DNA of 63,538 nucleotides, counting the filler, from Pelomyxa schiedti (lineage: Eukaryota; Protista; Evosea): assembly GCA_020536535.1 (NCBI GenBank). It is 12 parts of 12 records of this genome, joined end to end, with 100 filler letters (N's around TTAATTAATTAA, not from the genome) between each part and the next. Parts side by side here need not be neighbours in the genome. Positions count along the whole stretch, not along the records: positions 37,698 to 46,880 come from JAHLWZ010000469.1; 11 more parts are not named here. One strand, 5' to 3'. How positions within the stretch are numbered: the stretch's first letter is position 1; each line of letters starts with the position of its first letter. Below the pieces are notes generated by a model, which saw only the letters and a list, made by a program, of their open reading frames with translations, did no database searches and was not told where the DNA came from. Shown here one piece after another: positions 1-63,538 of the stretch. The position numbers and the translations under genes are program-made.

Positions 1-259
1 AGGGCTTTTTCGTGGCCGGCATGGTGAACGCGAAATGAAAAAGCGAAAAAGTGAAACATCCTCCATGTGCTGGTGCCATTGTTCTTCACTTTGGACAAAA
101 CAAGTGCATGTTTGTTGTTGTTGTGTTTTGGTTGTTGTTTTTGGTGACAGTGTTTAGGGATGTTCAAACAAAAGCCATTTTTGAACAGATGTTGAACAAG
201 TAGATTATAACTACTATTGTTTGGGCTCAAACAAATGTGGCAATTGGCCGATGTGTGCA

Positions 260-2350
260 TCAAGGCAGAGGTTCAACTGAGGGATGTTGTCCTGAAGCTA
301 CTCTTTTCAGCTCTTCTTCCCACTCTTTCTGGTAGATTCGTCTGTGTGGATCAAAAAGATTGTACAAGTCCTCTCTGTCCCAGTCAAATGAGTGACCCAC
401 ATTCACCCTGTTTGAGTGACTGAGTTTGATGGTTCCATGAATTTGGTTCTTTACCTTCTGATTCCTAGTGCCGGTGACATTGCACGTTCCTCTTTCTTTC
501 TGCACTGCTGCATAATACACACGGACAACAGTGCAGTACTAAGACCCAGAATCGCACAGAAAGCACACAACGAAATACGCGGAGTGAGCACTGACGGGAG
601 TGTGCTGTATGTCCCAATGACTGAAAGCATATGCGAGGCGATGATAATGTATTCAGTGGATAAGTCTGGATGAAGTACTGACACCTCTGTGGATATGCGG
701 AAGCGGAAAATAATATGTTACGAGTGCGATGACTTTCTTGGATTGTACCTGCTGCGTACTGCGAGAGTACAGGAACTAGCCCCAGCAGTGAGAAGCCTTA
801 ATGCGGAGTTGAGATCCTGAATGACGGGGCTGTGATCTTACCTGAAATGCCATAAAAGGCTATGGCGCAGTGCATTTGAGGGGTGTAGAGCATCGCAGTG
901 AATATGGCAAATGACGCCGCTCCAAACACTGAAAGGAATAATGCAATTTTCCACGTGCCAAGTCTCCCTGTAAATATACTGCCGAGAAGTATCCCCCCTA
1001 AACCGCAACTGAAGAATACAATTGAAAAGACTGCAGACTGCCAAAATTGAATAAAGAAAGGATAAGAGAATTCAAAAGTACCTTCGATTTCATCTCCTCT
1101 GGTAGAAGCTGCTGGATGAAAATTGGGGCCGCTGTGGCTACAATACTCAGAAGGCCAGTTGCAAGTGTCAAAGCCATCCAGCAGCTATTTTGCAGCAATT
1201 CTTTAGTGCAAGTGAGTAGCCCTCGCTGCGCGTATAATGGTTAATTAAAGCTGAGAGAGTATTACAACACCCAACTGGCATCATGCTGGTAATACTGCCG
1301 ACCATTGGTTGTGGTGGTAAGGGTGGTGCAGTTCGCATGAAGAAGAGTCCAAAGGCCGGAACGGTGTTCAGCACAGCCTTCATGCACATTTCAGTAAGCA
1401 AATTGTAGCATGCCCCGAAATATGGCAACCTGGATAAGCAGAAGTGTCCAAAAGGAATCCTGAAACCAGTCTCCCAGCTTGATACCCAGAATAAGTCCCA
1501 GCTCCACTGAAGCCATTTGAGCCAATACAATCAGCGACCTTCTATGTACCGGGAACCATAGACTTGCAAGCCTCAGTGCTATTCTTTCGTTCACGAAATT
1601 CAGGGGTGCGCAGAACGACTGCCCAAATAAAACAAGCAAAAATGAGGCGTCATACTGCTGGTCTCCATCCCCTCCCAATGCTCCAGTCCATCTGAAAAGC
1701 GGGTGAATTCAGCCGATTCGCGTGAAATTCAGATTCCAATAGGGGACTAAATACCTCACCCAGCCGGCCACTACATTGCAAATACTAACAGCCAAGTACG
1801 AGACAAATATTCCACCATCTGGTACTACAATCAAAGCGAGGGTCAGAATGTTCTGCAAAATGGCTAGGGAATTAATTGCCACTACGTTCACCTGCACAAG
1901 TTAAGTACGAGGATTCCAGAGAAAAAAAAAACAAACATCACAGCCATTGACAATTGAATAGGAAAACAAGGAACTTACTCCCCAGAACTTTGCAGCCTGT
2001 GAAGTGATCACGGTGAACGTGAGGAGATTCGAGGCGTTTGTCAAAGAGATCAAACAGATGAAGAACAGCATCACGAATCGACGCGAGTATAAATTGTGGG
2101 CCTCACTCTCTTTCTGGGGAGCCTTGCTGATCTCCTCCTCACCCGTTGCAGGCTTCATTCCATGACCGGAATCTGGTGGTACTGGGACTACGACAGTCTT
2201 TGTTATATCCCCCAGAGGCTCACCCCAGGCGTCTGTGTACTCGTCCAGGATGGTGTCTAGGGTGAAGAGAACACGGCGATTATGGGAGGAAGAGGGATCA
2301 TCTGAAACAGCTGGGTGGTCTTGGGGTTCTTGCTTCGAGGGTGTTGTCAT
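260..2350 (-). CDS. MFS transporter, FLVCR/SLC49-like (multi-exon; 3' end approximate)
   Basis: Exon 1 MTTPS...LYSRRFVMLFFICLISLTNASNLLTFTVITSQAAKFWGV matches the FLVCR N-terminal helix pattern. Later hydrophobic exons include LFGQSFCAP, LASLWFPVHRRSL and ISLCAFCAILGLSTALLSV. Confidence 0.72.
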
Positions 2351-2667
2351 TGGGTTGTGGACTTGGAATGGCCACAAAATGTTCAAGATTTGTAGAAATC
2401 AATGCGGTACCGCGTCTTTTAACGCAGCGCCGCGGAACATTTCAAAACGAAATCTTTCACATTTCGTTTTGCCACTTTTTTGCGGTTTGTGATGAAGTTC
2501 TCTGATAATGCTGATTCCGAGAATGAACGAGGTTCTCAAAAGAAGTCCTTCAGAGGCTCTATGTCTGTCACACATGGTGCTCTGTGTGACCGTTGCAACA
2601 GAGTGTTCCAAAAATACAAAGCAACCAAACAGGGAATCATTCCCAAAAAGTTTTGCTTGTTTGAGAA

Positions 2668-3100
2668 TTAGGAAGGGATGGCTGCACACAATCGCTGGTG
2701 GTAGTCATAGGGGTAAGGATAAGGGGGATAAGGGGGATAAGGGTGATGAGGGTAGGGAGGATCCTCATAATCATCGACGTTGGTCTCAATCTCGGGCTTG
2801 GACGCGGTGGAAGAAGATGGTGACAGTGGCGGTGCTGGTGCTGGGGTTGGTGCCGTGGTAACAGCAGCAGTCGCTGCCCTCACTGCAGCTTCCGGCAGTG
2901 CAATAGATGCCTTTGCTCTTTGTAACTTGGCAATGCTGCCATCTTCCAGTCTATGTCTTCACAAAACTTTGGACACTGCTTAGTATTTGCGATTGAGGTG
3001 ATCCATCTAACTGAGGTGGTTGATTTCTTTGAACAGCAAAATTTGCAATAGGCAGGCTACGATGGCGCGAAACAGGCGAACAAGGAACAGATACCAGATA
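2668..3100 (-). CDS. Possible terminal exon(s) of a hypothetical Pro/Tyr-rich protein
   Basis: Open frame ...AVTTAPTPAPAPP...DDYEDPPYPHHPYPPYPPYPYPYDYHQ; no recognisable domain; 5' exons not resolved. Confidence 0.25.
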
Positions 3101-4886
3101 GATATGTTGTGTTGGAGCGGAATGCTCGGCTGAGGAAATACACAACACGACTATACTATATAAAATCCATAATATACAATGGTTTTTTTTTCTTTTTATA
3201 TTAAAAAAAAACAAGGGCCAAGAGATCGGCAGAGAGGGCAGGGGGTCCCAACGAACAGGCAAAACCCCTCGAGTTGGGGTTGTTGGGACAAGAACAGCAA
3301 ACAAAACAAACAAAACAAAAAGCAACTTGCTTGGGGGCCCTGCTTGGGCTTGTTGGTTTTGGTGGCGGGCTGGTTGGGGGCTCCCGCCCAAGCTGTCGGC
3401 GGCGGCGACCGTGGCTTGGAGCTGAGCCCGCTCTGAGGCGGCCCGACTTCCCCCTCAGGACGGGGCTGGCCCTCGTGGAGACTGACTGACGGCGAGGACG
3501 CTTGAACCACACCTTGACTGCAGCTGGTGGGTGGGCCAACGGAGGGCGGAGGGCAGAAAAGAGGAGGGTGTTGGGATCTGTGGGGGGTGGAAGGTTTATG
3601 CTGCAAGCTGGCGACTTGGGAACGAACGGAAGGAGAGGGAGGGCATGGCGGCGCCACACCGAGCACTAAGCGGCCGCCTGCCCTGGCGCCCCCAACGCCC
3701 CGCGCCTCTCCGCGCGTCCGAAGACGACGACGGCGAGGAGGGGAGCTGAGAGGGCGGACGGGCGGCGGGACCACGCGGGCGTCCCCGCTCCGAGCGCCGC
3801 GGCTAATCAGGTGTGTTGGCGCCGCGCCCCCCTGTCGGCGGGGCGGACGTGGCAGGCGTGCCGCGCCTCCCCACTAGTGCAGTCCTCCCAGCCTCAGCGG
3901 CTGCTGTGGCTGGCCAATGCCGACGGACGCAGAAGATCTGCTCTTCCATTTTTTGAACCCGAAAAATCCACCGGGAAGTTCCCTCGCAACATTGGTATTG
4001 TCTCCTCACTGGACCTCACTGCATCGAGCCCCAAGGTCTCAGCGTTGGACAAAGAAAACAGATGGCTGAATAAAAAAAAACACCAGACCGCCGAAACTGA
4101 GCGACGATTTTCGGACCGAAAATGACATCGTTCCGGTCCGTTGATTATTTTATTCAGCCATTTGGTGATTACCTCCCCTGAACTCAGGCCAAATGAGCTG
4201 ATTTCTCCTGCTATTTGTGGGCTATGTGTTTTACAACGAGTTGACCCTTTGCCGCGGGCTAAGAGGCTTGAAGGTTGTTCGACTGAAAATCAAAGTATTT
4301 TTTTTTCCTTTGGGCCCAAACATCGGAACCACAGGGCCTCCGTGCCCAGATGTGCGTCCATACGATGTGTCACACCGTGGGTAGGACTGTTGGCGCGAGC
4401 AGGGACGTCGAGGGTCACTTGTGGCCGAGAAAACCAATGAGGGAGGTACAGGTGTTTTGTAACTTTAATATGTGAGAATGGACCGTTGATTACTTCGCGG
4501 AAGGTCTTCTGATTTGGATCTCTGGGAAACAAACTCAGAGTGTGACTCAGCCTAGAACTACACCAGCCACCAACATAACAAAGGAGTTAAATAAAAAACC
4601 TTAACCTTGTTCCTTTCTATTCTTGTGTTTACATTGATGGGCGACAAGGGTATCAATCCCACAAATACCACCCAAATAACGCATAATCCACAGTCACCAC
4701 AGGGTGGATTACTCTCACTATGCACTGTACTACACTGTCTAGTGACGATATTCCTCCTTTTCGAGGTCCGTCCCAGTTCGCTCTATCCTCTCAGTGGTCT
4801 ATTTTTAGGTTTGTCAGAATTCGGCCGATCAATTGAGTTGTCTCTCATGCTGCAAGTCCCTGCTGAGAACTGAGATTTAAAACAAC

Positions 4887-5369
4887 TGATTCTACCCACG
4901 CACAGGTGGTACACAGAGTTGAGGCTGCACGCAAGTCATATTCTGGTGTAATAAAAAGGAATGAAGTGGTTCCATCATTTCATTTGTACTTCAAGCAGAA
5001 GCAATACGACACTTGAGGAGGGTAGTTGGCAACTTGTGCCAAGGAAAACAAAACAGAAACGCAAGAAAAAACAAGGGTGACAAGAACAGTAATTTATTAT
5101 TTTTTTCTGTGCCAACAACCAAAGGCGGCCAAAGCTTCAAGGGCAACGGGAAGGAGTGTGTCTTGGCAGGTAATAGGGTTTCCTTTTCCCCCTAGCTCTA
5201 TCTGTTCAAGTTGGCCAAACCAGTGGCACAACCCGAAACCAGAGGAAGGGGGATAGAGCCCTGTGCTTACCACATTCAACAAGACTCCTAGCACTTCCCG
5301 TACAGCTGCCCAATGAAGCTCTGTGGTCCGTATCTTTTCCGGTTGTTGTCTGAAGTGTTTTGTGTGTTT
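4887..5369. repeat. Actin 3' flank duplicated at 26961-27609
   Basis: Near-identical text from tgattctaccca to the actin stop. This copy lacks roughly 50-bp and 120-bp blocks present in the 27 kb copy. Confidence 0.9.
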
Positions 5370-6578
<1,209 letters not shown>

Positions 6579-6658
6579 TTATTTTTTTTTGTTTGATGTT
6601 GTTTGATGTTGTTTGCTCTCTTCTGTCGCTTGTTTATTTAAAAGTTCTTCCGTTCGGG

Positions 6659-6668
6659 CCTTAAATGG
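6659..6668. promoter_or_regulatory. CArG box (CCTTAAATGG) upstream of actin 1
   Basis: Perfect CC(A/T)6GG 84-93 nt upstream of the ATG, with an AT-rich TATA-like stretch between it and the gene. Confidence 0.5.
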
Positions 6669-6764
6669 CCCTCTGTCTAAAAAAAGAGCAATTGTGAAAG
6701 GACAGTTCTTCTCGCGAAATGGTGCTGTAGAACGGTCCGGCGAAAATTTTTGATTAAAACGGGG

Positions 6765-9087
6765 TCAGTGGTCCAATAGTTCACCAAGTTCTTCTTCTGT
6801 GACTCCTTCTATGGGAGAGTGATCTTCGTCCTCCTCGTCACTGTTACCATCGGTTCCGCTTGAATTCCCTTCATACTGGCCTTGCTCAGCATTGCTGTCA
6901 CTGTCCTCTTTCTCTTCTTGGGCACTGTCTTCATCAGAGCCTTGCTCGGCTTGGTCGGGTGGCGGTTTGGGTTTTGGTGCCGTGACTGGTGCTGGGACGG
7001 TTTCAGGAGCGGGTGTGAGAAGTTTTCCGGTGCACCAGTGGTGTGCTGGTTCGGGTACGCGCCGCCTCTTGCTCTCCGGTTCTAGACTGTTGTTTTATGG
7101 TTATGAAGTGGAAAGACTCAACTTTAACGTACTTGGTGGTGGGAGCAGTTATTCCTGCTCGAATAAATCGCTGTGGGAAAACTGGAAGGTTCTCCAAAGG
7201 AAATTCTTGCTCGCGCGGTTTAAGCCATCTTTTAAAGGCTTCACGCAACCTGTGGTAGGGGTAAGGAATCAAAAAAAAAAAAAAAACTCTAGTGGGGTAC
7301 CATTCCACATGAACAAGGTAGACGGGTTCATCCAGTGCAGTTGTTACTTTATCTGTGCCACTCCGTGCGGCAATGACGTGGGTAACATTACGTGCCGTTG
7401 CTAAACGGTGAGTGCTTGGTCTTGTTTCTTCTATTTATACTTGTAGTTCAAAAGCTTACTGTCAAAAGATGTGCAACACTTTGCCCCACATGACTCTGCT
7501 TGTGTCCACAATGGATGCCTTTTTGGGTATGAAAAAACCTTGGAAGACGTGCAACATACATTATTGGGTCTGGGTAGTCAAGGGGTATTACTCCACTGAA
7601 TACTATGCACACATCCTCTAGTACCCGCTTTCTTAATTGGTCAATGATTGTCTATGAATGAAAGGTGAGAAAATAAGAATCCTTGAGGTGACAATATACT
7701 CGGACATCCCGAGGTCCTGGCTTGGAATAAAATGAGTGATGTATCCTATTCAACTTGGTAAGCATGTGTGAAAGGTGATCATCTTTAATAGCATCTGGAT
7801 TGGGAGCTAGAGCATCAGGTGGTAATGCACTACCAAATGGATCGGTAGGCTCTGGAAAGTATGTAACTAATTATGAGATTAAAAACTGGAAAGGGTGCTG
7901 TGATTTTAAACAAACATTTCTCAATCTGGAGGAGGTTAGGAGAGTTTTTCCACACGTCAGGTGTGTCATCAACTACAACTACCATACTGTCATCCCCCAT
8001 TGAGGGGAAAAACTGTTTCAATAGCTTCAGTTGCCCTAAATCCAAGTGTTATCTCTCAGGGAAAAAAAAAAAAAAAGACGAACCTTCCTCTGCAAATGTC
8101 TCAGGGGTGTCATCCTTGGAGATTATTCTGTGCTTAAACGTTTTGTGCTTGGGATCAATGTGCTCACATATCTACACAAAAACCTTTAATTTGATGGGAG
8201 TTTCCGGAAAACAAACTTTAAGAGCATAAGATCTAATTCCCATTGTATAAAGATAAACTTCATACAGTTTCCTGGCACTCTTCAAAAAATCCTTTAGTCC
8301 AGGCCTGCAGGGAAAAGTTTTTTTTTGTAAAAAGGGAACCATAAATATTTGCATACCTTTGTTTTACAGAGTACTTCACCCGGGGTTGCTCAGGTAGAGT
8401 AAAAGAGAAACACCCATCACCTTCAAATGGGACACCCATTGTAGCGTGAATCAAAGTCTGGTCCAAGTCACAAACCTGAAATTGGGTCAGTGCCACAAAC
8501 CAACAAATTCTTAAATTGGGGAAAAGGAACCAATTCGACAAAAAAAAAAGGAAAAAGAGAGATGAGGCCTTCATTAGGAAAAAGACACTCACCAAAGCCA
8601 GCCTGCCCTCGGTCAACATGCTATGTGTTGTATCTGTCTTGAGCCTGTTCGCCACTCTCGCGGGGACCGACAACCCATTTGGTAGTGAGACCCTGTCTCT
8701 CACCTGGGCTCCCGACATTACATTGCTCAGTCCCAGGCCGAACCCCACGCTTGGGGTCGCTTCTACCACTGTCCCACACGCGCAACATATTCCGTCGAAT
8801 ATCACACCGTCGTGAGCGCATTTTACTGCAGCGGCACTACCCCGCCCAGCACTCGTCGTCGGTGGTGACGAAGGTTTTCTGACGACGACGCGCCTGCCGT
8901 TAGTTGTTGTTTTTGACGCAGTGGAAGAAGTAGTTGTGGTGTTAGTTGTTGTAGCAGTGGATGTGGCCGCGGCGGCTTTTAAGGGCGCAGTCGGCGGTTT
9001 CCGAGGGGCCGCAGTCGACGAAGGAGACGGTGAGGACGTGGACTTGCTGTTGTCGGCATCCGGTATCGCTTTGGGCGGCCCGCTCAT
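6765..9087 (-). CDS. FCP1: RNA polymerase II CTD phosphatase FCP1/CTDP1 (multi-exon)
   Basis: CAHDGVIFDGICCACG, catalytic DLDQTLIHAT, RPGLKDFL...LYTMG..SYA and VVVVDDTPDVW motifs, then BRCT-like exons and an acidic tail. Confidence 0.93.
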
Positions 9088-9270
9088 TCTCAGTATTGTC
9101 GCTGCTCATGGTTGAGAGGCCAAGTTGGGTACAAAATTCTGGAAGGACTGCGAAGTGGTGGGGTTCCCCCACCAACACAACCGCGATTAACGCAAGACAA
9201 ATGCTTCATGAGGACACCCTGCCTGAGAGGAGCAATACCTGTGTAGTTCAAGGAAAATGAACTACGTTGG

Positions 9271-9846
9271 TTGATGGACTGGAGGGAGGCAACGGCCTCG
9301 GTGTGGGGTCACAGGGTAACTCGCGGTGGTGTCGTTTTGTTCTATAGCTGCAAGTCCATTCCGGCCAGTTCCGACGGCGGCGATGACGCCCTTCCCATAA
9401 CGCCGCTCCCGCGCCGCGGGGACGTAGTGGAGTTCGTGTCCGCGGACGGCACTCTCGTCGCGTCCTACACCCCAGTCGCGGACCCCTCCGACGACTCCTC
9501 AGAGGTCAAGACCTGGGATGGCTTTTTCAGGGTCAAGATGGCTCCCTGCTCCGACCCATCATCGCCTTCCACGCGCAGTCGCTGTCGCGGTAGCGGACGC
9601 GGAGGCGGGCGTGGTTGCCCCTCGCGCAGTTCCGCGAATGGGCCGTACCCCACCAAGCGGTGGCCTCAGTACCTCGACATGGTGCACGACACCAAGACAA
9701 ACAGAGTTGTGATATGCTCCAGGGCTCTCAACATATGTTCCAGGCTGTGGGACAAAGCATCTATTCCACATTCCGATTCTAGTTCGGACTCTGACTCTTC
9801 CGGGGCACCCAGTCCCGAGTCTGAGGCGTCTTCGGAAGAATCCTGA
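9271..9846 (+). CDS. Hypothetical protein, divergent from FCP1
   Basis: GC-rich 191-aa ORF with protein-like composition; no recognised domain. Confidence 0.45.
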   Translation: MMDWREATASVWGHRVTRGGVVLFYSCKSIPASSDGGDDALPITPLPRRGDVVEFVSADGTLVASYTPVADPSDDSSEVKTWDGFFRVKMAPCSDPSSPSTRSRCRGSGRGGGRGCPSRSSANGPYPTKRWPQYLDMVHDTKTNRVVICSRALNICSRLWDKASIPHSDSSSDSDSSGAPSPESEASSEES

Positions 9847-9949
9847 GCAAGAGAGGGTTCTTCTTTTTTTTTTACAAAATAGAGTCGGGATAAGGGAAAA
9901 TAAGAACGGAATATTTTTTTTAAAACAAGGCAAGGAATGGCCTATAGGT

Positions 9950-11675
9950 TTATGCCATCTTCCCAAAATCACAGTCAAAGACTGAATAAACAAACGGTAA
10001 GAATTCCTCTCTTGCCTCGGGTGTGTCGTCTTTATCCTTTGCTAGCATCTTGCTGTCACCAAGGTACTCGAACATGCGGGCCATAGCGGTGAGGGTTTTT
10101 TTCTCATCCCGTTTGGGCTTGAGCAGGCGTTAGGGAGCAGGGACACAAAAGGGCTTGTTACACACCTTGCAGATCACAGTCAAAAAGTTTGGAGGTAAAC
10201 CATAACGCAAAACAGACTCTACAAAAGTTCGTATAACCTTGAGGTGCACCCAGGCAATGAATGACTCGGCAAAGTTCACGATGCACCATCTCATCAACGC
10301 TTTCTACACGGCGTGACACGGCTATAACAAATATAGTGGGTACCTTTTGGTTAGTAAGCTCCTCAAGTTTTTTGGTGCGTGATTGCTTGTAGGTATCAGA
10401 AAGTTGATCACGTGAGAAGTCACGGACAGTGAACCTGGATGTAAAAAGTGAACAACTTGGTACTCTCAAGAGGCAAATATACCTCCTTTCTCTGGCCAAA
10501 TTCTTAAAATCTTCCGTGGATCTCTTAAAGAGAATGACAGTGTATAGCCCATATTCAGAATCCTCAGCCAGAAGCCTAACCAAGAAGTAAATTAATCATT
10601 GGTTTGAGTTCACAAATTGGATTACTCAGAGGATCCAGGCACTACAAATTCAGTCAATCCCTCGTAGGAAGCAAACCAGTCTTTATATGCAACCCTGTTC
10701 CAAACGTAAGGTCACGGTACAAAAGGCAGATAAAAACTTGGGGACTGCAACAATGAGAGTGGTTAAATTTTCCGACTCTACGAAGCGTTGTGGGGTTACA
10801 ATTTCAGAGAGGTTCTTTGTGACAAGAGAAGTTCTGTGGCATGTTGGGCTGAGAATTGGGATTTGAAAACTTACCCTTCTTTTCGTTGTTCAGCAGCAAT
10901 GTCTCTGGCAATGTTGTTATAAGAGGTTGTCTTGGTTCTCAATTCTTCATCGAGTCGGGAGATGTGCTATAGGCAACTTCAGAACTACGCAAGTGGGTTT
11001 TTACTTAGCCTAAACCTGTGAAATTCTTGCTGTTGTCTCTTTTAGTGGTGCCTTGGGAGAATACTTGGCATCTTCCCACTGGAACTGAGTGAGGTATGCC
11101 TCAGGTGTCTCTACAAAACCAAAAAAAAAAAAAGAGGGAAAAACCATCAGAACCCTTATCACGTCAAGAGGAAGTAAATGAATAAAAGTGCCCAAAACGG
11201 GGCAGTGCCCCTTCCCGCTTTATAATTCAACACAATTCAGCCAAAGAAGTAGGTAAGACGTACGCCCGCGAATGAGCAAATCCACAGGAAGAGCAACAGG
11301 CTTCACGTCAGCCTTGGCGTCGGGCTTCCCGTCGCCCTTCGCGTCCGCCTGCTGCGAAATCCTCAATTCCTCGTACTGCTGGGCAATCCTCCTGGTCGCG
11401 GTCTCGGCGAAAGTCTCGAGCCTCTGCAGCTCGTCGCTAAGCAGCATCAGCGTGTCCTGCGTCCCCACGTTGAGTGGCGGCACGTCGAACTGGAAACACG
11501 TCGCCAGATCTCTCAGTCCCGTCTGGACCTGGGGCACCTGAGAGATCGCCCCCTCCACCCCCTTGGGCACCGACGACAGAATAAACAACTGGCGGCCGAC
11601 GGATCTCGGCGGTGCCGCGGCCGACGACGTCGCTGCTGACGCTGGCGACGATGTTGCGTTCGATGTGCTGCTCAT
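9950..11675 (-). CDS. ATP6V1C: V-type ATPase V1 subunit C (multi-exon)
   Basis: [76 protein letters not shown]-terminal EFLPFVY. Confidence 0.95.
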
Positions 11676-11935
11676 CTACCCCGCGCTGCGCACTTGCTGT
11701 TTTCTTGTGTGTGTGCGTGTACTTGTTGTTTTTTGTATTGTTGTTGTGTGCTTGCTTTTTTCCTTCCGCGTCGGCGTCGCGATGCCTCTAGATAGAGCGC
11801 AGAAAAGAATTCGAAAGAAAAAAATAGAAAAAAAGAATTGCAACTGTTTGATTTCCTTCCTTCTTTTTTTTTTCTTTTGTGATGGGTTTCGTGGAGGGTG
11901 CAGGCTTGTTGTGGTTTTTTTTTTCTTGGGTTTTC

Positions 11936-14900
11936 TTAACTTAATGGGGGGAAATATACGGGCATAAGGGCTTTGTAAAGTTTCTTGTCCTTGGGAAGAT
12001 ACACACAGAATACAATTCGAGTAAACTGAAGTGGTTATGATGATCAAAGAAAAGTGGGGAGCAAACATTGTGTGAATTGGATTCCAACCACGAGCGGGTG
12101 GTTTTAAGTGCAACTTTGGCAGCTTTCTTGTTTGGATAACCATATATGCCTGTGGAGATACAACAAAAAGCCTTTTCGAAGGGAATTAAATTAGACTGAG
12201 GGGATGGCAAAAAAAAAAGAGAAACCAAAGTGTCGTAGTTAGCATTTTTTGCTAGTTCGAGGCAAGATGTGTAACAGTGTGCCAAAACCGGTTCGTCCTC
12301 ACCAATTGGCCCAACAGTGTGAATCTATGGATACTTACAAACGGTCACATTTGATAGAGCAGATGTCCACATACTATGTAGCGTGCTTGAAGATTATACC
12401 CTCTTGTGACAACAGCATTTCCTGGGTCACATCCCTGCAGTTGAAGGCACGCTTTGTGAAGCCTTGGTCCCGCGGCCTTGTGTATGGCTCCGTCAACTTA
12501 TGGAAGTTAGGTGGAAGTTACTGTAGGTTGTGAAAAATGGGAGCCAACTTCCGCCACCCCCCATGAGGGAGGCTTTTGCCGCATTCACAATTGCATCAAC
12601 TTGTAGAGTGGTGATATCTCCCCTATATTGATTTGGTGACGTTTGTTGTTGCAAGAGCGTTAAACAAACCGCCATAGTGAAACAATACTATTAAGTGCAC
12701 CATTAAACGGTGCTTTAGGTGTGAGGTACTTCCTTGTTTTCTACTCTTTGTGACTGAAATACAAATTAAATTTCTCAACCTTTGATAGCCATTTATCCCA
12801 GGATAGAATTGAAGTCAACGTTGCTATTTCCTTTGGCTTTGATGAACTCTCCTGCTAAAATTGTTAGGGTTCACATTGGCACAAAAACCTACATCCACTT
12901 CAGTAGCAGTGACAGCCGCAGCTGAGGTGGATGCAGGCGGGTTGGCATTAGCAGAAGCCAATTCGCCCTCATTGAGCTGCCTTGTAGCTGAGCTTTCAAG
13001 CTCACCAACCGGTGATTTATTTATTGTAGTTGAATTTGAACATGCATCAACAAGGCCATTTGCTGGAGTGCATGAAGGATCGAAGTCCTGGGTAAGTGTA
13101 CCACAACTGGAGCTGGTGGTATTCTTCAAGTACTAAATCACATTATACAAGAGTGTATCCAGGAAGCCTTATACCTGTAGGTAATCTTCATCTTCTTGAG
13201 TCTCTTCACCGCTATCTTCTTTAATCTCAGACTTTGGGGAAGTGAGGAATGGAGACGGTGGCGTTGAACAGAAAGGTGAGGGTGGTGTTGAGTGGAAAGG
13301 GGATTTGTGATCGTCAAGATATTGAAGAAGACCTTGAGTGAATCAGTCAAGGAAACTTAAAATAGCTTTTACTGTCGTCTTTTTCTGTCTCCTCTCCAGA
13401 ATCGGAACCACACATCAACTGCAATACAGAGTCTTCCTCTGTTAAATCCCCATCTGAATCATCCACCTTCTCCGCCATACGTTGCAAGTCGGCATCTTCT
13501 TCTGTTGTATCACCGTCATCATGACCAAGTTGTTGATTATCATTTCCACTTCCTTGCCAGGGCATGCTTGAGACAGGTGGTAATGCATGTGAATTTACAA
13601 TGTTCTTGAGTGGGATTAATGAGTGTGAGATGGCTATAAGACTGAAGAAGAATACTTTTTTGTTCGTGTGCACACGCGCAGCAAGCTTCTTCTCTTCTAC
13701 CATCTTTAATTGGACTTTAGTGGCTTGCATAAGTTGTTCTTGTTCCTCAGGCTTCACTGGTACCTATAGTAATCCATATTATATTCCATCTCCTTACTTT
13801 CCTTCCGTACCATACAAGCAGGCGGTCCTGTCCGTTTGACGTAGCGCTTGCGTTCATCATCGTCATAACGTCTCTGTAAACCGTGGGCAAAGTCGATGTA
13901 TCTGAGAATAGTAATGTTAAAAAAAAGGGGAAAAAAGGTTTAAGGGAATACCTCTCTGCATCCACCTCAACAATAGATGCATGTTTGATAAACGCCTCTT
14001 CAATTTTGTTTGATACCTTGGACGGATATGCTTGCCACCTGGAAACATAACTCAATACAAGAACACCATAAGGGAAGGATATACATCTTTCCCTGTTCTC
14101 CAAGCCAAAATTGCCAAATAGGTGTTGCACTTACATTGGAGCTGACTATTTTATTTTTCTGTGGACTTGGAGTACTATAAACTGCTCTGAGGGGAAGAAA
14201 TGCTCTGGAAATGTTAGCAATAGAAGCATTAATCATACATACTGAGGAGAATCTGTTCTGGGGTGCACCACACTTGCCATTCCCTTAGCTGTCGTGTTAT
14301 GTGATGGCGTTGAAGTGGGTGTGTTGACTGTGGGAGATGTGGTTGCTGAAGAAGAGACTTCTCTCTTGACTCCTCGCCTCTTCTGAGGATCGTCGTACCT
14401 TGCCTGTTGCATTCTTCTAAGATCTACAAATCGTTGCCCATCCACAGAAATCTTGGTGTAGATTTGATCTTGAATTCATTTTTGTGTAGTTGTGACCTTC
14501 TCTTGATTAGTGGCGCGAGCTGCTTCTAATTTTTGAGAAATTTCTTGAGAATACTGAATCCACTTCATTTTGTCATCCAACCAAAACCATTGGAAGGGGT
14601 CAGTTTTCTGAAGTAAATGTTTCAAGGGGAATATGAAAAAGAGTGATACCCACTTGTGCATCCGTAGGTTTAATAGGATTAGTGTTGCAATTGGTTGTAC
14701 TTTTACCAGTGCTTGCACTATGGGAGGACAAGGCAGGGGTTTTAGGAGTTGAAACGGTTTTTGGTGGAATCATAGATATCCCTAAAAAAAAAGTATAACA
14801 AAATAAAAGAAGCTTGGTTGCACACTTACCATCAGTGTCATCATCCTAAGAAAAAAAAAAAAAAGTAAGGTGGAGAAAAAACGAAAAAAGACACACATCC

Positions 14901-15267
14901 TCAACATCATCGAAATCATCAACCACGTCCATAGGCACAGCTTGCTGCTGCAGCTGCTGCCTTTTCGCGGTCGATGACGGAGCCAAGTCCACCCTCGGTT
15001 TTTTGTTCGGCGGCTGTGCAGCCACATTCCCACCCCCAACAATCCCCCCTTGTTGTTGTTGTTGTGTCTGTTTCTGAGTTGCACTAGAAGCAGAACTCGT
15101 TGTTGTGGTTGTTGTTGTTGTTGATGTGGGCGCTGGTGGCGGTTTTTTCCCCTTGGCGCACAATCAGTTCGGGCCGAACGGGGCAACACTGAAGGGAAGG
15201 GAAAAAAAAAGGGGGGGGGAGTTACAGCGTTTACGAAGAACTTGGAAAGCAGCATCTGTTGCGACAT
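11936..15267 (-). CDS. MacroD-type ADP-ribose hydrolase with two N-terminal WWE domains (start approximate)
   Basis: Macro domain: YRGDITTLQVDAIVNAAKASLMGGGG|IDGAIHKAAG, CISTGIYGYPNKKAAKVAL, RIVFCVY...VYFP. WWE domains: FQWFWLDDKMKWIQYSQEISQKLE...VDLRRMQQARYDDPQKRRGVKR and IWQFWLGEQGK|WQAYPSKVSNKIEEAF. Confidence 0.88.
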
Positions 15268-15471
15268 TGGCTCCTCGTTTGTAGTGTTTCAGGAAAAAAT
15301 TATAGATTGATGAAGGACGAATGAGCTAGAAACACTCTATGCGCTCCGACAAGCACCAACGTTGGTGTATTGTTGCTCGCCGTTCGCTAGAGTTCGAACA
15401 CTCCAGCAGCCCAACACAAGTTGAAAATCGCCTTTGCCAACTTGGTTCCGTTTTTGCCACCTTTCTGTTTG

Positions 15472-16766
15472 ATGGGCCAAGAGGCCACAAGAACACAACA
15501 AGCAGCAGTTAGTTCCACACAAACAAGCACGAGCCCAACCGCCACCACCACAACCAATTCCCCACCCGACAACACGCCGAAGCAACAGAGCACCCCCACA
15601 CAAGGCGACCGAGACATGCAGCGGGCCGCCAGGACCCCCACCGGTGGGGGCCCCTCGGCTTCCACCCAGCCCCCGGGCGCTGCCCCCTCGGATTCCCCGC
15701 CAGCCCGGCACCCGCACCATAAGCAACCACCGCCGCCGCCACCGCCGGCCTCGTCCAGCGACCCCCAGAGCATCCCCCACCCCCTCTACGTCCCCACGCC
15801 GCCCGCTTCGCAGCCACCGCAATCGCAAAGGCGGCAGCAGCAGCAGCAGCAGCACACGCCGTCGCCGCCCAAGCCCCGCTCGAACTCGCCCCCGCGCAGG
15901 CCCCCTCCCAAGCCCAAGTCCGCGGCCGCGGCGCCCCCGCCTTACTCTGACCTGTTCCCGGCTGCCGCCCCTGGTGGTGCCTCGACCCCCACGATTTCCA
16001 GTTGCGGCGACGGGGGAACTATGCCACTGTCGTACGAGGACGCCCTGGAGACTGCTTGCAAGATGCTGGTGTATGCGCAATCCCTGGCTCCATCCGAGGA
16101 AAGCGCCAGCACTCTCAACGATGCCGTGGTGCTGATTGGGAAGGCCAAGACGCGCAACCAAACAAAACGACTGCAGCAACAGTCACAAGAACCGGTGGAT
16201 TCCTCTGCTGCTACTGCGGCTGCCAAATCTGATGCCGTTTCTGGTGCCAAAAAGCCTCCTCCTTTGACTGTCAACGAATTAATTCCTCGCTCGGGCTCCC
16301 CCCTGAGCGGCGCGAAGTCTCCGGGAATTGATGTGGCTTCATCACTGTCTAAAAACAATGTGAATATGAGTGGTAGCCAAAAACAAGCCAGACCCTCAGA
16401 CTCTGAATTGCCCACAGGTACTTTCGACCCCTATGAAATTCTCCGCTTATGGATCCTTTCTTCCCTAAAAAGCAAACAATGCGAAACCAGCATCGACTAA
16501 GCGTTATACTAGATTTATAAAAATCACTGTAGACCCAGTATGTACCCCCAGCAAAAAGCTTGCTTTCTTTGACTATGCAGAGAGAAATTTTTGAGGACGA
16601 TATCTTTGAGGACACACCAGCCGATACAAAGACAAGCCCCAAAGTGGAAAGTGCTCCTCCGCCTCTGAAAATTGCAACAACTGCAGTTTCCAGCCAATAC
16701 TCCAAATTCGCTACAGTTTCTTGTGGTGAAGAAGTGCGTCACACCATTTCTACTCTGAAAAGCTAA
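15472..16766 (+). CDS. Hypothetical Pro/Gln-rich protein
   Basis: Long ORF MGQEAT... with a low-complexity N-terminus and a short helical segment LSYEDALETACKMLVYAQ; 3' exons uncertain. Confidence 0.5.
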
Positions 16767-17002
16767 CAAATTGATTCACAACAGGAGGATGAATTTCTAT
16801 CATTAACTAATGAGGAGGACAACACATGACTTCGTTACCCGTTCCCCAAAAATGCAAATAAACAGTGGCCCAGTGGCCTTTAATGTCATTACAAAAAGTT
16901 GTTATTTTTACAGAATGTTTCCCAGAGTGCCTTTTGCCTTTCAAACTCAATCCTGTCAGGATGGCTGCCTTCAAGAAAGTTAGACACGATTTTTAGTGGG
17001 TT

Positions 17003-18482
17003 TTACAAGCCTGGTAGACCTGCCACCATTTCTCCCTGCTGTTGTACCTGTTCGTTGACCTGCACTATCAGTGCTTTTTCTTTTTGAGTGTACTCCTCCA
17101 CTGTGAAGGGGAAGTTGAGAATATTGTTTTTAAGTGTGAGGAACAGACTTTGTTGCTCTCTGTGGAGGAGCTGAAAGGATCCTGCCTTAGAGTCGTTCAA
17201 GGCATTTTCAGCAACTGTGCGTGCTTTGGTGGCCTTAAAGGCATTAAATAAACCAAGAGGTGAGGGTATGTACTTCCAAAAGTTGCTGCTCAATCTCCTT
17301 TTCTTTTGCCTCCACCTCTTTTTTAGCCAGTTCCACTGAAGCGATGCATGATTGCTGGGTTTTTTTGAATTGTTCAAGGCTACAGAGTGCATCACTGAGC
17401 TGGCTTCGTGTTACATCCTTTTTACAATTGAGGGAGGCGGTTATTGCAAGATCAGGAACCTGAAAATAGGATGCTCGGGCTACAGTGAGTGATGTAGAGG
17501 GACGTGAAGCTGGGGCTCGCTGGTTCGGACCTACAGCTTTGGGAGGCTATTTTTTTTTTTTTTTTTTGTCATGAGTTTCAATACCAAAAGGAAAGGCAGC
17601 TTACGGGGTTACAAGTAGCACTCTGAAACATTTGTATTTTACCTTTGACACCACTTTTGGAGGCAGGCTCAGCAGAAGTTGAAGGTTTTCCCTGAGGGGG
17701 CGCTGATGGAGAGTTGGAAAAACGTTGGAACCAGAGAGGGTGGATTGAAAGGTGGAACCTGGTGCCGTTGGTTTGGGATCCTCGCCGTGTTTGGTTGAGG
17801 GCTCCGTATCATTTACTCGGTGCGCCACGGTTGGGGAGTTCTACAATGTTGGAAGAAACAAGGGGAAAAAAAGGTGGAAAATACATTTTGCAAAGATGCT
17901 ACGATTTTCTCCTTTTCCTACAAAAAGTTAAATTTTTGGGAACCAGTGCATAGAGGAAAGTACCGCGATTTGTGCCCGCGTGGTTTGAAGTGAATGCGTG
18001 ACTTTGTCGAGGTGGGCAGTTTTTATGGCCTTATCCTTCCTCAGTTTTACAAGGTTCTGCTCACAAGTACGGCAACAGGCATCAGCTTCCAAGTGCTGTG
18101 AAGCGGAGTAAAAAACCTGCATTACAAAACAGTGGGGTGATACTTGCTTCTTGTAAGTACTCTGGTCTCCCTGCTTCATTTGGTAGTTCCTAGCCAGTGA
18201 TGCTTTCTCCGCCATCGTTTCTTGTAACTTACCCATCAACCGGGGTATCTTAATCATTTCCTCGCCGCCAAGCCGGTGGTATTCCATCATCAAAGCCGGC
18301 ATCACTATCGCCATTTGCTCCTCTATTACTCTGCTCACCGCCAATGGGGCAATTGTTTTTGTCGGTGGGGGAGTAAGTAGTACTGCACTGGAGACGAAGG
18401 CTTTTTGTAAAAGGCCTCTTTCCTGTTTGTCTGTACACGACTCCAAGAACTCAATGGCGTCCAGCGTGTAACCATCACTCAC
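17003..18482 (-). CDS. Hypothetical coiled-coil protein (multi-exon; 3' end approximate)
   Basis: MSDGYTLDAIEFLESC... exon and heptad-rich later exons (SLEQFKKTQQ..EVEAKEKEIEQQLLE; EEYTQKEKALIVQVNEQVQ). Confidence 0.45.
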
Positions 18483-18940
18483 AGCGATTTGCTTGCGGTC
18501 TCATTGAGTGAAATGAAAGCGAATGAAACGAAAACAACAAGACTGAATACAACCAAGCAGGAACGAAAGGGGAAAGAAGGAAAGGAGGTGCCAACGAAGA
18601 AAAGAAGGTAGATCTCACACCTCCCAGAACTCGTCCTCCTCCCATGTCACTACCGCCAACGCGCTGGCCATCCTACGTAATACGGCTTGTTTGCACGCAC
18701 CACCTTTTTCCTTCTTCCTGTGTGTGACCGGTTTTTTTTTTTCAAGCAGAATTTTGGTTCGAACGAAGTTGGTGGGGCTCACTTGGTTTTCGTGGCGGAA
18801 CTCCCTGAGCTGATTCCATTTCAGAGGAACTTGAGTTGTCATCCGGAGTAGTGCCATTGCTTTCAAATCTGTGATAGCCGGTAAGAGGAATCACCCAGAG
18901 AGGCCGATCACTGTTCCGAAAAGCCGCAGAGTTGAGTACG

Positions 18941-21030
18941 ATGAGCGGGGAGCTGTTTGTCGATGTTCCGCCTGAGGCCGATGCGTTTCCATTGAGCGTG
19001 GCGGATGTTGTGGCTCTGATTCGCGAGACCGAAGATCACTCCATCTCTCTGCGGAAAGAGGCGACCGCGGCGGCATCCAGATCTCAGTCTCGGTCGCACT
19101 TTGGCCCCCTGGCGCGACACGAGTTGTCTGCAGTCGCGCCACCAGCGCGCATTGAATCGGCTTCGTCTCCGTCTGCCAGATCTCGCGAGGAGCAGCAGAG
19201 TGGATTTTTGGCGGCTTGGGAAAGGGACTTGTGGCCACAAGTGGAGGCGAGGCACGGAGCGAGGTCGTGGTCAGATCCAAAGAGGGCGTATTTGATGATG
19301 AAGGCGTACGAGACCCTGGCGGCAGCGGCGGAGGAGAACCGGTATGGTGCAAGTGGGAGGCCAATTGTGGGACCGCGGGGGGCGATCGCACACAACGGCT
19401 GTGGGGTGGACCTAATGGCGCCACCCAATGATGAGGGCGAATCCACGGAATCAGAGATAGAACGAAGAGCAAGGTGTGCCTCTTGACACTCTAAAACATT
19501 TGGATTTTGCTAGAGTAGGCCATTGGCTTTGTTGTCCAACAAAAGTAATTTAGGGCTCTTGTTGGAAAAACCTTATCTTCCCGTGAAGAGGCCGGCGCTC
19601 TTTTGAGTTTGGCACACTCAGCCATGGCAGAGGCAATATCTCGCACACAGCCGTTGGAACCTTCTCCACGTTTGATGCAGAGAAATGACATGGTGTGGAA
19701 AATATGCTCACGGCGGTGTCACCCAATTTACGAAGTTTTGTGCACTGAGGTTATTGATTCATTTTATGCATATTTGAAAGACCGTGTTGGTTGAACATTA
19801 CTCCATGTTATATCTCCCTGATAGGAATGCAGAACTCTATAAGATTTCCAGTGGAGACAAGATATTGCGCATAGTTGAGCTTGGTGCTGGTGATGGCAGA
19901 TTCGCGCACTTTATTTCATCTAAGTTCTCTCCTTCTGACCAAGGTACCGCAGAAGTCATAACCCCTTCTTCTTAAACCCAAAAAAAGTGTGCTTTCAGAC
20001 CTGTGACACTGGTGCTGATGGAATTCCACCTGTTTTCCCTATTGAAAAAATTCATTATAGAGAGGCACTTAAGGCTATTCAGCCGCACATCGTGATAGTT
20101 GTGTGGATGCCAATTGGTGAGGTATCTTGTTGTCACCTTTCCATTTTTTTGACAGTTCCTTTCTTACTTTAAGTAGGACTGGTCTTCGGCTATCCGCTCT
20201 ACAGATAGCGTTATGGAATACATTCTCGTTGGTCCCAAGAGAACCACTGGTCATGCCTTTGAGACTTGGTCACAAGTGCACCTTTGTGGTTTTTGGTGTG
20301 TTGTGAATTTGAATTGTGTTCTCTGTTTACTCTAAACAATAGTTCCACGTGTTTTAAAAATGTAACAACAGGTTCCATTAGGCTGGAGCATGCAAGTATT
20401 ACCAGCAATATCTAAATTTCAGATTTGCAGGTATGTGTTAACATCACTCGGCTTTTCTTTTTCATCAATTTAGGTGTGACACCGCGGATCTCGTGGGCCA
20501 TTCACATACAACAAGTTTCCGACGGGCTACAGATGTTCTGCCACATGCAGAGCATGTTGTAGAATTGAGACGGACTGGTGCTAAACTCTTTCATGAAGGA
20601 AAACTTATGGAGTACCACTTCTCAAACTGTTTGTGATGAAGTAACTATTTTCAGAGCTCGAGAGACCTATACAGCAATGAAGATCGTCTCCCAAAAGACC
20701 CCTGCATTCCGAGATATTGATGTTGTTGCTAACATAAATTGCGCTGTTGTGGCGTTGAAACAAGGAATGCTCACAGACACTGTAGAATACTGCCAGAACG
20801 CCCTGCGATGTGACTGCAACCACAGAAAGGTACCGCTCTGTCCACAGCCCTGCCCTTACATGCATTAGGCACTATTCCTTTGCGGAAAAGCACACAGATT
20901 GTTGGGTGATACTAAGCTTGCCTCTGAAATGCTGCATAGGGCATACACCCTGTGCCTCCAAGAAAATAGCAGCGACAGTATTGACGCCTCTGCCATACAG
21001 AAAGAGCTCCAGTCTCTGCCCAAGTTCTAA
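18941..21030 (+). CDS. Class I SAM-methyltransferase-like domain fused to C-terminal TPR repeats
   Basis: Motif I IVELGAGDGRFAHF, then PHIVIVVWMP.GEDW and EYILVG. TPR segment NINCAVVALKQGMLTDTVEYCQNALRCDCNHRK|ALFLCGKAHRLLG...EMLHRAYTL. Confidence 0.65.
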
Positions 21031-21685
21031 TGCCTTGGCCAACACCTCCATAACATCCTAAACTAAAAGAGAACCTATTACTCAAACGTGTGCTAGGTTG
21101 GTGGTTGCAAGTTGTTCCAGTTAAGCAGTCAGTGTACTGCAATAGAACTAGAGCAGGCGGAGCAAAAAGCGTCAAGGTTTTTTGTGAGGACTTCGCGTCC
21201 CAGTAGTTCTAAGTACGGTTCTAATCACTGATGTATTTCTGGGAAAACTACCGCGAATCTGATCTTGGGACCCTGAGGGAGATTCAGGCGCCTAGAACTG
21301 ATTCTAGTGCCTTTATAAGGCAGGAACAACACCATTTTAGTAGAGCAAGCAAAAGCGAAAGGAATGAAAATAAACTCTTGGTCACATGAATAAAATAAGC
21401 AACTGCTGTACTTTGAGGCAGACTTGCCATGAGAGCTATACCTTGAGTGCAGCTATCTTTATTCACACTGAACTCCCCAACAATTTCTCAAAAAAACAGC
21501 AAGCAAAGAGCAAGGCAGCACCCAACACAACAAAAAAAAACACAAAAAATGTTGTTTTGGCTTTGGTTATAATAGTATGAAGGGGTAGGTGAGTGAGGAG
21601 TGTGGGCAATGGGGGGAATTGCAATGTGAAATCAGATGCGAACACCTGACCCAGTCACAATGGGGGGCGGCATATCTGGATCAGT

Positions 21686-21850
21686 GGGCGGTGATTTTTT
21701 TCCCTACAAAAAGTGCATCATCAGCGCCCAAAATCACCGCCCAGGCGGTGATTTTGGGCGGTGATGATGCACTTTTTGCAGTCAAATCGGATCACCGCCC
21801 CGGGCGGTGGCCGAGCACATAAGCCAGTCAGTAAAATCACCGCCCTGGGT
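21686..21850. repeat. Palindrome cluster built from ATCACCGCCC; 35-bp-arm hairpin at 21707-21778
   Basis: Arms caaaaagtgcatcatcagcgcccaaaatcaccgcc / ggcggtgattttgggcggtgatgatgcactttttg with 1 mismatch and a 2-nt loop; about 7 motif copies in both orientations. Confidence 0.9.
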
Positions 21851-21964
21851 TAACCACAAGAAAANNNNNNNNNNNNNNNNNNNNNNNNNNNNNNNNNNNN
21901 NNNNNNNNNNNNNNNNNNNNNNNNNNNNNNNNNNNNNNNNNNNNNNNNNNNNNNNNNNNNNNNN

Positions 21965-22546
21965 CTATGTGATCCCGAGTGCTATTGCGCTGATTCTGAT
22001 TGGGATGGGGGTGACTGTGACCCTCTGCCTGCCTGGCAATACCGGGTTGAATCGATATATGATGATGCCTGTGGGGTATCCAAAAATTCACCACTACAAC
22101 TGCCCACCGCCCCTCACACTCACACTCACACTCACACTCACACTCACACTCACACTCACACTCACACTCACACTCACCCATGGCCACGCAGGACCAGCTA
22201 CTTGTACTACGAATGGAACAACGAATGGGTCAGCGACGCGTGCGGCACCGACGAAGGGCACCTGAACAGCGGCTACTGGCACGCGTACGGGTGCTGGGGG
22301 CAAAACAACTACTCGTGCGACGGCGGCGTGGCGCGCACGACCTACTACCCCTCGCAGGGCGCCGGGGCGTGCAGCGGCGAAGACGGCTACGTGGTGAAGG
22401 AGGACGAGGACGGATCGTGCACGGAGCTGAGCTACGACGACCAGTACTTCTGGATAAGGGTTGTGTGTGGCTCTGCTGTTGGCCTGCGTGGCTCTTTTTC
22501 TCTGCCGTTGGTGATGACTCTGGTCCTCATCATTGTTGGAATGTGA
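21965..22546 (+). CDS. Small Cys/Tyr/Trp-rich surface protein with GPI-like C-terminus (5' end at a gap)
   Basis: YYEWNNEWVSDACG...FWIRVVCGSAVGLRGSFSLPLVMTLVLIIVGM*: small residues followed by a hydrophobic tail. Confidence 0.55.
   Translation, partial: LCDPECYCADSDWDGGDCDPLPAWQYRVESIYDDACGVSKNSPLQLPTAPHTHTHTHTHTHTHTHTHTHTHPWPRRTSYLYYEWNNEWVSDACGTDEGHLNSGYWHAYGCWGQNNYSCDGGVARTTYYPSQGAGACSGEDGYVVKEDEDGSCTELSYDDQYFWIRVVCGSAVGLRGSFSLPLVMTLVLIIVGM
22113..22175. repeat. (CACACT)n microsatellite, probably intronic
   Basis: About 10 perfect hexamer copies. Confidence 0.95.
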
Positions 22547-22832
22547 ACAGATATGTAAAATTGATGAATGAAAACTGATAAAAGTCCCTTCCATGAACTG
22601 CTTTGTTGTTCCTCATTCACAAATGGACTCATCGCAAGGCTGGTGTGCAGTAGCGTACTAAATACAAAAATCGGGAGTGACATACGGACGGCAAAGTTCT
22701 CAACAACGTTTTGCGTTTTGACATGTTCACTGGGCTTCCTTTTGAAAACCAAGTTGGAATTAACAAGTGCCCAACATGCCTGCCTGAAACCGGAAACGAA
22801 ACAAAACAGAACCAAACAAGTAAGAAAAACCA

Positions 22833-25800
22833 ATGGGCAGCAGCACCAGCACACCCAACCCGAGTCACGCGACTCTACCTCCTTCGTCTGACGCGGCAGC
22901 ACAATCGCCATGCAACTGTGTTGTTGGGTACGAGGCGTTCCAAAAGGTACAGGAGGATCGCGACCAGTTCTTCACGAGGATGGCAGAGGCTGCCTCACTC
23001 CTGGATGTAACAAACTCATCAGAGAGCTTCGTTGTCGCCAAGAACTTCAGGCTTGTGAAGGCAATAGCTCACGGTTGCAATGGTACCGCCAGCGCCACTC
23101 GTTCTCTCACGTATATTGTGACTGAAAAATTGACAGGGATCGTGTTTGAGGTGAAGTGTATTGGAGAAGGACACCCTCAGTTGTTCAAGGATCAGTCTTA
23201 TGTATTGAAGGCTATCTTCAATTACGGTATACCAACAAACTGCGTTGTGACAGCCTTTGAAGTGTGCTTCTTTTCATTTTGAATTTTCCAACCCCTCTTC
23301 CAGAATGAATACCTCGTTTCATCCGAATTGCCCCCACACCCAAACATCAATCGATATTTCTGTCACTTCCCAGATCGCATCCCGCAACAGTATTATGACC
23401 ACCTCCCCGCAGCAGCCAAGAAGACCGCATTTGACAAGTCGAAGAATCGCCTGCACGCGTGCATGTGGGTTGTGCTTGAACATCACTCGGAGACATTGGA
23501 GCAGTTTTTGAAACACCTCAACAGCACCGCAACATCGCAACAACATCTCCAATCAACGGCCACCATCACCACGACACCATGGCCAATTGTCCACAAGTAT
23601 TCAAGGGATATTTGTGCCGCTCTTGTGCATCTTTTCAGGAACCAAACCATTCACTTTGACATCAAGATGAACAACATCGTAATTTCATCGGTGAGTTGAC
23701 CGTATTTACTCGAGTATACCACTAACAGTAAATAACGAATAAACAGAACAAAGAGCAGGCAATTTTGATTGATCTTGGGTGTGCCAAAAAGTTTCCAATT
23801 GCCAGTGACGTCAATAAGGAATTTGAGATTGAAATAGGATTTCTCAATTCAGTGTCAGGAAATCAAAGTCACAGAGCACCCGAAATCATCAATGGACTTG
23901 TTCGCTACATGCGAAACCCTAATAGAAGGTCAATGTTGCGCTGTGACAAGGTCTGTGTTCACGCTCAGTGAGGTTTTTCTATCTCATGAAAGCAAAACAG
24001 CAACCGTCATTTGAACTTGGATGCATTTTGTACGAACTTGCAATGGGTGGAGAGCACCCACTTCCAGAATATCCTGGTAGCGGTGGCTACGGCCCAAGTG
24101 GACAGATCACATTCTCATTTGAGAGTGAGGAAGAGTTCCCCATGAAACCACCGGCATTCCCAAAGGAGTTTTGCAACCTCGTTCGATCATTATTGCAGTG
24201 TGACCCTGATAAAAGGATGTCTCTGTTGGAAGCATCGGATGTGTTGTCAAACATTGATCCACCCAGCCCATCTGAACTCCTCTCATTTTATTCCATTGTT
24301 GTTCCTCTGACAAGTGATGACGCCGGTTTGAGTACTGTCAATCATTCATTTTCACTGACCCGAGAAGTAACAGGTACCCTGACAACCAAAGCAATATGTC
24401 AGATTCTTTGCGGTACTGGAACAGACAGTGTTGACACACTCCACGACGCACTTGAACTCAACCCCTTGTTTTCACCGGCTTTGTTGCTTTTGCATTACCT
24501 CAAGTCTTCTTATTCTACAACTGAGAATGAACAGAAGTGGGGATGTCAACATCAGCAACAAGGAATTACCGCAGCCCTCACAGGCAAAACAGCCACATTC
24601 ACAGCTGCAGACGTGGAGTTCACGAGAGCCATCATCAACAAGAGACATAGAGCCACACTCCCGGAATTAATTCTGACAGTACTCTGGACAAGGCACATTT
24701 CCAATGAGGATGATGCTTACCACAACGTCGCTCAGTTGATTTTGAAGAAGGTACCAAGTTCAGCTGCAATTCTACCCCAGCCACTGCCCCCCTTCTCCTG
24801 TTTTTTGAGGAATGTCATTCATACACGAAATGAGATTATGATGGAATCTCTTTCACAGTTAGATTTGGGAAACATTGACTGCTCCCTCAACCTCGTTTCT
24901 GACGCAACCTCCCTGTTTGATGCTGAGACGAACTGCTTCATTCGTGTGTGATTGTATTTCCGCTATTCTTTTCCACTCACCAAAAAAAGGAACTGGAGGA
25001 AAAGAAGCTCGAGTGATTAAGTGCGAATACCTGCCCGGATTGTTGCTCCTTTTTTACCTTTGCTGTGTCTTCAATGACCACGTTGAGTTGCATCACCACA
25101 TACCATCAACCCTGTTGGTGGCTTTTTCACATGCCCTGTCATACTCAAAAGACTCTATGAGAACACTTTGCTTACACGTGCTGAGTAGCATCAAAAACAG
25201 CAGAAAAGAAGAAATCATTGCCGAGTGGCGTAACCTTGCTACGGGAGCAGAATCAACAGGAAAAGTGGTGTTCATGTATTTTGCTGGCTTGTGGAGGGCT
25301 TTCTGTTCCGACAACCACCGAAGTGCCACACATGTTTGGGAGAAACTGAGCACATTGTCTTATTCTCATGTTTCCGAGGAACTGAGCATAACATCACGTG
25401 CTTCGTGCGCTTCCTCTCTCTCACATCTGGCGCTATGTTACGAGAGTGGTGATGGTGTGTTCAAGGATCCCAGACAGGCCGTGACACTTTATCAGAGGGC
25501 TGCTGATGCTGGTAATGCCACAGGAAAGTACCACCTTGGTGTATGTTATGAACGTGGAAATGGTGTTCACAAGGACATGAGCAAAGCAGTGTCGTGGTGG
25601 AGGAAAGCTTCTAAGACTGGTAATACCACAGCAATGTGCAGCCTCGCAGCGTGTTATAAGCATGGCAATGGTGTTGCAAAATCCATGGACAAAGCGCTGA
25701 AACGGTACAACATGGCTCTTGATGCAGGCAATTCCACGGCAATGTTCAAACTTGGTGTGTGTTATGAGAACGGAGACGGTGTTTTCAAGGACATTCACAA

Positions 25801-26815
25801 GGCGGTGGCGCTATACCAGCGTGCCGCTGAAGGCGGTGACGCCAGGGCAATGTTCAACCTTGGTCTGTGTTATGAGAATGGGACTGGTGTTGACAAGGAT
25901 ATCCACAAGGCTGTGGAGCTGTACCAGAGTGCCACTGATGCTGGTGATGCTCAGGCAATGTGCAACCTTGGTGCGTGTTATGAACAAGGTGAAGGCGTCG
26001 ACAAGAACTTCGACAAGGCTCTAACACTGTACAAGAGGGCTGCTGATGGGGGTGATGCCGTGGGAATGTGCAATCTTGCTGAGTGTTATGAATGTGAAGG
26101 AGTTAACAAGAACTTTGCCGAAGCTGTAACACTGTACCAAAGGGCTGCTAATGGGGGTGATGCCAGGGCAATGTTCAATGTCGGTGTGTGTTATGAATGT
26201 GGTGCAGGAGTTGAAAAGGACATGAGCGAGGCAGTGAAAATGTACCAGAGCGCTTCTGATGCTGGCAACGCTGAATCAATGTGCAGCCTTGGTGTGTGTT
26301 ACGAGAAGGGCAAAGGTGTTGAAAAAGACATGCGCAAGGCGGTGACACTGTACCAGAGGGCTGCTGATGTTGATAATGCCACAGGACTGTACAACCTTGG
26401 TGTGTGTTATGAGAATGGTGAAGGTGTTGACAAGGACATCCACAAGGCTGTGATTCTGTACCAGAGGGCTGCTGATGCCGGTAATGCTGATGCAATGAAC
26501 AACCTTGCTGCGTGTTATCATAATGGTGATGGCGTCGGCAAGGACATTCGCAAGGCTGTTTCACTGTATCAGAGGGCCACTGATGCCGGTGATACCACAG
26601 CAATGTGCAACCTTGGTCGGTGTTATGCCCGTGGCAATGGTGTTCAAAAGGATGTTCACAAGGCAGTGTCGCTGTACCAGAGGGCTGCTGATGCCGGTGA
26701 TGCCACAGCAATGTGCAACCTTGCTGATTGTTATGAAAATGGGCTTGGTGTTGACATGGACAAGAGCAAAGCAGAGGAACTGCACCAGAGGGCTAAACAG
26801 CTAAACGACGCTTAA
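22833..26815 (+). CDS. Protein kinase with 13 C-terminal Sel1-like repeats
   Basis: Kinase motifs IAHGCNG, VLKAIFNY, LPPHPNI, HFDIKMNN, IDLG, GNQSHRAPE and FELGCILYEL. Thirteen 35-36-aa repeats A/GMxNLGxCYExGxGVxKDxxKAVxLYQRAADAG. N-terminus MGSSTS. Confidence 0.9.
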
Positions 26816-26960
26816 AAAAAACCTACAAATTGTCTTGTACTACACACAGCTCACACAGAATCTGAAATGTGTGTTGGTTGTAGACCTGTGATCCATGGAT
26901 CACTTCACAGCCAAACCGTAATATTTTCGTTCGGAGCCCCTTGACAAGCCTGTTTCCAAT

Positions 26961-27609
26961 TGATTCTACCCATGCACCAGGTGGTATACAGAGTTGAGGC
27001 TATAGATGGTTGTCTCTTGTCGGCAAAGTCATCAAAGGCACGCAATTTCTGCGCGCAAGTCATATTCTGGTGCAATAAAAAGGAATGAAGTGGTTCCATC
27101 ATTTCATTTGTACTTCAAGCAGAAGCAATACGACGAAGGAACAGTGCCCACTTGTTTTCCTGGTTAATTTTGAGTTAGGTTTTTGTTTTTGGAGGCACTC
27201 ACTTTTTACCGTAAAACCCCATAAATTGCAAACAACGAAACAAACTCCCTAGCACTTGAGGATGGTTGGCAACTACTTGTGCCAAGGAAAACAAAACAGA
27301 AACGCAAGAAAAAACAAGGGTGACAAGAACAGTAATTTATTTTTTTCTGTGCCAACAACCAAAGGCGGCCAAAGCTTCAAGGGCAACGGGAAGGAGTGTG
27401 TCTTGGCAGGTAATAGGGTTTCCTTTTCCCCCTAGCTCTATCTGTTCAAGTTGGCCAAACCAGTGGCACAACCCGAAACCAGAGGAAGGGGGATAGAGCC
27501 CTGTGCTTACCACATTCAACAAGACTCCTAGCACTTCCCGTACAGCTGCCCAATGAAGCTCTGTGGTCCGTATCTTTTCCGGTTGTTGTCTGAAGTGTTT
27601 TGTGTGTTT
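26961..27609. repeat. Second copy of the actin 3' flank (matches 4887-5369)
   Basis: Direct sequence identity; includes a short ORF (26905-27102) that looks like the 5' end of a neighbouring gene. Confidence 0.9.
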
Positions 27610-28820
<1,211 letters not shown>

Positions 28821-28921
28821 TTATTTTGTTTTTTAGTTTGTTGTTTGTCTGCTTGCTTGTTGTCTGTTCTTTGATGAAAAAAATAAAAAATGTTGGTTCG
28901 GTGGCCTACAAGGCCGAGGCT

Positions 28922-28931
28922 CCAAAAATGG
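28922..28931. promoter_or_regulatory. CArG box (CCAAAAATGG) upstream of actin 2
   Basis: Perfect CC(A/T)6GG about 105 nt upstream of the ATG. Confidence 0.5.
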
Positions 28932-29213
28932 AGAATTGTCAAGGGGCAAATCTTCAGCTCTGAGTTTCAACTGAATTGTAGTGTTCAACTTGGTTGTGGC
29001 TTGACAACGAAAGGAGACTGAAGAATTTAGAGTTCGAGTTGTGGTTTTGCATTCCGTACAAAAATCACCTCATTTTGTTTTGGTTGTTCACAAGGTATGT
29101 GTTATCAACCAGAGGATGGTGACTGAGGTGCTGTGGTTGTGGTAGTGCTTGATGACAAAGGAATTGCCGTTCTTCCGGAGCTTGGTTGTGCAGCCTGAAA
29201 TTCAGTCTGAAAA

Positions 29214-29837
29214 ATGGTAACGATGGCAACCGCAACACTGATTCCAACAGACGAGCAACCCCCAACACCAGCATCTAGGCAACAACCAAGCACTCCAAAC
29301 AGCAGGGACACTGCTTCGACCCCACGGCGACGCACCGGAAAAGTCGTAACTGTTGGACCACCTACCTCCTCCTCGCAAACAACAACACACACAACTACGA
29401 GGGACCAAGTTGGGGCCATGGCCGCAGGGTGCCACCGGAGGTGCGGCGCGCGGTGCGCCCTGCTGGCAATGGATTGTGGGACGCCGGGCGACGGCGCGCT
29501 TGTGCCGGCGCTTGTGTGGCGCTGGGTCTGGGACAACTCGAGGTTCTACTGCCTCCAATGGCAGGAATCGGTGCACGCCCAGTGGCAAGCGGTGTTGCTC
29601 GCGTTCGGCGTCTCGCCGCTTTCGACGCTTACGCACGAGATGAGGTGGTGGGCGGGCAGGCTGCCAAAGTGCGAGGGGCTGCTGGGCGCCAGCCGGGACT
29701 ACCTGGTGCGGCACAGCTGGGCCCGCTGCCTCGGAGCAGCCGGGGACGTTTACGCCCTCGAGGACAGGGCCACGGGCCACAGGTTTGCGCGGCAGGACAA
29801 GATGTCCCTCCACGCGGCGACCAATGGGAAGTGGCTG
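29214..29837 (+). CDS. Orphan multi-copy family member (partial, runs into a gap)
   Basis: TRDQVGAMAAGCHRRCGAR...VWRWVWD and ATNGKWL motifs shared with the genes at 33.1-34.0, 48.4-49.1 and 52.4-53.8 kb. Confidence 0.55.
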
Positions 29838-29937
29838 NNNNNNNNNNNNNNNNNNNNNNNNNNNNNNNNNNNNNNNNNNNNNNNNNNNNNNNNNNNNNNN
29901 NNNNNNNNNNNNNNNNNNNNNNNNNNNNNNNNNNNNN

Positions 29938-30237
<300 letters not shown>

Positions 30238-30335
30238 TTATTTTGTTTTTTAGTTTGTTGTTGCTTGCTTGTTGTCTGTTCTTTGATGAAAAAAATAAAA
30301 AATGTTGGTTCGGTGGCCTAAAAGGCCGAGAATCT

Positions 30336-30345
30336 CCAAAAATGG
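30336..30345. promoter_or_regulatory. CArG box (CCAAAAATGG) upstream of actin 3
   Basis: Same site as in copy 2. Confidence 0.45.
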
Positions 30346-30490
30346 AGCAATTGTCAAGGGGCAGATCTTCAGCTCAGAATAGCTCTGAGTTTCGACTGAA
30401 TTGTAGTGTTCAACTTGGTTGTGGCTTGACAACGAAAGGAGACTGAAGAATTTAGAGTTCGAGTTGTGGTTTTGTATTCTGACCCAATAA

Positions 30491-30576
30491 ATCGAGTTTT
30501 CCCCAGATAACTCGAGTTATTTCTGCATGAATTCGTTTTCCACATCGAGTTTACCCCTGATAACTCGAGTTATTTC
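30491..30576. repeat. Two 33-nt direct repeats, each containing the perfect palindrome ATAACTCGAGTTAT
   Basis: Units at 30491-30523 and 30544-30576; palindromes at 30507-30520 and 30560-30573. Confidence 0.85.
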
Positions 30577-30601
30577 CCCAAAAACCGATTTACAGGGTGA
30601 T

Positions 30602-30701
30602 NNNNNNNNNNNNNNNNNNNNNNNNNNNNNNNNNNNNNNNNNNNNTTAATTAATTAANNNNNNNNNNNNNNNNNNNNNNNNNNNNNNNNNNNNNNNNNNN
30701 N
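30602..30701. other. Artificial scaffold spacer N-TTAATTAATTAA-N (also near 33.1, 34.9, 37.6, 46.9, 48.3, 49.5, 52.4, 53.9, 55.5 and 61.7 kb)
   Basis: Identical six-frame-stop 12-mer embedded in N runs 11 times. Plain 100-N gaps at 21865, 29838, 38427, 45361 and 60672 are intra-scaffold. Confidence 0.97.
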
Positions 30702-32750
30702 TCTGTGAGAGTGATGGCACATTCATTTGCCCGACATGCTCGTTCTCATCTTCCCACAAGGTTTGTTTGGTCCTCCATTTGTTCATTTGACTGATCAATT
30801 TTGCTGATCTCGCATTGAAGGGGCACAACATTTCGACTGTGGAAGACTTGTGCAGCACCTATAAGTCCAATGTCGAGGCCTTTGTGCAGAAACTCACCAA
30901 ATTGCAAACTTATTTGAGCTTGAGTGCAAAGTCCATTGAGCCGGTGATCTCAAATGTGAAACAGGTTTCTTTTCATTTGAAAATGGCTTTCTTTCAACCA
31001 ATTCAAAAAACAACAAGGTTCACAGTGAGTTTGAGGAAAAAGTCAGCCGGGAATTCAATGAGATGATTTCGAGATTGCAAAGAAGACAAGAGGAACTGCT
31101 TTCGTCATCAAGGTCAATTGCATCCTCCAAGAGTGTGTGTCCACTAGTTCTTTCAGTTTTTTTTTTTGACATTGTTTTAACAAAACAGCATGTGAGTTGT
31201 CAAAGCAACTTGAGAGCATCACAGCGGGAGTGATGCACGTTGCGAATTTCAAATCCAAGTTTGAGGCAATCCTGAAGACTGGTGATCCCTTTAAAATCAT
31301 CGAATCTTGTAATTCAATCACTGTCATCCTGAAGGTAATTGTTATTTCAATCTCCGACTTGCGGGGACACATCTCCACGCTCTTACGCAAAGGAAAACAG
31401 CAAATTGAATGCAAACCAGAGAACTTGACACCCTGTGTCAGTGCAACTTTGAGTTGTTGCACTGATGACATTGAACCCTTCAAGTCAAAGATTCCTGGCC
31501 TCTGTTACATCTCAACTGGTTGGTTGCTTCACTTTCCCCACTTATTATCTGAATAAAAACACAGGACCAGTGCTTGAATGCATCAAGAAGGAAACAACAG
31601 CAGACGCCAGAGTAACAGGAGAACGTTTGGTGACCCTGTGTGGACACTGGGCACTGCCAGCAAAGAACCAAGACATTCAAGTGCGAGTTGGTGAATCAGA
31701 GTGCACAAACGTGAACATTGTCACTCCTGGTTCTGTTCTCACTTTCATGTTGCCAGATTGTGGTGTTGGATGTGACCTCCCTGTGTCACTCTCTGTGTTT
31801 GGGGCTCCTGCTCACAGGCCAAATGACACCAGGTTCTCATTCCCAGGTTTGTTGTTCTTTTCACAAGAAAAATCTCACAACAGGCACACAGGACCAGAGA
31901 TTCACAACGTCACAAGGGTTCATCGACAAGGTGGGAGGGTAACAATCACAGGTCGTGGGTTTGGAACCTCACCCCGTGAAATAACAGTGTGTGTAGATGG
32001 TGTGTTACACTCCATTGATATTCATCTGATTATCTGATTCCAAAAACACACAGGAGCCATGTGCCTCAACGTAGAGGTTACACACCCACACACTGTCATC
32101 GCGTGCACAGTGCCACAGCCCAGAGACAACAACTCCAACCAAGCAACACTGACTCTCACAGTTGCCGGTCAACATGTTTCATCCACTCTTCCGCTTTTTG
32201 GTGTGGTTCCGTTTGTTGTTCACCCATCAATCACTTCCTCACCAAAACAGATACAACAACATGGGAGTGGGACACAGAGTGCTGCGGTAACCTCCTTGCC
32301 ATCACACCACATGACAAGTCAATCGTGCACAAGCCAGTATCCAGCCCCCAAAAACCCCAACACCCACAATCGACAGTGACAGCCACCACACAGCTCGCTG
32401 ATCCTGACTGCATCTATGAGTGGCGCCTCTCAATCTCTGACCTCAAGGATGGATCCCACTGGGTTGCCTACGGACTCATTCAGAAGCTGTTCGACCAAAA
32501 CTATGCAACCCCCTGCAGCCTCATGTACGGCTGGAGCACATCTGGTAACTCCTGGAATGTAGACGGCAGGTTCCAAGCCAGCGGGGGTAGTGAGGATGTT
32601 ATGTTCCGGTATGACGCACGCACACTCACGCTCACTGCAACATGGCCGCGACACAACAACGCAACCGCAACGGTGAACAACGTCCCACTGGGTTTGTATC
32701 CAGCTGTCAACATTCACAACCACAACACTGTCAAGATAGCACAGACGTAA
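30702..32750 (+). CDS. TRIM-like protein: B-box, coiled coil, two IPT/TIG domains, SPRY-like C-terminus (5' truncated)
   Basis: B-box CESDGTFICPTCSFSSSHK|GHNISTVE, heptad exons, TIG segments VRVGESECTNVNIVTPGSVLTF and GGRVTITGRGFG, and SPRY-like YEWRLSI...WVAYGL...DVMFRYDARTLTL...LYPAVNI. Confidence 0.75.
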
Positions 32751-32861
32751 CCCCCCTTTCCGCCGCTCCTCCTCAAAGTGACCCTCCCCAAATTGTGCCT
32801 CATTACCACGGAACTGGTCCCACCACTAGACTAACAACCGGTTGTTTCCGAGAAGCCAAAC

Positions 32862-33047
32862 ATGGCAAGCAGCCCGTCGGTGCCGCCTACCGTCACGCCC
32901 GCACGTTGCTCCGTGTGCCACAGCCCCCACGGCGCTCTCGCGCCACCGGCCTCGGGGTGCGTGGCCGTGCGCCCGTCGTGCGGGCACCCCGTGTGCCACG
33001 AGTGCAGCGGCGTCGTCTCGACCTTCAAGAGGGACATCCCCGCGTCC
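32862..33047 (+). CDS. RING-finger N-terminus of the next gene (partial)
   Basis: MASS...CSVC...PSCGHPVCHEC: C-x2-C...C-x-H-x2-C-x2-C. Confidence 0.65.
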
Positions 33048-33148
33048 GNNNNNNNNNNNNNNNNNNNNNNNNNNNNNNNNNNNNNNNNNNNNTTAATTAA
33101 TTAANNNNNNNNNNNNNNNNNNNNNNNNNNNNNNNNNNNNNNNNNNNN

Positions 33149-34042
33149 CTTTTCACAACGAAGCAGTGGTTCCCGTTCTTCATAACGAGGGAGAGAAGCT
33201 TGTGTATCTTGCAATAACGTGTATAATCAGGTAGGAAACCTTTGACTGAAAATGGGGCTGAAGAAACCACTGCCAAGCTGCCTGTGGATCTCGATAGGGC
33301 TAGGTTCACAGTGACCAGCAAGAATTTGTACCTCCATTCTCGCTGCAGAACCACCACAACCTCATCGATATTGGCCTGGCCAGGAAAATCTTGGATCCTC
33401 GGGAGTGTGGCTCGAGCAAAATATTGCATCCTCTGACTGTGGGTTCACTCCACTCCACTCCACAAATGCAACTGCAAAGCCAGTTGAATTGCCACCAACA
33501 GTGATTGAAGCTCCCTTCTGTGGCCAGCATTTCACCAGCCACTTGGAGTTGGCTGCACTCACCCCACACTGAGGCACACCACTGATTCCAATCAACTTCC
33601 TCTCCTCCAACATGACTGGATTTCCTGGATGTGACACTCCTGGGCATTTTTGCCGGAACTGGTTGTATCCAACCCACTTGTGACGTGACTTGCATGGGTG
33701 GTTCGAGAACGGGTGTATGAACCCAAGGAGCAGTGGTGACATCCTGAAGTAAACGTTGTTTATCGAGTCTTCAGCCAAGACGGCAATAAATCCCACAGAG
33801 GTTGGCACAACGAATTCCTCCCACAGAAATCTAAGGAACGCAATCCACAATGACGGCGATTGGGACCACGACCGCAACACCGACGAGTGCGGTGAAGGGG
33901 AGAAAACGAAGGAGCGGGCGCCGCAGCGATTGTGGGATGCCATTGCAACTGCCACCATTTGTGACACCGCACTCACGCCAGAGCATCCTTCGACCTCTGT
34001 GAACGCGCTCAGTGGTAATCGTGTTGATGTTGATGATGCCAT
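33149..34042 (-). CDS. Orphan multi-copy family member (3' truncated)
   Basis: AVSQMVAVAMASHNRCGARS...FLWEEFVV and AANSKWLV motifs. Confidence 0.55.
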
Positions 34043-34085
34043 CGCAGTTACTGGAAAAAGCCAACCACACAGACTTCTTTAACAA

Positions 34086-34823
34086 CTAAAACTCAATGTC
34101 AACATAGGAGATTGCTTGTTCAGAATTTGTGGACATCGAGGCACTGAAGGCTGGGAATAGAGGTTTCCCCCTCAATTCCACGCATTGACCATAGGGAATT
34201 CTCATCTGCAGCCTGCCGTTAAGATAGTAATCAAGAAGACCGTGGTCACAGTGCAGTGTGAATCCCACCCGGTAACTGTTCTTGTATCCCTCCACAACCA
34301 TGTCGCCCTGCAGCCTCTTACCAACAATCACAGGCTTCCTGTCATTCACACCAGCCACAGCCACACACACATAGCACTCTTCAGACCTCATCGGCGTGTC
34401 AAAATCCTCGCCCCCACAGCAAGCAGACACCCCAACCCAACTTGGTGAGTGAGAACAGCCCCTGTCACACAGAGTGGAGTGCTCCCACAATGTGAACTCC
34501 CAGTGGTGGCTCCCGCTTGTGTATCCCTTCTCAGCCAGGCAGCACCCGCCCCCACAGAATCCAACAGCGGTCCCATGCTCCGTTATGGTACCATTTCTGC
34601 CACACTTTTTCCGGTCCAGGACATTTGTTCCCCTGGTTAGCACCATCTCGCCAATAACAACCCCAATGTCACGTGAGACAAGGACTTGGCTCAAAGAGCT
34701 CTTTGCTCCAAGCCTCAATCAAACCAAAATTCGAATATTGAGTGAAAACAAAAAAACCAAACAAAATTCGCGATTGGCTAGAGAGGGTACCTGTGATGCC
34801 AAGCGCACATGATGGCAATTGCC
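34086..34823 (-). CDS. SPRY-domain protein with an F-box-like N-terminal motif (5' truncated)
   Basis: Spliced AIMCAWHHR|LGAKSSLSQVLVSRDIGVVIGEMVL, then SPRY GYTSGSHHWEF...WVGVS...VGFTLHCDHGLLDYYLNG...LFPAFS. Confidence 0.65.
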
Positions 34824-34923
34824 NNNNNNNNNNNNNNNNNNNNNNNNNNNNNNNNNNNNNNNNNNNNTTAATTAATTAANNNNNNNNNNNNNNNNNNNNN
34901 NNNNNNNNNNNNNNNNNNNNNNN

Positions 34924-35044
<121 letters not shown>

Positions 35045-35132
35045 ATGGAGAGTTAGTTGACGGCGACGACAGTGGTTACGAACGTGCAGAGGGGGAGAGG
35101 GGGAGAGAGGGGGAGAGGGGGAGGGGAGGAAT

Positions 35133-35680
35133 TCAGCCACACAAACAACCTCCAGCGGATGCGTATAATGTTCCATTCCCAGAAACGCACACGGAATTGA
35201 TGTCACAATCTGCATCGGACCACGTGATGACCGGATCTGGGTCCCGTATGTCATAAATTCGCGTTCTGGTATCACATGCTCCACTCACGAATTCATTTGG
35301 GTTGCTGGGGCTAACAGCCACCGTCATCACGTCACCCTGTGTGTGGAATGGTGTGTGTTTTTAGACTGGCCACATAGACTTTTTTGGGGTTCCTACATTT
35401 GCACCTGTGAATTTAGTGATGGTGGTTCCTGTTTCCACATCCCACAGAATGCAACTTAGGTCTCCGGAGCTGCTTAAAAGTCTCTCTGTGGTGTTCATAA
35501 ATCGCACTGCAGAGACATATCCATTGTGCCCAGGAAATTCTTTGCACGGGGTACTGCTTGCTGTCTTCCAGTCATACAAACTGACCATGTCTAAAGCAAT
35601 ACACAGTTTGTCCATGGAAGTACTTACTATCAAGCCCACCAACACGGGAGACTGGGACTATGGGTATGAGCTGGATTTTA
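35133..35680 (-). CDS. G-protein beta-subunit-like WD40 fragment
   Basis: GGLD|NMVSLYDWK, GHNGYVSAVRF, SSSGDLSCILWDVETG, HTGDVMTVAVSP...FVSGACDTRTRIYDIR and DINSV follow G-beta WD3-WD6, but the expected upstream WD1-WD2 are not found. Confidence 0.7.
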
Positions 35681-35689
35681 TGCCCATGG

Positions 35690-36920
35690 ACTCGAGGGTC
35701 TTGCTGGTGATCCCCACCCCTCCCCCTCGAGTATTTCACTGCAAGACAAACAGCCACTGGGTCCTTTATCACTATGGAGCTGAACCAGAATTTTACGTTG
35801 AGCCTGCCCTGCTTCCCCCCACACCACCACAAATTGGAAGTGCCTCCTCCTCTGCCTCCTCTTCCTCCTCCCTGTTGAAAGTTCAACAAGAAGAACTGGG
35901 CCTGTTGGAAGGGCACGTGATTTCCTTGGTTGCTCTGAGCAAGAGGGAGCCCCACCTGGCGCTCCTCATTTCCCAGGCCTCATGCTGGCCCTGTCAGAAA
36001 AGAAGAAGGTGGTGGGGGACCACACAGTGAGTGCCGACAAAAACAAAAACAAAGACTCGGACACCATCCAGCACATCGACGTGAGGAACGTGGAGGACAA
36101 CAGACCACTCTTCAGGGTGACCCTGATACAACGTTGGTGCACTGACACCTGTTTATGCGGGTGTTTCTTGTCCAGTTCCCCTCATAACAACCACACCCCA
36201 CAACCCCATAAGCCAAACAAAAAGTAAAAAAAAAAAACCCGGACCCATAAGTCTTGGCAGCCGAGAATTTCCCTTCCAAAAAACCCGGAGAAAACAAAGC
36301 AAACACGTACAAAACACTCCTTTCCAATACATAATCACATTCAATTGATTAAATCTCAAGCGAGCAGGGGGCGAAAGTAGCTCTCCTTGAACCGAAAACC
36401 ACCCACACAAGGGAAAGAATAACCAAAGGATACCCTGTGCGTGCTGGAATAGGCGAATGGGATTCGATGTGCTCTAGTCCCTGACCTTGACTGATGCCTA
36501 GGAGGCCAGATAGCCCACCCGGAGTAGGTCAATGTCAGCTCGTCTGAAAAGCCTTGGTGAGCAAGAGTGGTCAGGATCTCCCAAAAGAATTTGAAGGGAG
36601 TGAACCCCAGCTACATTTTTTTCCCCATTTTCTTGTACTGGTTGGTCGAGGGTCTTGCTGGAGTGCAACAAGCCTCCCCCTCGAGTATTTCACTGTGGGA
36701 TCAACAGCCACAGGCTCCGTTATTACTGTGGGGGTGAACCAGAATTTTACATTGAGACTGCCCTGCTTCCCCCCACACCACCACAAATCAGAATGCCTCC
36801 TCCTCTGCCTCTTCCTCCTCCCTGTTGAAAGTTAAACAAGAAGAGCTGGGCCTGTTGGAAGGACACATAATTCCTTTGGTCGCTCTGAGCAATAGGGAGC
36901 AGAACGCGCTCCTCGTTTCC
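35690..36920. repeat. About 280-bp diverged duplication (35690-35970 vs 36640-36920)
   Basis: Shared text such as ctcgagtatttcactg, aaccagaattttac, ctgccctgcttccccccacaccaccacaaat and gggcctgttggaagg. Confidence 0.85.
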
Positions 36921-37037
36921 CATAAGATGAAGCCGACTATCTCACCGACAGAGCATCAAATAATATTCGGGAATGGGAGGTGAGACCATTTTGAGGGCAT
37001 TTGTGACAAGGTCTGTTCCTCTGCATAACTGGATCAT

Positions 37038-37263
37038 GGGGCGGAGGTTTTGGGGCGAAGCTTTATAGCAGAAAACACTGACACCTTCGCCCTTTTTTCT
37101 TCGCCCATGGGGCGAAGCTTTTTTTCCTCTCAAAACCTTCGCCCAGGGGCGAAGGTTTTGGGGGTAACCAACCTCTTCCAAACAACAAGCACAAAGGTCC
37201 ACGTGGTAGACAAACACCTTACTGAGTGAGCCAAAGTGTTCGCCCCTGGTGGGGCGAAGGTTT
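37038..37263. repeat. Palindrome cluster built from CTTCGCCC; 14-bp-arm hairpin at 37131-37160
   Basis: caaaaccttcgccc-ag-gggcgaaggttttg plus about 7 further motif copies in both orientations. Confidence 0.85.
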
Positions 37264-38201
37264 CACTGAGGGAAAAGTTTTGATGGTCTGATTTCTGTGA
37301 AAAAAACAAATATCCCTCCTCAAACAAGGCAGACATGTTGAAAAGGCATCGGCAACAGTCCCAAACATCTCAGTGTGAGTCAAATGAATCATTGGAGATG
37401 ACTGAAGTGGCAACACAACCAACAGTGTCAACCACAACCCAGCAGACAAGTGGTTGGGTGTCCTCAACTGTTGGAGGACATTCCTTGCGTGCAACACCAT
37501 CAAGGTAATACCTCTGTGGGTGTTATGTAGTCTGTTCTACCATCATAATGCATGTTTTAGGAGGTCACGAGGGAGTGATAATCCAGAAAGTCAAGGGNNN
37601 NNNNNNNNNNNNNNNNNNNNNNNNNNNNNNNNNNNNNNNNNTTAATTAATTAANNNNNNNNNNNNNNNNNNNNNNNNNNNNNNNNNNNNNNNNNNNNAAA
37701 TAACTATGTTTTAATTTATGATGTTTGTTTGTTTAGTACCTTGAGTGAACTAGCATCGTCGGCCGTGAAACAGTAACTCAAATCAACAACTGGGTCCGAC
37801 CACCATCTCGCAGCCTGATACGCAATTGTGGGACGACAAGACAGAAAGAAAGCAAGCAAAACGCGAGGAAACGACAAATAATTTGTTTTTTTTTTGACCT
37901 GCAACACCCCAAGACGAACCCCCCAACGTCGACATTCTTTTATTTTTTTTTTGATTGTTGATATTTTGTTCGTTGTGACTTCGATCAAAGAAACCACAAT
38001 CCACGAACTGTGCACTGAAATGATCAGATCCATTGACCAAACCCAACACGAAGTGAACAGGAGTGCGGTGGAGAAAGAAAGGAGAAATTAAACACTAATT
38101 TGTATCTATATTGCCCTCTGTACAAGGGGTGGCCCCTATTGTAATAATAGGGGAGGAGTCAAGAGGCAACCCAAAGAAGTTCTTTTCAATTAATGACAGC
38201 T

Positions 38202-40147
38202 TCAAAAGAGGGAAAAAGCAAGAGCAACCAGCAGGGCACTAGCTAAGTGGTATTGGACAGAAGAGCCCACAGAGAGGGAATCAGTCCCTGATGCTGATGA
38301 TACAGAACTGGAGTTGCTGGACATGAATCCACTTGGGTTGGCTCGTGAAGAGGCGTAACCATCAGTACGGCACTCAGTGTAGTACGTTTCGAAATTAGCC
38401 CCATCAGGATACACAAAGCAATCACCNNNNNNNNNNNNNNNNNNNNNNNNNNNNNNNNNNNNNNNNNNNNNNNNNNNNNNNNNNNNNNNNNNNNNNNNNN
38501 NNNNNNNNNNNNNNNNNNNNNNNNNNAACTGGAGTTGCTGGACATGAATCCACTTGGGTTGGCTCGTGAAGAGGCGTAACCATCAGTACGGCACTCAGTG
38601 TAGTACGTTTCGAAATTAGCCCCATCAGGATACACAAAGCAATCACCACAAGTGTCGTCTGTGCATTGCCATGGTACAATAACCCCTTGTTCGTCAGACC
38701 ACTGGAAGTAGCCCCACAGGTTGTTGTCAATGAGTGTGCATGCTGCATTTGTAGTGTATTTGATGGTCTCAGGTGTCCCTTCACAGTCGGCATTGGCCCA
38801 TGTTGCAATCCATCCCGGCCTTATTAAAAATAAATAAATAAATCAGGAAACAAGTTGGGAAAGGCAAACTCACTCTTCTTGGAACCAGGCATGAACCTTG
38901 CTGTCGAAGTCATCAGTAGTGATACAGCAGTAGCCGTTGTTCTCAGATCTACAGTTCATTGTGGAATCCGCGGCCCAGCAATAGCCAGTATTGGGACTTG
39001 AGTAGTAAGAGGCCGAGACGGTGATTACATCTTCGGTGCAAGAGTCATCTGTGAATTCGGCATCCACGTACACATAGGTGAAGTTGCAATCACCTCCGTC
39101 ATAGTTGCATTCCTCAATGTTACAGTTAGGGTCACAGTCCAGATCACCAACGTTTGACAGAGAGCACATGGCCGCGCCACCGCAGTATGTGCCATCTGAG
39201 AATCGTAATTACTTTTGAAAGAAAGGTAGAAACAGTGTGCATACTACAATCGGCGTCATCCCAATTGCACAACTCGTTGTAGCACCCAGATTGGCATGTG
39301 CCATCGCCGACCTGTGTCTCCAGGCACCCGAAGAAGCAGTACCCTTCAAGAGCCGCATCACAGTCACCATTGTCCCAATTGCATGCCTCTGTATAGCAAG
39401 AGGTGTCACAGGTCCCGTCACCGCGGTCAACACTGGTAACGCACCCAGGTGAGCACATATCTAGTAAGGAAGAGTTCAATTTAAATGATAGTTACAAAGG
39501 AAAAATCAATGTACCGTTGCAGTCACCTAGATCAAAGTCACATTCCTCAGTGTTGCACTCCCAGTCACAAGAGTCGTCCCCAACATCATCGGCACTGCAG
39601 CCTTGGGCACAGTTGAGATATACTTAAGAAAGTCAGTAAAATCTCCGGGTTAAAAAAAAAGGAGCAATACAGCAGTCTCCGTCATCAAAAAGGCAGTCAT
39701 CGTTGGCGCATTCAAGGTCACAAATACTATCACCCCAGTCAGCCTCATCACAAGTCCAGTGGCCACAAGCCGAAACGCCACAGTCTCCAGAATCATAGTT
39801 ACAGGCTGCTGTCATGCACCATGGGTCACAGTGCCCATCCCCGATATCGGAGGCAGAACAGCCAGCGTTACAGAGGCCTGGGGTTGAGAGAAAATAAGTA
39901 TAGGTTGAATGACGGTTTTGTTTTGTGGTTGTGGGTGGGGGTTCATTGCATATGAGAAATTGTGGATGAACAGTGCAAAAATACCAGCACAGTCTCCGAA
40001 ATCCCAATTGTTTCTGGCATTGTAGCACTCAATGTCGCAATTACCATCGCCGAGATCGGAAGACCAGCACTCGGAGGACCATCCCTCATACGCAACCGCA
40101 AAGCCCACAAAGCCAAGTAACACAATAACGTGTTGTTGGTGCGTCAT
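38202..40147 (-). CDS. Secreted, GPI-type protein with about 7 LNR (Lin-12/Notch) repeats
   Basis: Signal peptide MTHQQHVIVLLGFVGFAVA; repeats C-x(3-5)-C...GDGxCDxxCxxxxCxWDxGDC; Ser-rich linker and hydrophobic tail YHLASALLVALAFSLF*. Confidence 0.85.
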
Positions 40148-40612
40148 ATGTGTTCTTCACCCTCCCTCGATATTCACTTTGTTTTGTTTTGCTTTGCTGG
40201 AACAACAGAAAAACACTGCCCGCATCACTCACTACTAGTAGGGTCAATTTTTCGTATGATCGCCGTTTTTGCATTTTTGTACGAGAACCCGAAATGAACA
40301 ATTGCGAGGAGCTCGCGGGGCTGGGCGTCTTTGAAACGATGCTATGCCCAGGCCAACTTGCTCATAACTGTGATGATGTCTTGATATCGAGTGGCCAACA
40401 ATACTTTAATTGAATCCACTAAGCAGTGGTTGACGATAACACTTCACCTCTGAATTTGTTTTTAGAAACTCCATCGAAACGTTCTTTCCCCGTTCATCAA
40501 TCGATTTTAAAAACAAAGACAATTAACGCAACGTTAACGAGTCCCGGGTGCGTTTGTTGGATCCGAGTCTAACGAGCCACTTTTTTATTTTTGTTTTTTT
40601 GGACGCCTCTTG

Positions 40613-42276
40613 ATGTCTACGTCGCGGATCAATATCTACGTTGTGGGACGAGGACACGCTGGCAAGTCTTCGTTCTTGAACGCGTTGTATAAACACATGA
40701 CCCAAAAGGTCCTTCCCTTTTAATTTTCGTTGACTTTATACGCTGCCAAATTGTAAATTTGTTGTCTGTTAATTTAATCATTCCATCACTTGTGGCTTAC
40801 TGTATGGCTGTTGAAGAGTGTGGGACCGTTTCCAGTGATGACTGAGACAGCTCGCGGAACAATACATCTGAGAATTGTGGGGCTGGATATTACTAGGACA
40901 AGACAGCAGATTAACCTGTGTGATACGGCTGGGCTTCAGTTTACTCCCACCTCATGTGCTCGTGACTACGAAATTTTGGAGAAAATAGCTCAGGGTCTGC
41001 CGGCTAATCAGGATTTACTTGCTGATGGCATAAATACCGTCGCACCTGTTGTGGAAAATGCTCCTTCTGTAAGTTGGTGGGAATTTTCCACATTTCTAAT
41101 CATCAACCAAGATATTTTTGATGGTTGTTCGAGCTGATATGTTGCACTTTGAGAAAGTTTCTGGCCACAGAGTGCTAAAAGCGGAAGACCAAACTTACAT
41201 AATTAATTTGAAGAAGCACATCTCAACTATTATGAAGCACCAGGAACCTGCTTTGATAGTAACTTGTTGTGACAAAGTCAATGTATGTATTTTTACCTGT
41301 ACTTTACACTCACCTTCTGCAGGATACCAATCTTATACAGAGCGCACTAAGCTCCATCTTTTATGCCAACCGAGGTTTAGCATTTCAAAAACAAAATTTT
41401 GTTCCATCTTACACTGTGCAGTTTTCTTGTTTGGGCAGAAAGAGAACCCAAAAACCAAAGAAGTTTCACTTGACCCCAAATACACCCCAAACCTTGATAC
41501 ATTGATCCAGCTGTTTACTTTAGGTGAGATGCCAAATAAACGCGTTCTATTACTAATGTTTGGCAGTTGTTCCCGCAATAGTTGCCAAGCCAACCAAGGC
41601 AGTGGAACCCACAACACCATCTCATCCCTCGAATCCCCCACCTCGCCCCGAGCAACCTACTGAAACAACACAGACAACAGAAGGGCCCCAACATCCCCCT
41701 CCTCCCCCTACATATATCCAGCAGCCCCCACAGCCCCCACCCAACCCACAACCAAGCCCATATCCTCCCGGAACACTTGTGGATCAATGGGGAAACTTAG
41801 TCTATCAGCAGCCCCGGCCAATGCCCCCATACCAACCCAACCCCCAGCCACCCCCCGGTATGTATGGCCAGCCATACTACGGCCCCCCACAGCCGCAGCC
41901 CGGAGCCAGAATAATAATCAACGGACCACCACCCGGTGTGATCCGGACATACAACCCACCACCACAGCCCGGTGGCCCCATGTACTACACCAACCCAGGG
42001 GGACCCTACCAACCCCCTCCGCAGCCCATGGGCTACATGCCCGGGCCTCCCCCGGGCCCCGGCGGGCCGTATTCCCAGCCCCCAGGGGGGAGCATTATCT
42101 ACAACAACAACAACGGGGGCCCCTACTCGCAGCCGTCACAGCCGCAAATGTACTCGCGGCCACCACCTCCTCCCGGAAGCGGGCCGTATCAGCAGCCACC
42201 TCCCCCGCCTGGGTTCACTAACATGCCTCCCCCTCCTAATACCTGTGCCTATCCACCTCCCCCTCCAAACTACTGA
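40613..42276 (+). CDS. P-loop GTPase (IFI44-like arrangement) with a Pro/Gln/Tyr-rich tail
   Basis: G1 INIYVVGRGHAGKSSFLNAL, G3 LCDTAGL, strand IFLMVV, G4-like LIVTCCDK; about 230-aa tail ending YPPPPPNY*. Confidence 0.7.
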
Positions 42277-42450
42277 GGACACTTTTTGACTTGTTGATCC
42301 TTGGTACCTGTCAACACCGCATTTTACAACCTAACACACAACTCAAGTGTAAAACCACAACTCTGTAGGAACAAAAAAGCTTGTGAAGAGTCTTTCCTTT
42401 TTTTTTATTTTCCAGACTTTCTATCCTTATACATTATTGGTGTGAGAGTG

Positions 42451-45400
42451 TCACCACGGACATGAGACAACAGTAAATTCAACAAGGAGCACAGAGGAAT
42501 TCAGTGACATTACAGCGAAGTGGTTCAATTCGGTCTCTGATGTCCTTCCATAGTTTAATACACACCTACATCCAACAACCACAACCGGGTTGCGATTTCC
42601 TCCCTCTGTGCTAGTACTGCTGTTATTGTTATTATTCCCTATGAACTTTGCTCTGGCTTGGACCCGGTAGGTTCCGGGAACGGCTTTCCTCAGTGTATAT
42701 TCAAATGGACCCAGTCCCACTGGGCTTGTGCCGGATAGCCTTCCCCCAATGGATGTGTGGTTGTGCCACGGGCTGCATAGTTCTCCGGAGGGCTCAGATA
42801 CACTCAATTCCACATCGGAATCGCTGCTGGTGGTCCAGAGAATGACCCTCAGGTCTAATTCCACTGAGTTCTCTTGGTCCCAGCTGTGCAATAATGGTGA
42901 AAATGATGATGCGGAGGCCGCGGATGATTTGAGGGATAGGGTGTGTGATAGAAGGTCTAGTTTAGCTGTTACTTGAAGGCCGAGGTACTTTGGACCACCG
43001 CAGCTTTCACCAGAGGAAAGGGATTGTAGGGCCGAGACAGCGGAAAGTATTTCTTGCTTTTCTATACCTGAACCTCTGAGGGAAGCTACTGCAGTGTGGT
43101 AGGAGTACTGTAGCAGTGATTTCCGGAGTGCAAAGGCGGCTTTCCATGCTGTCAGGGCCTGTGTCCACAAACCTAATGCCTGGCAAACTGTAGCCATGAT
43201 GCCAAGAGGTTGCATTTCACCAGGAGAGTGCTCCGCAATGTTGCTAAGAATTCTGTAGGCATCCTCACTGCTTCCAATAGATAGAATATGAAGAGCACTC
43301 CCTATAATAAAGGCACAAGCGGATTGGCCTGATTGAATTATGTATTCATAGAGCTGGCGGTACTTCCGCATCAACGAGTCTCCAGTTTCTCCAATTCCTT
43401 GGTGGGAGAGTAAGTTGCTACAAGTTGGAGCACACTGAGTAGAAGAGTGTAGTTGATACTTCAGTACCCTCTGGTTGTCTGGGGAACTGAGTTCAACAGA
43501 ACCGGTCATTGATGGAACCATTGATCCCGGAGTGAAGACGTCACGGCGGCGTTTCACAGGCAAAGCTACAGTGTCTTCCCAAGGGAAACTATAGTTTTCC
43601 GGGAGAGAGTGCGATACTGTCGAAGTGACCCGGTTTTGTAGCAGAGCCCGGCGTTCTCTTTCTAGAGCGGCTTGGGAGATAGCAGCTCGTTGGAGGGAGC
43701 CATCAGGATTCTGGACTAATTTGAACTTGTGCGCTGTGTGGAACCTGGGGGTTTCTCTTCTCACTGCAATGGAATCCCCCAAATCAACACTCACTTTCTG
43801 AAGTTCGGAAAACGAAGTACTAGTTATCTCTTCAGGCACAGTTGGTAGTTGAATCCTGCTTCCCATGGGAGCTGGAATCTTATCCCAACGGGAGAGTACT
43901 ATAGGCTTGCCTGAAGGCGGCCGTGGCGTGCTTGAATCCCAGGAGGGCCTTTTGTCAGTATTTTCTATTTCAATTTCCGCAGATGGGTCCCTCTTTTCGC
44001 GAGCCGCCATCGTTGGTTTCACGTAATCAGCCATGGTGCATTGCCAGGACTTCTTGTTCAAGAAGTTAAGGTGTGCCCGATCGTCAATGTCTTGTTTCGT
44101 TCTATCTGAAAAGGTTTTCAAATCAGTAGCACCACGTCCAATTGGAGTGGCTGCGGCAGGTGGTCCGCTGGAAAGAGGTGCACTACCACAAACACCATGA
44201 AATGTATGTGACAGTCGCCTGAAAGCTGGCATGGATTGCGGTGGAGGGATAGGGGGCATGCCAGGTGGTCCCCCAGGTGCCATTCCATAGAGTATTCCTG
44301 GAGGCACTATAGGAGGCATTCCTTGAGGCGAGAAAGAAGGTAATCCAGTTGGCATTTTGGCTGCAGTCCCATAGGGGGGAGTAATGAACCCACAAGCACC
44401 CTCATCTAATGACGGATATTTACCCAAATCCCGAATGGTAGTTTGGAGTTCAGCCTCATCGAATTTGAAACCATGTCCTGCGTATCCATACGATTGTGAG
44501 GGTGTCTGCATCTCCCTCGCCTCTCGTAGTATTTGTTGAGCTGTAATTTGCACTGGTGCTGGTGCTTTATTTTTAGCCTTGCTCCTTGGAATGAGATCTG
44601 GGGCGAAATCTGACGGATAGTACTTGTGGAGTGGAACATTACGTCTGACAACTTGCTTGGGTGGTTCTTGTATTTCCTTCTCAACGAAGGAATCTTGAAG
44701 AGGTTGGGTTATTTGAAAGTGCAGGAATTCCGGATGGGGTGTTTTCTCCTGATATTCAGTTGTTGCCCATTTCAGAAAATTCTTCCACAGTATTGCGGCA
44801 ATGTATCCAGCGCGGTCTTTTTGTTTTTCTTGGTTATAGTTCGCCTCATGAGCTTGTGTATTAGTTATGCGCCAATATTCAGCATGAAGGTTGGGAACAG
44901 AGAGTGGGGGTGAAATTTTGTGTGTCAAATACTGATCAAGAGTAAGCAGTACCAAAAAGGAGAACCCTTCTCCACATAGATTGTAGGTTCGGCACAGAGC
45001 TAAAGTGTTGCTTCTATTCCTCTGGAGCTTCTCAATTTCCATGAGGGCCCACCTTCTGCCAATAATGGTTCCAAACTGATCCTCATAGTACCTCGACTGA
45101 CAAGGAAGAGAAAAGGGTACTCTCTGATCAATTCCGCAAGATGTAAAATCCACCAGAAAGCTTGCTGATGATGCGCTCGGATTTAACTTACCATAAAGGA
45201 TGTAGGGCTCAAATGGTGACACATCTGTCTGTGAAACACTGGCGCAGCATTTCTCCAAGGTGATCTTGGGATTCGAGGTTTTTGCTAGGAGATATTCCAC
45301 TGCCTCTTCAGCATTATATATTGAGAGGTTTACGCATTTCCCAGAATTTCGTTGCGCCACNNNNNNNNNNNNNNNNNNNNNNNNNNNNNNNNNNNNNNNN

Positions 45401-46880
45401 NNNNNNNNNNNNNNNNNNNNNNNNNNNNNNNNNNNNNNNNNNNNNNNNNNNNNNNNNNNNTGGCGCAGCATTTCTCCAAGGTGATCTTGGGATTCGAGGT
45501 TTTTGCTAGGAGATATTCCACTGCCTCTTCAGCATTATATATTGAGAGGTTTACGCATTTCCCAGAATTTCGTTGCGCCACTTTCCGGAGGAAAATATCA
45601 CTATACTGTGAAGTCGCAGCGCTGTTAAATACGCAATGAATAGCACAGCCAAACGAAAGATGATCATCCGAATTTCTCATGGATAAGGAGTCAACTCCAT
45701 CAGAAAATAAAACCCAATAGGCATACTCTCCTGCCTTGGCTTGACACCAGGTAGCAAGTCTGGCGTAGTCAGTAGCTCCAGTATAAAGAAGAGATGAAAG
45801 TAGGTCACCAACAGTCGCCTGCTGGAGGTCATCAGCCAGTGAGTGCACATCAACACTAAAAGAGAATATGTCAATGCGAGCGGGTGTTTGTTGAAGAAGG
45901 GCTTCAATCACTGCTATTTCTGATGAATGTGAGCCTTCTGCTCTGCTGTAAGAAGCGTCCCAGAGAATGCCTATTCTACTATTGTCCTCTGAGTAGCTTG
46001 TGGTCTGGGGCAGGATTTCTGGGTGCGTGGTGCAGGCGCACATAAAGAAGAGCTCTGGGTCTGGTGTGTCACCCAAGGGTCTCGAAGATTCAACTGCGAT
46101 GTAGTACTGAGGTACGTCAGATATAAAGAAGTCGAGAGGATCCAGAAGTGCAAAAGAATCTGCTCCTTGGTCTATTCTAAGAGAAGCTTCCATCCAATTC
46201 CCTTGGTTAACAAATTGAAGTACGGACGAGACAGGGTGCACGTTTGGCGTAATCTCCCTATTTGTTTCATTGTCTAACACACAGTCCACTCTTGCGTGCA
46301 TTTCAACCGTCCTCAAAGTACTGTGGGAACGCAAGCTGAATGGCAATGCGTAAAAGGAGCTGTGTGACTCCTTCTCGAACCTCATCTGATGTGTATACCG
46401 TACGCAAATCTATATGCGAAAATATGTTAGTTCTCATAAGGGGCAGAAGCTTGCCTTACTTTAGTAAGTTGACCAGGTCTGATTGGGAAGACTTTGCACT
46501 TGTATATATTAGAACTAGCCACACTAGAAGAAATGGCAGCCGCAGAGCCAGAGTCCCTCTCAGCCTCATAAGCAACTGCAGCAGCCTCAGTCTCAACTAT
46601 AGAGGCCTCTCTCATAACCCCATCAACCTCAATAGAATATCCACACACAGTACCACCACTAGGCAGAGGAACAACAAGGGAACCCTCAATGCACCCAACA
46701 GAATCTGCACAACCATTACTTGCAGTTGCAGTTGTTGGTGATGCAATTGCAATAGCTGTTGCTGATGTCACTGTTGACGAATAAGAAGAAGGGGAAGGAC
46801 AACAAGAAGAGGGATTATGGGACGATAGCAACCAAGACATCGAGAGCAGGGTCTCGGCCACGATGGTTCCCACGACCCTG
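42451..46880 (-). CDS. VIT-vWA-TPR-DUF2135 protein with an inserted spliceosomal-motif cassette (5' end at scaffold edge)
   Basis: VIT EGSLVVPLPSGGTVCGYSIEVDGVMREASIVE...VFPIRPG; vWA IGILWDASYS...LFSDGVDS; FLVLLTLDQY..HKISPP; TPR AYRILSNIAE; DUF2135 DLRVILW...DVELSVSEPSGE...IGGRLS...GPFEYTLRKAVPGTY. The two ORFs join across an overlapping gap. Confidence 0.85.
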
Positions 46881-46980
46881 NNNNNNNNNNNNNNNNNNNN
46901 NNNNNNNNNNNNNNNNNNNNNNNNTTAATTAATTAANNNNNNNNNNNNNNNNNNNNNNNNNNNNNNNNNNNNNNNNNNNN

Positions 46981-47623
46981 TGGCACTTTCCTCCAAATCT
47001 CCACTGCAATCATCAGAGGAGTTTTCACTGAGCAATAATTCCTCAATGTCACCAACACTGCTCAGAACCTGTTCTTCACTCTGACATCCCCCAGCCCCTA
47101 TCCACAACCGTTAAATTAGATTGTAAAAAACCTACCAAAAGGGGGGGGGGAGGACAAAGTACACACCGCTCTCACTTCCTCCACCCACGCCGTTATCACG
47201 ACCACCACAACCACCAGCATGGCCAACACTCCCTGTGGACGATGCACCCCCGCCACCGCCACTAGTATACACAGTCGTCGACGAGGACGACCCTCCACCA
47301 CCACCACCACTGCTGCTGCTGCCAGTAGTTGTTGTTGTTGTTGTTGTTGTTGTTGTTGGTGTGGTGCAACCGCCACTACCTTTACTTGACCGCCGAGCCC
47401 CCCCACGACGGCGTGGTGGTGGCGTAACCGCCGCGGCGGCGGTGGTGGTGGTGGTTGCCGTGCTGCTGCTGTCTTCGTTGACGTGTCCGGTGTTGTTGTT
47501 GTAGCTGTCATCTTCGCCTTCGCTGTTACGGCTAGGGTGGTGGTGGCGATGGTGACTAGAACGCGGCTGCTGCTGGTGGGTGTGAGTACCATCGCAATCC
47601 CAACCGTCCACGTCGTCTCCCAT
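46981..47623 (-). CDS. Low-complexity hypothetical protein (partial)
   Basis: MGDDVDGWD... Thr/Gly/Ser runs, likely GT-AG intron, acidic exon running into the spacer. Confidence 0.35.
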
Positions 47624-47731
47624 CTCGCAACTGGTCGAAAAGTTCGAAAGCTTTCGTTGATACGGAAAAACCGTGAAAACCGCTTTGAGCCGGGATGCTT
47701 GATACACAGCACAGAGAGGACTTATTTCGAA

Positions 47732-47813
47732 GTGTTGGTGGCCGAGTGGTCCAAGGCGTTAGATTTAGGCTCTAATCTCTTCGGAGGCGTGGGTTCAAAC
47801 CCCACCCAACACA
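47732..47813 (+). tRNA. trnL-TAG: tRNA-Leu (anticodon TAG)
   Basis: Acceptor GTGTTGG/CCAACAC, D-loop GAGTGGTCCAAG, anticodon arm TTAGA-TTTAGGC-TCTAA, long variable arm, T-arm GTGGG-TTCAAAC-CCCAC, T-rich run downstream. Confidence 0.96.
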
Positions 47814-48379
47814 ACTGTTTTGGTTTTCTTTTTGGTGGTTGGCGGTGGCTGCATTGTTTAAATAAAAAAAAAGCCTCTCGTCGCCGGCAAATCGTTTCGT
47901 TTGTGTGGCGGTGTGTTGTTGACAACACAGAGCACAGGCAAGCAGAGGAGAGGGAGAGGGATGTCGTCGTCCACGTGGTCGTCATCGTCATCGTCATCGT
48001 CGTCGTCGTTGTATGGGGGCATGGAGTTGTCGCACATATCGTGGGCCACGATACCCGAGTCGGTGTTGTCTGTGTGCATGTGCTCCCTCGTGTTCTCGTC
48101 ACTAGTCTACTCCCGCGTATGCACTTGTTGTTTGGTGTCTGTTCCCGCATTATGGGAACACCCCCCCATCCCCCTCCCTTTTCGTGTAAGAAGAAGTAAA
48201 TAGATCGAGGCACCATACGAATCGAGCCATAAGTGGATCAGTAGAGATCCAGCATGTTCCAATTATTCCCTTTGCATANNNNNNNNNNNNNNNNNNNNNN
48301 NNNNNNNNNNNNNNNNNNNNNNTTAATTAATTAANNNNNNNNNNNNNNNNNNNNNNNNNNNNNNNNNNNNNNNNNNNNC

Positions 48380-49125
48380 AAAAATGACCAAATCAGAACC
48401 TGGTGAATCCCCTTGGTGTACAAAAGGAAACATCATGAGAACATCACCACAGAGCGGTGAGAACCTCACACTCGACGGGATAAACCCAAAGCCACTCACC
48501 TTTTCAACTGAGGGAGGAGTTGCATTCCTGTCACCACCTTTTACCTTCCAAATCCACAACCAATCCTCAGTGTTCGGGAAAAATCCCACAATCCACCCCC
48601 TGTTGCACACCTCTCTCAGAGGTGTCTTAACCCCCGCCTCCCACGACCACAGCAGCCGCCTGCTATCCTCAAACAGTGCTGGCGCTTCCGAGGACCTTGT
48701 GTGAACACTCCCAGGTGTGCAGTCATCCCTGATGTTGTGATCCCTGATGTTGTGCTCCCTTTCTCTCGTTTTATCCTCACGTTGGTGGTGGCGCACAGCA
48801 CGGCGTCGGTTCCAACGAGCCCCATCACGGCGTAGTGGGACCTGAACAGGGACCAGCTGACAACGCCGAGGGTCGGGGACACGGTCACGGCCAGGTGCCG
48901 GCCGTCTGGCAACCAAAACACGGCGTCGGTCTCGGGCCACATCACCCAGTCGTGGGCCCACTGCCTGATGTGGGACGGTGAGCGGGCCCACTCCAGCATT
49001 GTGGGACTGCAGTTTGTGGAGCACCTCGTGATGCAACAGCAACACACAGCGACAACTTGTGACTCGGCCGACGTCGTCGTCGTTGTTGCTGCAAGGCGCA
49101 CGTGTTTGGTTTGTGGCAATCCCAT
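48380..49125 (-). CDS. Orphan multi-copy family member (3' truncated)
   Basis: SAESQVVAVCCCCITRCS...WAHDWVM and VCNRGWIV...LWIWKV motifs. Confidence 0.55.
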
Positions 49126-50004
49126 AGTTGTGGTCTCGCTTTCAAGAAATAAGAATAAAGAGGAACTTTTTTTCTTTCGAGAAACAACCAAGGTGCACAC
49201 AAGACACACAATCGTGCACTGAAAACACGCGAAGTTGAGACACAGAATGAAAGGTAAAGAGGGAGGTAGGAGGCACACACTTCAAATGAGTGAGGATGGT
49301 TGATCTTCGTGTGACTCCTTGTATTTTTCAAATAACCATTGTTTTGGCACTGAGAAAGAACCAAGGAGAGAGCCGGTGACACCATCATGGAGTAGGAACT
49401 CCACATAAGGTGGATTTCCAGAATTTGCACCATACAAGTCGTGAGTTGTTGNNNNNNNNNNNNNNNNNNNNNNNNNNNNNNNNNNNNNNNNNNNNTTAAT
49501 TAATTAANNNNNNNNNNNNNNNNNNNNNNNNNNNNNNNNNNNNNNNNNNNNCTTCCCCATCCAAAGAAGCATCCTCAGGTCCTTCAAGAGACTCTGGGGT
49601 GGGCTTGCTCATCCTGGGGGAACTTGGGGGATCTGGGACCGTGCTTGGCGAGGTTTCACCTACTGTGGGTGGGCCCTTTTTTGGTTTTGTTTTCATTCCT
49701 TCTTCCCCGAACCACAGAAAGGACCACAAGACTGAGATTTCAGTGAAAATTGAGACACGAGGGAGTGCCCGTGTGTGGCTGGTGATCCCGTCCGCATCGA
49801 GCGCACAGGAAGAGTTCCCAACTTTGTTTTGAAAGAGGGCTTTCTTTGTTTAATAGACAAAGTTGGGAACTTATTTTCGCAGTATGAGGAAACATGCAAA
49901 AACAAAGTTGGGAACTTTTCAACCGTTGAAATGCCGCCGTTGCGGGCTCGCTGGATCTGAGTAGCCCCTTAAAAACCGATACACAAAACAAAAACCCGAG
50001 TCAC

Positions 50005-50510
50005 AAAACTAAAAACCGAGTCGGAATTTTTAACCCAAGTCGGAACTTTAAACCCAAGTCGGTATCCTCAGTTTCCGGTAAATACCAGTCCATCACAAAA
50101 TTTGGAAGCATCAAATAACAACAGACCAGAACAGAATTATTTTTTCTTGTTGTTATGTTCTCAACATAATTAATTAAACGACGGTGTTTATTTCTTTATG
50201 GCATTTGTTTCTGATCAATAAACAAAAAAGCCTTTTCTCCACTGTCTTACTGACTTCACCGTCGGCAGTCGGTTGTGTTAAATATTGAAAATGCCTCGGT
50301 TCAAACGAAAGAGAAAAAAGAAACGGTGAGAGGGTACGAGAACGCTCAGGAGACACCTCTTATCTCCGACTTGGGGTCGCTGCCGACGGTGTGTTACTGC
50401 TAAAAAGACAAACAGTGAGAGACGACGAAAAGAAGGCTGGGCGAATTAAATTTACAGGAAATCTGTTGATACCGACTTGGGTTGAAAATTCCGACTTGGG
50501 TTTTAGTTTT
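50005..50510. mobile_element. MITE/foldback-like inverted repeat pair with CCCAAGTCGG sub-repeats
   Basis: 50005-50066 (aaaact...cccaagtcggtatc) is the inverted counterpart of 50468-50510, enclosing about 400 bp of non-coding DNA; no target-site duplication seen. Confidence 0.5.
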
Positions 50511-52447
50511 CCGTCTCGAGTTTCAAATTCTGACTTGCATTTATTTTTCCGACTTGGGGCTACTCTAGATCTACAACCACGGTGATTTAGCGTATGGCTA
50601 TTTACCAATCTGTTTCATTGAATGCCGCCGTTGGAGCCACTAAGTTTGTGAAGAACAAAGAAAGAGATAATAATAAATAATCGTGGGTTCTGTTGATTTG
50701 GTACCATGCAGTGCAGTTCAAAGTAATAGATCTGCAGAAATCATCAGTGGCACCCAACCAGTGATGAGTGCAAGTGGCTTGCTACACAGTGTCCATCACT
50801 CAATTGGAACAACTGCTGTTGTGCAGGTGAGAAAAGTCTGAGATGGGTTGTTTCCTTGAGTGGGAAACTGCACCAAAAGAGAACAGCAAATTGAAGTGAA
50901 AATGAGAGTCTCATGTGACATAGCTTTGTTTGAATTAGTGATTTCGCGAGCTTCAAATATGAGTTTCTTCTAGCATTCCCACACTTAATAGAACGCTTGC
51001 CAGGTGTTGTAGGTATGATCCTCATGATTTCTGCGCTAATCTCGTTGCAGAGTGCATGCTGGTAGTGCCGGAAATGATTGCTTCCATGCTGGAAATGTCC
51101 ACTTCTGTGTCGGAAATATCTGCTTCAGTGCAGGCTGATGTGCCATTCCACAACATCATAATTGCGATTCCACCATGCTGGACTCTCCTTGCCACTATGC
51201 TGCCTTGCCAGATACCCTCACCAGGATACCTCCAAAACCACCATACAAGAACGCCATAATAAAATAATGTGTGGTTTGGGGTTTTATTATGCCTTAAAGG
51301 GAAAAATCAGCCTAATAGAGTGTCACAGAGAACGATAGCTTGTTGTAGTGCATGTGCAGGTGCAATGTAGTGCAGATAGAGTCGTTGCCGAAACGCTTGA
51401 GCATCTCCCGTTGGTGCAAACGACCGAAGAACAGAATGAGCAGGAAAACAACAGGAAAACGATGTTGCTTAAAGAGTGGTAATAACGCGAGTGTACAACC
51501 ATGAGAACGTCGAAGTAGATGAGAGTAGCACCACAGTAGACATAACATATCATGACGACGATGAAGCATAACAAAGGTGCAATGCGAAATGCTTGCAAAA
51601 CGATGCGAATGAAAAGAGCAACAGAGCAACGCAACGAAGCAACATAATGCGATGTCACCGCATGTATGTTGAAGTACTCGAACGTAGCATGCCAATAGAA
51701 GCAACGTTGTGCGATAGCAATGTGCTGAGGCGAAGAGAATCGCCGATGATGTCGATCCATCAATGAACAAAGAGAAACAGTCAAGCCATGGCAACAGCAA
51801 CACCCATAGTAATGACGATAATTGATTGTGATGATCTCCTATTTTTATTTTATTGTTTTCTTTCTTTCTCTCGTACTACGCCCAAAACCGAAATCATCAG
51901 TGACCTCCAACAAAATACATCATGTGCACCTCGGGTCTTGTGAGCGTAGACGTTGGATCTCTTGTGAGAATTTTATCTGAATATTCGTGTAAAACAAACT
52001 CGAGTGAATAAGGTTACGTTACCGCACTCGTCGGTCGTATGGCAACGCAAGGTAACTCACCATGCACATTGACATGGGGAAAAACCGACACATATTTATT
52101 TAAAAGTTGTATTCCCTCAGTCGTAACATATACGTGTGTGCCACAGCTGCAAGTGTACCTGTTATAGTAGAATCCGCATTTCTTTCACCGACTAGTACGC
52201 CAACACAGCCACAGCATCCCACCACCACCTCCACCGCCAACGCCACCATCACCAACACCATCACGCCCTCACCAGCACCCACACCTCCTCAATTTTCAGC
52301 AGAACATGTAGAATCGGCGTTCATGTCACCCACTCCTGCNNNNNNNNNNNNNNNNNNNNNNNNNNNNNNNNNNNNNNNNNNNNTTAATTAATTAANNNNN
52401 NNNNNNNNNNNNNNNNNNNNNNNNNNNNNNNNNNNNNNNAATTTGTT

Positions 52448-53811
52448 TTACAGGAGCGTAAAGCATTCGGAAAGTCTGAAGTCCTTGTCCCCTGGCACAG
52501 TGAATGAGGCAATGTGAAACCCAGAGGGTGCATCCCAGCACTTTATCCTCCTGTTGTACTCTTTGAATAGAACGCCATTTCCCCACAACTGATGCCCATA
52601 GCCAGTGCACTTTCCTTTCCACTCACTCACAAGCTGGTTTGTCCCTGTCTCGAACACCCTGAAGTGTGAGACGTTATGTTGATAGCTGCAAATGTCTCCA
52701 TAGTGAAAGTCATCAACTGGTGACACATCAGTCTCCAAGTCGAGCACAGTGACCACTCCACTAACAACATCCTGAATCAATGTACCACCGAAATGGTTGC
52801 CTATGTGGACAACAAACAGCCGCCTCTGTCTGTCACTCAATATGTGTGTGGTTGTGAACGAATTCCACCTCTCTCCCCTCTCCACGGAAAACTCCTTTGC
52901 AACCACAAGAGCTCTTGTGTCAAAGCACCTCTGGAGGTCAACAAGCCTGACACAACAGGAGCAACCCAGGTCAGACACAATGCACAACTCATCACCATCT
53001 CCAATGCACTCAACTGGCTGGCTGTGTGTCATGAACAGCTTCACACAGACCCACTGCCGCTCAGGCTCAATGCCTGAAACATCCAATACAAGAGGGTCAC
53101 CTTGAGGGAAGAAACACCCATCCAGCTTCCACACCCGTAATGCATGTAGGTAATAAGCAGTATAAACAACCAGCCATTTTCGGTTGTGCAAAGGAGCGCA
53201 AACACAGTTACGAGTAAGAACAATGCGACGAGCCACAGGAATGGAATCCCTCTGTACACTTGTGAGTTGCACAGCATACAGTGAGGCACCTTCGCCAAGA
53301 AACCACGCAGTTGGGCTCAGGCATGACACAGCCAGCTCTTTCCCTGGATTCCACAGCACCATTGGTGTGCCACCAGTGACACCGAGAGTGTGTGACACAC
53401 TGACAAGTACATACGTCCTGTCGAACTGGCCATTGGTACTCTGCCGGAGTTGCTGCTGGTCAGAAGTTCCAGTGAGCAAGAGTACCACCTGTCGTGATGT
53501 CGCCAGCACCCACGATTTGATGATGAGCTCGCACAGAACACTTTGGTGCAAAATAGACAGTTCCGGAGGGTGCACTGATGTGTCCGTCGTTGATTTGTTT
53601 ATGTCGTCGATCCCTCCTTGTGTTTAGTGGTGAGGGTGTTGACGAAACCTTTTTGAAAAAAAAAGGGAAATAGAAACCAGAACAAAAACGAAACAAAAGA
53701 AACGAATTGCTTCTTTAGGCAGACCCACTCACACATACTTTGAGTTGTCAATTGGCACATCAATAGAGCTGCAGCTTGATCACGTGCCCGCACGCACCTC
53801 ACTTTCTCCAT
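52448..53811 (-). CDS. Orphan multi-copy family member (probably complete, 2 exons)
   Basis: Exon 1 MEKVRCVRARDQAAALLMC; exon 2 ...LIIKSWVL...LHNRKWLVV...LRVWKL... beta-rich to the stop. Confidence 0.6.
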
Positions 53812-54035
53812 CTTTTTTTTTCTTTGTTTTTGATTACTTTCTGGTAACGGATTCAGAACACNNNNNNNNNNNNNNNNNNNNNNNNNNNNNNNNNNNNNNN
53901 NNNNNTTAATTAATTAANNNNNNNNNNNNNNNNNNNNNNNNNNNNNNNNNNNNNNNNNNNNTAGCGGCACAGGTTCTGCCAAAACTTGTAGCCTACGTAA
54001 CCGTGGAGGAAAGGCAATTCCTTCGCATACAGCTG

Positions 54036-55160
54036 CTAACTCTGACGCCAAGGCAGGCACACACGCGTTTGGTAGCAAGTTGGTGTACTAGTGGTGGTAG
54101 TTGAAGGAGAATGGTGAGATGTGCTTCCATGTGACTGATATGAACGGTGTTCATTATGGCGATTGTTCTGATGGTAATATCCCTGATCATTGTACGTCGA
54201 GTGAATTCGTTTGTCATGATCCTCAACCTCTTGTAGTGTCTGGATCAACGTTGGAATCGTTGTTGCTTGGCATGTCACTGCCGTGCGGTAATACTGCCCA
54301 TACAATGCATTTACGAACATCTTCACTCTCGTATTTTCATCCAGTGGAGTTCTCAATCTCGCCGCTTCTTTCTGAAATTTGCTTCCAAAGTATACAATCT
54401 TCTCACCACGTCTTTGTCTCATATTCGCCAGGTGATGTAACTGTTGCCCTTCATTGCGGTGTACAGTTAGTTTTTCAAGTTCATCAAGAGCATCATCAAT
54501 ATTTCTGTCTGACAAATGTTCTTCCCAGAAATATGATTGCATAGTTTCCGGTAAACTCCGACAAATACTAATCATTGCCTGACCTTTTGTCCAGCCACTT
54601 TCGTGAATGATCTCTTTCACAAGTGTGGACCATAACCTGAATGGTTGATGAAAGCGGTATGCGGGAATACTTGTCTTGAACATCGGTGTTCTAACAGATG
54701 ATGCAGCCGCGGAATCTGTCTTGTTCAAAGGCCGCGAAGCTGTATCTTCCTCATTCTGCTCATTAGGTATCTTATCTTCCGCTGCTGGGGTCTCCTCATG
54801 TCCTCCCAGAGTTTCACTATGTGCGTCAATGATCGCACCTTGATCTTGAAGTCTTTTGTCAAAAGCAGACATGGTTTTCTCTTGTCTCTGTGTGTATTCT
54901 GTCCATGTTTTACTGTTATCGTTAACAGTTTTCTGAAGGTTAGCGATTTGCTCTGACTGTGCTGTTACCATTTCGCACACACTCTTGAGCTGTTCGCGTA
55001 TCATGGTCATTTCATCTGTCGGGGCCGAGCTCGCCGAGCTTGCAGACGCGGAAGTACCGGCTGTATTATCCCCCGTATCACGTGATTGATTGGTTGGATC
55101 TGTAGTAGGTTGTTTATGTCTTGCCTGAATCGGATCTTTATCTTCCTTTCCGTGAGGCAT
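54036..55160 (-). mobile_element. Ty3/gypsy-type retrotransposon gag
   Basis: Intronless 374-aa ORF with a coiled coil, then the retrotransposon-gag pattern LANMRQRRGEKIVYFGSKF...RVKMFVNAL; pol is lost at the scaffold edge. Confidence 0.75.
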
Positions 55161-55234
55161 AGTCTTGAAATGGTGAGTGCGCTCTTATCTTACAAAGATG
55201 TAATGACAGGAGTATTTAGCCTTGTACCAAACTT

Positions 55235-55247
55235 GGCACCTCCACCA
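55235..55247 (-). promoter_or_regulatory. Primer-binding site complementary to the tRNA-Ala 3' end
   Basis: Minus-strand TGGTGGAGGTGCC is the complement of GGCACCTCCA-CCA, a typical tRNA-Ala 3' end, 75 nt upstream of gag. Confidence 0.75.
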
Positions 55248-55484
55248 TACGCTACACGACGCTCGTAATAGCGACTTAGCTCTTCCTTCACAAGACCAAA
55301 TAACTCAAACGCAACAATAGTTTATTCAACACTCAATTACTCAACCAATTTAACGACCATTGCGATCTCGTTGAAACGGAGATCTTATAAATGCTACGCA
55401 GGGGAATGGTGCCAAAGGTGTCAAGCTTAGCTTTGGTGAATCTCTTGCCATTCTAATCCCGCGATCTAAAGTCTATCTCACTAG
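55248..55484 (-). mobile_element. 3' part of the 5' LTR
   Basis: Abuts the primer-binding site; contains TATAA-like (atttataaga) and AATAAA in LTR order; truncated by the spacer. Confidence 0.55.
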
Positions 55485-57338
55485 NNNNNNNNNNNNNNNN
55501 NNNNNNNNNNNNNNNNNNNNNNNNNNNNTTAATTAATTAANNNNNNNNNNNNNNNNNNNNNNNNNNNNNNNNNNNNNNNNNNNNTGTTGATGATGATGAT
55601 ATTGTTCCTTGAGGTGTGTGAGTGACTCCATTGCCTGGCTGTGTGTTCTCTTCTGTTTGTCAATAGCATATACCTTGAGGTGGGTAAGCGGGGCAAATAG
55701 TGAAACCCACCAGAGGGAGGATTACCTTCGCATATGAGGTATATTCTTCTTCAATCAAAGACCTTTTTTAGCCTTCGTATTTTCCAAGGTTCCACTGGCA
55801 CACGTGTGACTACATGGAGACCCCCCCCATGACAATGACGATGATAATGACAATACATCACAGTCGCTGGATGGGATATGGTTACTTAACCCAAAATAGA
55901 TAGAAAATTTCAACCTCTTATTAGTCTACTACAGTGCACCACACCCACAGAGAAATCGAATGGGGGGATAAAACATGTAATACACGCGTAGATGTCAGAT
56001 GAAAATCAGGTTCTTTGTAATAAAGGGGTGTCCTATAGTTTCTTTTAGTAGTGAGATTGAGGGGATTTGATACTGCTTTGTTTCGAGTGATGGTTACTCG
56101 ACTCCACACTCCACAGTGACTGTGAGAGAGAAACCCAAGAGACCCCTTTGAGTTCTAGCACTGGGGGTATCTGATGGATGGGTGCATCCTGCGGGCGAAA
56201 AGGGGGGAGAGCCCAACACATCCATGCCGCCACTGCAGATCGAGCACACGACACTAAAAGTGCCTGTGATGAGCCCAAGGGGGAGCCCGCAGAATGCACC
56301 GCCATCAGCCCACGCTATGGGGGTCCTTAAGGGAAAAAGCACCTATTGGGAAAAAATGAATATGTTTAAAACGGGAAATAAATGCCCCAATAGTATTCAA
56401 GCTTCGCGAAAGGTCGGGAATTTGTATCTCATGGAACAGTTAGTAAATCTGTATGAAGGGAATGGATATACTGCCGCCAATATATTTATATTGTGACAAG
56501 TCCTCAAAAATATACGAGTGCCCAAGGTGTGCGTAGATTATCGTAGGTAGTCCCATATAGCCCATTGCTGCATTGCGGGGAAGAGAGTGTACGCGGCGGA
56601 CAGCCAAGTCCTCGCCGCCACCCTCAAAAACGACCATTGCCCTTGCTCCCCAAAGCAAAGTGGCTCCTCTGCGAGTCTCCAAGTCAGTTCCAGTGCCAGT
56701 ACCACTGTGGGAGTGAGTGCAGGCATTGCCGGGGAGTTTGAGTTTTTTGGCGGCGGACAGAACTGTCCCACCGCCCTCCCCCGAGTCTCTGCTTCCTTCC
56801 ACGAGGTGCAATAGTCTATTCCACTGGCGACATTGTCATTTCGAAGGATCTTGGACATAGTTACGCAGCACGCAGGTTGGTGTGTTCGACGAGGAGTTTG
56901 CGTTTACGTTACGGGTTGGGTTTGTGTTGCGTACCGGGTTGTTTGCCGCGACGCGTGTCAGCCGGGGCGAGTAGTTAATTGCGTTGTGTGTGCAACTTGC
57001 AACACTGACTGAAGATCCGATCTTGAGGTAGTGGCCGGCGTATGTGCGGTTTGGAAAATCGAAAATTCTCGGCCAACAAACTTGTGCTTTTCTCGTCTGT
57101 CATCGCATCGTGCTGTGTGCACGACTATGCACGACAAGAAGTGGAGGAGGATAATATTATCACGGTGGCTATTGGGTGCGGTGCCACTGGGCAACCATTA
57201 CGCAACTGCTGCGCGTTTTCTTCTCCTAACATCACTCGAGAAAGTACAGAATGTGATTGATAAGAAAACGAACCAGAGCTGGTCCGAAAAACCGCATTAG
57301 GACCCCCTGATCTGAAGCAGGTCCACCTTTTTTTTTGC

Positions 57339-57775
57339 TAATTAGCCTAGCCTTATTGTTACGGGCCCACACAAAAACCACACTCTCGAGAGTGCTTGGG
57401 CTCATCACAAAAACAACAAAAAACAAAAATGCAATTGCACACACAATGCTGCACGGGAATTTATTCCCTGCTGCTGGCCTTTGACTGGTGTCATATGGTC
57501 ATGCTGGTATGCAACAAAAAAAAAAAAAATGCACCCCTGCAACACACACACAAGCTGCGTGTGCGTGGCCTTGGAAGAGGAAAAAAAAAAATTTCCTACT
57601 ACCAGCTGGTCCTTTCGGGGAGCGCCGGGTTCGAACCCACGACCTGTTGCGTGCGGAATCTATTTTTATCCGCTACGCTACCCAGATCTGGTTAGAATCT
57701 ATGATCTCCTGGTCTGGTGTCGTGTTAATTAGCCTAGCCTTATTGTTACGGGCCCACACAAATACCACACTCTCG
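57339..57775. repeat. 50-bp direct repeats (57339-57388 and 57726-57775)
   Basis: taattagcctagccttattgttacgggcccacacaaa(a/t)accacactctcg, one mismatch. Confidence 0.9.
57581..57690 (-). ncRNA. tRNA-derived Pol III unit (SINE-like or small ncRNA), not a cloverleaf
   Basis: A box TAGCGTAGCGG, B box GGTTCGAACCC and a T11 run downstream; acceptor and anticodon stems do not pair. Confidence 0.5.
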
Positions 57776-58199
57776 TTACCCTTGTCCTTATTGGCCTGAC
57801 GATTCAAGTTCAGCAGGGAGTGTGGTGTAGTTGTTGCAGGTAGTAGCGGGACTTGGTGGTTTCTTTGCTTCAGTTTGCTTTTCCCATGGTTGTATAACAC
57901 TCTCACAGAAAGTACCTACAGACAGTTGTTTGGAAGCAGAGCCTGAAAAGGTAAGAAATTTCTTTTCCAAGGAAATGATTTTATTAATTAATTATTTGGC
58001 AGAGGCCAACGATTGCCCACGTCATACAAGTACTGAAAAGACTACCGCCTTAGGCGGGAACAAGTAAAAAAACAACAACCATCAACACCCCAGCACACCT
58101 CACTGTGTGGTGGTCACTATCCAAACCCAATCTACCTCGGCACAGTGCTGCATTTTTTTTTTGGGTTGTACGGAAACAAAAACAAAGACTCAACTAGTT

Positions 58200-60247
58200 T
58201 TAGAATTCCTTGGTGTAGCCAATGAGGAATTCAGTCTGTGTACCCTCACATAGGGGGTCAGTGCTCACAAAGTGGTCGTTACATGCAGTGATGAAGCAGC
58301 GATACAGAGGCAGCCTGTCATCAGAATCCTCTGTGTAGACCCAACCAAGAGTCCTCAGAGCCACACCACCGGCTCCACAGGCATCATCAGTGTCTCCAAT
58401 TCCAACCATATCTGGGGAATAGAAAGTATCAGTAAAGTTATACTGGAGATAATGGGTGAGGTGTATGTTACGGTCATCCCAGGAGGTTATGTAACAATCA
58501 GTAATTTTTGTTCTGCCGGAACCCCCGGAAGTCAGAAGATAACCCAAAATTAATTCAATGCCATACAATCCATTTGGAAGTGGGAGAGAAGTTGTTACCT
58601 AGCTGGATGGTAAGCTGGAGCCAATGTGGGAGAATTCTGTGTGTTTTAATTACCCAGTGATCATTTTTGGAGGAGCTGAAATATCTTGTCAAAGCCACAA
58701 ACGATGCTGGAGACCCGGAAACTGAATTCAAAAGTATTTCAAGGGGCCTTGGTAAAAAGTGGTTGGTTTCCTTTCATAAAGTTCAGTTTACACCTTCTTA
58801 CTAAGTATCTCTGAGAAAAATCTTCTCCGGGTTGAAGATACATATAGTAAAGCCAATGCTGGGTTGTACTTGATGTATTCAAGTCCTGACAGTGAATGAG
58901 GTAGATAAAAGCAATCATAATAACACACTTGAACACCATCATCACGTAGAATAGAGGGATATGCCAGAAGCTCTGGGCAACCTTTTTTTTGTGGAAAAGT
59001 AACAAGTGGAAATTGAGACAAACTTGGAACCTGAATATCTATCCCATGACCCTGAGTCGGAGAAAAGGAGAGGAGAAGAAAGCCCGGTAAAATCAACTCC
59101 ATCAGGGGAAAGAGCTGCAAAAAGCCCTGCACCTGCGCCGATTGACAAATAGCCTGAACATTGATTGATGCTAGATTGTCCAGAGAATAGCCTGTACGTA
59201 GCAGTTCCAATGGCGCCAGTGAGAGGGTCATGATCACCACCAACACCAGGGGAACTGAAAGACCCCTGGTAATTCTGTTAATATTGCAGCAAGAAAATTG
59301 GAATGCATACAGAAAAGAGTTTATACCACGAACCTGGTATTCCCATTGAAGAAACGGTGGCTCGAGCAAGTCCATAGCTCCAATTAATAGAGTCCAAGAA
59401 CCACAAGTAAAAGTAGGTAGATGAGGGGGACAAAGCTACCCCATGGTCCCCATGTCCTCCTGACAGTGCTTCTTGTGACGGGGGAGGAGATATTACTTGT
59501 TGCGGTGGTGAGGGAACCTGATTGAGTGAATGCCCGCGGGAGGGATGAGTAATTTTACAAACCTTAAAGGTAACCCCCAAGTCGTCAGAATAGCAGAATC
59601 CTACAGACTTCCAAGAGTTAATTGAATATATATTCGCACTAACTATCCATATACACCTTGTGTGTCTCTGGATAATTGCAGTCATGCTCCGCGTGATACC
59701 TTATCGAGAGGGGTGGGGTGAAAAGAAGTTATTGTTTCCCATGAGTTTAAAATCGCACAGAATACACACCAACCAACCATGGCTGAACCGTTGTAATACA
59801 CCGAGTTGAGCCACCTCCCACATTCATCAAAAGATCCATCCTGGCCCTTTTCCAGCGCCAGAGTTGGGGTTTCAAGCAAGGCACCAATGTCCTGGCCTTG
59901 TGCATACAGGTAAGTATCTCCATTCGCGGTCCAACTTCGAACAACTCCGGGCACGTTTATCCCATTATAGGCAGTATCAAACATCGAGCCTGGTTACGAA
60001 AATTCACACCGGGAGCACAACAAAGTGCCAAAATTGTGGGTGCTTGTCAATCAATGAATGAACTCAAACCAGTTGGGCCGCCCTGATACTCAGCAGTCCC
60101 AATTTTGATCGTCACCAACTCGGGGGCGAAATCATCTTCGCCCCACCCAGGGCACAACTCGGTCTCCGTCCCATAATCCCCACACATCACCAACTGCCAA
60201 AGTCCTGAGGCTACCACGGCCACCACAACGGTCCCGACGGTGTTCAT
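58200..60247 (-). CDS. Secreted beta-propeller/glycoside-hydrolase-like protein with a C-terminal 'LYRC..DHF.S.DP.CEG' domain (multi-exon)
   Basis: Signal peptide MNTVGTVVVAVVASGLWQLVMC; Asp-box-like YSDDLGVTF; WYHAEHDC; C-terminal LGWVY...LPLYRC...NDHFVSTDPLCEG...EFLIGY. Confidence 0.6.
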
Positions 60248-60559
60248 TGGGTAACGAAACGACAAAAAAAAGAAATTGATCCCTCCTTCGACGAAGCAGA
60301 AACGCGTGCCAGAAGAAGAATGGTTTAAAGTTTTTCTTTTTGTTCATTTACTATGCAGTTTGTGGTGTGGAAGGTTGTTTGTTTGTTATGAGGGAGGGGG
60401 TCCGGGTTGCTTGTGGAACCTCCAAAGAGGTTGATGGTATTGTTGCTTCCAGCTGATGTGCACCACCACTGGAGTTCGTTGCGAGTTAAACTTCATTAGG
60501 GCCGGTGTGCTCTTGGCTGAAGAATTCTTTGAAGTGCTACTGTTTGTGTGTAAGTATAA

Positions 60560-61600
60560 TGTGAAACCAGTGGTTTGGTTGATGATATACCTTTTCTGGA
60601 GTGCCTGTCACAGTGGAAGCTGTTGTGTCTTTTTCGACTTGTTCAGTGTGTTCGGCAGTTTTTTTCTTACCNNNNNNNNNNNNNNNNNNNNNNNNNNNNN
60701 NNNNNNNNNNNNNNNNNNNNNNNNNNNNNNNNNNNNNNNNNNNNNNNNNNNNNNNNNNNNNNNNNNNNNNNGTCTTTAGTTTTGGAGTGCTTTTTGTGGT
60801 TGTCGGATTTTTTCTTGTTGACCTTGTCATTACTGGTCTCCTTCTTTTTCTTGTCTGATTTCTTCGAGTCAGTTTTCGTCTTACTTTTGGAGGACTTTTT
60901 CTTGGAGGTATCTTTTGACGAGGGTTTGTTGCTTGCCTTTGGCTTTATTGTTCTTTGATTCTTTGCTTTGTTCCGGCTTTTTTGTTCTCCTGTCAAATCG
61001 TTCAGAACATCAGCACACGGTGGTGCAGCAGGAGCTTTCAATAAAAGGGGTTGCTCGATTTTGTATCATGCAACTCAATTCTTTCAATGACTCGAGGGGT
61101 GTTTTTGGGAGATGAAGTCAGTATCACCTGATCCGAAGAGCTCACTGAATCCTGTACATCAAGTTGTGGTTGCTCAGCACCACCACCCTCATTATCACCG
61201 TGATTAGTTGCGACTTGAACCCACCTTGGACTTTTCCACAAGTTTGTCTTTTACAGAACTTTCCCGCCATCACTCGCAACAGACAGAGGGGACTAGTATC
61301 ACTGCTATCAACAGAGCTTCCCATTCCGATGCTATCTGACGTGTCCAAAGCAACTGCAACTGGGTCTGCCCCGGGACCGATTCCGGAGGCCGGGAGCGTC
61401 AGCGGCGTGGGTTTTGCGGCCGCGGCGTAGATTCGTGATTGCGGCGATTTGTGAGATTCTTTCAAGTGACGGCGCGCAGAGCCGACGCAGGTACCAATGA
61501 CCCACACACCGGACAAAACTCCTCCGCCTCGTTTTCGTTATCGTCGGTGTCCACATTCGGGGGACGACCGTAGTCGTCGGCTTCACTGTCACCGCTGTCG
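60560..61600 (-). pseudogene. Lys-rich hypothetical gene with an apparently frameshifted zinc finger
   Basis: CPVCGSLVPASALR and RHLKESH lie in different frames; downstream Lys/Ser/Asp-rich exon. Confidence 0.3.
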
Positions 61601-61777
61601 TTAATTGCCCTTCCGAAATCCGTTCAAGCAGTGACAGGTTGATTTCCCTGCATTGGAAAAGCCTGATTGATGAAGTTNNNNNNNNNNNNNNNNNNNNNNN
61701 NNNNNNNNNNNNNNNNNNNNNTTAATTAATTAANNNNNNNNNNNNNNNNNNNNNNNNNNNNNNNNNNNNNNNNNNNN

Positions 61778-63538
61778 CGTATTTTGCTCTCGTGAGGGCA
61801 ACATTAAGGCGGCGAGGGTCGTTCAGAAAACCAATTCCCTGGTGCTCATTGGAACGGACACAGGTAAGAATGATATAATCTTTCTCTCGCCCTTGAAACG
61901 AGTCAACACTTGCCACCTCCACATCCTTTAATAGGCGTTACTTTAGTTTCGTTCGAGAGGAAAAGGATCCTACCTGATACAACTGTGTGCGCAATGCACC
62001 ATTTCTCTGCATACTGCTCACAATGTAGGCTCTTTGTCCTTCATATGGGGTAATAATACCAATTTGTTCTGGTGTTACGCCAACGCGTAAGAAAGTGGTG
62101 ACTACTTTCTCGCAAAAAGCTGCTTCTGCTCTATTAAGGAAGGAGGTACCTACAAAATAAATAAATGACTTTTAAAGGGGCTGTTGAAGCAACCTGAAGC
62201 ACTAATTTCCTCTTGACCCACACAATTGTAAAAGAACATTGGTTTGTTAGGTTGCGGCCATGGAAATTGAATAAGTGGCACTGGAACTCTCTCATTCACT
62301 GTAACACCGTTCTGCAACGTGCCCTCGTAGAATGTATTGCTTGGGAATTCGCTGAGACACGGGTGCATTCGATACTGGACTTGCAACCTAAGTGGTCTTA
62401 CACCCAACAATACGAGTCGTTCAAATAAGGACTGGGCAAGTCCAGCATTGGCAGCTTTTTTACACCTTTCCATACGTAAGAAATAATCTTTACGCCGCAT
62501 GCATACATAATTACAGGTCCCAGTTGGCAGTGATCCCCAACTAGTACCACCTGCTTAGCACCCATGACAAGAGGGATGAGGCATTCCGGCTCAGTTGCTT
62601 GTGTGGACTCGTCCACCAGTACACGTGTGAAACGCATTGAAGAGAGGCGTGGGTCGCCTGCACCAACTGCTGTGCAACATACAACATCAGCACAGCGCAA
62701 TATTTCCTTCTCGGCATTGCGTTTCAGTTGTTTGTATTTTTTTTCATCAATGGATGTGAGTTCTCCAGTGTCATCTTTCAGCTGTTGCAGCTTAGCAAGC
62801 TCTGCGTATTCGGGAGCATTGAGTTGTTTGATCTGGGCTTGTTAATGAAACTCCAACTTTGTTTGCTCTTACTTGGTGGTGCAGAGTGAGGAAAAGTACA
62901 GGAGAACTCACTGCTTCTCTGCTTTTGGCACACAATCTTACAACCTTCAACCCTGCTGCATGTATCTTTTCGGTCAACTGATCAACAGCAACATTGCTTG
63001 GTGCGCACACCAACACCTAAATTTCTTAGCTAGAGAGTTGGGAGATATTGCAATGAAACCTGAGACCCCGGCTTAAGTTTTACAAGATGGTACACAATGG
63101 AAGCAGAGGTCACAGTCTTACCTGTGCCGGGTGGCCCTTGGATCAGAGTGAGAGGTCTCTGCAGCGTGCATTTTACGGCGTAGACCTAACCAAATGAGCC
63201 ATACTGAAGGAATGCAAGATAAGGTACCTGGCTTTGATTCAACTCGGGAAGTCCTGAGGAAACTTTAAACTAAGGCTGAGATGTATCAAACACCATACCT
63301 GTTACACTGATTCTCTTTGGCAATTTGGTTGCATTTTGAGGTTGGGCATTTAGAGCAGCAACATGTGCTTCAAGTTGCTCAGGTGTCAAGTGACCCAACA
63401 AGACATGATAGAGGTGATTGCTAACAGTGGATTCGTCATATGCAAACTTCTTCAATGCTGTTTGCATTCGATCAAAAGATGTCGATTTCCAGACGAAGTC
63501 AACACTGTAGTTGTGCTGTAACTCAAGAGGAACACCAT
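61778..63538 (-). CDS. UPF1: UPF1 nonsense-mediated-decay helicase (partial at both ends)
   Basis: [79 protein letters not shown]...[12 protein letters not shown]. Confidence 0.97.

Follow-up and report, generated by a model that had tools for sequence, protein, structure and literature searches.

Spliceosome-like peptide islands in a disordered loop of a Pelomyxa VIT-vWA-TPR-YfaP_C protein: a possible integrated bait display

The question raised by this locus is why a protein built on an otherwise mainly bacterial scaffold should hold, in a single loop, a string of short segments resembling spliceosome proteins. The locus lies at positions 42,451 to 46,880 of a 63,538-nucleotide stretch of Pelomyxa schiedti DNA (GCA_020536535.1; hereafter the window), for which a first-pass annotation had proposed a decoy-like cassette inserted into a VIT/vWA/TPR/DUF2135 protein. 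A literature search on DUF2135/YfaP, on vWA proteins of Archamoebae, on amoebal integrated decoys and on VIT/vWA together with the spliceosome returned no description of such a protein, and the Pelomyxa genome paper makes no mention of such fusions. YfaP itself is still uncharacterised (10.1101/2025.03.20.643886).

The gene is eukaryotic and is encoded on the minus strand, as are all the features given below except the unstranded gap. Exon 1 (46460..46879) carries the protein start and most of the VIT domain, is truncated at its 5′ end by the edge of the piece, and is collinear with residues 31-150 of P0001, the Pelomyxa orthologue that served as reference for island identities and collinearity. 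It is followed by a single 50-nt spliceosomal GT..AG intron (46410..46459; GTAAGG ... CTAAC ... TAG), removal of which joins frame 1 to frame 0 with a smooth alignment to P0001 across the junction. The portion of exon 2 upstream of the gap (45461..46409) encodes the end of VIT and the vWA domain, and the stop codon is found at 42451..42453. The intron, together with eukaryotic neighbours, rules out a bacterial gene.

An assembly or annotation chimera, with unrelated contigs joined or gene models merged, might be suspected from the two 100-N gaps in the piece, one of them inside the gene, and from the many predicted introns on which some Pelomyxa models rely. But the N gap inside the gene (45361..45460) is an artefact, because the same 121 nt stand on either side of it (45461-45581 repeats 45240-45360 as an exact suffix/prefix match); it is non-biological, lies ~700 nt upstream of the cassette and marks merely an unmerged overlap of contig ends. 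On collapsing this overlap we obtain one open, stop-free frame of 1385 codons that is collinear end to end with P. schiedti KAH3761393.1, and within it the cassette and both flanks occupy a single uninterrupted stretch of 970 codons. In P0001, taken as an independent genome, the same cassette occurs in the same order within a single 1245-codon ORF, and the same architecture is seen in a Trinity transcript and in an uninterrupted metagenomic ORF. Two genomes thus bear out a genuine, in-frame cassette, and the chimera is effectively refuted. The claim of an open cassette of about 400 aa is likewise borne out, at ~380 aa (43525-44655) with the frame kept after the duplicate is collapsed.

In order, the scaffold comprises VIT, a vWA domain whose MIDAS is intact, a helical region, TPR and a beta-sandwich of YfaP_C/DUF2135 type. 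The VIT domain is matched by Pfam above cutoff (PF08487, E=1e-12). For vWA the Pfam match is weak and sub-threshold only (VWA_CoxE, E=6e-4, 19.7 bits against a cutoff of 26.4), and the assignment comes from the motifs: the MIDAS DxSxS appears as DASYS at 45945-45959, then GATD and FSDG follow, all in columns conserved in the family alignment (A3) and in a region collinear with homologues. Between vWA and the loop lies a conserved part of the scaffold modelled as a beta-sandwich with long helices (44716..45273, AlphaFold2 pLDDT 60-97), homologous to bacterial and archamoebal relatives. Beyond the loop, a TPR-like helical repeat domain (42883..43428, pLDDT 85-97) gives Foldseek matches to the peptide-binding TPRs of MamA, IpgC/SycD and OGT; Pfam TPR models match 29 of the 73 aligned homologues, the copy in the window being matched weakly (E=0.07-0.16). 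The C-terminal eight-strand beta-sandwich (42463..42864), modelled together with the TPR at pLDDT 84, has no direct match to PF09906 (DUF2135/YfaP_C), a model that 61 of the 73 homologue C-termini do match. Stretch 833-912 of the protein aligns at E~1e-20 with proteins that themselves match PF09906, and the DUF2135 homology of the domain is therefore assigned by transitivity, below the threshold of the model itself. The proposed domain order thus stands for VIT by Pfam, for vWA by its motifs, and for TPR and beta-sandwich by structure prediction and homologues, leaving out the direct DUF2135 match. NCBIfam and PADLOC gave no informative family, and no recognisable signalling, enzymatic or death domain was found in the scaffold with these two collections or Pfam.

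By sequence, the protein is a divergent member of the bacterial VIT-vWA-TPR-YfaP_C superfamily, whose proteins of ~1000 aa have the same domain order and are homologous to both flanks of the loop (E about 1e-17 to 1e-23). It is of intracellular type, from a family otherwise mainly bacterial. The bacterial proteins are encoded by stand-alone genes with a short linker or a CarboxypepD_reg domain, whereas the gene in the window is eukaryotic, has an intron and encodes a 377-aa loop. Bacterial-type homologues (ORFs of 964-1160 aa) have a plain linker of 89-160 aa or CarboxypepD_reg at the loop site, so the loop is not ancestral to the bacterial scaffold. Among 35 bacterial loci with this architecture no neighbour family recurs, and no alpha-2-macroglobulin neighbour is present in two annotated bacterial contexts. 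The supposed link to alpha-2-macroglobulin loci has to be dropped: Pfam finds neither MG domains nor a thioester (CGEQ) in the protein, whose beta-sandwich is of YfaP_C type. What it does share with the bait region of alpha-2-macroglobulin/TEP proteins is the idea of an exposed, variable, protease-accessible loop in a large multi-domain protein. With the eukaryotic VIT-vWA proteins (ITIH heavy chains, PARP4, VWA5A) it shares an N-terminal VIT followed by vWA with MIDAS, but it lacks ITI_HC_C, PARP and BRCT, and its C-terminal half (TPR and YfaP_C) is bacterial-type. We know of no ITIH heavy chain, PARP4 or VWA5A that carries integrated fragments of host proteins.

The loop itself (43525..44655, 377 aa, 12.5% Pro) is placed between the helical region and the TPR and is predicted to be disordered, with pLDDT below 50 from residue 220 to residue 616 of the piece, two islands excepted; a KRRR motif stands at its end. 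Six sources had been named for its segments, of which Yju2, Crn/Clf1 and Prp22/DHX8 were recovered; Cwc25, SF3B1 and Prp5/DDX46 gave no match. The Yju2 N-terminus-like island (PLHKYYPSDFAPDLIPR, 44584..44634) has Saf4_Yju2 as its sole Pfam match (profile positions 1-20, E=0.027; the same match in P0001 at E=0.09) and a PDB profile match to YJU2 residues 6-25 (E=0.11); 11 of 17 residues are identical in P0001, and the stretch searched alone gave no relevant match in PDB or Pfam. The adjoining island resembles the N-terminus of Crooked-neck/Clf1/Syf3 (KAKNKAPAPVQITAQQILREA..., 44506..44586) and matches CRNKL1, Clf1 and cwf4 from six species in PDB (E=1e-4 to 4e-3), with about two-thirds identity to human CRNKL1 in the alignment, 12/22 identity to P0001 and a predicted helix at 274-284 (AlphaFold2). 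The next conserved island, SYGYAGHGFKFDEAE (44449..44493, seen in alignment A1 and duplicated in P0001), found no match in Pfam or PDB; it may bear some resemblance to the second Prp6 N-terminal motif.

For the segment labelled Prp5/DDX46, no match to these proteins was seen in PDB or Pfam at E<=10, and by sequence it is most likely Prp6. This Prp6 (PRP1_N) N-terminus-like island, GRGATD..T.SD...QDIDDR (44077..44163), has a PDB profile match to PRPF6 residues 13-50 (E=0.023) and 14 of 24 residues identical to P0001, whose counterpart matches PF06424 PRP1_N above cutoff (positions 1-33, E=7e-8). A putative Cwc25/Cir_N-like island, LNFLNKKSWQ (44020..44070), is 7/10 identical to P0001; its NFLNKKSW stretch gave no PDB or Pfam match at E<=10, alone or as a two-species profile. 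The stretch labelled SF3B1-like, RPSWD ... SRWDK (43876..43953), is not conserved (5/13 identical to P0001, with 13 gap columns), and no PDB or Pfam match was found for it (SRWD) at E<=10; a Pro-rich stretch searched individually had no relevant match in these collections either. The last island, 66 aa resembling the DHX8/Prp22 linker (43567..43764), is present in the window and absent from P0001 (5/31 identical). It matches DHX8 residues 449-513 in PDB (E=4e-4), is 50% identical over 50 aa to a DHX8 fragment (P0094; library-wide E=3e-15), and is predicted as a hairpin and helix at 546-579 (pLDDT 53-72). Four spliceosomal sources are thus supported at the level of sequence similarity: the N-termini of Yju2, Crn/Clf1 and Prp6, and a linker segment of DHX8/Prp22.

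A search of 177,635 PDB sequences with a two-species profile of the window and P0001 gave 12 matches at E<=10, every one a spliceosome protein and together from four families; the resemblance is therefore not a chance pattern. The portions matched are Saf4_Yju2 profile positions 1-20, CRNKL1 residues 11-39, PRPF6 13-50 and DHX8 449-513, and nothing beyond. The absence of catalytic and folded spliceosomal domains, noted on first reading, holds against Pfam and PDB: HAT repeats, the Yju2 zinc-binding region, the DEAH helicase core and the Prp6 TPR/HAT body are all missing. The likeness to the source proteins consists of short segments of 17-66 aa, which here adjoin one another within a single loop, in a protein unrelated to the sources. 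Between the window and P0001, identity reaches 55-70% in the Yju2-, Crn-, Prp6- and Cwc25-like islands, against ~28% with many indels in the rest of the loop; the islands therefore look selected.

A check of paralogues for other mimic cassettes at the same site was clearly positive. Other host pieces occupy it in at least 10 Pelomyxa paralogues, one Mastigella transcript and metagenomic relatives. The inserts comprise SKIP 237-270 with the SF1 KH-QUA2; a G-patch with MFAP1; actin (twice) and, separately, a tubulin fragment; synaptobrevin with a Rab1 that begins at switch I and lacks the P-loop; histone H3 residues 20-59 with a VAMP SNARE motif, in a single uninterrupted 2344-codon ORF; a J-domain with an E2; Snf7 with PH; and FYVE. 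In one copy of the Rab1 piece the switch II Gln is changed to Asn. Many of these inserts are fragments that lack what native activity requires (SNARE motifs have no membrane anchor, the H3 tail no histone fold), and those of actin and Snf7 are near full length. Some Pelomyxa gene models, P0003 for example, rest on predicted introns. In the tree, the insert-bearing members fall on one side of a 100/99 branch, apart from 62 bacterial-type rows, and a spliceosome-themed clade with 100/100 support unites the window protein with P0001 and P0002. In this eukaryotic clade of Archamoebae and metagenomic relatives, one surface loop became an insertion site for pieces of strongly conserved host proteins. 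A metagenome scan with cassette patterns returned 356 pattern matches, 0 of them confirmed, and word-indexed protein searches with the cassette, the N-flank or the family alignment gave nothing useful, also missing P0001, which is present in the collection, so that a negative from these searches carries no weight.

Such a pattern could arise without function if a permissive loop had collected fragments of highly expressed genes, from exons or cDNA, through exon shuffling or templated repair. The loop is indeed disordered and accepts indels, its pieces stem from abundant housekeeping genes, and its content turns over between relatives. However, conservation of the islands exceeds that of the loop around them two- to threefold at ~40-47% overall divergence, open frames are maintained over 377 to ~1450 residues, and random capture does not predict themed cassettes, of which there are three different spliceosome-only ones and one for traffic (Rab and SNARE). 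We regard this neutral mosaic as improbable.

The best reading we can offer is that the loop is an integrated bait or decoy display, which we put forward tentatively, at a little under an even chance. We base it on the in-frame cassette in two genomes, the specific sources of the islands and their conservation above the rest of the loop; on the disorder of the loop, the varied host pieces at the same site and the many crippled fragments; and on the separate branch of insert-bearing members, beside bacterial-type relatives with short linkers. The loop would present sequences that foreign factors recognise on the real spliceosome proteins, such factors being effectors of intracellular bacteria or viruses that act as proteases, modifying enzymes or binders. 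Once engaged, the bait would soak up the factor, as a sponge or trap. Alternatively, engagement might alter the scaffold and so report the event, for instance if it released the MIDAS site of vWA or the TPR groove that binds peptides. A like role would fall to the paralogues for the cytoskeleton, vesicle traffic, ubiquitin and chaperones, ESCRT and chromatin. Effectors of intracellular bacteria repeatedly target Rab1, actin, tubulin, SNAREs, E2s and histone H3, which favours the bait reading. Pelomyxa also lives with intracellular prokaryotes (PMC10579272), a further point on the same side.

Several observations count against it. The lack of a signalling, enzymatic or death domain leaves the read-out unexplained, two of the six claimed sources lack support, some of the Pelomyxa models depend on predicted introns, and the bacterial relatives offer no conserved neighbour as a functional clue. 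To our knowledge, the spliceosome does not rank among the classical targets of effectors. Moreover, peptides that do no more than bind their native partners would be expected to form conserved islands just as well. In that case the loop would be an endogenous docking or competition module, its peptides binding spliceosome partners so as to tether the protein or to compete with Yju2, Clf1, Prp6 and Prp22, and the protein would be a host-encoded regulator, assembly chaperone or quality-control adaptor, with paralogues addressed likewise to actin filaments, microtubules, SNARE/Rab membranes, ESCRT-III or chromatin. This fits islands that are short extended peptides of their sources, three from the extreme N-terminus, and conserved between species; the near full-length actin and Snf7 inserts could co-polymerise, the MIDAS site of vWA, like the TPR, is a generic module for protein binding, and the KRRR motif could, from its sequence, serve nuclear import. 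Against it, several inserts are crippled (Rab1 without its P-loop, the Gln-to-Asn copy, the unanchored SNARE motifs, the H3 tail alone), the DHX8 island is found in one orthologue and missing from the other, and there is no obvious reason to address a single scaffold to so many unrelated machines. We consider docking unlikely, at roughly one chance in four.

The closest precedent for an integrated bait is found in the integrated decoys of plant NLRs, such as RRS1-WRKY and the HMA domains of RGA5/Pik-1. There too a conserved scaffold carries, in its paralogues, different and often incomplete host pieces at a fixed position, and the pieces resemble pathogen targets. The difference is that NLRs carry one folded domain, whereas here a bait often strings together short linear peptides taken from several proteins of the same machine. 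NB-ARC, LRR, TIR and CC have no Pfam or NCBIfam match in the window protein, and NB-ARC and LRR likewise none in P0001. An immune role would be by analogy, for a system with no known helper partner.

The pattern across the members points to a hitherto undescribed family of proteins with built-in baits. It is conceivable, though we would sooner doubt than assert it, that Archamoebae possess an unrecognised innate-immunity repertoire, in which paralogues of this scaffold each show themed host-machine baits in one disordered loop (spliceosome, actin, tubulin, Rab1/SNARE traffic, E2/Hsp40, ESCRT-III, histone H3) and so detect or trap effectors of intracellular microbes; the gene in the window would then be the first spliceosome guard, with short linear peptides instead of a folded decoy domain. 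Amoebae, free-living as well as symbiont-bearing, are the natural training ground for intracellular pathogens. Should the bait reading hold, they would apply integrated-decoy logic to a scaffold that is not related to NLRs. One could then read off from the loops which host hubs microbes attack in these cells, and the spliceosome (Yju2, Clf1, Prp6, Prp22, SKIP, SF1, G-patch/MFAP1) would be predicted to be one such hub. Whatever its function, the family is a striking natural case of themed multi-protein peptide display, and it gives a first functional handle on the so far uncharacterised VIT-vWA-YfaP_C proteins.

The window gene lies on the minus strand of a 9-kb piece, where ORF listing and translation give a 970-codon open stretch running from 45360 down to a stop at 42451. 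A further open stretch lies on the other, upstream side of a run of 100 Ns (45361-45460). The 121 nt just upstream of this gap (45461-45581) are exactly the same as the 121 nt just downstream of it (45240-45360), and therefore the gap marks a place where two contig ends overlap but were not joined. The frame is kept when the overlap is collapsed, and a 50-nt minus-strand intron at 46410-46459 (GTAAGG..CTAAC..TAG) links the upstream exon. The collapsed and spliced CDS has 4155 nt, i.e. 1385 codons without a stop; its 5′ end is lost at the piece edge and the first ~30 residues of the protein are absent from the sequence. The product is collinear with residues 31 to 1374 of its Pelomyxa schiedti orthologue KAH3761393.1 (P0001), and the alignment is smooth across the intron junction and the gap. 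On account of the intron and this collinearity the gene is eukaryotic; among its relatives the archamoebal ones are closest. A neighbouring gene (38870-40147, minus strand) is likewise divided into several exons and encodes several LNR (Notch/Lin-12) repeats (PF00066, E as low as 7e-11); it seems to continue across another 100-N gap at 38427-38526, which has the same 121-nt duplicate at its edges. At both gaps the duplicates come from contig ends that share one k-mer length and that the scaffolder did not merge; the real sequence has no break at either. A plus-strand ORF at 41560-42276 (GC 0.54-0.64, strong C skew) is convergent with the VIT-vWA gene, with ~175 nt between their 3′ ends; its Pro/Gly/Gln-rich low-complexity product has no Pfam match.

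The first-pass annotation had called a VIT-vWA-TPR-DUF2135 scaffold, and this architecture is right, the DUF2135 and TPR assignments resting on homology and fold without a direct model match. Pfam identifies the VIT domain (E=1e-12) and gives a sub-threshold match only for the vWA, the MIDAS signature of which (DxSxS, GATD, FSDG) is intact and conserved across the family. The C-terminal 330 residues have no direct Pfam match; they have a confident predicted fold (AF2, pLDDT 84) in which a TPR superhelix is followed by an eight-strand beta-sandwich. Foldseek matched this model to peptide-binding TPRs such as MamA, IpgC/SycD and OGT, and 61 of 73 aligned homologous C-termini match PF09906 (DUF2135/YfaP_C). 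When 1.84 billion representative proteins were searched exhaustively with phmmer, 1374 relatives came up, nearly all of which match the flanks only.

What lies between the flanks is a cassette at 43525-44655 on the minus strand (residues 236-612 of the downstream open stretch) which is Pro-rich (12.5%) and almost wholly below pLDDT 50 in the MSA-based AF2 model, except for a helix at a Crn-like island and a hairpin and helix at a DHX8-like island. Searched alone against all PDB sequences, where noise starts from E~0.8, it matched DHX8 at residues 449-513 (E=4e-4) and, with E=3e-3 or weaker, CRNKL1/Clf1/cwf4 of several species at their N-terminal peptide. A two-species profile built from the cassettes of the window protein and P0001 was also searched against 177,635 distinct PDB sequences, and all 12 matches at E<=10 were spliceosome proteins, including six CRNKL1 orthologues (best E=1e-4), PRPF6 residues 13-50 (E=0.023), DHX8 (E=0.025) and YJU2 residues 6-25 (E=0.11). 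Each species independently gives Saf4_Yju2 positions 1-20 as the sole Pfam match of the first island (E=0.027 for the window protein, 0.09 for P0001), and the Prp6-like island of P0001 passes the threshold for PRP1_N, at positions 1-33 (E=7e-8). Over 50 aa the DHX8-like island shares 50% identity with P0094, an N-terminal fragment of DHX8, at a library-wide E=3e-15, a value inflated by an internal tandem duplication in P0094. That fragment, from a 1393-nt ENA metagenome contig, contains an exact duplication of ~128 aa which is probably an assembly artefact. Several of the island E-values are modest singly, and the case for a spliceosomal origin rests on their agreement between both species and both libraries and over four protein families. 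Of the six sources first proposed, Yju2, Crn/Clf1 and DHX8/Prp22 are thus retained on PDB or Pfam matches; the stretches named after Cwc25, SF3B1 and Prp5 gave no match in PDB or Pfam, either alone or as a two-species profile. Prp6 is a better call than Prp5, and the NFLxKKSW island attributed to Cwc25 is conserved with a putative Cwc25 likeness only. As had been claimed, no folded domain of the source proteins is matched by Pfam in the window protein. Another conserved island, SYGYAGHGFKFDEAE (44449-44493; P0001 residues ~765-810), is duplicated in the Pelomyxa orthologue and has no detectable source protein. It may resemble the second of the motifs conserved in the N-terminal region of Prp6, yet it sits upstream of the first.

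Comparison with P0001 gave identities of 11/17 for the Yju2-like, 12/22 for the Crn-like, 14/24 for the Prp6-like and 7/10 for the Cwc25-like island, and 41/145 with 118 gap columns for the rest of the loop; the DHX8-like island is absent from P0001. The cassette is therefore older than the split of the window and P0001 species, and its islands behave like selected short linear motifs, with a content that still turns over. In an independent assembly the P0001 loop lies within a single ORF of 1245 codons without interruption, which excludes a chimeric misassembly of the linker; an artefact is all but ruled out. That the cassette is a neutral mosaic is quite improbable, as conserved islands fit this poorly, and so do cassettes grouped by theme. 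In the main rival reading, which we consider rather unlikely, the peptides bind their native partners and the protein serves as an endogenous module for docking or competition.

The most informative result is the family pattern of varied loop inserts. Linker length, measured in the best 150 relatives as the distance from the N-flank to the C-terminal match, is mostly 89-160 aa, with a minority of 250 to ~1450 aa. When the long linkers were searched against Pfam and PDB, the test proposed in the first-pass annotation came out clearly positive: paralogues carry other mimic cassettes, with different host pieces at the same site. In Pelomyxa these are SKIP/SNW1 residues 237-270 (1e-11) with SF1/BBP KH-QUA2 (1e-28) in P0002, G-patch with MFAP1 in P0054, actin in P0003 and P0005, a tubulin fragment in P0092, a J-domain with a weak E2 match in P0033, Snf7 with PH in P0065 and FYVE in P0077. 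A synaptobrevin SNARE motif with Rab1/Ypt1 from switch I onwards is present in Pelomyxa P0040 and in the Mastigella transcript P0016. Their Rab1-like pieces (residues ~1044-1180 and ~865-1010, respectively) are without beta-1, P-loop and alpha-1, and in P0040 the catalytic Gln of switch II is Asn (WDTAGNE). Trinity isoforms of this paralogue in Mastigella eilhardi (P0016/P0153/P0154/P0155) differ by 20 aa inside the loop (P0154 residues 1372-1391), a segment that alternative splicing of a micro-exon in the putative bait region may explain. Among metagenome proteins, P0135, one uninterrupted 2344-codon ORF seen in four contigs, has histone H3 residues 20-59 and a VAMP SNARE motif, and P0038/P0157, on a eukaryote-like 135-kb contig, has a weak SKIP match. 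The P0135 ORF (L006/L007, 128-7162, JGI metagenomes) has a loop of ~1450 aa, of which the H3 and VAMP pieces cover a minor part.

At this site, bacterial-type members have either no piece at all or a CarboxypepD_reg domain. In 42 complete metagenomic ORFs of this type the length is 964-1160 aa, with linkers of 89-137 aa in the six that are measurable. The loop is not an ancestral feature of the bacterial homologues, where linkers are 89-160 aa or CarboxypepD_reg. More than 390 metagenomic relatives (L010-L089) have this bacterial-type scaffold, with ORF lengths tightly clustered at 964-1160 aa, and no neighbouring gene is conserved across 35 such loci. A tree on the C-terminal region separates 11 insert-bearing rows from 62 bacterial-type rows (support 100/99) and joins the window protein, P0001 and P0002 in a spliceosome-themed clade (100/100). 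Because this tree has no root and several of its rows are on long branches, it is compatible with a single eukaryotic origin of the insert-bearing members but does not prove one.

The family thus has a conserved scaffold with one hypervariable, predicted disordered insertion site, filled by thematically grouped pieces, often crippled, that are under selection and come from the most conserved machines of eukaryotes. Closest in logic are the integrated decoys of plant NLRs, though the family lacks NB-ARC/LRR and is not one of them. The A2M bait region is a looser likeness; the supposed A2M linkage was not seen at the bacterial loci examined, and with no MG or thioester domain the family does not belong there either. 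The window protein belongs to the bacterial VIT-vWA-TPR-YfaP_C superfamily as a divergent eukaryotic member, and neither that superfamily nor ITIH, PARP4 or VWA5A has a counterpart to its multi-protein peptide loop. As no published description was found in the full-text literature, the coverage of which is incomplete, the arrangement appears to be new, with a proposed function.

Our preferred reading, held tentatively and at a little under even chances, is that the loop is a bait mimicking surfaces that microbial effectors recognise. By established knowledge, the kinds of insert would correspond to well-known effector targets. Also, Pelomyxa is full of intracellular prokaryotes (PMC10579272). 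Against the bait reading, the window protein has no read-out domain and the scaffold is without an assigned function even in bacteria, YfaP being still listed as uncharacterised (10.1101/2025.03.20.643886). If the loop is a bait, it would present surfaces recognised by microbial effectors, and the scaffold would serve as a sensor, or else as a sponge or trap; until something engages the bait, the MIDAS site or TPR groove might be filled in cis.

Follow-up and report, generated by a model that had tools for sequence, protein, structure and literature searches.

In ITIH4, a secreted extracellular plasma protein of vertebrates, an N-terminal VIT domain precedes a VWA domain that bears a canonical MIDAS; further on come a proline-containing region that is exposed and non-globular, and a folded part at the C-terminus (PMC7793589). 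The exposed, protease-susceptible region serves as bait, and a protease that cleaves it is trapped in a MIDAS-dependent complex, the MIDAS being needed to hold the protease after cleavage (PMC7793589).

Comparable principles operate on other scaffolds. The bait region of alpha-2-macroglobulin is exposed, varies in sequence and is presented to numerous attacking enzymes. In plant NLR proteins with integrated decoys (NLR-ID), a conserved scaffold carries, in different paralogs, different inserted copies of pathogen-targeted host proteins; these inserts turn over quickly and their activity is dispensable. Pathogens, in turn, mimic short linear motifs by means of short peptides in disordered regions that copy conserved host motifs.

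The gene described here lies on the minus strand of a window of 63,538 nucleotides (the whole stretch of DNA analysed, composed of 12 joined parts of the Pelomyxa schiedti assembly GCA_020536535.1), within the part derived from JAHLWZ010000469.1. Its product shares with ITIH4 the VIT domain, the VWA domain with canonical MIDAS, the exposed proline-containing non-globular region and a folded C-terminal part. The domains common to both proteins are VIT and VWA only. The C-terminal part of ITIH4 contains neither TPR nor YfaP_C, copies of other proteins play no part in its bait, and the comparison is one of architecture (VIT, VWA-MIDAS, exposed region). The likeness to NLR-ID proteins is one of logic only: NB-ARC/NACHT, LRR, TIR and CC domains were not found by Pfam in any of the pieces, the scaffold is a VIT-VWA-TPR-YfaP_C arrangement in a lineage of Amoebozoa, and a number of the inserts consist of short linear peptides in series and not of whole domains. 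Similarly, the amoeba protein displays a variable exposed stretch like that of alpha-2-macroglobulin but lacks macroglobulin and thioester domains. The DUF2135/YfaP domain takes its name from a gene in the yfaS (alpha-2-macroglobulin) operon of E. coli; in the single bacterial gene context examined, no alpha-2-macroglobulin neighbour was present. In contrast to pathogen motif mimicry, the peptides are carried by a gene of the cell itself, and one of the pieces at least, the DHX8 piece, is homologous (copied) and not convergent. Identical domain order is found in bacterial VIT-VWA-TPR-YfaP_C (DUF2135) proteins such as P0001, P0005 and P0158, which are homologous to the amoeba protein in VIT, VWA, post-VWA region, TPR and C-terminal beta-sandwich. 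These differ in that they possess signal peptides and that their linker, of TPR or coiled-coil type, is free of pieces of eukaryotic proteins.

Gene structure and domain organization

The window gene is a real, cellular, intron-containing gene of an archamoeba-like eukaryote, composed of the following elements (the cassette at 43513..44745 is listed in the next section).

42451..46880, minus strand: whole gene, VIT–VWA–folded linker domain–disordered cassette–TPR solenoid–YfaP_C/DUF2135-like beta-sandwich (ORF table, translations)
46460..46880, minus strand: exon 1, VIT domain (Pfam PF08487 VIT; aligns with the N-terminus of P0002)
46410..46459, minus strand: 50-nt spliceosomal intron with GTAAG donor, CTAAC branch and TAG acceptor (read directly in the sequence)
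45462..46409, minus strand: first part of exon 2, VWA domain with intact MIDAS (MIDAS motifs common to relatives; Pfam VWA_CoxE)
45361..45460, no strand: 100-N scaffold gap between the two copies of an exact 121-nt duplication (40-aa repeated stretch in the translations)
44746..45360, minus strand: folded post-VWA region of beta strands and a long helix (AF2 secondary structure and pLDDT; alignments of relatives)
42871..43431, minus strand: TPR-like alpha-solenoid (AF2 helices 644-830, pLDDT 80-95)
42463..42858, minus strand: C-terminal beta-sandwich homologous to YfaP_C/DUF2135 (phmmer via query residues 831-915; AF2 strands 835-966)

The stop codon occupies positions 42451-42453, and the 5' end lies beyond the edge of the piece, about 30 N-terminal residues being absent as judged against P0002, the closest full-length relative of the window protein (E 4e-170). 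The VIT domain is recognized well above threshold (PF08487, E 4e-13, 49.9 bits against a cut-off of 26.5), and removal of the intron restores both the frame and the alignment to P0002 (...TK/I.VRYT...). In the VWA domain, the MIDAS motifs WDASYS (DxSxS), GATD and FSDG are present and align with those of relatives, the Pfam match to VWA_CoxE (E 5.7e-4) lying under the curated cut-off. With the exact 121-nt duplication on either side, the N gap represents overlapping contig ends, and no sequence is missing.

The post-VWA region is kept in bacterial and eukaryotic relatives, many of which align to query residues 95-240. Behind the cassette, the TPR-like region resembles MamA, OGT-TPR and SycD (Foldseek and phmmer), a generic TPR solenoid being the only feature recognized by Foldseek against the PDB. 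Together, TPR and beta-sandwich match PF09906-bearing proteins over query residues 680-915 (phmmer, E 1e-20 to 1e-23); with the Pfam DUF2135 model itself, the window protein gave no match as good as E 1. A single ORF runs from the scaffold through the cassette and back into the scaffold, the frame staying open over about 3 kb (ORF table, translations), and in the AF2 model both ends of the protein are folded with the cassette at pLDDT below 50. The gene is flanked by eukaryotic ORFs, among them a gene with LNR repeats. The GC content of the piece, about 45%, disagrees with the 60.7% of the M. balamuthi genome. A search for tandem repeats found none, and an exact look-up of the gene product gave no record.

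Spliceosomal peptides in the disordered cassette

The initial annotation had drawn attention to three peptides, likened to YJU2, Crn/Clf1 and Prp5/DDX46, that follow each other with almost no spacer. They are encoded back to back in one frame of one ORF (minus strand, 44631..44449) and form part of a much longer cassette.

43513..44745, minus strand: disordered cassette of about 410 residues with splicing-factor peptide copies (residues ~206-616 in piece-A numbering; AF2 pLDDT below 50 almost throughout)
44584..44631, minus strand: YJU2 N-terminus-like peptide LHKYYPSDFAPDLIPR (PDB, Pfam Saf4_Yju2)
44512..44583, minus strand: CRNKL1/Clf1 N-terminus-like peptide SKAKNKAPAPVQITAQQILREARE, predicted short helix (PDB; AF2 helix, residues 274-283)
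44449..44493, minus strand: DDX46/Prp5-like motif SYGYAGHGFKFDEAE (three-copy profile against the PDB)
44233..44355, minus strand: proline-rich stretch, missing from P0002 (translation, P0002 alignment)
44077..44163, minus strand: degenerate PRP6 (PRP1_N) N-terminus-like block (aligned to the PRP1_N segment of P0002)
44044..44067, minus strand: conserved island NFL.KKSW (kept in comparison with P0002)
43570..43746, minus strand: DHX8/Prp22-like piece, from the region of DHX8 that separates its S1 domain from the helicase core (PDB; P0095)

Searches with the peptides themselves or with profiles of their copies in relatives returned all three of the proposed families, and the likenesses exceed chance. 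In the search behind each likeness, no other family ranked above the named one. Searched alone against the PDB, the YJU2-like peptide finds the N-termini of YJU2 (chain residues 6-24) as sole family, with E values of 0.13-0.26, whereas a two-copy profile built from the window and P0002 retrieves YJU2 residues 6-24 at E 4.7e-4, followed by the paralog YJU2B. The match to Pfam Saf4_Yju2 is confined to model positions 1-20 of 332 (E 0.034) and the PDB matches cover chain residues 6-24 only, so the Saf4_Yju2 domain beyond its N-terminal peptide is absent. For the second assignment, a 71-aa stretch matches at the top the N-termini of CRNKL1/Clf1/Cwf4 from six species in the PDB (E 1.9e-4 to 3.8e-3). 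These matches end about 30 residues in and are not followed by a HAT repeat array, as no HAT/Suf Pfam match was obtained. The DDX46 assignment is carried by the three-copy profile only: the motif occurs once in the window protein and twice in P0002, and the profile of these three copies returns DDX46 residues 769-785 as sole family in the PDB (E 0.0023), whereas neither the motif alone against the PDB nor a word-indexed search of residues 284-333 returned DDX46. As to the spacing, the YJU2-like and CRNKL1-like matches overlap at a common I-P-[KR] junction, so that no spacer separates them, and six residues constitute the whole gap between the CRNKL1-like and the DDX46-like peptide.

The trio is not isolated, since the cassette to which it belongs continues with further pieces. 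One of these, the DHX8-like piece of about 59 residues, returns DHX8 residues 455-512 as sole family in the PDB (E 4.6e-5) and matches the genuine DHX8 fragment P0095 with a library-wide E value of 3.1e-15. A likeness of this length and degree is too long and too similar for convergence and identifies the piece as a homologous copy. In a word-indexed search of 5.8 billion sequences with the DHX8-like region, no match reached E<=10, pieces this short being unable to attain significance there. The PRP6-like block by itself has no Pfam match; it aligns to a segment of P0002 that matches PRP1_N model positions 1-32 of 144 (E 3e-6). A DEAD/DEAH helicase core is absent, as no helicase Pfam match was found and the likenesses are confined to residues 769-785 in DDX46 and 455-512 in DHX8. 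Within the disordered chain, the DHX8-like and the CRNKL1-like pieces are predicted by AF2 to form short helices.

No named match was obtained for the proline-rich stretch (PDB) or for the island NFL.KKSW (PDB and short-query Pfam scans). Short-query Pfam scans of the unexplained islands gave a faint match to SART-1 (E 0.3), which is a lead only. SRWD/SWD stretches further downstream were considered as U2AF-ligand (SF3B1-type) motifs and a PPGMPP stretch as a copy of an Sm or SF3A tail; neither proposal was supported, as no splicing factor was among the PDB matches of residues 306-420 or 415-545.

In conclusion, the cassette concatenates short copies of conserved peptides from at least five spliceosomal proteins: YJU2, CRNKL1, DDX46, PRP6 and DHX8. 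Of these five pieces, three are extreme N-termini. Comparison of window protein and P0002 indicates how these copies are kept. Identity amounts to 46-52% in the scaffold and 28% over the whole cassette, within which the YJU2-like, CRNKL1-like, PRP6-like and NFL islands reach 0.47-0.62, the DDX46-like motif 0.35 and the linkers 0.07-0.26. Judged from this alignment, selection probably acts on the peptide islands, and the linkers have diverged. The DHX8-like piece is present in the window protein and missing from P0002. As an explanation of the trio, the initial annotation had offered repeated capture of short coding pieces or selection for mimicry; both fit the data, which include the DHX8-like piece (E 3e-15) and conserved islands set between diverged linkers.

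A family with differing cassettes

A word-indexed search with the whole piece was swamped by low-complexity words and gave P0001 as sole match, whereas the post-VWA and TPR/DUF2135 parts led to 1374 relatives. Eukaryotic relatives stem from Archamoebae, namely the P. schiedti genome and the Mastigella eilhardi transcriptome. The architecture recurs at at least eight P. schiedti loci as well as in Mastigella transcripts, and P0002, P0003 and P0006 are situated among ordinary eukaryotic genes in GCA_020536535.1. While the scaffold stays constant in paralogs and orthologs, the position of the cassette is occupied by pieces of other core proteins (Pfam E values).

SKIP and SF1-KH cassette (P0003): SKIP_SNW 2e-16, BBP-KH 4e-23
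Actin cassettes: 1e-98 and 3e-115
Tubulin cassette, piece covering model positions 89-188: 1e-10
Synaptobrevin and Rab cassettes: synaptobrevin 1.3e-11 to 1.5e-23, Ras/Rab 3e-34 to 3e-50
Snf7 and PH cassette: Snf7 1e-21, PH 3e-15
DnaJ and E2 cassette: DnaJ 3e-24, match to UQ_con weak

Some of these inserts are complete: the actin of P0006 spans model positions 2-410, P0034 carries a whole J domain and P0003 the KH domain of SF1. Others are not, such as the partial actin of P0004 or the Rab cassette, in which the P-loop segment follows the remainder of the G domain in both genera. Being fragmentary or rearranged, several cassettes are not working enzymes. P0002 and P0003 are the two closest relatives of the window protein, well ahead of the rest, and each carries spliceosomal pieces, but different ones.

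Signal peptides are found in bacterial relatives and not in the eukaryotic members, which are therefore probably intracellular. The NCBI names of the P. schiedti members do not agree with one another ('Branchpoint-bridging protein', 'Tubulin beta chain', 'actin family', 'TonB-dependent receptor'), and recognition of the family accounts for several such misleading names. Literature searches yielded no paper describing a VIT-VWA-cassette-TPR-YfaP_C family. These observations suggest that the proteins form an undescribed family whose members display copies of other proteins of the same cell, possibly as bait or decoys.

Possible function of the displayed copies

The best-supported mechanism is a bait or decoy role, to which we give a chance somewhat short of even and which follows the logic demonstrated for the VIT-VWA protein ITIH4. 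Longer pieces, at least, would have been captured from the organism's own genes and kept by selection as display copies. An enzyme that normally has the genuine host protein as its target or binding partner, such as a protease or modifying enzyme from a virus or an intracellular microbe, would then engage the exposed copy, and the scaffold of VWA-MIDAS and TPR would hold or sense the engaged enzyme. Each paralog might guard one cellular machine, the spliceosome being assigned to the window protein and its two closest relatives. In favour of such a role, the theme is constant while the content changes, as the spliceosomal pieces of P0002, P0003 and the window protein differ. The piece copied from YJU2 is functionally critical, the N-terminus of YJU2 being essential and engaging the branch helix at the active site (PMC8022279), and abundant prokaryotic endosymbionts live in P. 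schiedti (PMC10579272).

Other observations count against bait or decoys. To our knowledge, the spliceosome is not well documented as a target of microbial proteases. A native role for DDX46 residues 769-785 is not described in the one paper examined on this point, and the complete-domain cassettes (actin in P0006, J domain in P0034, KH domain in P0003) could bind or co-assemble instead of serving as bait. Neither the pieces of the window nor three bacterial-type relatives matched the catalogued anti-phage defence models of PADLOC; NCBIfam added no functional information, and the one bacterial gene context examined was uninformative on function.

In the main rival reading, the copies act by mimicry in targeting or regulation. 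They would bind the surfaces to which the originals bind in the spliceosome and bring the scaffold to the machine, or they would serve as an endogenous regulator in competition with the genuine factors; in the paralogs, the copies would enter complexes of actin, ESCRT-III or SNAREs, or the J domain would recruit Hsp70. The pieces are indeed conserved peptides of their sources, including the N-terminus by which YJU2 engages the branch helix (PMC8022279), the predicted short helices of the CRNKL1-like and DHX8-like pieces in a disordered chain are typical of binding motifs, several paralog cassettes are complete and interaction-competent (full actin, J domain, KH domain, SNARE motif), and lack of a signal peptide places the proteins in the same compartment as these machines. 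However, the tubulin piece 89-188, the rearranged Rab and the partial actin of P0004 should not fold or assemble normally. Moreover, the source factors act at different stages and places (U2 snRNP, tri-snRNP, branching step, exon-ligation step), and with factors from different splicing stages in one cassette a single docking geometry is unlikely. The DHX8 piece, present in one close relative and not in the other, also speaks more for an arms race than for fixed housekeeping. We regard mimicry of this kind as less likely than bait or decoys.

A neutral mosaic, in which an insertion-tolerant linker passively gathered functionless retro-copied or recombined fragments of host genes, is improbable. 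It would account for a region that is disordered, poorly conserved overall (28% identity) and variable in content among relatives, and for pieces that are short and in part degenerate, such as the PRP6-like block of the window, but not for a reading frame of about 3 kb that stayed open nor for islands that are conserved as well as the scaffold or better, between decayed linkers. Furthermore, the pieces are conserved N-terminal or inter-domain peptides of their sources and not random parts, and the theme is kept in close paralogs: three proteins carry spliceosomal pieces, synaptobrevin together with Rab occurs in two genera, and actin occurs twice. Least probable by far is a foreign gene of viral or parasitic origin, or a chimera of assembly or gene model that only seems to fuse host-like peptides to an unrelated protein. 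The mainly bacterial type of the scaffold, the draft nature of the sequence with its N gaps and the inconsistent NCBI names could raise this suspicion, which is already contradicted by the ORF, the intron, the neighbours and the recurrence of the architecture: scaffold, cassette and scaffold are joined in one uninterrupted ORF, the gaps are 121-nt contig overlaps, the intron is canonical and spliceosomal, the LNR-repeat gene and other eukaryotic ORFs adjoin, and the same arrangement is found at at least eight P. schiedti loci amid normal eukaryotic genes and in Mastigella transcripts. Viral features were not seen.

Extending the bait or decoy role to the family as a whole, we tentatively propose, as a possibility that is open to considerable doubt, that these proteins constitute an unrecognised non-NLR intracellular guard family in Archamoebae, derived from a bacterial scaffold, each member displaying copies of one essential machine as bait. 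The machines covered would then be the spliceosome, actin, tubulin, Rab/SNARE trafficking, ESCRT-III and chaperone/ubiquitin functions. The spliceosome would be a regular target of microbial or viral enzymes in protists, and the cassettes would provide a natural catalogue of attacked host peptides, spliceosomal ones included. Many intracellular bacteria and giant viruses evolved in free-living amoebae as their natural hosts, and a bait or decoy role would carry the principles of the integrated decoy (plant NLR) and of bait (ITIH4, alpha-2-macroglobulin) to a new scaffold and to these amoebae. Whatever its function, the family offers a clear example from nature of how exon-sized pieces of unrelated essential genes are repeatedly captured and joined in one disordered region.

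Splicing-factor peptides in the cassette

The three adjoining peptides that the initial annotation likened to Yju2, Crn/Clf1 and Prp5/DDX46 lie in one frame of a long minus-strand ORF (44631..44449, piece 37698-46880). This ORF encodes most of the window protein, a VIT-VWA-TPR-YfaP_C/DUF2135 protein whose middle region is here called the cassette. When a 71-residue stretch, taken directly from the window, was compared with every chain sequence in the PDB, the best matches were CRNKL1/Clf1/Cwf4 N-termini of six species (E 1.9e-4 to 3.8e-3), which bear out the Crn/Clf1 likeness of the second peptide; the YJU2 N-terminus ranked after these. The first peptide alone matched only YJU2 in the PDB (chain residues 6-24, E 0.13-0.26) and corresponds to positions 1-20 of the Pfam model Saf4_Yju2 (E 0.034), and the third did not return DDX46, either alone against the PDB or in a word-indexed search of residues 284-333. 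These weak cases became significant because profiles were used that consist of the family's own copies from relatives. With two copies in its profile, the first peptide matched YJU2 residues 7-22 (E 4.7e-4), followed by the paralog YJU2B. The third motif, with three copies, matched DDX46 residues 769-785 and no other PDB family (E 0.0023), so that the Yju2 and Prp5/DDX46 assignments also hold. An I-P-[KR] tripeptide is shared by the YJU2-like and CRNKL1-like matches where they overlap. This joint (window 44572-44592, minus strand) belongs to both source motifs and could be micro-homology at the junction or coincidence.

Further along the cassette, piece residues 539-597 (43570-43746) match DHX8/Prp22 residues 455-512 and no other family in the PDB (E 4.6e-5). 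In an exhaustive search of 1.84 billion representatives the same piece was matched by P0095, a genuine DHX8 N-terminal fragment (E 3.1e-15), and a match so long and strong reflects homology, not convergence. Segment 851-882 of P0002, the closest relative, matches the PRP6 N-terminus (Pfam PRP1_N, model positions 1-32, E 3e-6); aligned to it is a degenerate block at window 44077-44163. For the conserved NFL.KKSW island and the proline-rich stretch, PDB and Pfam searches gave no named source and left the proposed sources unsupported. At window 44194-44226 (minus strand, piece-A residues 379-389), Pfam gave a faint match to the tri-snRNP protein SART-1 (model positions 557-567, E 0.3), which may represent a further, sixth spliceosomal piece or have arisen by chance.

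Overall, the window protein and P0002 are 47% identical, and the values by region show signs of selection.

Identity of the window protein to P0002
Scaffold: 46-52%
YJU2-like, CRNKL1-like, PRP6-like and NFL islands: 47-62%
DDX46-like motif: 35%
Linkers separating the islands: 7-26%

Two elements of the window protein, the DHX8 piece and the proline-rich stretch, are missing from P0002, which has a second DDX46-like motif. Both of the nearest relatives, far ahead of the rest, carry spliceosomal pieces in differing sets. The spliceosome theme is retained across the three proteins while its content changes, a sign of turnover.

Gene structure and predicted fold

Features of the gene and its neighbours
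46460-46880, minus strand: VIT domain (Pfam E 4e-13)
46410-46459, minus strand: canonical 50-nt intron between VIT and VWA (GTAAG...CTAAC...TAG)
45462-46409, minus strand: VWA domain, MIDAS residues intact, upstream of the ORF piece
41560-42276, plus strand: ORF rich in proline, glycine and glutamine, 64% GC locally vs about 45% elsewhere
38870-40147, minus strand: LNR (Notch/Lin-12) repeat gene, several repeats over at least three exon-like ORFs (PF00066, E 3e-6 to 7e-11)

Removal of the intron brings back the reading frame and the alignment to P0002; the N-terminus of the gene runs beyond the piece edge. An exact 121-nt duplication flanks each of the 100-N gaps at 38427-38526 and 45361-45460, the latter inside the gene. 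Both gaps are unmerged overlapping contig ends with no sequence missing, and the duplications give rise to spurious duplicated peptides in ORF lists. The gene is neighboured by the intron-bearing LNR-repeat gene and by the proline-rich ORF, which is convergent with its 3' end and has no Pfam match.

In an AlphaFold model made with 36 aligned relatives, residues 1-200 and 617-966 fold confidently, the latter into a TPR-like solenoid plus a beta-sandwich; Foldseek matches were to generic TPR proteins only. Cassette residues 206-616 have pLDDT <50, with short helices predicted at the CRNKL1-like and DHX8-like pieces.

Relatives and their cassettes

The exhaustive search returned 1374 relatives. 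The majority are VIT-VWA-TPR-DUF2135 (YfaP_C) proteins of bacterial type, which have signal peptides and linkers made of TPRs or coiled coil. The closest are eukaryotic and come from the Archamoebae Pelomyxa schiedti (genome GCA_020536535.1) and Mastigella eilhardi (transcriptome). These keep the scaffold without signal peptides and, where the window protein has its cassette, contain different pieces of core eukaryotic proteins.

Cassettes of Archamoebae relatives
P0002: YJU2-like, CRNKL1-like, two DDX46-like motifs, PRP6 N-terminus
P0003: SKIP/SNW (E 2e-16) and SF1/BBP KH domain (E 4e-23)
P0004, P0006: actin (1e-98 and 3e-115)
P0093: tubulin fragment
P0017, P0154, P0155, P0041: synaptobrevin and Ras/Rab GTPase
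P0136: synaptobrevin
P0066: Snf7 and PH
P0034: DnaJ and a weak E2 match
Rearranged Rab: P0017/P0154 (Mastigella), ~865-1040 and 997-1170; P0041 (Pelomyxa), ~1043-1200

In both genera the Rab piece begins at switch I, continues through the rest of the G domain and only then reaches the beta1/P-loop segment (GxSGVGK[TS]). This order is due either to circular permutation or to two partial copies that meet in tandem. In P. schiedti such paralogs number at least eight, each at its own locus with ordinary eukaryotic genes around it. P0017 and P0153-P0157 of M. eilhardi are six Trinity isoforms of one family member (632-1814 aa); their differing lengths may come from alternative processing, or from assembly variants, at the N-terminus or in the cassette. 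Another scaffold-family member, with VIT on a separate exon, was observed at 7447-11012 of a 135-kb metagenome contig (L004, ENA ERZ21831265). By its fragmented calls and its RasGEF and NPC1 pieces the contig looks eukaryotic, and the family therefore occurs in unsampled eukaryotes too.

Possible role of the cassette

For a mechanism, the closest precedent is the VIT-VWA protein ITIH4, in which an exposed protease-susceptible region serves as bait and which, after cleavage, keeps the protease in a complex requiring the VWA MIDAS site (PMC7793589). Both proteins have a VIT-VWA(MIDAS) head and, behind it, an exposed region. In the window protein this region consists of copies of conserved peptides from essential proteins. 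The copied part of YJU2, its N-terminus, is itself essential and engages the branch helix (PMC8022279). We infer a working mode in which the cassette would display host peptides as bait or integrated decoys. Such display fits the observed architecture and distribution, namely the ITIH4-like head and exposed region, the copied conserved peptides, the incomplete form of several copies, the turnover, and the series of paralogs (actin, tubulin, Rab, SNARE, ESCRT-III, J-domain/E2). At most, the protein would function like ITIH4 or integrated-decoy receptors.

Several points count against bait or decoy display: PADLOC tied neither the window protein nor three bacterial-type relatives to catalogued defence proteins, some of the cassettes are whole interaction domains and, to our knowledge, the spliceosome is not well documented as a target of microbial enzymes. 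In the main rival reading, the copied pieces would act in targeting or regulation by mimicry. That the cassette is a neutral mosaic is unlikely, as is an artefact.

Classification and annotation

Since all three defining parts are present, the window protein belongs to the VIT-VWA-TPR-YfaP_C scaffold family. It lies outside the YJU2, CRNKL1, DDX46 and DHX8 families because it carries short peptides only, without their defining domains, and probably outside the PRP6 family, its degenerate block giving no Pfam hit when searched alone. It is not an NLR. The family is absent from both Archamoebae genome papers, and no literature link was found between VIT/inter-alpha-trypsin domains and Pelomyxa/Mastigella-type amoebae. 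No description of the architecture or of the peptide-level cassettes appears to exist, but the underlying logic has precedents. NCBI names of family members follow the cassette or are wrong: 'Branchpoint-bridging protein' (KAH3765894.1, P0003), 'Tubulin beta chain' (KAH3744382.1, P0093), 'actin family' (KAH3764700.1, P0006) and 'TonB-dependent receptor' (KAH3731978.1, P0041). Anyone listing the splicing or cytoskeletal genes of P. schiedti could be misled by such names.
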